Assembly (NCBI GenBank): GCA_948473335.1
Contig: CAOKXF010000001.1
Location: 265,981-329,980 of the forward strand
Origin: an uncultured Clostridium sp.
GTDB taxonomy: Bacteria; Bacillota; Clostridia; TANB77; CAG-508
Length of the DNA stretch: 64,000 nt
Direction of reading: 5' to 3'
Shown: positions 1 to 64,000 of the stretch, one piece after another
Layout of the letters: each line of letters starts with the position of its first letter
Position numbering within the stretch: the stretch's first letter is position 1
The notes under the pieces: model-generated
Database searches by the model: none
What the model was told of the DNA's origin: nothing
The model's input: the letters and a program-made list of their open reading frames with translations, nothing else
Position numbers and translations under genes: made by a program

Positions 1-202
1 TATTACCTGTGATATTTTCTATTTCATCTATAAAATCCTGTGCTTTACCAAATTTAGTATCTAAATTATATGCATTATACGACATTATTGGTAATACTTC
101 TGCTTTTTCTGCTATTATTTTTTTTAATTGCTCTATTGTTTTTTTGAACGTGCAAAATGACCCAGTCATAATAAAACCGACTTTTTTTCCTTCTAAGTTC
201 AT
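1..202 (-). CDS. dpaB: Dipicolinate synthase subunit B (SpoVFB/DpaB), 5' part only; the gene runs off the left edge
   Basis: Minus-strand translation from the ATG at 202-200 (GGGG RBS at 213-216) gives MNLEGKKVGFIMTGSFCTFKKTIEQLKKIIAEKAEVLPIMSYNAYNLDTKFG... This matches the flavoprotein N-terminus of DpaB (GxxIGFGLTGSxC). This edge ORF is not in the ORF track. Confidence 0.55.
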   Translation of the reverse strand, partial: MNLEGKKVGFIMTGSFCTFKKTIEQLKKIIAEKAEVLPIMSYNAYNLDTKFGKAQDFIDEIENITGN

Positions 203-472
203 ATTACATATTTCCCCTTTCTTGTAGCTTAATATATAATATGATTTTATGTAAATCTAAGTGTATACTAATTTAATTTTATAAATACACATGTAATACT
301 TCTATAAAAATACTTTGAAAAATGTTTATTTAAAATAATATATATTGAAAAGTAGCTTTTCCTTAGTAGTGAATAAAATACACCACCTCTGAAAAGCTAC
401 TATTCTAAAAATATTCATATAGGACTTTAGGTAATACTTAACATACATTTAGTTCAATCAGAAAACATAGGC

Positions 473-1114
473 TTAAGTAAAATCAGTTATACTCTGCCAT
501 TCTTCCAATTTGCTATCCAGATAACCATCGCTTGAAATATCTAAGTTCAGATAAAAATCATTAAAAAACCTTTCAATATATTTTTGCTTTAAACTCTCTG
601 GAGCTGAACTCTCCCTCAAGCGAATTGTGAACATAGCCAATACAGAAATATACCAAATTATATATCCCTTTTCCAGGCTATACCTGTTATTACTTGCTCT
701 CTCAATTAAGTCCACAATTTTTTCCTTATTTTTCTCTGTTGACATGGAATTTATTACGCATTGAGTCATCTGAACTGTTGTCATTCCATTTTCAAAAAAG
801 TCCTCATAAAATGGATAGATATAGCAAACAGGGGGCTTTACCTGATTAATAGTACATCCTGCACCCTCTTCAAAGAAAATACATGTATGCAGTTTGTCTC
901 CTTTGTCTTTCACAAAAACTTGTGTAGGTTCTAAATGCCTTTTTTCGATTACAGCATATTGCTCTAGGATGGTTGAAGGAGACATATTAAAAAATTTACA
1001 ATATCTCACTAAATCCATTGGTGAGATTTGGATATCTCCTCTAAACCTACAACATTTCCCACACCGCTGACATTTAAAAGCGATTTCTTTCATTGGAACT
1101 TCCCTAGCAAGCAT
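473..1114 (-). CDS. YkgJ-family (UPF0153) cysteine-cluster Fe-S/Zn-binding protein
   Basis: 213-aa ORF with the CxxCxxCC motif (FKCQRCGKCCRF). It contains the only in-frame CGG (Arg) codon in native AT-rich DNA seen in this window. Confidence 0.55.
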   Translation of the reverse strand: MLAREVPMKEIAFKCQRCGKCCRFRGDIQISPMDLVRYCKFFNMSPSTILEQYAVIEKRHLEPTQVFVKDKGDKLHTCIFFEEGAGCTINQVKPPVCYIYPFYEDFFENGMTTVQMTQCVINSMSTEKNKEKIVDLIERASNNRYSLEKGYIIWYISVLAMFTIRLRESSAPESLKQKYIERFFNDFYLNLDISSDGYLDSKLEEWQSITDFT

Positions 1115-1317
1115 TACTTTTCCTCCTTAATGATAAAATTGTGTATTACAATACACTTATACCTATTGAGTTTCTATCAAATTATAACAATATTATGTAA
1201 ATAAGTCAATATAAAAGTATAAATTTTTATATTGACTTTGTATGTTTGTCAATGATGTGAAACAAATTTATATACATACTCAAATCGTATATTAAAGTTT
1301 TTTCTTTGATATACATA

Positions 1318-2556
1318 TTAGCCTTCTAAGCAATTATCCAATTTGCTAAATATACTCTCTTTATCCATGTCTTGTCCAATAAATACAAGTTTTATCATTC
1401 TATCGCCATAATTTTCATCCCAGTCTTTTCTAATATCAGGATTTAATTCTAATATTTGTTCCAATTCATCTTTTGGAGCAACTGCAAACCATTCTCCGCC
1501 CTCTGATAAATATACTTGTTTACCAGCTTGTTCAAAAATGTAAGACATTTCAGGTTCATCTTTAAACCAAACTAAACCTTTGCATCTTATAATATTTCTT
1601 GGCAATTCATTAGCAAATCTTTCAAATTTATCTCTGTTGAAAGACTGTCTTCTATAATATACAAAAGAACTTATACCATATTCTTCTGTTTCAGATTCAT
1701 GATTATGATGATGGTGATGATGATGTCCTCCATGATTTTCATTTTCATGGTCATGTCCATTATTGCATTCGTCATTATCTCCTTCAGAATTATGGTGATG
1801 TTCATGAGAATCTTCTTCTACATCTTTATTTAATTCCTCAAGCCAACCAGCTGATGTTGCTGCTTCCTCAAAATTAAATAAATTAGTATTTAATAATTTT
1901 TCAACAGGAACAACTCCATAGTTTGCCTCTATTATTTCTGCCTTTGGTTGAAGTTTTTTAATAATTGCCTTAACTTTTGCCAATTCCTCCCTACTCACTT
2001 CATCCACTTTATTTAAAATTATGATATTACAAAATTCTATTTGTTGAATAATTAAGTTTTCAATATCTTCATCATCAATATTATCATTATCAACTAGATT
2101 ATCTCCACAACCAAATTCTGTTGCCAGTCTTACACTATCTACAACAGAAATAACATTATCTAATCTGCAGATTTTAGGTAAACCATATTCCTGTGTAGAT
2201 TCAGATAAAACAGTTATAGTTTGAGCAATAGGAATTGGCTCACATATACCACTTGCTTCTATCAATATATAATCAAAAGTATTAAGTTTTATTATATCAA
2301 CTATTTGTTGCATCAAATCTACTTTCAAAGTACAGCAAATACATCCATTACTTAAAGCAACAAGACTGTCATCTTTTTCAGTAACAACTCCACCCTTTTG
2401 AATTAATCTAGCATCAATATTTACTTCTCCTATATCATTAACAATTACAGCAACTTTATATCCCTGTTGATTTGTTAAAATATGATTTATTAATGTAGTT
2501 TTTCCAGCTCCTAAGTATCCTGTAAGTAATGTAATAGGAACAATTCTATTTTGCAT
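1318..2556 (-). CDS. COG0523-family GTPase metallochaperone (CobW/YciC/ZigA-like) with a His-rich insert
   Basis: 412 aa. Has a P-loop (GYLGAGKTTL) and a CxCC motif (GCICCT). A long His-rich tract (HEHHHNSEGDNDECNNGHDHENENHGGHHHHHHHNHE) is typical of Zur-regulon zinc chaperones. Confidence 0.8.
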   Translation of the reverse strand: MQNRIVPITLLTGYLGAGKTTLINHILTNQQGYKVAVIVNDIGEVNIDARLIQKGGVVTEKDDSLVALSNGCICCTLKVDLMQQIVDIIKLNTFDYILIEASGICEPIPIAQTITVLSESTQEYGLPKICRLDNVISVVDSVRLATEFGCGDNLVDNDNIDDEDIENLIIQQIEFCNIIILNKVDEVSREELAKVKAIIKKLQPKAEIIEANYGVVPVEKLLNTNLFNFEEAATSAGWLEELNKDVEEDSHEHHHNSEGDNDECNNGHDHENENHGGHHHHHHHNHESETEEYGISSFVYYRRQSFNRDKFERFANELPRNIIRCKGLVWFKDEPEMSYIFEQAGKQVYLSEGGEWFAVAPKDELEQILELNPDIRKDWDENYGDRMIKLVFIGQDMDKESIFSKLDNCLEG

Positions 2557-2582
2557 TAAACATACCTTCCTTCTATATTAAA

Positions 2583-3770
2583 TTATATTAAACGTTTTGT
2601 TTCTCTTGCGATTACAAGCTCTTCATTAGTTGGAATTACATAGATTTTTACCTTTGAAGAATCTTTAGAAATTAATTTTTCTTCACTTCTAACATTGTTT
2701 CTTTCCTCATCTATATTAACTCCCATAAACTCTAAATTCTTACAAATACCCTCTCTAATTTTTATTTGATTTTCTCCAACTCCACCTGTAAATACTATTG
2801 CATCAACACCATTCATTGCTACTGCACATTTTGCAATATAAGCAGCAACTTCATATTTAAAATGATTCATGGCAGTCAAAGCTCTTTCATCCCCATTATT
2901 TGATGCATTTTCAATTTCTCTAAAATCTGGTGCTAATCCTGACATTCCTTGTACCCCAGATTTTTTATTCAATATATCTTCCACTTCTTGAGCTGTTTTA
3001 TTCTCTTTTTTCATTATATAAGTTACAACTGATGGATCAATATCTCCACTTCTTGTAACCATAGGAATACCTGCTAAAGGAGTAAGTCCCATACTCGTTT
3101 CTACAGATTTACCTCCATTAACAGCACAAATGCTTGAACCCTGACCTAAATGACAAGTTATAATTTTCAAATCTTTAATATCCCTGTTTTCTATTTCAGC
3201 TAACCTATTTGAAACAAACATGTGTGATGTTCCATGAAATCCATATTTTCTTATACCATATTTTTCATAATATTCATAAGGTATTGCATACATATATTTT
3301 TCTTTAGGCATTGTTTGATGAAAAGCAGTATCAAAGACACCTACCATAGGTTTTCCAGACATAACTTTTTTGCATGCTTCTATTCCAATAATTCCTGCTG
3401 GATTATGTAATGGTGCTAAATCTATGCATCCTTTTAAAGTTTCAATAACATCATCATCTATAACAACCGAAGACATAATTTTTTCTCCACCATGAGCCAA
3501 TCTGTGACCTATAGCATTAATTTCATCCAAACTATCAATCACTTTATATTCTGGATTAGTTAATTGTTTCAAAGTAAAGTCAATAGCCTCTTCATGATTT
3601 TTTGCAGAATGAACTATCTCATACTTTTTTCCATTTACTTTGTGTGTTATAAAAGCTTCATCTTCTCCTATTCTTTCATATTTACCAAAAGCCAACACAT
3701 CCTCTGTCTCCATATTTATTAATTGGTATTTCAATGATGAACTTCCACAGTTTAATACTAATATTTTCAT
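2583..3770 (-). CDS. ackA: Acetate kinase
   Basis: 395 aa, MKILVLNCGSSSLKYQL N-terminus. Full-length collinear match to AckA. Confidence 0.92.
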   Translation of the reverse strand: MKILVLNCGSSSLKYQLINMETEDVLAFGKYERIGEDEAFITHKVNGKKYEIVHSAKNHEEAIDFTLKQLTNPEYKVIDSLDEINAIGHRLAHGGEKIMSSVVIDDDVIETLKGCIDLAPLHNPAGIIGIEACKKVMSGKPMVGVFDTAFHQTMPKEKYMYAIPYEYYEKYGIRKYGFHGTSHMFVSNRLAEIENRDIKDLKIITCHLGQGSSICAVNGGKSVETSMGLTPLAGIPMVTRSGDIDPSVVTYIMKKENKTAQEVEDILNKKSGVQGMSGLAPDFREIENASNNGDERALTAMNHFKYEVAAYIAKCAVAMNGVDAIVFTGGVGENQIKIREGICKNLEFMGVNIDEERNNVRSEEKLISKDSSKVKIYVIPTNEELVIARETKRLI

Positions 3771-3818
3771 AATATCACATTCCTTTCAATTTATAAATTT
3801 AATTTTTGTAAATACACA

Positions 3819-4823
3819 CTATTCAATTATATTTTGTGCTTGTACAGCTGTAATTGCCACTACACCCACTATATCTTCATATGAGCAACCTCTAGACAAG
3901 TCATTTACTGGTTTTGCTATCCCTTGGCAAAGTGGACCATATGCTTCTGCCTTTGCGAATCTCTGCACTAATTTGTAACCAATATTACCTGCTCCTAAAT
4001 CTGGAAAAACCAATATATTTGCTTCACCTTTTAGAGGACTATTTGGTGCTTTAAAATCTGCAACTTCTGGAACTATTGCTGCATCTAATTGTAACTCGCC
4101 ATCTACTAATAATGTTGAATCCTTTTCTTTTACTAAATTTGTAGCCTGTACAACTTTTTCTGTAGCTTCTGAATTTGCACTTCCGTATGTAGAATAAGAT
4201 AACATAGCAATTTTAGGAACACTACCTATTAATTGTCTAAAACTTTTACTTGAAGAGATAGCAATTTCTGATAAAGCATCAGAATTAGGATTTTCATTTA
4301 ATCCACTATCAGCAAAAATAAACGTACCATTTTCGCCATATTCACAATTTGGAACAACCATAATAAAAAACGCAGACACTAATTTGGTGTTAGGAGCTGT
4401 CTTCAATATTTGCAATGCTGGTCTTAAAGTATCAGATGTTGAATGAGCTGCACCTGACACTAACCCATCTGCTTCCCCCAATTTAACCATCATCATCCCA
4501 TAATACACTGGATTTAAAATCAATGCATTAGCTTGCTCCATTGTCATTCCTTTTTCTTTTCTCAGTTCATAAAGTGCTTTAGCATATTCTTCTTTACGAT
4601 TTGAATTTTCTGGATTAGTTATTTGTACGTTCTTTATATCAATATTTTCTTTTTGTGCATATTCATGTATTTTTGCTGCATTCCCTATTAATATTACTTT
4701 TGCAAAATTCTCTGTTGTTATCATTTCCGCCGCCTTCAAAACTCGTACATCTTCTGCTTCTGGTAATACTACTGTTTTAATTTGTTGTTTTGCTCTTTCT
4801 TTTATTTGCTCAATAAATGACAT
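3819..4823 (-). CDS. pta: Phosphate acetyltransferase
   Basis: 334 aa with the Pta catalytic domain. Lies immediately upstream of ackA in the classic pta-ackA arrangement. Confidence 0.9.
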   Translation of the reverse strand: MSFIEQIKERAKQQIKTVVLPEAEDVRVLKAAEMITTENFAKVILIGNAAKIHEYAQKENIDIKNVQITNPENSNRKEEYAKALYELRKEKGMTMEQANALILNPVYYGMMMVKLGEADGLVSGAAHSTSDTLRPALQILKTAPNTKLVSAFFIMVVPNCEYGENGTFIFADSGLNENPNSDALSEIAISSSKSFRQLIGSVPKIAMLSYSTYGSANSEATEKVVQATNLVKEKDSTLLVDGELQLDAAIVPEVADFKAPNSPLKGEANILVFPDLGAGNIGYKLVQRFAKAEAYGPLCQGIAKPVNDLSRGCSYEDIVGVVAITAVQAQNIIE

Positions 4824-4865
4824 TTAACTTCCTCCTTTTTACCTATGTCATTATATATAAAAATT

Positions 4866-4890
4866 GCAAAAAGTACAAGGCTTTTTGCAA
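4866..4890 (-). terminator. Hairpin ttgcaaaaag-N7-ctttttgcaa followed by a T-run on the minus strand
   Basis: Perfect 10-bp stem. The minus-strand read has a tttttat tail. Sits between gerQ and the pta RBS. Confidence 0.4.
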
Positions 4891-4910
4891 TAGTTTTTTT
4901 GGTAGTAAGT

Positions 4911-4946
4911 AAGTGTGTCAGTGGGGACGTTCTTTGTGACACACTT
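4911..4946. repeat. Palindromic repeat element, copy A (aagtgtgtca-gtggggacgttctttg-tgacacactt)
   Basis: 10-bp stems flank a conserved 16-nt loop. Followed by ttttatttcc on the plus strand. Belongs to a 5-copy family (see findings). Confidence 0.7.
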
Positions 4947-5042
4947 TTATTTCCAAATGCAGTTTTATCAATAGAAATATCAGTTTTATATTTTTGATTT
5001 TTTGTCACATTTATGTTTTGTACTTTTATTAATAAAAACGAA

Positions 5043-5348
5043 TTAGAAATATCTTAATGTTTGTGCCATTGGTCTTTGTGCGATAGATACAAATTTAATT
5101 GAATAAATATCGCAATATAATAAATTTGTACTTTCTAACGCTCTTAATAATATATAACTTGCTCCTACTTCTTCTAATATTCCTACTCTGTCCGTTAAAT
5201 TATTTGTTCCTATTAGAAATTCTACTCTTACTAAATGTCCTATATAATTTCTTAAAAACGCTGGAGTATATAAGTTGTTTGTCATAATTTCTGGACTACT
5301 ATTGTTTATAGTAACTCTATCAGTTACTTCTCTTGTTGTTTCATCCAT
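5043..5348 (-). CDS. gerQ: Spore coat protein GerQ (YwdL) family
   Basis: 101 aa. Its C-terminal VGILEEVGASYILLRALESTNLLYCDIYSIKFV aligns with the GerQ domain (rGvieeaGrDhIiLsd...YLLlmiYLdYvtF). Lies downstream of cwlJ, as in the B. subtilis cwlJ-gerQ operon. Confidence 0.55.
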   Translation of the reverse strand: MDETTREVTDRVTINNSSPEIMTNNLYTPAFLRNYIGHLVRVEFLIGTNNLTDRVGILEEVGASYILLRALESTNLLYCDIYSIKFVSIAQRPMAQTLRYF

Positions 5349-5442
5349 ATTTTTTCTCCTTGTATAATATATTTAGGTTTTTAAAAGGTTACCTATAAAC
5401 CTTTGCAGTCAATTATATCTTTCAAGTATATCGATGTTTATC

Positions 5443-5478
5443 AGTGTGTGTCAGTGGGGACGTTGTTTATTGGCACAT
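5443..5478. repeat. Palindromic repeat element, copy B (degenerate)
   Basis: gtgtgtgtca-gtggggacgttgtttat-tggcacat. Same loop as copy A with a partially decayed stem. Confidence 0.55.
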
Positions 5479-5544
5479 AATTATTATAAAAAATTTGCTT
5501 TAATTGATTTACTATATTAATTGATATAACTGCACTTTCAATAA

Positions 5545-5581
5545 AAGTGTGTCAATAATCAACGTCCCCACTGACACACTT
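5545..5581. repeat. Palindromic repeat element, copy C (inverted orientation)
   Basis: aagtgtgtca-ataatcaacgtccccac-tgacacactt followed by tttttt. The loop is the reverse complement of the copy A loop. It abuts the cwlJ stop codon. Confidence 0.7.
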
Positions 5582-5583
5582 TT

Positions 5584-6033
5584 TTAGGTTTGTGAATATA
5601 AACTAGTTGGTCTATAAAAACAATGTTCACCTATACGAGTATGAAATGTGCCTGAGCCATTAGATGGAAAGGTCGAATAGCAAGATGGTCTAAATGGATT
5701 TAGATACCAAAGACAGTCTCCGACTTCATTTATTTTATTTCCTGCTATTGCCCAATCTGCTATTTGATAGTGTTCTTCTGTTGGTGTCATATTATATATG
5801 TTTTGTGAATTATATCTCCCTGCAATTGTTTCTCTTGCACAATCAAACTGTCCTTGTTGAAATATTATATTTCGTATACTTCCTCCTTGTGATATTCTTG
5901 CATATTCTCCGTCTGATACATTTACTCTATTTATTACAATTGTTGCAACTGCTTTCATTCCTGTATCTCCTTCTCCTCCTGCTTCACATTGTATTATTCT
6001 CGCTAATAATTCTCTTTCTGAATATGCCATCAA
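5584..6033 (-). CDS. cwlJ: Spore cortex/cell-wall hydrolase, CwlJ/SleB catalytic-domain family
   Basis: 149 aa. Has the Hydrolase_2-type signature (MMAYSERELLARIIQCEAGGEGDTGMKAVATIVINRV...). Pairs with gerQ downstream. Confidence 0.75.
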   Translation of the reverse strand: MMAYSERELLARIIQCEAGGEGDTGMKAVATIVINRVNVSDGEYARISQGGSIRNIIFQQGQFDCARETIAGRYNSQNIYNMTPTEEHYQIADWAIAGNKINEVGDCLWYLNPFRPSCYSTFPSNGSGTFHTRIGEHCFYRPTSLYSQT

Positions 6034-6097
6034 AAATCACCTCTAATATTTATATTATATTAAAGGTGTTATTATTTTGATACTTTTTTAACATTTT

Positions 6098-6430
6098 TTA
6101 TTCATATTTATTTATGTCGATTTCATTATATACATTATATTCTAACTTATCTGATAATAAACTAGTTAAATTGTTTGATTTATTTATTAAAGTTTCTTTT
6201 TGTGATTTTGTTAAAGTTTTTATGTGATATTCTAGTTTTGCTGCTTGTGAACGTGTTTCAGATTCCCACGCCATTTCTAATTTTATGGCAGTATGATTTA
6301 ATGTATATTTTGCACATTTTTCATTTTTTGTCTTATGTTCTTCAAATCTTCTTTCTAAATTTGATGTCATCCCTGTATATATTGAATTATCCTTACATCT
6401 TAACATATATGTATAATACATTTTTATCAT
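6098..6430 (-). CDS. GIY-YIG nuclease-family protein (UPF0213)
   Basis: 110 aa. YTYMLRCKDNSIYTGMTSNLERRFEEH is the canonical GIY-(x)YTG motif. Confidence 0.75.
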   Translation of the reverse strand: MIKMYYTYMLRCKDNSIYTGMTSNLERRFEEHKTKNEKCAKYTLNHTAIKLEMAWESETRSQAAKLEYHIKTLTKSQKETLINKSNNLTSLLSDKLEYNVYNEIDINKYE

Positions 6431-6472
6431 TCCTTTGTGTTTAATTGCTAATATTTCTATATTGCAATATTT

Positions 6473-7144
6473 TTATATTAATTTTGCTATTAATGCTTTA
6501 ATTTTTATACCTTGTGAACAGAACATCTCCTCATGTTCTGTTCTTACATTTTCAATATTTATATTTTTAATTTCCTCACTATGTAAATCATATGTTTTCA
6601 TTAATATTTTAAAACCGCTTTCTTCAAAATATTTTATACTTGATTCAAATAAATCATTGTCATCTGTTTTGAAATATATTTCTCCATTTTCTTTTAAAAA
6701 TTGCTTATACTTTTCAAGTTGCCTTGTATGTGTTAATCGTTTTTTTCTATGTTTTCCCTTTGGCCAAGGATTACAAAAGTTTATATAAATTCTATCTATT
6801 GAGTCTTGCTTATCGAAAATTAGCAAGATTCTTTCTATATCAAATCTTGTTATTAAAACATTGTTAATTTCCTTTTTGTTCTCTTTATACATAGTTTCTA
6901 TGTTTCTTTTTGCTAATCCTAACATTGCATCTACTAAGTCAATTGCGATATAATTTATTTCTGGATGATTTACTGCCATATTTGCTATAAATTTACCTTT
7001 TCCACATCCTAATTCTAAATATAATGGATTTTCCTTATTTAAAAAGATTTCTTTCCATTTTCCTTTCTTATCTTCTGGATTTGCTATATAAAATTTGCTT
7101 TGTTCTAATTCTGGTCTTGCCCATGGCTTAAATCTAATTCTCAT
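6473..7144 (-). CDS. trmB: tRNA (guanine46-N7)-methyltransferase
   Basis: 223 aa. N-terminus [13 protein letters not shown], and [13 protein letters not shown] motif. Full-length TrmB. Confidence 0.85.
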
Positions 7145-7256
7145 AACACTTTTATTTTATTAGCTTCTATGCTAAATTTTCCTTTCTTTATAACAATTTT
7201 TTTAATTTCCTAATAATACGGTTAGTATCTATTTTATAGTTCTGTAATTCAATATT

Positions 7257-7796
7257 TTATTGTTCACAGTATTGTTTATATAATTTCTTTAGATTTTTCT
7301 TTGTTATAACATTTTTTATACCTTTTTCTGCAACTTGTTCAAATACTTCTGTTAACATATCTGATACGTTTTTATTTATCATTACTCGCTCACGCTCTTT
7401 TTCCCAATATTCGATTTCTGAACTATTTGTCCAATTTTTTCCATTATATGTTATACTTGCTGATAATTTGTCACATACCATTTCTGCTACATATTTATAT
7501 GGAATTATTGGATTTTGTATAGGTGCATTCATATCATACCAATATTCAGAATGATGTTTATTCCTTCCCTTATGGTGTAACCAGGCTTTTGAATATCCAT
7601 TTTCTTTTTTACAAAATAATATAGGGCTTTTTTCCCCATTATAATACTTTATACTTTCCCAAAATTCAATTGGCGAAAATTTTGACATATCATGTTTTAG
7701 TCCTCTTAATGGCATACCTATTTTTGTACAAAATATAAATACTAACCATTTATGTTTTAACACTAATATTGTATGTTTTACTATATTTTTAATCAT
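7257..7796 (-). CDS. Conserved hypothetical protein
   Basis: 179-aa ORF with coding-like composition. No family recognised with confidence. Confidence 0.4.
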   Translation of the reverse strand: MIKNIVKHTILVLKHKWLVFIFCTKIGMPLRGLKHDMSKFSPIEFWESIKYYNGEKSPILFCKKENGYSKAWLHHKGRNKHHSEYWYDMNAPIQNPIIPYKYVAEMVCDKLSASITYNGKNWTNSSEIEYWEKERERVMINKNVSDMLTEVFEQVAEKGIKNVITKKNLKKLYKQYCEQ

Positions 7797-7984
7797 ATAT
7801 TTTCCTCTTTTTTATATTCTTATTAAAATCATCGACTAAGTAGATAAAATTCCTTTATATTTTACCTCATTTTTCCCTTTTTTTCAACATTAATTTGATT
7901 TTTTTGTTATTTTGTGTTAGTGTGTTAAATTATATAATAATTTATCGTTATATATTTCCTATACAGTAAAAAAATATAAAAAGA

Positions 7985-8878
7985 ATGGAGCTAAGAATAG
8001 TTATTATGAATTTACATTATATTTCAGATAATAAATATAAAAATATAAATCAAGTTTTGAATAATGAGTTTAAAATCTCCTCAAGACTTAAAAGTAAATT
8101 GATTTCTAATCAATTAATTTTGCTAAATGGTACTTTTGTTGATACTAGGACAAGTATCTCTAAAGGAGATACAATAGATATTATTTTAGATTACCCAGAA
8201 AATAATTCAAATATTATTGCAACTAATATGTTTCTTAATATTATATATGAAGATGATTATTTATTAATAATAAACAAGCCTGCTGGAATTGCTGTACACC
8301 CTTCAATTTTACACTATGAAGATTCTTTATCTAATGGAGTAAAATTTTACTATGATAAAATTGGACTTGCTAAAAAAGTCCGCCCTGTTACTCGTATTGA
8401 TTTGAATACTTCTGGTCTTGTTGTCTTTGCTAAAAATGAGTTTATACAAGAAAATTTAATTAGACAAATGTCAAATAACAGTTTTAGAAAGATTTATTTA
8501 TGCTTAGCAGAAGGTATTGTCGCTCCTGAAAAAGGTTCTATCAATGCGCCTATTATCAGAAAAAATGACAGTATTATTGAACGCACTATTTCAAATAATG
8601 GTCAATATGCAGTTACTAACTATGAAGTTTTACAATATTTCGAAAAGTATTCTTTAGTGAAATGCATTCTTGAAACTGGAAGGACACATCAAATTAGAGT
8701 TCATTTTGCTTTTATTGGTCATCCCCTTCTTGGTGATTCATTATATGGTAATTCTTCTAGTTTTATTAACAGACAAGCTTTACATTGCTATAATCTTAAA
8801 TTTATTCATCCCATTTCTCAGATTATGCTAAATCTGTTTGCGGATATTCCTGACGATTTTAATAAATTGTGTCAGTAG
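7985..8878 (+). CDS. RluA-family 23S rRNA pseudouridine synthase
   Basis: Motifs HPSILHYEDS, RLDLNTSGLVVFAK and GRTHQIRVHFA. The stop codon TAG (8876-8878) lies inside palindromic repeat copy D. Confidence 0.85.
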   Translation: MELRIVIMNLHYISDNKYKNINQVLNNEFKISSRLKSKLISNQLILLNGTFVDTRTSISKGDTIDIILDYPENNSNIIATNMFLNIIYEDDYLLIINKPAGIAVHPSILHYEDSLSNGVKFYYDKIGLAKKVRPVTRIDLNTSGLVVFAKNEFIQENLIRQMSNNSFRKIYLCLAEGIVAPEKGSINAPIIRKNDSIIERTISNNGQYAVTNYEVLQYFEKYSLVKCILETGRTHQIRVHFAFIGHPLLGDSLYGNSSSFINRQALHCYNLKFIHPISQIMLNLFADIPDDFNKLCQ

Positions 8879-8900
8879 GGACGTTCTTTATGACACAATT
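8865..8900. repeat. Palindromic repeat element, copy D; also the rluA terminator
   Basis: aattgtgtca-gtagggacgttcttta-tgacacaatt followed by ttttatc. It contains the last two codons and the stop of rluA. Confidence 0.7.
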
Positions 8901-8952
8901 TTATCTACTTAAAAGTCCTAAATTGCTTGATACAACTAAGATTAAGCAGAAA

Positions 8953-8984
8953 ATCGTGTCATAAAGAACGTCCCTACTGACACA
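8953..8984. repeat. Palindromic repeat element, copy E (inverted); also the rnpB terminator
   Basis: gtgtca-taaagaacgtccctac-tgacac. On the minus strand it is followed by gattttctgc, immediately 3' of rnpB. Confidence 0.65.
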
Positions 8985-9336
8985 GGTAAATCTGTAAGCC
9001 GGGTTCTGTCTTTTAAAATAGCCATTTATCTAGGATATATATCACTATATATCTCAAGCCACGCAATTTGAAGGTGCCGAGCAAGCTTAATCTTCATTTA
9101 GGTGTTGCCCCAGATGGGGTTTACATGGACCCAATATGTCACCATATCAGCGGTAAGCTCTTACCTCACCTTTTCACCCTTACCAGTTTTCTGGCGGTTA
9201 TTTTCTGTTGCACTTTCCTTAAGGTTTCCCTTACTAGACGTTATCTAGCATCTTTGCTCTATGGGGCCCGGACTTTCCTCTCGTAATTCCTTTCGGAGTT
9301 TTACTAGCGACTATTTAATTTACCTTTTTTGATTAT
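8984..9336 (-). ncRNA. rnpB: RNase P RNA (bacterial RnpB)
   Basis: The minus strand carries the universal P4 motif GAGGAAAGTCCGGGC, plus ACAGAAAATAACCGCC and AGGGTGAAAAGGTGAGGTAAGAGCTTACC. The 3' end is ...GAACCCGGCTTACAGATTTACC. P1 pairs AGGTAAAT (5') with ATTTACCT (3'). A sigma-A promoter (TTGAAA-17-TATAAT, at about 9343-9371) lies upstream. Local GC is much higher than the surrounding DNA. Confidence 0.85.
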
Positions 9337-9363
9337 ATCATTTTATTATTCTTTTTTCAATAG

Positions 9364-10362
9364 TTATGAAATTACATCCATAGTTTTAAAAATGTCTCCA
9401 CAATGCTTCTTTTTTGCTTGTTTATACAATTCTCCATCTCTTTTTGAAATTGTTGTATTTTTTATTCCGTCTCTTGTACATAATCTCATATTAATAAATC
9501 CACTTTTAATTATAGGATGCCTTAAAATTCTGGACATGTTTTTTTCTAAATTTACTTTTTCTTTTGAAACAGCAATATACGAAAATTTCTCATCTTCATA
9601 TGGAGCATCGCCATCTTTCAATATTTTATGTATTTTAGTTCTTTGTATTCTGCAAGTTGAATGACACCAGTCATTTGATGGCAATTTACATTCTTCTTGT
9701 GTAACACAAGGAGCTAAAACATATAAACTTTGTTTTATACAATATTTTTTTATTTCTTTTATAATTTGATGACCTTCTGGTGTTCCTGGTTCTATTATTA
9801 ATAATATTTCATTAGTAGCTCTTATTAATTTTTCTATAGCTTTTATCCTATCCTCTTTTTTTAATTCATTTGTCATATATGAAGCAATTACTAAATCCGC
9901 ATGTCCTGTTATATCTTCTTTTTCTTTTACTATATCTATATTAATCCATTTTGTTTCTTTCAAAATCTTGTCATTATTCATTAACTTCATACCAACTTTT
10001 CGCATATTTACATCTTTTTCTATGCATGTAATTTGCTTGAAATTAATCAAATCCCTAACTGCCCAACTTCCTGCGCCTGTTCCTGCTCCTACATCTAATA
10101 CAGTCTCTATTTTTATTTTTTCTTCTTTTTCTGTTAATTCTAGTATATGTTTTAATGCTGTTGCTACTGCTGCATATGTTGCTGGCATTCTTATAATTGA
10201 ATACACGATTGCTTGTTGTTCATTTGTTATAAAACTTTCACCTGTTCTTTTCTGATTCATATATCTATAGCTTAAACTTTTTGCTTCTTCTTTTAATTCA
10301 GATATCTTTGATTTTTGAATTTCTTTTTCTATTGCACTTTCTAATATTTTTGGTATTTCCAT
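9364..10362 (-). CDS. Class I SAM-dependent methyltransferase, Rsm22-like, with a C-terminal Cys cluster
   Basis: 332 aa. LDVGAGTGAGSWAV is a SAM motif I. The C-terminal LAPCVTQEEC...WCHSTCRIQRT is typical of bacterial Rsm22-family proteins. Confidence 0.55.
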   Translation of the reverse strand: MEIPKILESAIEKEIQKSKISELKEEAKSLSYRYMNQKRTGESFITNEQQAIVYSIIRMPATYAAVATALKHILELTEKEEKIKIETVLDVGAGTGAGSWAVRDLINFKQITCIEKDVNMRKVGMKLMNNDKILKETKWINIDIVKEKEDITGHADLVIASYMTNELKKEDRIKAIEKLIRATNEILLIIEPGTPEGHQIIKEIKKYCIKQSLYVLAPCVTQEECKLPSNDWCHSTCRIQRTKIHKILKDGDAPYEDEKFSYIAVSKEKVNLEKNMSRILRHPIIKSGFINMRLCTRDGIKNTTISKRDGELYKQAKKKHCGDIFKTMDVIS

Positions 10363-10396
10363 ATTATTGCCTCATTTATTATATATTAATTATATA

Positions 10397-10708
10397 TTAT
10401 ATTAATTCATTTATAAGTGTTTCTTTATCTTGCACTCCAACATATTTATTAATAATTCTTCCATTTTTTATTATAAGCAAAGTTGGTATATTTGTTATTT
10501 TAAATTGACTCGCTAGATAAGATTCTTCTTCTACATTTACTTTTCCTACTTTTGCCTTTTCTCCAACTTCTTCTGCTATTTGATCTATTATTGGTGACAT
10601 CATTCTACAAGGTCCACACCATTCTGCCCAAAAATCTAATAATACTGTTTTCTCTGATTTTTCTACCTCCTCTGAAAAATTATCCATTGTTATTTTTACT
10701 ACGCTCAT
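10397..10708 (-). CDS. trxA: Thioredoxin
   Basis: 103 aa with the WCGPC active site. Confidence 0.92.
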   Translation of the reverse strand: MSVVKITMDNFSEEVEKSEKTVLLDFWAEWCGPCRMMSPIIDQIAEEVGEKAKVGKVNVEEESYLASQFKITNIPTLLIIKNGRIINKYVGVQDKETLINELI

Positions 10709-10731
10709 TTTTTTATCCTCCTTTTTATAAT

Positions 10732-11604
10732 TTAATTATTATTTTTTAAAAAATTTATAATCTCTGTTGCTGCCTTAGCTCCTTCATATACTGCTTTCGA
10801 AATTTGTAATAGACCACCTGTACAGTCTCCAGCAGCATATAAACCTTTTATTGTAGTTTGCATATTTTCATTAACGATTATTCTATTATTTTCGGTTTTA
10901 GCACCAATTTTTTTGGCTAAGTCTACACTGCTTGCAACACCATTAGCAATAAATAATCCATCAATTTGAATTTGTGTATCATTTTTTAGTTTTACAGCTT
11001 TTACTGTATCGTCTCCAATAATTTCTTCTATCTCTTTTTGATTTATCTTCAAATTATCATTTAGTTGAATTTCAGGTGTTATTTCAAATTCAATTGGTTT
11101 TCCATTTGTTAATATTGTAACTGTATTCACAATATTTTGTAAATATTTCGCTTCATGAATTGCATATTTACCATTTCCTAATACTGCTATATTTTTTCCT
11201 CTATAGAAAAATGCATCGCAAATTGCGCAATAGCTTATTCCTTTATTCTCAAAATCTTTTAATCCCTTTATATACGGTAAAGGTCTATTTACTCCTGTTG
11301 CTAATATTACAGTTTTTGCTTCATATTCACTATTATTTGTTGTTACTATGAAATTATTATTATAGTTTATGCTCAAAACTTCTTCTGTTAATATTTCTAC
11401 TTCTAAATTCTTTGCTTGATTTACTCCTGTTTCTAGTATTTTTTCTCCACTTTCTATAATTCCATAATAGTTTTCTACTTTTTGTGCTTTTTTTAATGCT
11501 CCTTCATCTTTACCTATTACAACTACTTTTAAATTTGCCCTTTTTATATATAGTGATGCTGATATTCCAGCTGGTCCCTTCCCTATTATTATAACATCAT
11601 ACAT
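10732..11604 (-). CDS. trxB: Thioredoxin-disulfide reductase-like flavoprotein (short form)
   Basis: 290 aa. Has an FAD GxGxxG motif at the N-terminus and the redox CAIC motif (YCAICDAFFY). Directly upstream of trxA. Confidence 0.7.
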   Translation of the reverse strand: MYDVIIIGKGPAGISASLYIKRANLKVVVIGKDEGALKKAQKVENYYGIIESGEKILETGVNQAKNLEVEILTEEVLSINYNNNFIVTTNNSEYEAKTVILATGVNRPLPYIKGLKDFENKGISYCAICDAFFYRGKNIAVLGNGKYAIHEAKYLQNIVNTVTILTNGKPIEFEITPEIQLNDNLKINQKEIEEIIGDDTVKAVKLKNDTQIQIDGLFIANGVASSVDLAKKIGAKTENNRIIVNENMQTTIKGLYAAGDCTGGLLQISKAVYEGAKAATEIINFLKNNN

Positions 11605-11654
11605 AATAATTCCTTCTTTTTATTTATATTATAATATTTTTAATATATGTAATT

Positions 11655-12476
11655 TTATTCATTTATAATTTTATTTATCAAAGAAAAAATTATAAATGCT
11701 ATCAAATTTACAATAACAATAGTTGCTCCTGTGCTTATATTATACACATATGATAAATATATTCCTATCAAAAACGATACTATACTTATTATACTTGAAC
11801 TTATTACAACACTTTTAAATGTCTTAAAGATTCTCATTGATGTTAATGCTGGAAATATTATTATGCTACTTATTAACATTGTTCCCATCATTCTCATTCC
11901 TACAACAATTACTATGGCCGTAAGGATTGCTATCAAATTTGTATATCTTTTTACATTCAAACCACTTGCTGTTGCGAATTCTTCATCAAATGTTATTAAA
12001 AATACTTTTCTATAATATATTATAAATAGTGTTGCAATTAATATACTTACAAGTACACTCAATATTACATCATTTTGATTCATTGCAAGTATGCTTCCAA
12101 ACATAAAATTACACAAATCTGTATTCAAACCTGTTGTTATTGATGTTATGGCAACACCTATTGCTAATGCGGAACTTGATATTAGCGCTATTGCACTATC
12201 ACTTTTTATTTTACTATTATTTCCTATTTTTAATAACACTATTGCTGATATTACTACACCAGGTATTGCTATGTATAAAGGTGATGAAAGTCCGAATGCT
12301 GCTGATATTGACACTATGCCAAATCCAACATGAGATAATCCATCTCCAATCATGCTATATCTTTTTAATACTAAACTTACACCTAGTATAGCTGCACACA
12401 AACTTATCAATACTCCTACTAAAATTGCTCTTTGAATAAATGCATGACTCATCATTTCGCATATTGTTGTTATCAT
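11655..12476 (-). CDS. znuB: Metal (zinc) ABC transporter permease, ABC-3 family
   Basis: 273 aa with multiple TM segments. Last gene of the zur-znuACB cluster. Confidence 0.8.
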   Translation of the reverse strand: MITTICEMMSHAFIQRAILVGVLISLCAAILGVSLVLKRYSMIGDGLSHVGFGIVSISAAFGLSSPLYIAIPGVVISAIVLLKIGNNSKIKSDSAIALISSSALAIGVAITSITTGLNTDLCNFMFGSILAMNQNDVILSVLVSILIATLFIIYYRKVFLITFDEEFATASGLNVKRYTNLIAILTAIVIVVGMRMMGTMLISSIIIFPALTSMRIFKTFKSVVISSSIISIVSFLIGIYLSYVYNISTGATIVIVNLIAFIIFSLINKIINE

Positions 12477-13159
12477 TGTTTTACACCTCCCTGTTTATAT
12501 TCAGTTGGTGTTCCTATAAATTCAACTTTCCCTTGTTTTATTTCTATTACTGTATCTGCATATTTTAATGCTCTTTCTGTATCATGTGATACCATTAAAA
12601 TAGTTAAATTTTTTTCTGTCTTTAATTTATATAATATTTCATATATTTGTTTTGCTATATTTGGATCCAATCCGTTTGTTGGTTCATCTAACACTATTAT
12701 CTGATTTGTTGCACACATTGCTCTTGCAATCAGTACTCTTTGTTGCTGTCCTCCTGATAAATCTGCAAAGCATTTTTTCCTCAAATCATATATTTGTAAT
12801 TCCTCCATAACTTCTTTTGCTTTTTCTTTATCTTTTTTTTTGTAAAATATACTTTTTGCATTATTGGGGATTGTACCAGATAGTACTATTTCTTCGACAG
12901 AAGCTGGAAAATTACTTTGTATTTCTGTTTTTTGTGGCAAATATCCTATTTGTGTTTCTTTTTTTATTTCTCCTGTATATGTTTTATTTAGTCCTACTAT
13001 ACATTTCAATAATGTGCTTTTCCCTGAACCATTTTCCCCTACTATACAAGTAAAACTGCCTTTTTTTACATCAATATTTATATTTCTTAAGGTGTCTTTT
13101 TTTGTAGGATAGCTGTATGATAGTTCTTTGATTTCTATTAAATTCATTATTTCCTCCAC
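12473..13159 (-). CDS. znuC: Metal (zinc) ABC transporter ATP-binding protein
   Basis: Walker A (GENGSGKSTL) and signature (LSGGQQQRVLIARA) motifs. Overlaps znuB by 4 nt. Confidence 0.85.
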   Translation of the reverse strand: MEEIMNLIEIKELSYSYPTKKDTLRNINIDVKKGSFTCIVGENGSGKSTLLKCIVGLNKTYTGEIKKETQIGYLPQKTEIQSNFPASVEEIVLSGTIPNNAKSIFYKKKDKEKAKEVMEELQIYDLRKKCFADLSGGQQQRVLIARAMCATNQIIVLDEPTNGLDPNIAKQIYEILYKLKTEKNLTILMVSHDTERALKYADTVIEIKQGKVEFIGTPTEYKQGGVKQ

Positions 13160-13242
13160 TCATTTTTCTGTTCAGTTTTTATCGTATTTACATTTTTACA
13201 TTGCATAATACATTTTTCCCTATACAACCAGATTAAGTTTTC

Positions 13243-14316
13243 TTATTGTAAAGCCTTTTTTAGAACTTCTATATTTCTTGTCATTAAAGTTACCCATGTT
13301 TCTCCATTTTCAAAATCTGTTTTACTTATATTGTGTAAAGTTTGTATCTGCATTGCTTCTGCTCCATTTTGTGCTTCTTGTGCTATTATTTTAGCTATTT
13401 TACCTAATCCTAATTCACAATACAATATTACTGGAATATTTTCTTTTTTTACTGTATCTACTAAATATGCTATTGTTCTGCTGTTTGGATCTGTTTCTAT
13501 GCTACAACCATTAAATGCTGCTGATACCTCTAAATTATACTCTTCAATAAAATATTGCATTGGCATCTTGTCTCCAAATACTAGTCTATTTCTTACACTA
13601 TTATCTACTACTTCTTGAATTTCTTTCTTAACCTTTTGAATTTGTAATATATAATTTTGAGCATTTTCCCTATATTTTTCTATATTCTGATTATCCATTT
13701 CTTCTATTGATTTTTCTAATAGTTCAACCATTTTTATAGCTTTTGTTGGAGATGTCCATATATGTTCATCAAAAACTCCATTTGTATGTTGATGTTGCTC
13801 TCCTTCTAGCATGCTTCCTGTTTCATTTACATTTTCTAGGTTATTTGTTTCTAATTCTGTTACTCCTTGTATTTGTTGGTTATTTTCAGTATTGATATTT
13901 TCTTCTGCACCATCTACTCTCTTTTCTTCAGATAATTCTATGTTTTCTGATAAACATATAACTTTTGTATTTGATTTATCTAATAATTCCACTACTTTTT
14001 CTGCCCAAGGTTCTAAATCTTTTCCTATGTATACAAATAAATCTGCTCTTTGCATTTTTATTAAATCTTGTGAAGTTGGTTCATAGCTATGTGCTTCTTT
14101 TCCTGGCCCTAGCAAAAAAGATAGCTGTATTTGGTCTGTGTCTCCTATTATTGCTCTTATAAAATCATAACTCGCAAAATTACTTACTACTACTTGTATT
14201 TTATTGTTGTCTGTTTTTTTAGATGTATTGTTTGGTCTTTCATGCCCCATTATTGCTATTAAAAACATTATTATTATAGCTAATAATATACTTAAAATTA
14301 TCTTCTTTATATTCAT
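13243..14316 (-). CDS. znuA: Metal (zinc) ABC transporter substrate-binding lipoprotein, ZnuA-like, with an acidic/His loop
   Basis: 357 aa. Has a signal/lipobox-like N-terminus, the cluster-9 SBP fold, and a His/Glu-rich loop (EGEQHQHTNGVFDEH). Confidence 0.8.
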   Translation of the reverse strand: MNIKKIILSILLAIIIMFLIAIMGHERPNNTSKKTDNNKIQVVVSNFASYDFIRAIIGDTDQIQLSFLLGPGKEAHSYEPTSQDLIKMQRADLFVYIGKDLEPWAEKVVELLDKSNTKVICLSENIELSEEKRVDGAEENINTENNQQIQGVTELETNNLENVNETGSMLEGEQHQHTNGVFDEHIWTSPTKAIKMVELLEKSIEEMDNQNIEKYRENAQNYILQIQKVKKEIQEVVDNSVRNRLVFGDKMPMQYFIEEYNLEVSAAFNGCSIETDPNSRTIAYLVDTVKKENIPVILYCELGLGKIAKIIAQEAQNGAEAMQIQTLHNISKTDFENGETWVTLMTRNIEVLKKALQ

Positions 14317-14342
14317 GCTTTTTATTCCTTTCGACTTTTTAC

Positions 14343-14756
14343 TTATTTTTCTTTACTGCATTTGCTACATTCACTGCATTTTCCGTAAAATGTTACTTTA
14401 TCTAAATCTATGTAAAAGTTCTCTTTTTTCATTGCTTCTTTTTGTGTAGCTTCTATTTCCTTACTTTCAAAATGTAATAACTTGCCACAGTTTTCACATA
14501 TTAGATGATAGTGTTTTTGGCAATTATTTTTTTCTTTGTTATATTGATAGCAAAATCCTTGTGTATTTAATGGTATTTTTGTTATTATTCCTTCTTCTAC
14601 TAGTTTGTTAATGATTCTATATATCGTTGTTATCCCTACTTCTCCTTCTAATTCCTTTTGCATCTCTTCTATTGATATATGCTTATTTTGATTATTTTCT
14701 AAGTATTCTAATACTCTCTTTTTTTGTTTTGTGTTTCTTGTATTCTCCATTTTCAC
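14343..14756 (-). CDS. zur: Fur-family transcriptional regulator, probably Zur
   Basis: 137 aa. Has a Fur-type winged helix and two CxxC pairs (CENCGK...CSECSKC). Heads the zinc uptake operon. Confidence 0.8.
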   Translation of the reverse strand: MKMENTRNTKQKKRVLEYLENNQNKHISIEEMQKELEGEVGITTIYRIINKLVEEGIITKIPLNTQGFCYQYNKEKNNCQKHYHLICENCGKLLHFESKEIEATQKEAMKKENFYIDLDKVTFYGKCSECSKCSKEK

Positions 14757-14793
14757 TACTTCCTTTTTGTTTTTTTACATTTTGGAATTTTTT

Positions 14794-14818
14794 TATTATT
14801 GAAAATCATTTTCAATAA
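14794..14818. promoter_or_regulatory. Perfect 25-bp palindrome ATTATTGAAAATCATTTTCAATAAT; candidate Zur/Fur operator
   Basis: Exact inverted repeat centred on C, 38-62 nt upstream of the zur start. It is AT-rich with a TGAAAATCATTTTCA core, typical of Fur-family boxes. Confidence 0.55.
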
Positions 14819-15275
14819 TATCACACTTTTTCTTATTTTTCAATAAATTTTTGAGATTTTATTATGTTTTATTAAATTTTCTATAATTCATGAATTGACT
14901 ATATTATTAATATAGCATATCACTTGAGTAATTCAATTGTTATTAAAACAGTTTCAAAAGAACTGTAAAAGAAGAGAAGAGATTATGATATAAAAAAATA
15001 AAAAACAAAAAAGCACCTTGTTTATTAATGGGCGCATATCCGCGCCCATTAGTAAAACAGTTGAAATGAAAGGGATATATCGAATCGACTTAAATATATT
15101 GTATATGTAAAATAAAATATCATGTACTTGAATTTTAGTTGTGTAACACAAAGTTTTATGGTATTTCCTCCACATTCAAAACTAAAGTTTTCAACGCACA
15201 CATGCATAAAAAGTTTTCTATACAATAAAAAAATTGCTTTAGATTGTTATATCTAAAACAATTTTCTATACTTTA

Positions 15276-16199
15276 CTATAATACAAAAAACATGATAATA
15301 CTTATAAGTAATTGAACTAAGATAATTTTATTTGTAACTTTATAAATCTTTTCAATTTTATTCCTTCTCTTTTTAGCATCCCAGTTTCTTCCAATTTGCA
15401 CTTCAGAATGTTCAATATAATCATTGATGTCATCTTTATAGATAGACTTACTTGCAAATGAATCATATCCTGCATATCTTGTATCTGGCAATAAAGGTCT
15501 ATATAATGACATCATATACCAGTATGAAAGAACATTTCCTAGTAAAATGGCAATAAACCATTGCCCAAAAACTAGTACATATTTATTATTTATATATTCT
15601 GATAATATTTCTGGAATTGTATTTACATTAATCTTTAATAATAGATATATTATATATGATAATACTATTCCTATTGATATTGTAAAACATTGTGTTCTTA
15701 TTTTTCTAAATTTCATTGTTTTATCATATCGACTTTCATTATTCTCCAATATATTTATTACTTCTGAATACAAATTATGTGCTTCATTTTCTTGTTCATT
15801 TGTATCTACATTTATTGAAACATTATATTCTCTAAAATATAGTGATACATTAATTTTATTATAAATATCGTTTATAGTTGAGTTTTGTTTTTTTGTATAA
15901 AAACTAATATATAAATCAATGCTAATACTTTTGATTGCGCCTAATTGATTTAGATTTCCTATAAACCAATTGTAATCACTTTCTTTTATATTTTTTCCAT
16001 CTTTATATTCTATTGTATAGCTCATTGATGCTCTTCCATTTTCATATTCCCAATTTTTTTCTCCATATGGAATATCTTTATTTCTGTTTTCTTCTAATTC
16101 AAACTTTTTGCTATATTTGTCTTTGAAGTCTTCTAAATAATTTGCTGTTTCTATTATTGTTTCTATTGGTATTTGTTTGTTTACTATTTTATTATCCAT
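15276..16199 (-). CDS. Hypothetical protein with a C-terminal two-TM membrane domain
   Basis: 307-aa ORF. A soluble N-terminal domain is followed by two hydrophobic helices. No family recognised. Confidence 0.4.
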   Translation of the reverse strand: MDNKIVNKQIPIETIIETANYLEDFKDKYSKKFELEENRNKDIPYGEKNWEYENGRASMSYTIEYKDGKNIKESDYNWFIGNLNQLGAIKSISIDLYISFYTKKQNSTINDIYNKINVSLYFREYNVSINVDTNEQENEAHNLYSEVINILENNESRYDKTMKFRKIRTQCFTISIGIVLSYIIYLLLKINVNTIPEILSEYINNKYVLVFGQWFIAILLGNVLSYWYMMSLYRPLLPDTRYAGYDSFASKSIYKDDINDYIEHSEVQIGRNWDAKKRRNKIEKIYKVTNKIILVQLLISIIMFFVL

Positions 16200-16398
16200 T
16201 ATATCCTCTCCCTTTTTTATTATATATAATTTTTATAATAAGTCAACGATTTTTTACAATTATATATTTTTTTAAAATATCATTTATATGTATTCTTTAG
16301 ATATAAGTAATTTTATATACACTAAAAAAGCGCAGCCCTATAACTGCACTTTACAAATCTTTATAATCCATATAAAAACTTTATTAATGACTTATAAA

Positions 16399-17295
16399 TT
16401 ATTTGTTAATATATAAATTAGGATCTACATATTCAGAATTTAATAACATTTCAAAATGTAAATGAGATTCATCAGCAATTTCAAACACAGCAGATGTTCC
16501 AACTGTACCAAGAGTTTGTCCTTGTTTAACTTCTTCACCTTCAACAACAAATTCAGCAGTCAATAAATTTGAATAAACTGTCTCAAATCCTGCAGAATGT
16601 TCAACTATAACAGTTAACCCATATCTAGGGTCACTTTTAATAGCTTTTACTTTTCCGTCAGCAGAACATTTAACAACATCTCTACTATTTGCTTTTATAT
16701 CAAGAGCTTGATGCGTTAACCATTCTTGTAATGTCTCTGAGAAAACAAGATTTTCTTTAGAAAAACCTTTAAGTATTTCTCCTTCTGCTGGCATTATAAA
16801 TGATGGTTGAATATTACTTTCTGTGTTAGACACATTATTTTCTTCAGGTATATTATTTGCAATATTATCATCACCAGAATTATTTACTGTACTAGAATTT
16901 TCATTACTATTTGTATCACTTGTTTTATTCGCTTTAGAATTTTCATTATTTACGGAATTTGATGTTTCATTTGTTAAACTGTTGCTATTATCATTTTCTG
17001 TTTTACCAGTTTCATCATTTGTATTCTTGCTATCTTCCACTGATTTTCCAATAGAACTACTAGCACTTTCACTATCCTCATTCGTTTTTTTATCTACTTC
17101 AAGCGAATTATTATTTATTTCGTTTGAATTATCTTGTTTAGCTATTTGCTTATCAAGATTTGTCTTACTTTTGACAGAATTTGAAATCCAAATATACCCT
17201 ATTGAAATAACTACAATTGCAAATATAATTATCAATGAAACTATTACTCTATTTTCAAGTATATTTTCATCCATTCTATGACTTCTTTTACTCAT
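16399..17295 (-). CDS. spoIIQ: Membrane-anchored M23 (LytM) peptidase-domain protein, SpoIIQ-like
   Basis: N-terminal TM anchor and low-complexity N/S-rich linker. The C-terminal M23 domain has HLHFE. Sits next to spoIID, as in the clostridial spoIID-spoIIQ pair. Confidence 0.6.
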   Translation of the reverse strand: MSKRSHRMDENILENRVIVSLIIIFAIVVISIGYIWISNSVKSKTNLDKQIAKQDNSNEINNNSLEVDKKTNEDSESASSSIGKSVEDSKNTNDETGKTENDNSNSLTNETSNSVNNENSKANKTSDTNSNENSSTVNNSGDDNIANNIPEENNVSNTESNIQPSFIMPAEGEILKGFSKENLVFSETLQEWLTHQALDIKANSRDVVKCSADGKVKAIKSDPRYGLTVIVEHSAGFETVYSNLLTAEFVVEGEEVKQGQTLGTVGTSAVFEIADESHLHFEMLLNSEYVDPNLYINK

Positions 17296-17450
17296 ATTAA
17301 TCCTCCTTAAATTTTATTATTAATACAAGTATTTCCATTCTAAACAAAAATATACTTTAGTATAAAAAATAAGAATAAAAATTTCTTGAAATTTTTATTC
17401 TCAAGAAATCTTTTAGTTTTAAAACAAATTTTTAACAATAATATATGATT

Positions 17451-18470
17451 TTAATTTATATAAGAAATTTCAACTCCTGTATAAAAATGCTTTATAATTT
17501 CTTCAAAATTGCTACCCGATTTTGCCATACTATCAGCACCAGTTTGACTCATCCCTACACCATGACCATATCCAATTACTGAAAATGTTACATCATTATC
17601 AGTTCTTGAAATTTCAAAATTAGTAGATTTTAAACCCAATAAAGTCCTTGCCTCTGTCCCAGCCATTTCAACATTGCCAAATCTTACTGTTCTTACTCTA
17701 TTAGATTCTGTATAATCAATAATCTTAATAGATTCATTATTTGTAAAATCTATTTCTATATTAGAATATTTTTCCTTTATTTTATTTAATAAATCCTCAT
17801 TTGTAATAGTCACATTTGAGCTATATTGTGAATATCCATCTTCACCAGATGTTTGTACTGACTTTAAATATGGGTAATCAATACCTCCCCACATATTTAC
17901 AGAACTTTCAGTTATTCCACCACTATTTGAATGAAAAAAAGCATTTATTGGAGTTCCTCCATAAGTTACTATTTTTCCTGATGTTTCATCAACTGCAGAA
18001 ACTATCTTTTGCCAATTGGATTCTCTTTCCGCTTCCTCCCATTTATTTAAGCGTTCTTCTTTTGAAATCCATGCTTGGCAACATGCATACGAATCACACA
18101 TACCTGCACCTACATGTTTATCTGGGCTATTTCTTATTTGATATATTGTATAAGTTCTTGCTACTATTGCTTGTGCTTTTAACGCTTCTTTATCATAGGA
18201 TGCAGGCATTTCTGCTGACACTACTCCATATAAATATTCATCCATATTCAATTCTTCAACCTCTCCTGTTGCTGTATGTAATAATTTTACAGTTGAAAAG
18301 TCTTTATAATCATATGTTTGGGGTGGATTTTCTTCACTAACAATATTACTATTATCCTCTATTTTCGTTTCTTGCGATACTGGTCTCGCTTTATTTGTTT
18401 TTGTAAATAAGGCTGGTAATACAAAACAAATAAAAGCAAAACATATAAAATAGATAAGTATTTTTTTCAT
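17451..18470 (-). CDS. spoIID: Stage II sporulation protein D (lytic transglycosylase)
   Basis: 339 aa. Has the SpoIID/LytB domain motifs (VARTYTIYQI, SYACCQAW, FFHSNSGGITES). Confidence 0.85.
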   Translation of the reverse strand: MKKILIYFICFAFICFVLPALFTKTNKARPVSQETKIEDNSNIVSEENPPQTYDYKDFSTVKLLHTATGEVEELNMDEYLYGVVSAEMPASYDKEALKAQAIVARTYTIYQIRNSPDKHVGAGMCDSYACCQAWISKEERLNKWEEAERESNWQKIVSAVDETSGKIVTYGGTPINAFFHSNSGGITESSVNMWGGIDYPYLKSVQTSGEDGYSQYSSNVTITNEDLLNKIKEKYSNIEIDFTNNESIKIIDYTESNRVRTVRFGNVEMAGTEARTLLGLKSTNFEISRTDNDVTFSVIGYGHGVGMSQTGADSMAKSGSNFEEIIKHFYTGVEISYIN

Positions 18471-18556
18471 ATTGAATTTCCCTTCTTAAATATTCCAATA
18501 TTTTTATATTCTTATGTAACTATATTACTCAAAAACTTTATCTTTATTGTATATTC

Positions 18557-19289
18557 TTAAGCTTTTAATAAACTATTTTTCATTCTGTCTAATATTTTTC
18601 TTTCTATTCTAGATACTTGTACTTGGCTAATCCCTAAAATTTTTGAAACTTGGGTTTGTGTCTTTTCTCTATAAAATCTTAACAGAATAATCTCTCTATC
18701 TTTTTCATTTAAATCTTCAATTAATTTTTTTACAGTTAATTTATTTGTAATCATTGTTGCTTCATCTTTTTTTGATGATAGCTTATCTAGCAAACTAACT
18801 GTTTTATCAGTTTTATTATCAGAATATGTTGCTTCTTCTATTGAACTTACTGAATTTGATGCTTCTAATGCCATAGCAATATCTTCCTTTGGTATTTTTA
18901 ATTCTTCAGATATTTCTTTTATTGTTATCTCTCTTCCCTTTTCCATTTGAAATTTCCTTTGTAGTTCAAAAACTCTAGTAGCTAGCTCTTTTATACTTCT
19001 ACTTACTTTTATTGGTCCATCATCTCTTATAAATCTTTTTATTTCGCCTAAAATATATGGTACTGCATATGTTGATAGTCTAACTTCAAACGAAGTATCA
19101 AATCTTTTTATTGATTTTATAAATCCTAAACATCCTATTTGATATAAATCCTCTAGCTCATATCCTCTACCTGAAAATCTCTTTACTATATTCCATATTA
19201 GTCCGATTATTTACTTGAATTAATTTTGTCATTTCGTCTTGGTCTCCATTTTGAGCTTTTATAATACTTTCTGTAGTGTTTTCATACAC
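18557..19289 (-). pseudogene. sigF: Sporulation sigma factor sigma-F (SpoIIAC) with an apparent +1 frameshift at 19199
   Basis: The first 30 codons start at GTG 19289 (RBS GGAGG 9 nt upstream) and read MYENTTESIIKAQNGDQDEMTKLIQVNNR. The rest is in the +1 frame: LIWNIVKRFSGRGYELEDLYQIGCLGFIKSIKRFD...ISQVQVSRIERKIL, ending at 18557. The two parts are collinear with SigF. They join only if the c in aat aat Cgga cta is removed, which restores the conserved NNG-LIW. The ORF track shows only the 129-aa C-terminal piece. Confidence 0.75.
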
Positions 19290-19318
19290 AAGTATTTTCC
19301 TCCTTCTTTTTTGTATTC

Positions 19319-19864
19319 TTAGTTCATAATCTCGACTTCGCTATTTTCTACATCTTTCTCTATGGTAGTTTCTGCTCCACTCTCAATATTTATTGTAGAA
19401 TTAGCAATAATATGATTTTCTACATCATTTTTTATATTACTTTTTATCTTCTTTTTCATTGTAATTTTTGTTCCTAATCCCATAATTGATTCTATATTTA
19501 GTTCATCCATAAAACTTTCCATTATAGTAAACCCCATTCCTGACCTTTCAAGATTTGGTTTTGTCGTAAATAATGGTTGTTTTGCTAAATCTACATCTTC
19601 TATCCCCTTTCCATTATCTGATACTTCTATTATTACTATATCTTCTACTATTTGGCATTTTATCTTTACAATACCTTTTTTATCCTCATATCCATGAATG
19701 ATAGCATTTGTAACTGCCTCTGAAACAGCTGTCTTTATGTCTGCTAATTCTTCTATAGTTGGATCTAACTGAGCTACAAATGCAGCTACTGTTATTCTTG
19801 CAAATGCTTCATTATTTGATTTACTAATAAACTCTAAATTCATCTCATTATTTAAATCGTTCAT
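19319..19864 (-). CDS. spoIIAB: Anti-sigma F factor (serine kinase) SpoIIAB, with a C-terminal extension of about 35 aa
   Basis: 181 aa. Has the GHKL ATPase motifs ([26 protein letters not shown]). Canonical SpoIIAB is about 146 aa. Confidence 0.85.
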
Positions 19865-19905
19865 TTTACCTCCACTTTGAACATAAAAGTTCTATTTCAA
19901 ATTTT

Positions 19906-20247
19906 TTATACCACTTTTTCTTCTAATTCCTTTAATGGTATTATCTTTAAAATACCACTCATTTCTAATATCTTTTTTATACTTTCAGATACATTGGTTA
20001 TTTCTAAACTTGCTCCTAACATATTTGCTAACCTATATCTACCTATTATTAATCCAATTCCTGCACTATCCATAAAAGTTACACTTTCAAAATCAAATAC
20101 AACTTCTCTTGGCATATATCTTTCTATTTCATAATCTGCTTTTCTTCGTATTTTCTGTACACTACATTCATCAATTTCCTCTGTTAATTTTAGGACTAAT
20201 AACTTGTCCTTATTAAAATACTGACTTTCCATTTTACCTCCATTCAT
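19906..20247 (-). CDS. spoIIAA: Anti-sigma F factor antagonist SpoIIAA (STAS domain)
   Basis: 113 aa. Has the phospho-Ser region DFESVTFMDSAGIGLIIGR. First gene of the spoIIA operon. Confidence 0.85.
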   Translation of the reverse strand: MNGGKMESQYFNKDKLLVLKLTEEIDECSVQKIRRKADYEIERYMPREVVFDFESVTFMDSAGIGLIIGRYRLANMLGASLEITNVSESIKKILEMSGILKIIPLKELEEKVV

Positions 20248-20416
20248 TGCTTTTGTTAAAGCTATTTATTGTATAGAAAAATTTTGCATTTTTCTTTTAA
20301 AAACACTATTCAATTTATACTAATCTATACTGCGTGTATTATAAACCTTTTTACATTATTTTCCAATAGCAAAAAATGTCGTAACATGATAACATTTCGA
20401 CATTTTATTAATAACT

Positions 20417-21574
20417 TCAGATTTCGTTCAAAACTTTTGATAAGTATTTCATGCTAGTCAAACATTGTTCTAAAGTATTTCCTGTTGCTCCAACTTCAAT
20501 AATGCATGCTGCTTTCCCCAAGTGCTGATTATATCTAGAATTTCTTAATATAACAGGTTTAAATAATCCTGGGTACATTTCATTTGCCTTTTCTTGTACC
20601 TTTACCGCAAATTGCAAATTGCTATTCCAGTTAGGATGCCATAATCCCCCTCCATTTGTACCTATAACAAACATCAGTTGAGCTGCATAGTCATCTCCTA
20701 TTCTAACTGTAGGTGCATATCCACTATTACTACTTATTGCATCTCTATGCAAATCTATAATTATATCACTATTGGTTCCTGACAAAATTCCTTCTACAGT
20801 TTTTAATGATCTATTATATGAACCAGTATATGTAGGATAATCATGATAATTAGTATTATGAATTACATTATATCCATATTGTGTCAAATAATTTGTCAAT
20901 TCATTTCCTACTCTTACTACTGAATAGTTATTATCCGTAGTTCTATAATTTCCTGTTGGTTGATATGGATATTGTTCGCTTGTTGTATAGCTTTCACAAG
21001 TATGTGTATGAAATATTACAATATTTTCCTTATTTATCGAAACTTCTGCTCCTAGCATTTCCTGTGTTAATTCATATCCTGTTTCATTTTTTATTTTCAC
21101 ACTATTATATGTCGTTGTATATGCGTCTGACAATGGATTTTGTGTTACTACTTCTGTATTTAATCCTGTTTGAATATTGTTTACATTTTCTATTTGTTCT
21201 GATGTTTGCTTATTTTCTTCTGTAGTTGGTACTTCCGCTATGTTTGTGGTGTCTTCATTTTTAAAATAAAACATTCCTATTTCTACTTTCAATAGCTTTT
21301 CTAATAGTGATTCTTCTTCTATTAAATCTTCGTTATTATTTAATTCTTTATTAATTTCTCTTATTCCTGGTAATGTTTCGTCTAAACATAATAGCATTGG
21401 GTTTTGCATTATTACTCCTAAGCTTTGCATTTCACTCATATTTTGTGCTTCTTGCATTTTTGAATTTTTATTAGAAAAATATTTAGCTAGAAACATAACT
21501 ACTATTAATGTTATTATTATACTTATTAGATATTTCATAACATCTTTTACATTTACAACAGCTACATTGAACAT
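20417..21574 (-). CDS. spoIIP: Stage II sporulation protein P
   Basis: 385 aa. Has an N-terminal TM segment and the C-terminal SpoIIP amidase-like domain (IFHTHTCESY...DLHRD). Confidence 0.8.
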   Translation of the reverse strand: MFNVAVVNVKDVMKYLISIIITLIVVMFLAKYFSNKNSKMQEAQNMSEMQSLGVIMQNPMLLCLDETLPGIREINKELNNNEDLIEEESLLEKLLKVEIGMFYFKNEDTTNIAEVPTTEENKQTSEQIENVNNIQTGLNTEVVTQNPLSDAYTTTYNSVKIKNETGYELTQEMLGAEVSINKENIVIFHTHTCESYTTSEQYPYQPTGNYRTTDNNYSVVRVGNELTNYLTQYGYNVIHNTNYHDYPTYTGSYNRSLKTVEGILSGTNSDIIIDLHRDAISSNSGYAPTVRIGDDYAAQLMFVIGTNGGGLWHPNWNSNLQFAVKVQEKANEMYPGLFKPVILRNSRYNQHLGKAACIIEVGATGNTLEQCLTSMKYLSKVLNEI

Positions 21575-21712
21575 ATCTTTCTCCTTGTCCTTTGATTTCC
21601 TTAAAATGTTAATTAATTTTATCTTTATATTATATGTCTGTTTTTCTATTATATTACTTCGATTATTGTAACTATTGATAAATATAATACTAGTGTTAAA
21701 TACTATAATTTA

Positions 21713-22627
21713 CTATTCACTTATTAGTTTATATATACTTTTAATTTTCCCTTTTTGATTTTTATCTAATAAAATAATTTTTTCTATTAATTGGTCTTGT
21801 AATAATGATTGTAATTCTCTATTTTTCTTAACTTCTTCTATACTTCCTCCATGTGCTGTAAAAATTCCTTTTATTCCTGCACACATTGCTATATTAATTG
21901 CTTCCACATCTTCTTTATTTCCTATTTCATCGCACGTTATTACTTGTGGTGACATAGAACGAATTAGTAATTTCATTCCTTTAGCTTTCCCTATATTATT
22001 TATCACATCTGTCATCATCCCTATATCATTCTGTGGTATTCCCTTATACATTGCTGCGATTTCGCCTCTTTCATCTACTACACCTACTACTTTAGCTTTA
22101 AAGTTTATTTCCTCTATTCCATTACTTATTTTTCTTATTATATCTCTTAATAATGTTGTTTTTCCTCCTCCTGGTGGTGATACTATTAGTGTATTATATA
22201 TTGTATTTTCTTTAAAATTTATTATTTCTTGTATTATTTCTTTACTGCTTTCTTTCTTTTCTCTTGCTATTCTTATATTTAAACTTGATATATAATTTAA
22301 ATTGATTACTTTGTCATTTTCTATTACAGCACTTCCTGTTATTCCTATTCTATGTCCTCCTCTTATTGTTATATATCCTTCACTTATTTGCTTTTGATAT
22401 GAATATATAGAATTTTCACATATTCTTTGGAATATTTCGTTTATTTCTTCTTTTTGTATATTATAATTTATTATCATTTGTTCTTGTGCTATTTTTAATA
22501 TAATTGGCTTGTTATTTCTTATTCGTATTTCTTCTATATATTGTGCTAATTGTTCATTTATTCTTGTAGTTATTTGTTCTCTTACACTTCTAGGAAAATA
22601 TTGTAGTATTTGGTTTATTTCTTCCAT
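21713..22627 (-). CDS. spoIIIAA: Stage III sporulation protein AA-like ATPase
   Basis: 304 aa. GYITIRGGHRIGITG and PPGGGKTTLLRDI align with B. subtilis SpoIIIAA (GYVTIRGGHRVGLAGR / PPQTGKTTLLRDL). No spoIIIAB-AH genes follow it. Confidence 0.7.
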   Translation of the reverse strand: MEEINQILQYFPRSVREQITTRINEQLAQYIEEIRIRNNKPIILKIAQEQMIINYNIQKEEINEIFQRICENSIYSYQKQISEGYITIRGGHRIGITGSAVIENDKVINLNYISSLNIRIAREKKESSKEIIQEIINFKENTIYNTLIVSPPGGGKTTLLRDIIRKISNGIEEINFKAKVVGVVDERGEIAAMYKGIPQNDIGMMTDVINNIGKAKGMKLLIRSMSPQVITCDEIGNKEDVEAINIAMCAGIKGIFTAHGGSIEEVKKNRELQSLLQDQLIEKIILLDKNQKGKIKSIYKLISE

Positions 22628-22732
22628 TTTTTATAGTCCTTTCTTAATTTTATGAACTGAAAAGTTTTCTTATACAATAAAAAACGTCCTTATATTATTT
22701 TAGGACGTTTATTTTTTCTTATATTACTTTAT

Positions 22733-23457
22733 TTATTCTGCATTGTGATATACATTCATTACATCATCTAAATCTTCTAATTTTTCTATTAATTTTTCTA
22801 ATTTTTCTTGACCTTGCTCGTCTAAAGATACTGTCATCGTTGGTACCATTTGTACTTCCGCTTCTATAAATGTTAATCCTTCTGATTCTAATTTTTCTAC
22901 TACTTCCGTAAAGTTTGATGGTTCTGTTTTTATTTCATATACTTCTTCATCTGCTTCAAAATCTTCTGCTCCTGATTCTATTGCCAACATCATTAATTCT
23001 TCTTCTTCTTTATTTGTTGATGATTTTTCTATTACTATTATTCCTTTTTTTTCAAATTGATATGCTACACATCCTGTTGTTCCTAAATTTCCTCCTGCTT
23101 TATCAAATACATGTCTTACTTCTGAGGCAGTCCTATTTCTATTGTCTGTGCTTGCTTCTACTATTACTGCTATCCCATTTGGTCCATATCCTTCATATGT
23201 TATTTCTTCATATGTTGATGTGTTTCCTTCTCCTGATGCTTTTTTTATTGCACTGTTTATTGTATCATTTGGCATATTTGCTGCTTTACATTTTGATATT
23301 ACATCTTTTAATTTTGAATTTCCTGCTGGATCTGGTCCTCCTTGTTTTACAGCTATTAGTAGTTCTCTTCCTAGTTTTGTGAATATTTTTCCTCTTGCTG
23401 CATCTGCTTTTCCTTTCTTTGCTTGTATATTATGCCATTTACTGTGTCCGACTCATA
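22733..23457 (-). pseudogene. yebC: YebC/PmpR-family transcriptional regulator, frameshifted at codon 3 at the island junction
   Basis: ATG at 23457 (RBS AGGAGG). The sequence ATG AGT Cgga cac agt aaa tgg cat aat... yields the universal [33 protein letters not shown] only if the c at 23450 is dropped. The ORF track shows the 180-aa C-terminal piece from an internal Met. Confidence 0.8.
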
Positions 23458-23761
23458 TCTTTGTCCTCCTCTTAATTTTTCTTTCTATTTTCAAGGCTTT
23501 CGAGCCTTTAACCACCTAATTTATTCATTTTTGGCTTTGTTGATTTTAGTGGGTTTTTGTGGTTCTTTGTTGAAACGATTGCACCAAAATAATTACAAAA
23601 CTGCTCCAAAAATCATTATGTATAATTCCCTTTTTATTTTTTGATCAACCTTCGTTTCATACATTTCAATGTGCTTTTTATCATTTCCGTTTTTTATTGT
23701 ATCATATTATTTTTAGTTTGTGTAGTCTTTTTACAAATAAATTACTTTTAACATCCTTAAA

Positions 23762-24091
23762 TTATCTCATAAATCTAACAGTTTGCATTATTTCATCTAT
23801 TGATTTTCCTTTATTTGTCTTATTATACTTTTCTCTAAGTTCCACTATAGTTTCTTCTCTTCTATTTAGAGTTAAGTCTTGTTTTAAATTATCTCTACTT
23901 TTATTCTCTTGTTCATCTAAATACTTATCTAATGTACTTTTTTTAAATCTAATATTTCCTCTTTTTCCTATTCTTATATGTGGAATTTCTTTTACTAATT
24001 TATGTATCAAAGTCCAATAGCTTACTCCTAAATATGTACAAGCCTCTTTTGTTGTTAAAATTTGCTTTTCCATCTCCTCATCTCCAATCAT
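23762..24091 (-). CDS. Excisionase-family (HTH_17 / MerR-like) DNA-binding protein
   Basis: 109 aa. KEACTYLGVSYWTLIHKLVKEIPHIRIGKRGNIRFKKSTLDKYLDE is a typical Xis-type HTH. Confidence 0.6.
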   Translation of the reverse strand: MIGDEEMEKQILTTKEACTYLGVSYWTLIHKLVKEIPHIRIGKRGNIRFKKSTLDKYLDEQENKSRDNLKQDLTLNRREETIVELREKYNKTNKGKSIDEIMQTVRFMR

Positions 24092-24357
24092 TAACTTGAA
24101 AAATGTTTAACTTATTCTAAAACGATTTTGTACAATTTAAGTTGGTATGGCATAATTATATACCATCATAATTGGTATGTCAATACTTTTTCTATTTTTT
24201 TGTAAAAATCAGTGATTTGTACTAAATTTATTTGTATAGTAGGTATCAATCAATTAATATATTCTTTAAAAATATTGTTTTTATGGTATTAATTCTTGAC
24301 ATCATACAAATTATATTTGTATAATAAAAACAAAATTCAATATTTTATTTTTGGAGT

Positions 24358-24774
24358 GTGATTGATATGAGAAATGAAAAGAAAGTAAAAAATAGATTAA
24401 AGCAGTTAAGATTAGCAGCAGGCTTAAAACAATCAGATCTTGCTAAAATAGTAGGTTGCTCACAACAAACAATTAGTAACTACGAAACTGGATTTAGTAA
24501 CAATTTGGATGCTATTGTTGAAGAAGCTATTACTAATTATTTTTCTTGTACTATTGACTATTTAAGGGGATTAAGTAGTATAAAAAATCCTAAAGAGTAC
24601 CTTGCTAATGATGCTATTATTTTAGAAAAAGAATTTATTAAACTTGGAATTATTAAAGAAGGTGAAGAAATATCGCAAGAGCAATTAGATCTTTTTAGGG
24701 ATTTAATAAAAGCAAATAAACAGTTTTTCAAAAGAATCTCTTCTACATTTTCTAAAGACTCTGATAATGATTAA
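24358..24774 (+). CDS. XRE-family helix-turn-helix transcriptional regulator
   Basis: LKQLRLAAGLKQSDLAKIVGCSQQTISNYETG. Divergent from the Xis-like gene. Probable start is ATG 24366. Confidence 0.7.
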   Translation: MIDMRNEKKVKNRLKQLRLAAGLKQSDLAKIVGCSQQTISNYETGFSNNLDAIVEEAITNYFSCTIDYLRGLSSIKNPKEYLANDAIILEKEFIKLGIIKEGEEISQEQLDLFRDLIKANKQFFKRISSTFSKDSDND

Positions 24775-24970
24775 AATATTAATAAATATATCTTCAACTA
24801 ATATTTTTATTGCAAGTCAATTATATACTATATTTAAAGGATTTTAACAAATTATATGAAAATTATTGAATTACATCCTTTTTTGTGTTATATTATTTCT
24901 TATATATTTTTTCTTTTATTTTTCAATCAAAAATATATAAAGTTTTATTAAAGGAGGTTACTTAATAACT

Positions 24971-25312
24971 TTGAATTTATTTGAACCAATTATAAATAGC
25001 TTAGATAATGCTATCCACAAAAGTAATTTAAAAGATTCTTTTATAGATGATTTTATTCATGATTTACAAAGATATATGCTAAGGCAAAATTTTGATTATG
25101 ATTATCGTAAATTGCCTAAAAATACTATATTTGAAGTTGATTATATTGAAGATGGATTTGCTTCTTGTTTAGATACTGCTCAAAAGCATTCAGAAAAATA
25201 TCATATTCCTTCAGAATTACTTGATGAGTCTGCACTAAAGGCTGATTATATTCAATTTGATGGCACCAAATATACTGCCGTTTCTAATCCTTACCAAAAA
25301 GATTATAACTAA
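24971..25312 (+). CDS. Hypothetical protein (island cargo)
   Basis: 113-aa ORF with a TTG start after AGGAGG. No family recognised. Confidence 0.35.
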   Translation: MNLFEPIINSLDNAIHKSNLKDSFIDDFIHDLQRYMLRQNFDYDYRKLPKNTIFEVDYIEDGFASCLDTAQKHSEKYHIPSELLDESALKADYIQFDGTKYTAVSNPYQKDYN

Positions 25313-25661
25313 TTTTAATAAAAAAATAAGAACATATATCAAATATGCTCCTATAACTCATCTTATTTGCTCCATCTAAATTTAATATTTGTTGCTGATT
25401 AATATTATTTTCTTTAATATATTCTTCTAATTGTATATAAAATTGTTTTCCTTCATATGTACTATATGGCATATATAATTTTTCAACTTTTATATTTGTT
25501 AGAATTTCTTGCATTCCACTAATATGATCTTCATCTATATGTGTCCCTATTAAATAATCTAATTTGCTGTTGATAATCTATACAGTATAAATTTGTGATT
25601 TTAACAATTTCCTTTGGCAATCTTCTTGTTGTGTTATTATTAGGTAGAATTTTCATATTTT
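25284..25661 (-). pseudogene. Frameshifted gene fragment with an HxDxDH-like metallo-hydrolase motif
   Basis: Two reading frames: MKILPNNNTTRRLPKEIVKITNLYCIDYQQQIRLFNRDTYR*, then a shift to ...KLDYLIGTHIDEDHISGMQEILTNIKVEKLY... Neither frame is intact. Confidence 0.3.
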
Positions 25662-26378
25662 CTATTTTTTCACTTTTACCTCATCTACAAAATCTAGAAA
25701 AACTTTTGTATTTCTAGGTGCTTGTTTTGGATCACCAACCATATAAATATAGATATTATTTAGTGCTATTAATTTTATAATTTCAACAATGTCATTATCT
25801 AAATCTTGGGCTTCACCAATATAAATAGAATCAATCGAAGCTATAAAGTGATTTATTATTAAACTTCTTCTATATTTTTCTTTTTTAGTTTGCTGTTTAT
25901 TACCTACAATAATTTGTTTTGCTATATTAAAAACTTTCTCATTATGAACTATTCCTTGTTTTTCTAATTGTGACATTTTACTGTTTCTTCTTTTTTTATC
26001 ATCAGGCAGAAAAACTGAAGATGCCTTATTTATCTTTTTATTTAATATGTAACTACTATATGGATAAATAATTTCATTCAATAGAAAAGTATGTATTGTA
26101 GATATTTTTATATTATCAGGAATATATCCCTTTTGTTCTAATACTTTTTCTTCGATATTTCTTTTAGCATAATTAGTATAGGTTATTGCGTATATGTTTT
26201 TTCCATATGTTTTACTTGAATATTCGAATGTATTGTTGTTTAATACTAACTTTATAGCTTTTATTAAATTCGATTTTCCTATATCATTTTCTCCAATTAA
26301 AATAGTAAATCTATTTAGTGGTATTGTTAAATCTTTAAAATTTCTAAAATTTTTAATTCTTACATTTTTAATATACAT
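25662..26378 (-). CDS. N-terminal fragment of a superfamily-1 (UvrD/PcrA-like) helicase, truncated
   Basis: 238 aa. Walker A ILIGENDIGKSN. Motif Ia-like ITYTNYAKRNIEE (compare TFTNKAAREM). STIHTF (compare GTFHS). Motif II IGEAQD. Motif III MVGDPKQ. It stops before motifs IV-VI. Confidence 0.45.
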   Translation of the reverse strand: MYIKNVRIKNFRNFKDLTIPLNRFTILIGENDIGKSNLIKAIKLVLNNNTFEYSSKTYGKNIYAITYTNYAKRNIEEKVLEQKGYIPDNIKISTIHTFLLNEIIYPYSSYILNKKINKASSVFLPDDKKRRNSKMSQLEKQGIVHNEKVFNIAKQIIVGNKQQTKKEKYRRSLIINHFIASIDSIYIGEAQDLDNDIVEIIKLIALNNIYIYMVGDPKQAPRNTKVFLDFVDEVKVKK

Positions 26379-26438
26379 ATTATCCTCTTATTTCACTTTC
26401 ATTTACATATTTTTTATAGTTATTAATTAATGCTCTAG

Positions 26439-26921
26439 TCATTTAATCATACTTATACTTACAGGAGTATAATCTACCACATCACAAGAAACACATATAT
26501 GATTTTTCTCATCAAATCTTTTATCAAGTGGCTTATCATGTATATGACCAAAAACATTAATTTGGTTTTCTCCAGCTTTGTCAGTTGGTGCATGTGTTAA
26601 TAGCAAATCACCTAAAACAATTCTCTTCTTATATACTTCTAAAAAGCCTATCTCTTTCCATGTATTCATGCCAATTTTTAAGTCATGATTTCCCTTAATT
26701 AATATCTTTGTTCCATTTAATCTTTCTACCAAGCTTTTAACTTCTTGTAACGAGCCAAATCCTACATCACCCAAATGATATACGGTATCATCTTTTTTAA
26801 CAACTGAATTCCACTTTTGAATTATGTATTCATTCATTTCATAAGTATTTTTAAATGGTCTATTACAGTATTTAATTATATTTTCATGATTAAAATGTGT
26901 ATCAGCTATAAAATATATCAT
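26439..26921 (-). CDS. Calcineurin-like metallophosphoesterase
   Basis: 160 aa. Has DTHFNH, GDVGFG, GNHD and GHIH motifs. Confidence 0.75.
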   Translation of the reverse strand: MIYFIADTHFNHENIIKYCNRPFKNTYEMNEYIIQKWNSVVKKDDTVYHLGDVGFGSLQEVKSLVERLNGTKILIKGNHDLKIGMNTWKEIGFLEVYKKRIVLGDLLLTHAPTDKAGENQINVFGHIHDKPLDKRFDEKNHICVSCDVVDYTPVSISMIK

Positions 26922-26924
26922 ATT

Positions 26925-27737
26925 TTACTCTCCTAACTCTTTTATGTATTTTAGTACACTCTCTATAGCATCATCTATTGTTATGTCTAGCCAATTATTC
27001 TTCGGATTACTTAAATTACTTCTATAAGTATTTGAATTAAAAGTCATTTGCAATCTATTTGCTATGTCTTTTAAATTTTTCTCTCTCATTGTTTCATCCT
27101 TGAAAACTAGAATATCAAAACAATTCATTAACTTTTTCTTACTTAAATTCGTTTTATTTATTAAATAATAGAAATCAAACAAATCTTTATATCTTGTTGA
27201 TCTAAATCCAAGTTTCAATAAAGATTTTATTTTTTCCACAAAGATTTGCTCTTTTGAATTTATTAATAAGTTTGCATTTTTATTTATAATGCTCAAATCA
27301 AAACAATACTCATCTTGTTTTATATCTAATAATTTATGTACTCCTATATCCAACTTTGTTCTTAATTTATTTCCTTGTTCATCATATAGCTCTATATTAA
27401 CTCTTTTTCCATCATAATCTTGATGATGTAGTTCTTTTATTTCTCCATCTATTTCAATTTTTATTCCATCATCTATCAAGTTTAATTCTTCAATGAATTT
27501 TCTTATTGACGAATCTTCTAATGAGTATTTGATAAAATCTAAATCTAAGTCACGAGTTGCTCTACGTAAATCATTTGATATACTATGTATTACTACTCCA
27601 CCTTTTATGGTTATATTTTTTGAAAATCTAGAATTTGCAATTTTTAAAAGAATAATATCTTGGCATACTTTACTTTCAGCATCCATTATTCCATAACCAC
27701 TTTTTAAATAATTGTGTACTAATTCTTCTATGTTCAT
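26925..27737 (-). CDS. abiEii: Nucleotidyltransferase AbiEii/AbiGii toxin (type IV TA / abortive infection)
   Basis: 270 aa. ITIKGGVVIHSISNDLRRATRDLDLDF is typical of the DUF1814 / AbiEii NTase fold. Overlaps abiEi by 1 nt. Confidence 0.75.
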   Translation of the reverse strand: MNIEELVHNYLKSGYGIMDAESKVCQDIILLKIANSRFSKNITIKGGVVIHSISNDLRRATRDLDLDFIKYSLEDSSIRKFIEELNLIDDGIKIEIDGEIKELHHQDYDGKRVNIELYDEQGNKLRTKLDIGVHKLLDIKQDEYCFDLSIINKNANLLINSKEQIFVEKIKSLLKLGFRSTRYKDLFDFYYLINKTNLSKKKLMNCFDILVFKDETMREKNLKDIANRLQMTFNSNTYRSNLSNPKNNWLDITIDDAIESVLKYIKELGE

Positions 27738-28279
27738 TAAAACACCTCTCTTAATAATGCATCTGACAAATTAGATTCATTTTTGTATAATGATATATAT
27801 TTTTCAATTTTATACATATCTAATTTATTGCTATATGCTCTATAATTTGAAATTAATTCTTTATAATAATCAAATGGAATTTGATTTCTTTTCCTAATTA
27901 ATTCTACTAATAATCTTTCTCTATCATATATGTTTACATTTTCATCATCTATCTTTTCTACACTTTTACCTTCATCAAGTATTTTTTTATCTACAAATAA
28001 TTGAATTATATTCTCATTATCTATTTTTCTAGAATGACTCTCTGTTGCTAAATATACTTTTTGTGGAATAACATCTGTCATATCATAAAAGTAGAATGCT
28101 GAATCCATTGTTACTATCGCTTTAGGATATTTTTTTGAATATAAAGCTATTGGATTTACATATTTTTTATTTGAATATAATCCTTGTTCTAACTTATATA
28201 TTTCTCCTTTTTCTATAGCTTTGTTAATACTGTAACCTGTTTTATATTCATTCTTTAATTCTTGATAAGTATAAATCAT
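27737..28279 (-). CDS. abiEi: AbiEi-family antitoxin/transcriptional autoregulator
   Basis: MIYTYQELKNEYKTGYSINKAIEKGEIYKLEQGLYS is an AbiEi_4 winged-helix N-terminal domain. The preferred start is ATG 28279, after a GGGGG RBS. The ORF track starts it at 28300. Confidence 0.7.
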   Translation of the reverse strand: MIYTYQELKNEYKTGYSINKAIEKGEIYKLEQGLYSNKKYVNPIALYSKKYPKAIVTMDSAFYFYDMTDVIPQKVYLATESHSRKIDNENIIQLFVDKKILDEGKSVEKIDDENVNIYDRERLLVELIRKRNQIPFDYYKELISNYRAYSNKLDMYKIEKYISLYKNESNLSDALLREVF

Positions 28280-28303
28280 AATTATTTCCCCCATAAACAT
28301 TTT

Positions 28304-28343
28304 AACTTAAATGTCGGATGAAATCAAGTTTTTTCCGACATTT
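28304..28343. promoter_or_regulatory. 15-bp perfect inverted repeat AACTTAAATGTCGGA-N10-TCCGACATTTAAGTT in the abiE 5' UTR; candidate AbiEi operator
   Basis: Lies immediately upstream of the abiEi start. AbiEi proteins are known to autoregulate via promoter inverted repeats. Confidence 0.45.
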
Positions 28344-29049
28344 AAGTTAATTTTTATAAAAATAACTTTCATTTTTTATTATAAATCGACTTTATTTTAT
28401 TATTCATCCAATATCTTACATATTGGTCAACATTACAAATGTACTACAATTTCACCATTTTGTTGTACATTTGTAAATATTATTTTTGTAGTAACATAGT
28501 ACTTAAATAAAAAGTCATATATCAACTATATTTTTTATATCAATTTTATTTTTACTGTACCATTTACAGTATCGTTTGCAGTATCATCTTTATTAAATCT
28601 TCTTTGTAATATGAGAACATTACTCTAATTTCAACTACTGTTTTTAACTTTATAAAATCAATATAACACATATGAAATAAGGATTTGTTGCACTTTCAAT
28701 CATTTCAAAAATGCTAAATTTAGCATTGCATTTAGTACTACTGTTTGTCAACTTTTTACTTGTAAAATACACAAGACATACTTGTTTTTAGTTTTTTTGT
28801 TAAAATTATTAATTTTTTTGCATTAATTTTTATCAAATATAACAAATTGTACTTGTATAAATTATTTCTTTAGTAGTAGTTAATCGTACAAATTTTTGTA
28901 TGTAAAATAAGTTCGTTTTTTATTTTATGCAACCATTATTCCATACAACTATGATTAGTATGTAAACATTCTAAACTTATTGATTTTTCAATAATATTTA
29001 AGATTATATTTGCCATATTTTTAAGTTTATTTTTACAATTTTTAACATA

Positions 29050-29100
29050 AAAAAAGAGTCAATAGGATAATATTTCTCACTCCAAAATTGACTCTTTTTT
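29050..29100. terminator. Bidirectional rho-independent terminator aaaaaagagtcaat-N23-attgactctttttt
   Basis: 14-bp stems flanked by A6 on one side and T6 on the other. Confidence 0.5.
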
Positions 29101-38861: not shown

Positions 38862-41372
38862 TTATTCTACACTTTTTAAACTTTCAATCATATCTATTTT
38901 CTTTAATACAAAATGGATAATACTGTTAACAATTATCGAAAAAGTAGCTGATATTATTGTAGCATATAAATAGCTAACTGGTAATATATTCCTCATAAAC
39001 CTTAATTTATCAATTTCCACACTTGCAATTATCATATCAGTTAAAAAATATCCAAAAATTAATCCCAAAAATATTCCAATAACTGTAAATGTTATACTTT
39101 CTTTATTTATATAACTATCAACTTCTTTATCATAAAATCCTAGAACTTTTAATGTTGCAATTTCTCTTTGTCTCTCTCCTATATTTATATTTGCTAAATT
39201 ATATAAAACTACAAATGCTAATAATGCTGAAGCTACTATTAAAATTATAACTACATAGTTTAGAGAATTTAACATATCATCAATCGCTTTTGTAGCATCT
39301 GACATCATTACTACACTTGCTACATCTTCAATTTTCAGAAATTCTTCTGATATTTCATTTTTTACTTCTGTTGTCAATTCTTGTGTATTCAGTAAAATCA
39401 TATTTGTTTTATAGCTCTTAATATTATTTTCATAAAAGTTTTTAGTCATATATACATAATTTGAAACATAATTTTCTGCAATTTGTGTCACTTTAAGCGA
39501 ATGTTCTATGTTATCGCTATCTATCAGAATAATACTATCTCCTTGCTTTACATTTAAAAATTCTGATACTTTATCTGATAAAATAATTCCATCTTCAGCC
39601 AATTGTATTTTTTCATGCTTGTCTACATCTTTTAAATTACACACTTTTTCAAAATCTTCTATCGATTCTATAGCAAATATCGTTGTTTCATAATTAATCT
39701 CACTGCCTTTTAATTTACCAGCTGATGCACATATTTTTGAATAATTTTCTATATTTCGGTTGTTTTTTGCTATATCTTCTACTTGCTTTAAGTTTTTATC
39801 ATCTGATAATGAAATAGACATGTCATACGTAAAAATCTCTCCAAATTGTGACTCTGGTATATCTTTTACAGAATCTTTTAACCCAAATCCAGTTAATATC
39901 AGTCCTGTACATCCTGCAATTCCAACTACTGTCATTATTGCTCTTTTCTTATATCTAAAAATATTTCTTGCTGTTACTTTTTTTGAAAAGTTAAATCTTT
40001 TCCATATAAATGAAACCTTTTCTAACCAAATTTTCTTTCCATTTTTAGGTGCTTTTGGTCTCATTAGTACCGATGGCATATTTTTAAGCTCTTTAACAGC
40101 TACTAGTATTGTAGCTCCTCCTATACATACAAAAGCTATTAGTAATCCAACTAATCCTATATCTAATCTGTAAGTAGCGTAAAATTTTGGAATTTGATAT
40201 ATTGTACTATATATTTTCCAAACTATTTTAGGAATCATAGAAAATCCAACTGTCATTCCTAAAAAACCACCTATAACGCATGCTAAAAATGCATATAAAA
40301 TATACTTTATTATTATTTGATTATTGGTATAACCTAAAGCTTTTAATGTTCCTATTTCTGTTCTTTCTTCTTCAATCATTCTCGTCATTGATGTTAAACT
40401 TATCAGAACTGCTACAAGATAAAATATAACTGGAAATAATCTTGCAATATTTGTCATGGTTTTTATTGCATCCATTATATTAGTATATCCTGTATTATCT
40501 TTTCTATCTCTTATATACCACTTTGCTTTTTCAATTTTATCTATCTCATCTTTTGCATAATCTAACTTTCTTTGAGCATCTTCAATTAAATAATTATACC
40601 TTGCTTCTTCTCTTACTTCCTTTATATTTTCTATATTTGAAATTACTGGTGTTACTAAATTCCAATATTCTTCACTATATGCATTTAGTTCCTTTGTTCC
40701 TTTTACTATACTATATATATTTGTATAATAGTCTAAATTTATTACTCCTTCATTTGTATATATAAAAAAATCTATTGTACCATTTCCTATTGTTGTATTT
40801 CCTCTTTCACCAGATATATATATTGGTGATTCTGCAATTCCTACTATTTTAAATTCCTTTTCATTAAAAATTGGAGTATCTTCTGTATTTAATTCATCAT
40901 TTTCAAGTATTATAGTTTTTCCAATATATTCAGAAAAATTAGTTGTTATTGAGTAATTTTTATCTAGTAAACATTCTTTTTCATTTTCTGGTAACCTTCC
41001 TTCTATTACTACTGGTGTATTTGAATTTTCATTGTATTCTATAACTTTACATATACCTTCATTTTCTTCTATAATTGCCATACTGTCTTTTGTTTTTGAT
41101 CCATAGGTACTTTCTATTCCATCTATTTTGTTTATTGATTCTATGTCTTTCTCTGTTAGTCCTAATGTAGAAATAATATCTATATCAAATAAATTATTTG
41201 TATCTGCATAGTGGTCTAAGCTGTCTCTCATATCTGGTCCAGTCGCTATTAGTCCAGAAAAAAAGCCAACCCCTAAAAAAGCCATTATTAAAATTGATAT
41301 AAATCTTCTTCTGGTTTTTATTATTTCTTTAAAATTATTTTTCCATAAGGATTTTTTCATATTATTTACCAC
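38862..41372 (-). CDS. ABC transporter permease, FtsX/MacB family, with a large extracytoplasmic domain
   Basis: 836 aa with duplicated FtsX 4-TM modules. Confidence 0.8.
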   Translation of the reverse strand: MVNNMKKSLWKNNFKEIIKTRRRFISILIMAFLGVGFFSGLIATGPDMRDSLDHYADTNNLFDIDIISTLGLTEKDIESINKIDGIESTYGSKTKDSMAIIEENEGICKVIEYNENSNTPVVIEGRLPENEKECLLDKNYSITTNFSEYIGKTIILENDELNTEDTPIFNEKEFKIVGIAESPIYISGERGNTTIGNGTIDFFIYTNEGVINLDYYTNIYSIVKGTKELNAYSEEYWNLVTPVISNIENIKEVREEARYNYLIEDAQRKLDYAKDEIDKIEKAKWYIRDRKDNTGYTNIMDAIKTMTNIARLFPVIFYLVAVLISLTSMTRMIEEERTEIGTLKALGYTNNQIIIKYILYAFLACVIGGFLGMTVGFSMIPKIVWKIYSTIYQIPKFYATYRLDIGLVGLLIAFVCIGGATILVAVKELKNMPSVLMRPKAPKNGKKIWLEKVSFIWKRFNFSKKVTARNIFRYKKRAIMTVVGIAGCTGLILTGFGLKDSVKDIPESQFGEIFTYDMSISLSDDKNLKQVEDIAKNNRNIENYSKICASAGKLKGSEINYETTIFAIESIEDFEKVCNLKDVDKHEKIQLAEDGIILSDKVSEFLNVKQGDSIILIDSDNIEHSLKVTQIAENYVSNYVYMTKNFYENNIKSYKTNMILLNTQELTTEVKNEISEEFLKIEDVASVVMMSDATKAIDDMLNSLNYVVIILIVASALLAFVVLYNLANINIGERQREIATLKVLGFYDKEVDSYINKESITFTVIGIFLGLIFGYFLTDMIIASVEIDKLRFMRNILPVSYLYATIISATFSIIVNSIIHFVLKKIDMIESLKSVE

Positions 41373-42067
41373 TCTATTTCTTCTATTGATACTGGTGTAT
41401 CATTTATTTCTATTTTTTCAGCCATTCCATTTTTAAAATAGATAACTTTATCTGCCATTGGAGAAATAGCTGTATTGTGTGTAATTATTATGACTGTCAT
41501 GTTTTCTTTTCTTGCCATATCTTGTAGAAGTTTTAAAATGCTTTTACCTGTTTTATAGTCTAACGCTCCTGTTGGTTCATCACACAGTAAAAGTTTTGGA
41601 TTTTTTGCTATTGCTCTTGCTATTGCTACTCTCTGTTGCTCTCCTCCTGATAATTGCGATGGAAAATTATTTTTCCTTTCTTCTAATCCTACTTTGCTTA
41701 ATATATTTTCTACATCTAATGCATCTGCACAAAGTTGTGTTGCTAGTTCTACATTTTCTTTAGCCGTTAAATTTTGGACTAAATTATAAAATTGAAAAAC
41801 AAATCCAATATCGTTTCTTCTATATCTTACTAATTGCTTATTATTTAGTTCTGTTAAATCTTTTTCATCTACATAAACATTGCCTGATGTTGCTGTATCC
41901 ATTCCTCCTAATATATTTAATGTTGTTGTTTTCCCTGCTCCACTTGGTCCTACAATAACTACTAATTCTCCCTTATTTATTTGGAAACTTGTATCATTCA
42001 ATGCATTTATCTCTACTTCTCCCATTTTGTATTTTTTATTTACATTTTTAAATTCTATATAACTCAT
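41366..42067 (-). CDS. ABC transporter ATP-binding protein (MacB/LolD-type)
   Basis: [23 protein letters not shown] and [11 protein letters not shown] motifs. Confidence 0.85.
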
Positions 42068-42083
42068 TAATTTGGGTCTCCTT

Positions 42084-42563
42084 TTAATACATAGTTTTAT
42101 TTTCTATATCCTGAAATTTTCTAAATACTTCTAATGCTTCTTCACTTTTTATATGATGTCTTTTTAAAATATCTTGTTTTTTTCCATTTATGTAATCGTA
42201 AATTATATCATCCCTAAATCCTATGTTATTTGCATCTTTTTTAGTATTCGCATAATATATCTCTTTTATATTAGACCAAATAATTGCCGATAAACACATT
42301 GGACATGGTTCTGTACTTGTATATAAAATACATTCTGATAAGTCATTTGTTTTTAATATCATTGATGCTTGTCTAATTGCATTAATTTCTGCATGTGCAG
42401 TTGGATCTATACTCTCAATTACTGTATTATGTGCAGATGTTATGATTTTTCCATTTTTCACTATTACAGCTCCAAATGGTCCTCCTTTTTTATAATTATT
42501 TTCCTTATTTATTTGCGATTCTTGTATTGCTAATTTTATTGCTTTATCATCTATATTATTCAT
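42084..42563 (-). CDS. tadA: tRNA-specific adenosine deaminase
   Basis: 159 aa. Has HAEINAIRQA and PCPMC zinc-binding motifs. Confidence 0.8.
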   Translation of the reverse strand: MNNIDDKAIKLAIQESQINKENNYKKGGPFGAVIVKNGKIITSAHNTVIESIDPTAHAEINAIRQASMILKTNDLSECILYTSTEPCPMCLSAIIWSNIKEIYYANTKKDANNIGFRDDIIYDYINGKKQDILKRHHIKSEEALEVFRKFQDIENKTMY

Positions 42564-42770
42564 TTTTTACCTTCTTACTCAATATTAATCTTCGTGTATA
42601 ATATCACATTTTCTGTCTTTTGTTAATACTCTTTTGACAATATGTTTTGAAAGTTTAATATATAATATTTTTGTTATACTAAAACTCATATTAAGTAGAA
42701 GATTATTGTGGTTCAGTATATGAATAATAAAAACTGGTTATACTATTTTAAAATTATGGAGGTGTATTAT

Positions 42771-43322
42771 ATGAAATTAACAATATGTGAATTAAGTTAT
42801 TTAAATGAATTAATTACAAGTTGCGTAAATACTATTACTTGTATGTCTTTATTTAAAAATCAAGTTAATGATGCTGAACTAAAATCTTTATTATGCACAC
42901 ATTTTCCTGTGCACATTGAAGATTACAATAAAAAAGTAGAATTTGTAAAAAATGTTGATACTGCATCAGGTAAATTAAATGTTCCTGAGCTTAATACTTC
43001 TATCTTCGCAGAAAATATTGAAAAGTGTAAACTTGCTGAACCTATTACTATAAATACTAATATTACAAATTTAACCGATAGAGAGATTGCTTTATCATAT
43101 TTTCTTACTCTGAAAAGAGCTGGTAAAGAATATGCTATTGCTTCAATGGAAGCAACTAATCCTACTTTAAGACAATTTTTAAAGGATGCTTATACTATGA
43201 GTTGTAATCATTCTTTTGAAGTTTATGAATGGATGACAAAAAATAGTTTTTATCCTATTATTTTAACTACTGGTGACCAAACTGGTGATATTTCTAGTAT
43301 TTATAATCCTATATCTTTATAA
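42771..43322 (+). CDS. Spore coat protein F (Coat_F domain)-like
   Basis: LTDREIALSYFLTLKRAGKEYAIASMEATNPTLRQFL is a Coat_F-type signature. The in-frame M at 42771 (MKLTICELSYL) is the probable start. The ORF track starts it at 42708. Confidence 0.5.
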   Translation: MKLTICELSYLNELITSCVNTITCMSLFKNQVNDAELKSLLCTHFPVHIEDYNKKVEFVKNVDTASGKLNVPELNTSIFAENIEKCKLAEPITINTNITNLTDREIALSYFLTLKRAGKEYAIASMEATNPTLRQFLKDAYTMSCNHSFEVYEWMTKNSFYPIILTTGDQTGDISSIYNPISL

Positions 43323-43468
43323 TATTTATCTTTTGATATTTCATGCTGTGCATTGGATTTCTTATATTTTTTGTTTTTTCTGTTGACTTTTTATGTAAAA
43401 TATGGTAAAATTAAATTATGAAACGTTACAAATAGTAACAAAAAAACAGAAAACTGGAGGATACAACT

Positions 43469-43870
43469 ATGTACACAACAACAAATTTGTTCACGATTAA
43501 TGCAACCATTCGGCACGCTCAGACGCAACTGGGTGATGAGATAAGGGCTTTCATTATTCTTGAAGGATCACGGAGCTTTAATTACTGCCATGTAGGAGTC
43601 AGCTTCAATATGCAGAAGAGTACAGACGCTGCACAGCTTAAGTACTTCAAGGAATTGGCTAAAGTTAATTGGTTAGCCGATTTAAAGAACTTTAAGCTGA
43701 GAGCAATTGTAAGGTGGTCTGCAAACAGAGAGCTGGAACTATTGGCAATCGGGTATCGCGCCATAGATTTGTTCTATGTCCTTGACGGGCCTGGAACCAC
43801 TACAAATGAAGAAGGCGCACTAAAGATGATTGAGCAGTCCATCACCATGAGGGAAGGGTTGCAACAGTGA
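43469..43870 (+). CDS. Hypothetical protein in a compositionally foreign (about 47% GC) ORF
   Basis: 133 aa. Uses CGG, CGC and GCG codons that are almost absent elsewhere. Preceded by an AT-rich TTGACT / TGgTAAAAT promoter and a GGAGG RBS. Followed by a GC-rich hairpin. Confidence 0.5.
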   Translation: MYTTTNLFTINATIRHAQTQLGDEIRAFIILEGSRSFNYCHVGVSFNMQKSTDAAQLKYFKELAKVNWLADLKNFKLRAIVRWSANRELELLAIGYRAIDLFYVLDGPGTTTNEEGALKMIEQSITMREGLQQ

Positions 43871-43901
43871 AGCATTGGAAACCAAATTCCTTTGCGCCAG
43901 T

Positions 43902-43936
43902 GCGAAAACGACGACGATGTGTATCGTCGCTTTCGC
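43902..43936 (+). terminator. GC-rich hairpin gcgaaaacgacgacgat-gtgt-atcgtcgctttcgc
   Basis: 14 to 15-bp stem immediately 3' of the GC-rich ORF. It has no T tail, so it is atypical for this genome. Confidence 0.35.
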
Positions 43937-43951
43937 TTAATTATTGAATTT

Positions 43952-44671
43952 TTATTGTATACGAAAATTTAATATATCTTTTACATCATCGTTAGTTAAA
44001 TAATTATATTTAATCATCTTCTCCATAACCTGTCTTTGCCTCTGTTTTGCAAGTTCAGGATTTTTTGTTGGAGCATAAACAGATGGTGCATTTGGTATGC
44101 CTGCTAACAATATTGCTTCATAATCTGTCATTTCATTCAATTCTTTATTAAAATACCCTCTACACGCTTCTTTCACTGTATAATATCCATCTCCAAAATA
44201 GCTAGTATTTAAATATAATTCTAAAATTTTATCTTTATCATAATTTTTTTCTATTTCAAATGACATAAAAACTTCTGCAATTTTTCTAGTAATTTTCTTT
44301 TCCTGAGTAAAATAAATATTTTTTGATAATTGCTGTGTTATTGTACTTCCTCCTTCTACAAATTCCATTGCTTTTATATCATTTACTGCTGCTCTGCATA
44401 TTGCAATTATATCTATTCCATTATGTTCATAAAATCTATGGTCTTCCACTGAGATAACCGCATTTTTATATATTTGTGGTATTTCGTTTATTTTAGTATA
44501 ATTTTCTTTTTTTTGAATACTAGCGACTTTTTCTTCTAAAGGCATTATTTTTAATGCATCTTTATACATGTTATATCCTTGTCCCACTAATAATAGACCT
44601 ATACTTATTGATATTGCTATTATTGTTAGCATTACTAATATTACATTTCTTAATATTTTCATTTCCATCAC
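43952..44671 (-). CDS. Monofunctional peptidoglycan glycosyltransferase (GT51 transglycosylase domain)
   Basis: 239 aa with an N-terminal TM segment. Has EDHRFYEHNGID and GGSTITQQL motifs. Confidence 0.8.
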   Translation of the reverse strand: MMEMKILRNVILVMLTIIAISISIGLLLVGQGYNMYKDALKIMPLEEKVASIQKKENYTKINEIPQIYKNAVISVEDHRFYEHNGIDIIAICRAAVNDIKAMEFVEGGSTITQQLSKNIYFTQEKKITRKIAEVFMSFEIEKNYDKDKILELYLNTSYFGDGYYTVKEACRGYFNKELNEMTDYEAILLAGIPNAPSVYAPTKNPELAKQRQRQVMEKMIKYNYLTNDDVKDILNFRIQ

Positions 44672-44822
44672 CTTAGCTTTCTATTTTATATATCTTTATT
44701 ATATTATACTTTTTACATAAAATAGTTGCCATTGATTTCTATTACAATAATCTTACATTTTTGTAATATTAATTTTTATAGTGTATTATCCTCTCTTTTT
44801 TAAAATTATGGATACTTCTTAA

Positions 44823-45968
44823 TTAACTCTTCCTTTTATTTTTTGATACAATATTTGTAATTACTACAAACAATAGTATAAATCCAATTATAACAGTCAT
44901 ATTTATCAAAACTGGTTTCAAAGTCTCAAAATTGAATTCTTCAACTGTTTTCAATAATTCATTGCTTTTAATATACCAATATGATGGCAAAATATGTGCT
45001 ATCTTTAATACAGTATCTGGTAACCATTCCATTGGTACAAAAGAGCCACATAAAAAGCTTGAACCTAAAGCTACTACATTTACTATTCCATTTATCGCTT
45101 CCTTATTATTCATTATATTTCCAATTAAAAATGCTATTGTTAGTGCACATATAGTAAATATCAATGAATTTGCCATATACATTACTCCATGCATTGTAAA
45201 CATTACATTACCTAGTAATATAAAACTTAATAGTACATAGAAAATCCATAATACTACTGCAAATAAACCATTAGATATTAATAATTGTTTATTATACTTT
45301 TTATAATTCATACTACTTATAATAGTTCTTTTTTGTATTTTTTCATTTTTGAAACTTGATAAAATCAGACAAACTACATATACACATCCTGCTAAAATAG
45401 CGTAGTTAGCAAAATTATAGTAAAATGCTACTCTTGATAATTGATTTGTATCTAATTTTGAAGTCACTTCTATTTTACTCTGTTTTGCTAATGTATTATT
45501 CACATTTGAAATTAGTTCATCTTCTGTATTAAATGTTTTTAGATATATATTTGCCACTTTAATATATCTTTCTAACATCATTTCTGCAAGACTTGATTGG
45601 TAATCTCCTGTACTTTTTATTTCTATTTTTGGATTTTTATTATCTAAAAAATCCTTCCTATAATTATTTGGTATATATATTATATAATTTACATCTCTAT
45701 AAAATAGTGCATCGTTGATTGCTTCTTCATCAGCTTTTATATCTATTATATTACTATTTTTCTCTATATAATTTATTAGATCTTCAGTTACTCCTATCTT
45801 TTCATCATTATTTATTATTAAGATGTCTGGCTTACTTGCTACAAAATTTGTCGAATTATCACTAGTTGTCATATTGAATGCACCAAATAATACTAAAATT
45901 ATTGTATATGTTATAATTGGTACTTTACATTTATTTAATACTTTTAAAAATGTTCTAAATATTGTCAT
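44823..45968 (-). CDS. ABC-2 type transporter permease
   Basis: 381 aa. A large extracellular loop is followed by a 6-TM domain. Confidence 0.6.
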   Translation of the reverse strand: MTIFRTFLKVLNKCKVPIITYTIILVLFGAFNMTTSDNSTNFVASKPDILIINNDEKIGVTEDLINYIEKNSNIIDIKADEEAINDALFYRDVNYIIYIPNNYRKDFLDNKNPKIEIKSTGDYQSSLAEMMLERYIKVANIYLKTFNTEDELISNVNNTLAKQSKIEVTSKLDTNQLSRVAFYYNFANYAILAGCVYVVCLILSSFKNEKIQKRTIISSMNYKKYNKQLLISNGLFAVVLWIFYVLLSFILLGNVMFTMHGVMYMANSLIFTICALTIAFLIGNIMNNKEAINGIVNVVALGSSFLCGSFVPMEWLPDTVLKIAHILPSYWYIKSNELLKTVEEFNFETLKPVLINMTVIIGFILLFVVITNIVSKNKRKS

Positions 45969-47148
45969 ATTTTTGCCTCCTTAAACTTAATATTGATATA
46001 CCTATCATTATAAGAGCAAAAATAAGTAAACTTGCTATATTAAAATAAAATCTATCTAATGTTTCATAATAATATAATGAATAAAAACCATCTGTTATCA
46101 TACTTGCTGGATTTAATTTATTTACTATTGGTATATTTTTATCTATTATGTATTTCATTGTTATTCCCATCATTCCTGACAAGAAGCATCCTAACATTGT
46201 TACTGATATTATAATACCTGTTTTTACATTATCATTTGTTTTAAATACTGTTGCAACCACTATTCCTAGTGATAACCCTGCTAAACTTCCTACTGATGAC
46301 AATAATATAATAAGTGGTAAATTATTTCCATAATCTACTTTTAGTACAAATATAGTATATGCTAGTAATAATCCTACACCTATTAACTGTGTTATATAGC
46401 TTGCTAAAACACTACTCCATATTATTTTTCCTTTTGAAGTTGGACTGACAGCCACTCTTTTTCCATTACTGCTCATATTTGCTAAGTTCTTATTTATTGA
46501 ATACATACCTAGTATTCCTCCATAAAGGCATGCCATAGCTATTAATGTATAAAACTCTACCATTGTATAGCTTAAATTTTTATTGGATATGTTTTCTATA
46601 TTAATATTATTTTCTTTCAACATTTGTGTAACATCATTATACACTGTTGCATATAATGAATTGAAATTTCCTGTCTCTTCTGGAAACATTGCATTTTGTT
46701 CTGCTATTCTTTTTTCTGCTACTTTTATCATTATTTCTTCTGATTGTAATATTTCTTCAGTTACATATTTTAATATTGTTTCGTTTATTCCGCTAGTACT
46801 AACTACTATTTTAAGTTCTTCTTCAAATATTAAATATCCATCAATTTCTGCATCTTCCAATAGCTGTTTTGCTTCTTCTTCTGTTGTATATTTCGTGTTG
46901 AATAATCTTTCATCACTGTTTTCGTCACTTAATATTTTGAATGTTTCTTTAAATACTTCATTATTTTTATATTCTTTATTTTCTACTATGGCTATATTTA
47001 TAATGTCCAATTTTTCACTATTCTCTATGTTTGAAAATGCCATATTGAAAAATGTTCCTAATATTATTGGAAAGGCAAAAGTCCAAAATATTAGTATTCT
47101 ACTTTTGAAGAGAGTTTTTAAGGCATATTTAAAATTATGTATAAACAT
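45955..47148 (-). CDS. ABC-2 type transporter permease
   Basis: 397 aa. Paralogous architecture to the downstream permease. Confidence 0.6.
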   Translation of the reverse strand: MFIHNFKYALKTLFKSRILIFWTFAFPIILGTFFNMAFSNIENSEKLDIINIAIVENKEYKNNEVFKETFKILSDENSDERLFNTKYTTEEEAKQLLEDAEIDGYLIFEEELKIVVSTSGINETILKYVTEEILQSEEIMIKVAEKRIAEQNAMFPEETGNFNSLYATVYNDVTQMLKENNINIENISNKNLSYTMVEFYTLIAMACLYGGILGMYSINKNLANMSSNGKRVAVSPTSKGKIIWSSVLASYITQLIGVGLLLAYTIFVLKVDYGNNLPLIILLSSVGSLAGLSLGIVVATVFKTNDNVKTGIIISVTMLGCFLSGMMGITMKYIIDKNIPIVNKLNPASMITDGFYSLYYYETLDRFYFNIASLLIFALIMIGISILSLRRQKYDNI

Positions 47149-48086
47149 TAGTCTCTTAATTCCTTTCCTGTTAATTCTAGAAATACATCATTTAATGTTG
47201 GTCTTTCTGAAAATATTTTACTATATTTTATACTCTCTTCTTTCAAATAATCTATTAGCTCTATTAGATTATTTTTGCCTTTTTTATATGTTATTAATAA
47301 TGTTTCATTAGCGTATTCAACTTTTTCTACATTTTCAAATTGTTTTATTTTTTCTATATATTTATTATCTAGTTGCATTACTTCTACTGTTACCTTTTCT
47401 TCGATTTTTGCTAGTTCTTTTAATTCATCTGTTGTTCCACTTGCTATGATTTTTCCTTTATCTATTATTATTACTCTATCACATAATATTTCTACTTCTT
47501 CCATATAATGTGTTGTATAAATTATCGTTGCTCCATCATCTCTTAACTTTTTTATCCCATCTAGTATATTATTTCTACTTTGCGGATCAACCGCTACTGT
47601 TGGTTCGTCTAAAAATATTATTTTTGGTTTATGTGCTATTCCACATGCTATATTTAGTCTTCTTAATAGTCCTCCTGATAATTGTTTTGGATAGAATTTT
47701 TTAAATTCTTCTAACCCTACTAATTTTATTGCTTCTTCTATATATTTTTTTCGTGTTTCTTTGTCTTTTATATATAGTCCACAAAAATAGTCTATGTTGT
47801 CATATACATTTAATTCTTCGAATACTGCTACATCTTGGAATACTACTCCTATTTGTCTTTTTATGTCATAAGCATTTGGTTTCATTTCTTTATCAAATAT
47901 CTTAATGCTTCCATTACTAAAATTTAATAATGATAATATGCAATTAATTGTTGTCGTTTTCCCACTTCCATTTGGTCCTAATAATCCTAATATCTCACCT
48001 TCATGTACTTCAAATGATAAATTATCTACTGCTTTTAGTCTCTTGTATTCTTTTGTTAAGTTCTTTATTTCTATTACATTTTTCAA
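47148..48086 (-). CDS. ABC transporter ATP-binding protein
   Basis: GPNGSGKTT, LSGGLLRRLNIA and FLDEPTVAVD motifs. Confidence 0.85.
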   Translation of the reverse strand: MKNVIEIKNLTKEYKRLKAVDNLSFEVHEGEILGLLGPNGSGKTTTINCILSLLNFSNGSIKIFDKEMKPNAYDIKRQIGVVFQDVAVFEELNVYDNIDYFCGLYIKDKETRKKYIEEAIKLVGLEEFKKFYPKQLSGGLLRRLNIACGIAHKPKIIFLDEPTVAVDPQSRNNILDGIKKLRDDGATIIYTTHYMEEVEILCDRVIIIDKGKIIASGTTDELKELAKIEEKVTVEVMQLDNKYIEKIKQFENVEKVEYANETLLITYKKGKNNLIELIDYLKEESIKYSKIFSERPTLNDVFLELTGKELRD

Positions 48087-48176
48087 CTTACTTTCCCCCT
48101 TATTTTGTTTGCTGAATTTATATTAACACAAAAAGAAGCATTTATCAATATAAATACTTCTTTAAAAATGTAAACT

Positions 48177-51005
48177 TTATACTATATATTTATCCTTTAA
48201 AAATTTTCCAGTATAACTTCTTTCATTTTTACATATTTGTTCTGGTGTACCACAAGCTATTATCTCTCCTCCGTTGTCTCCACCTTCTGGACCTAAATCA
48301 ATTATATAATCTGATGTCTTTATTAAATCTAAATTATGTTCTATTACAATAATTGTATTTCCTGTATCTACTAATCTTTGTAAAATATCTACTAATCTAT
48401 GGACATCTGCTATGTGTAAACCTGTTGTTGGTTCATCTAATATATATAATGTCTTTCCTGTCGCCCTTTTTGACAATTCTGTTGCAAGTTTTACACGCTG
48501 TGCTTCTCCTCCTGATAAAGTAGTTGATGGCTGTCCTAATTTTATATATCCTAATCCTACATCAGCTAATGTTTGTATCTTTTGCTTTATTTTTGGTATT
48601 TTATCGAAGAATATTAGAGCTTCTTCAACTGTCATATCTAATACTTCTGCTATATCTTTTCCTCTATATTTTACTTCTAATGTTTCTCTATTATATCTTT
48701 TCCCTTTACATACTTCGCAAGGCACATATATATCTGGTAGGAAATGCATTTCTATCTTGTGTACTCCATCTCCTGAACAGCTTTCACATCTTCCTCCTGC
48801 TACATTGAAACTAAATCTGCCTTTTTCATATCCTCTCATCCTTGCTTCATTTGTTCCCGCAAATATATCTCTTATTAAATCAAACACTCCTGTATATGTT
48901 GCTGGATTTGAGCGTGGCGTTCTTCCTATTGGTGATTGGTCTATATTGATTATTTTATCAATATTTTCTATTCCTTTTATTCCTTTACATTTCCCAGGTT
49001 TTTCTGTAGATTTATTTATCTCTTTTGCTAAATTTTTATATAATACTTCGTTTACTAATGTACTCTTTCCTGACCCTGATACACCTGTTATACATGTAAA
49101 TACTCCTAATGGAAATTTTACACTTACATTTTTTAGATTATTTTCTGTTGCATTACATACTTCAATTACTTTACCTTTTGTTATTTTTCTTCTACTTTTT
49201 GGAACTTTTATTTGTTTTCTCCCACTTAAATAATCTCCTGTTATTGAACCATCTATTTTTTTGATTTCTTCTGCTGTTCCTTGTGCCATTACATTTCCTC
49301 CATGTACTCCTGCTCCTGGTCCTATGTCTATTATTTGATCTGCTGCATACATTGTATCTTCATCATGCTCTACAACAAGTAATGTATTTCCTAAATCTCT
49401 TAATTTTTTTAGCGTTGCTAATAATTTTTCGTTATCTCTTTGATGTAATCCTATACTTGGTTCATCTAATATATACAATACTCCTGTTAATCCTGATCCT
49501 ATTTGTGTTGCTAGTCTTATTCTTTGTGCTTCTCCTCCTGATAAAGTTCCACTGCTTCTACTTAATGTTAAATATTCAAGTCCTACATCTATTAAAAATT
49601 GTAATCTATTGTCTATTTCTTTTAATATCATTTCTGATATCATCGCTTCTGTTTTATTTAATTTTAAATCACTTAAATATTTCTTTATGTTTCTTATTGA
49701 CATTTCTGTTAATTCATTTATATTTTTGTCTCCTATTTTAACTGATAATACTTCCTTTTTTAGTCTTGCTCCATTACATACTAAACAAGGTGATTCGCTC
49801 ATATACATTTCATAAAAATCTCTCATTCCTTGTGATTTAGTTTCCCTATATCTCCTATCTAGTGTTGGTATTACTCCTTCGAATGGTGTTGTAAATTTTC
49901 TTATTCCTGATGGTGACTCAAATTCAAAATCAATTTTTTCATTTCCTGTTCCATATAGTATCTTTTCTAAAAATTCTCTTGGCAATTTATTTATTGGCTT
50001 TTTGATGTCTACTCCATAATGATTTCCTATACTCTCAAAATACATCTTCGCCATTGTTTCGCCTTTTTTCATTGTACTTGAACCAAATGCTCTGACCCCA
50101 TCATATAAGGTTTTATTTTTATCTGGAATTATTAGTTCTTCATCCATTCTCATTAAATATCCTATACCTGTACATTCTGGACATGCTCCAAATGGATTGT
50201 TAAATGAAAACATTCTTGGTGTTAGTTCTGGAAAACTGAATCCACAGTCTGGACATGCATAATTTGAACTATATAATATTTCTTTTTCTCCTATAATATC
50301 TACTTTTACCAGATTATCTGCAAATTTTAATGCTGTTTCTACTGATTCTGCTAATCTGCTTCTTATTTCATCTTTTATGACTAATCTGTCTACTATTAAA
50401 TCTATATCATGTTTTTTCTTTCTATCTATTTCTATGTCATCTGTTAGTTCATATATTTCTCCATCTATTTTTGCACGTATAAATCCTTGCTTTTGGAATT
50501 CTTCTAATTGTTTTGTGTATTCTCCTTTTCTTCCTCTTACTACTGGCGCCAATATTTGTATTTTTGTTCCTTCTTTTAAATTTAATATGTTGTCTATAAT
50601 TTGGTCTAATGTTTGTTTTTCTATTTTTTTGTTACAGTTTGGGCAATATGGTACTCCTATTCTAGCATATAATAAACGTACATAATCATATATTTCAGTT
50701 ACTGTTCCTACTGTTGAACGTGGGTTTTTAGATGTTGTTTTTTGGTCTATTGATATTGCTGGTGATAATCCTTCTATTGATTCTACATCTGGTTTCTCCA
50801 TTAACCCTAAGAATTGTCTTGCATATGATGATAGACTTTCTACATATCTTCTTTGTCCTTCTGCATATAATGTGTCAAATGCTAATGATGATTTTCCTGA
50901 ACCTGATAATCCTGTTATTACTACTAGCTTATCTCTTGGTATTTCTAAATTTATATTCTTTAAATTATGCTCTTTTGCTCCTTTTATTACTATTTTGTCA
51001 TTCAT
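48177..51005 (-). CDS. uvrA: Excinuclease ABC subunit A
   Basis: 942 aa. Has two ABC modules and zinc fingers. Full-length and intact. Confidence 0.95.

Positions 51006-64000: not shown

Follow-up and report, generated by a model that had tools for sequence, protein, structure and literature searches.

Hairpin repeats in a Clostridium contig as likely copies of a REP-like (TIRtron-type) family of Clostridia

The five repeats found in the window (the whole 64-kb stretch of DNA analysed) are likely to belong to a REP-like (TIRtron-type) family of repeats in Clostridia, a reading to which we assign a probability of roughly 0.72. Since relatives of the repeats flank the gene of a RAYT-like tyrosine transposase, the repeats most likely represent small mobile elements. 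The element is probably mobilised in trans, some of its copies now sit where genes end, and the copies in the window look like old, largely static insertions. The family is large and apparently undescribed. The sequence-only reading of this DNA had regarded the repeats as REP-like and probably mobile, not as independent terminators; this is supported by the occurrence of the units throughout Clostridia, by the RAYT-like gene which they flank and by their presence or absence at orthologous sites.

Repeat copies in the window

The repeat is a hairpin of about 32 nt, in which a 6-10-bp stem encloses a 16-17-nt loop, and the 5' half of the loop holds a conserved box, (GT)GGGGACG(G)TT. The window contains exactly five copies, a number far above chance, all of them within 4 kb and within about 3 nt of the places given for them by the sequence-only reading. 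That reader overlooked the architecture of the copies: four of them form two inverted doublets. The features are the following:

Unit A: 4911..4946, plus strand; solitary hairpin, stem AAGTGTGTCA/TGACACACTT, loop GTGGGGACGTTCTTTG, then TTTTATTT; 56.5 bits; -15.3 kcal/mol, z -3.25
Unit B: 5446..5477, plus strand; left arm of doublet B/C; 53.9 bits; degenerate 3' stem strand TTGGCACA
Unit C: 5547..5579, minus strand; right arm of doublet B/C; 59.2 bits; -18.7 kcal/mol, z -5.0
Doublet B/C: 5446..5579, no strand; inverted pair of 134 nt; -62.5 kcal/mol, z -11.2
Unit D: 8867..8898, plus strand; left arm of doublet D/E; 58.2 bits; -15.3 kcal/mol, z -5.2
Unit E: 8955..8984, minus strand; right arm of doublet D/E; 49.2 bits; followed by GATTTTCTG on the minus strand
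Doublet D/E: 8868..8984, no strand; inverted pair of 117 nt between the convergent rluA and rnpB; -61 kcal/mol, z -12.9

The core 15-mer GTCAGTRGGGACGTT was present in all five copies without mismatch (4917+, 5450+, 5561-, 8871+, 8967-), in agreement with the earlier observation of a conserved loop, and no extra match appeared in the window when up to three mismatches were allowed (0.26 hits expected by chance). The stem GTGTCA/TGACAC had been ascribed to every copy and was found in four: the pattern GTGTCA-N(10-22)-TGACAC gave four matches in the window versus none in 100 shuffles, and copy B falls outside the exact pattern because its 3' arm reads TGGCAC. A covariance model, which had been proposed as a check, was run on the window with the filters off. 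The five copies scored 49-59 bits, while the next-best match in the window, an ordinary terminator at 29046-29106, reached only 20 bits. A regular expression for the hairpin plus the box found nothing in the window beyond the known units, and GGGGAC occurs only three times in the 64 kb, each time within a unit.

Each doublet can form one hairpin, with a folding energy of about -61 to -62.5 kcal/mol. The arms of B/C are 40 nt long, 88% complementary and 54 nt apart, those of D/E are 35 nt long, 97% complementary and 47 nt apart, and the two spacers are unrelated to each other. The orientation of the units relative to the genes is mixed. A T-run usually follows the hairpin of a unit, so that an effect of the copies on transcript ends is probable as well.

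Gene ends and orthologous sites

Bases 8868-8878 of unit D (TGTGTCAGTAG) form the end of an RluA-family gene, its final three sense codons plus TAG as the stop, as had been recognised from the sequence, and the stop codon arises from the A of GTAG in the unit. Unit E is sense-oriented where the RNase P RNA gene ends, and the final 6 nt of the Rfam match (8979-9326, minus strand) fall within it. Copy E had been proposed to terminate rnpB. Terminator activity is putative for every copy; a simple terminator scan called copy B alone, and the orientation of the units is mixed. The arms of the doublet co-evolve: D and E both carry CTTTATGACAC in the window and both carry CTTTGTGACAC in strain L121. 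The doublet is present in strains L121 and L123, in L124 (where it is cut by the contig end) and in the 85% identical relative L126, and it is absent at the orthologous site in L132 and L271.

Doublet B/C lies within the 235-nt gap between a cwlJ-like gene and a gerQ-like ORF (5043-5348, minus strand), and unit C follows the cwlJ-like stop (5584) in sense orientation at a distance of about 5 nt; its hairpin is preceded by an A-run and followed by a T-run. Copies B and C had been described as sitting between cwlJ and gerQ. The position is correct. The gerQ label is uncertain: the ORF had no Pfam match and no significant NCBIfam match. It is the conserved partner downstream of cwlJ in the relatives. 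In the related species L266 the gap measures 13 nt versus 235 nt in the window, L270-L272 lack the segment with unit B and the spacer, and an orthologous singlet of unit C is present in L270.

Unit A runs antisense to the gerQ-like ORF and is placed between the stop of this ORF (5043) and the terminator hairpin of the same ORF (4863-4891). An sRNA at 4824-4946 had been suggested on account of copy A. This suggestion found no support: copy A is absent at the orthologous site of the related species L270 and the interval already holds that separate, conserved bidirectional terminator hairpin together with the upstream region of pta.

Because the window copies keep identical sites in strains which are 98-99% identical, nothing points to recent movement in the window. 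Elsewhere, a site at which some Butyrivibrio strains have a singlet is occupied by a doublet in another strain. The species with empty sites are about 80% identical with diverged flanks, and no clean insertion boundary was visible.

The repeat family and its transposase-like neighbour

A search of the relatives for the motif, as the sequence-only reading had envisaged, found it widely in Clostridia, inside a covarying hairpin. Homologous units are abundant in Butyrivibrio, in other Lachnospiraceae and in low-GC Clostridia MAGs, where the stem variants are GTGTCA/TGACAC, GAGTCA/TGACTC and GGGTCA/TGACCC. Among 135 distinct units 94.4% of cells were paired (slid controls, 22-37%) and compensatory changes were seen in four of the eight pairs. 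The model gave 185 matches in the 619 kb searched (window plus related loci). By architecture there were doublets (46), singlets (74) and complex arrays (20); of the 138 clusters, 20 lay at contig ends. Layered palindromes built of units also occur in related genomes. No viral copies of the unit were found.

A putative RAYT-like transposase gene, a search for which had been proposed, was found in the relatives; no such gene lies within the window. In seven distinct related loci a Y1 (HUH) transposase-like gene of about 245 aa is bracketed by units within about 150 nt. Usually a sense unit stands upstream, and the downstream unit is always antisense; upstream antisense units are present in L254 as well, and in L185 the upstream unit is 15 nt from the ATG and the downstream one is located at the stop codon. 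Each of the seven loci has its own unit variant, which is seen next to the gene and also in other parts of the sequenced flanks; in L261 and L254 the 20 kb around are likewise filled with the locus-specific variant. Two loci picked solely for the transposase gene contained 11 and 22 GGGGAC[GC] boxes per about 20 kb. A family HMM matched only in motif-bearing loci and in none of about 107 unrelated control loci.

The proteins of these related loci matched Pfam Y1_Tnp (PF01797) with 42-59 bits versus a cut-off of 23, and an HVH motif (H60, V61, H62) and Y119 of RYILNNP were invariant in 33 sequences. Judged from such profile scores, the putative transposase is closer to the REP-associated (RAYT) than to the IS200 enzymes: NCBIfam REP_Tyr_transpos (NF047646) was the best-matching model (E 4e-11 to 1.4e-17, 43-64 bits, which is below its curated cut-off of 80 bits), and the IS200 model gave about 1e-3. 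A profile search of PDB sequences with the transposase family returned marginal matches only. The C-terminal tail is conserved (GLSxRQIERLTGINR), and its matches to HTH profiles are weak (E 0.004-0.3).

By analogy with TnpA(REP) of E. coli and TnpA of IS608, the Y1 protein would bind the folded unit on single-stranded DNA and read the box; the strand would be cut and rejoined, and units or doublets could thus spread in trans into intergenic sites without target duplication. Unit D would then have replaced the end of rluA, now supplying its stop codon, unit E would have taken over the place of an ordinary terminator after rnpB, and doublet B/C would have opened up the cwlJ/gerQ-like gene pair. 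A more far-reaching proposal, which we consider possible and rather doubtful, is that the Clostridial RayT-like enzymes read the loop box GGGGACG(G)TT of a short hairpin, unlike those of the GTAG-foot REPs; that they also insert new doublets preferentially into the loops of existing units, so that palindromes are layered from the centre outwards; and that the host keeps some of these as gene ends (the rluA stop codon, the 3' flank of the RNase P RNA).

Alternative explanations and known systems

The units might be selected cis-acting RNA elements, that is, intrinsic terminators or stabilising 3' hairpins with a loop bound by a host RNA-binding factor, which were spread by ordinary duplication. 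Of the five window units all but B have a T-run behind the hairpin, three (C, D and E) are sense-oriented at the 3' ends of genes, and in L271 an ordinary terminator follows rnpB where the window has unit E. Elements are also enriched approximately twofold between convergent genes, and the singlets of tandem gene pairs are sense rather than antisense in a ratio of 13:5, which fits selection for a role at the transcript level. However, units A and B are not 3' of any co-oriented gene, 8 of 56 elements lie between divergent genes as in the background, and the doublets put an antisense copy in every transcript. Against it stands also the tight flanking of the transposase-like gene by units, with an own variant per locus. 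In the window RNase P alone reached the gathering score of Rfam, no family corresponded to the repeats, and a search by E-value gave generic long-hairpin matches only (e.g. miRNA precursors), all below the gathering scores. The terminator scan called copy B in a G-T-paired fold; the other copies were not called because their loops exceed the limit of the scan. On balance we regard this explanation as improbable.

Conventional MITEs, i.e. deletion derivatives of a DDE-type insertion sequence which share its terminal inverted repeats, are a still poorer explanation. The doublets do resemble elements of 117-134 nt with terminal inverted repeats of 35-40 nt, but no target-site duplication was found in the flanks read, including those of every doublet examined, the spacers of the two window doublets differ entirely and single units are as common as doublets. 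No DDE transposase recurs beside the units; the neighbours are housekeeping genes, and the only recurring one is the Y1 HUH protein. About as remote, or slightly more so, is the idea that the doublets are invertible DNA switches (invertons) flipping the segment between the arms. Inverted repeats of 35-40 nt around 47-54 nt would suit such a switch, and the minus strand of unit B has a -35-like CTGACA 18 nt from TATACT, upstream of the gerQ-like ORF. Promoter-like sequences were nevertheless not in excess (38 found versus 34 expected from shuffles), no recombinase gene was found nearby, solitary units are common, and there is nothing to invert in the Butyrivibrio doublets, which share all but a centre of 5 nt. 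As to a purely local duplication without wider meaning, the five copies do lie together in a small part of the window, but this explanation is already refuted by the occurrence of the same 15-mer in a covarying hairpin in many other genera and metagenomes.

The REP-like reading can be compared with several known systems. The Correia elements and DNA uptake sequences of Neisseria are short repeats, often inverted pairs, which occur where genes end and can influence transcription. Correia elements differ in their TA duplications and IS-like ends, DNA uptake sequences are far denser, and neither is known to be tied to a Y1 transposase. The ends of IS200/IS605 elements and their miniature derivatives (PATEs) share with the present units the type of enzyme (Y1 HUH), the lack of target duplication and, presumably, subterminal hairpins that are read on single-stranded DNA. 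In IS200/IS605 (IS608) the gene is multicopy and the two end hairpins lie on one strand; the Clostridial flanking units, in contrast, are inverted, the IS200 model fits the protein poorly, and the neighbourhood of the transposase-like gene P0172 is the same across many samples.

With the classical REP/REPIN-RAYT systems (E. coli BIMEs, Pseudomonas REPINs) the family has in common short intergenic palindromes in many copies, inverted doublets which form long hairpins, a preference for gene 3' ends, the lack of target duplication and, in the seven related loci, a RAYT-like gene flanked in inverted orientation by a repeat variant specific to it. A canonical REP, however, has GT[AG]G 0-2 nt 5' of a 7-20 bp stem with a 2-5-nt loop. 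In the single Clostridial unit GTRG, where present, is inside the 16-17-nt loop, and sister variants have ATGG, CATG or ATTG in its place. In the doublets GTRG does precede the arm-to-arm stem, yet it is itself paired. In REPINs the doublet is the replicating unit and has a conserved spacer. The Butyrivibrio doublets share everything but their 5-nt centre, and the spacers of the two window doublets (54 and 47 nt) are unrelated.

The closest likeness is to the TIRtrons and TIRYT described by Di Nocera et al. 2013 (PMC3733652), which Quentin et al. 2018 (PMC6006769) equate with TnpA(Y1) subclass 2.1 and with the RAYT Group 1 that Bertels et al. 2017 (PMC5581495) defined, a group reported from Clostridia. 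Here too the Y1 HUH protein is longer than classical RAYTs and may carry an HTH-like C-terminal tail (its HTH matches are weak), the gene is located between inverted repeats bearing a GGGG-box, and copies of the repeats, in part self-complementary, are dispersed through the genome as single units, dimers and clusters. The Clostridial protein would be placed in subclass 2.1. The published TIRtron examples consulted include no Firmicutes (neither 'Clostridi' nor 'Firmicutes' occurs in PMC3733652), and Quentin et al. (PMC6006769) found no REP-like sequences beside subclass 2.1 genes; unlike in that published subclass, the Clostridial flanking repeats are compact hairpins in high copy number. The TIRtron box GGGGWSAS and the Clostridial GGGGACGT or GGGGACGG agree at positions 1-6 and differ at position 7, while L270 has GGGGACAG, which matches the TIRtron consensus.

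Hairpin units and neighbouring genes in the window

The reading of the window from 4700 to 9200 revealed five copies of a hairpin unit, at the positions where they had been placed by an earlier reading of the sequence alone. The units and their neighbours are the following.

Features around the hairpin units
2583-3770, minus: ackA
3819-4823, minus: pta
4863-4891: separate hairpin
4911-4946, plus: unit A
5043-5348, minus: 101-aa ORF
5446-5477, plus: unit B
5547-5579, minus: unit C
5446-5485 and 5540-5579: arms of the B/C doublet, 40 nt, 88% complementary
5584-6033, minus: SleB/CwlJ-type hydrolase (cwlJ-like)
6098-6430, minus: small stand-alone GIY-YIG protein
6473-7144, minus: TrmB-like methyltransferase
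7257-7796, minus: DUF5662 protein
7985-8878, plus: RluA-family synthase (rluA)
8867-8898, plus: unit D
8955-8984, minus: unit E
8868-8902 and 8950-8984: arms of the D/E doublet, 35 nt, 97% complementary
8979-9326, minus: RNase P RNA (rnpB)

The pattern GTGTCA-N(10-22)-TGACAC had 4 matches in the window and 0 in 100 shuffles, copy B being missed only because its 3' arm is TGGCAC. The 15-mer GTCAGTRGGGACGTT was present five times without mismatch (chance expectation 0.26), and no further window site appeared when 3 mismatches were allowed. GGGGAC occurs only 3 times in the 64 kb (G+C approx. 27%), each time within a unit, and a hairpin-plus-box regular expression found no units other than A-E over the same length. 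A covariance model built from 18 units and run on the whole window without filters gave 49-59 bits for A-E, while the next-best match, at 29046-29106, scored 20 bits and was an ordinary terminator. The count of five in the sequence-only reading thus stands, but the inverted pairing of B with C and of D with E had been overlooked. Single units are predicted to fold with -11 to -19 kcal/mol, while each doublet is predicted to form one long hairpin (B/C -62.5 kcal/mol, z -11; D/E -61 kcal/mol, z -13). The spacers of the two doublets are unrelated.

As had been claimed, D holds the last three sense codons of rluA together with its TAG stop. D and E carry GTAG (window 8876-8878 and 8972-8975) where A, B and C carry GTGG; the A of this motif creates the rluA stop in D and is mirrored in E, and with G the ORF would be six codons longer. 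The last 6 nt of the RNase P match lie within E, C begins about 5 nt past the cwlJ-like stop, and A sits between the stop of the 101-aa ORF and the separate hairpin at 4863-4891. The latter (ATTGCAAAAAG...CTTTTTGCAAT), located between pta and the upstream ORF, has T-runs on both strands and was called on both strands by the terminator scan; it is conserved in the related locus L270 and independent of unit A. The small RNA proposed at 4824-4946 found no support: L270 lacks A but retains this hairpin and the region upstream of pta. The label gerQ is unverified for the 101-aa ORF, which had no Pfam match and no significant NCBIfam match; the ORF that follows cwlJ in a related species shows 61% identity to it. 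On the antisense strand of unit B (window 5412-5454, minus), upstream of the 101-aa ORF, a -35-like CTGACA is spaced 18 nt from TATACT, which hints that the insertion may have supplied a promoter; promoter-like sequences in the region were no more numerous than in shuffles. The GIY-YIG gene, which lies amid the repeat cluster, is conserved in relatives, and no connection of it to the repeats was found.

The unit family and its sites in other genomes

A scan of a genome collection with a 14-base pattern returned mostly chance matches, and true relatives were picked by context. They come from Butyrivibrio sp. NC2007, another Butyrivibrio MAG, several Lachnospiraceae MAGs and two low-GC Clostridia MAGs, and they share the identical 15-mer, compensatory stem changes (GTGTCA/TGACAC, GAGTCA/TGACTC, GGGTCA/TGACCC) and usually a T-run. 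In case of metagenomes, a pattern restricted to window-like units gave 0 matches, and a longer pattern gave at least 120 loci, those listed having 217 core copies in 681 kb (median G+C 0.445). Among the metagenome loci listed there were 46 doublets, 74 singlets and 20 complex arrays, and 20 of 138 clusters lay at contig ends, as is expected for repeats that break assemblies. No copy was found in the viral contigs searched. An Rfam search of the whole window at gathering scores and a permissive search of 4800-5700 returned only RNase P and generic hairpin matches.

In 135 distinct units 94.4% of the stem cells were paired, compared with 22-37% in slid controls, and compensatory changes were found in 4 of the 8 stem pairs. 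Within the unit, conservation is highest in the 5' half of the loop, and the 3' half of the loop is variable. The sequence-only reading had held that absence of the motif elsewhere, or an unconserved loop, would speak against its proposal; the opposite was found, the motif being widespread and the loop best conserved in its 5' half. The anatomy of the unit, its family-wide distribution and the covariation of its stem are established at the level of sequence.

Layered palindromes were also observed, with stacks of 24-25-nt units on one arm and their mirror images on the other (L157:1455-1700, L176:2378-2468, L212:5689-5782, L216:2027-2121, L231:117-227, L248:1341-1469). In L176 and L231 a GTGTGTCA-type doublet is nested in a GTGAGTCA-type unit immediately 3' of GGGGACGTTA. 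The innermost layer is usually less decayed than the outer ones, which suggests that such palindromes may grow from the centre or by insertion into existing loops.

Both neighbouring genes could be called for 56 elements, of which 17 lay between convergent, 31 between tandem and 8 between divergent genes (background 58, 292 and 62). This is about a twofold excess between convergent genes, and divergent promoter regions are not avoided. Singlets in tandem gene pairs were sense in 13 cases and antisense in 5. Among the window copies, sense orientation at a gene end applies to C, D and E but not to A or B. Such mixed orientation and position agrees with a DNA-level element for which gene ends are the most permissive sites, and agrees less well with a dedicated RNA signal. 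The neighbouring genes are ordinary housekeeping genes, and clustering of the neighbour proteins showed housekeeping families only.

Orthologous sites differ in their content of units.

State of the orthologous sites
L121 (approx. 98% nucleotide identity to the window): all five copies at identical sites
L126 (RluA 85% identical): D/E present, left unit decayed, 77 nt from the rluA stop to the doublet
L132 (RluA approx. 62% identical): no repeat, rluA stop and rnpB 3' end 3 nt apart
L270-L272 (approx. 81% nucleotide identity, CwlJ 97%): single unit TGTGTCACGGGGACAGAGATTTTGACACAC where the window has C; spacer, B and A all missing
L266 (CwlJ 82% identical): cwlJ-to-ORF gap of 13 nt with a ribosome-binding site, versus 235 nt in the window

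In L270-L272 an ordinary terminator hairpin follows rnpB in place of D/E. At one Butyrivibrio orthologous site a singlet is found in two strains, a full doublet in the third and a three-layer array in the fourth. These differing states indicate that copies are gained and lost over times comparable to the separation of species. The flanks have diverged too far for the insertions to be reconstructed to the exact base. No target-site duplications were found in the flanks examined; like the presence or absence of units at orthologous sites, this is a result at the level of sequence. Both D/E arms read CTTTATGACAC in the window and CTTTGTGACAC in L121, a joint change expected if the pair is kept complementary. 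The units of the window probably affect transcript ends; E appears to have functionally replaced the rnpB terminator, and B/C seems to have uncoupled cwlJ and the ORF that follows it. As regards the window alone, this is a modest finding of five old copies.

Strains that are otherwise nearly identical are distinguished by short tandem duplications of the unit's 5' arm: GTGTGTCAGT is present twice in copy C of L121 (7554-7604; compare window 5547-5579) and GTGTCAGTA twice in copy D of L124 (1058-1108; compare window 8867-8898), and similar duplications of 8-17 nt were seen in the unrelated loci L006, L019, L031 and L069. In L266, which has no B/C, two tandem hairpins of a further variant (CCATTTGGGACCGGGTCTTTTTGGTAC and ACCATTGGGACCGGGTCTTTTTGGTGC; 10842-10915) lie just past the gerQ-like ORF and were undetected by the covariance model. 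The empty-site control L132 carries a DUF3800-I RNA (Rfam RF02969, 66 bits) at 20285-20411.

A transposase-like gene flanked by the units

Reading of the ORFs adjoining the repeats uncovered a gene, here called RayT-like, which in L197 has a Pfam Y1_Tnp match and a unit about 130 nt upstream. Directly upstream of that unit a tRNA-like sequence and its terminator are located (L197:800-940, minus). Relatives of the gene are present in L226 (96% identical), where a doublet begins 11 nt past the stop, and in L185 (54% identical), where a unit lies 15 nt ahead of the ATG and a doublet starts at the stop codon. The family comprises 1651 proteins at E <= 1e-10, typically of 245 aa and many of them on very short contigs. 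Its H-V-H motif and the tyrosine of RYILNNP are invariant, and it has a conserved tail, GLSxRQIERLTGINR, for which the HTH profile matches were weak. The best-matching model was the NCBIfam REP-associated tyrosine transposase (E 4e-11 to 1.4e-17, under the curated cut-off of 80 bits), and the IS200 model reached only about 1e-3. PDB sequence searches with one RayT-like protein and with a profile gave marginal matches only, and tblastn with Y1 transposase queries (YafM, IS200, IS608) found nothing.

Five more members were then taken, chosen solely by protein similarity. Hairpins of the same design flank all five genes, with an antisense unit downstream in 5/5 and a sense unit upstream in 4/5; the exception is L254, which has antisense units upstream. 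Every locus had a unit variant of its own, as follows.

Unit variants beside additional RayT-like genes
L261: GTGCCAMTGGGGACGGTTCTTTTTGGCAC
L254: GGTGTCATTGGGGACGGTTCTCAATGACACC
L259: TGAGTCATGGGGACGGTTCTCTTGACTCA
L264, L265: GTGTCAATGGGGACGGTTC...

In L261 and L254 the variant of the locus recurs across the surrounding 20 kb, with 11 boxes in L261 and 22 in L254. In L259 (2640-2880) about three tandem copies of the 3' end of the gene with its downstream unit are present. The family HMM matched motif-bearing loci only: there were 0 matches in about 107 unrelated control loci taken from the scan with the 14-base pattern, and none in the 64-kb window. As far as sequence can tell, the association of the units with a Y1 HUH gene is tight and oriented, and the units exist in gene-specific variants. 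A gene between inverted repeat copies, a repeat that also populates the surroundings and gene-specific variants are the signature of REP/RAYT systems (PMC6006769), and this is the combination seen here.

Relation to known repeat systems

Canonical REPs have GT[AG]G at the foot of the stem and a loop of 2-5 nt. Single units here lack this layout and were therefore not filed as classical REPs. Among published repeats they come closest to the TIRtron/TIRYT class of Di Nocera et al. (PMC3733652), whose RAYT-like genes have inverted repeats on either side; many of these repeats carry GGGGWSAS, some are self-complementary, and they are scattered as singles, dimers and clusters. According to Quentin et al. 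(PMC6006769) TIRYT corresponds to their subclass 2.1, which has a C-terminal HTH-like domain and beside whose genes they found no REP-like sequences. The same branch is RAYT Group 1 of Bertels et al. (PMC5581495), who report its occurrence in Clostridia and flanking 16-mers that are only modestly repeated. The position of the box inside the loop and the layered arrays are unusual for the known REP/RAYT kind. A search of the literature on RAYT or REPIN with Clostridia, Lachnospiraceae or Butyrivibrio found no description of these hairpins, and a paper on 5S rRNA expansion segments proved unrelated to them.

Several other readings were considered. The ends of Tn3-type elements show a partial likeness (TCAGTGG..ACG), but terminal GGGG, TAAG and a 5-bp duplication are all missing. 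The density of the units is too low for DNA uptake sequences. CRISPR-like repeats, invertons and operator sites of SinR, CcpA or parS type were dropped as well.

By analogy with IS608 TnpA and E. coli TnpA(REP), the RayT-like protein would bind the folded unit on single-stranded DNA, the conserved box would serve its recognition, and units or doublets would be moved in trans. Nearly all characterised REP/RAYT systems are from Proteobacteria, and for Group 1 or subclass 2.1 the published repeats are loosely defined terminal ones, or none are associated (PMC3733652, PMC6006769, PMC5581495). In Clostridia, abundant rumen and gut Lachnospiraceae included, the units form a compact hairpin family that is easy to model, is linked to genes probably of this branch and offers a substrate for biochemistry. 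Their frequent position at the ends of metagenome contigs suggests that assemblies are broken by them. Annotation calls for caution, since a unit can overlap the end of a gene, provide its stop codon or lie within an operon.

Canonical-looking GTAG palindromes, GTAGGGACGTTSCATGSAACGTCCSTAC, were also seen in cyanobacterial contigs (L041:7466-7505, L056:2740-2790, L082:1400-1440 and 3394-3435). They have GTAGGGACGTT in common with D and E, a likeness which may reflect a distant relationship of the recognition sequences or coincidence.
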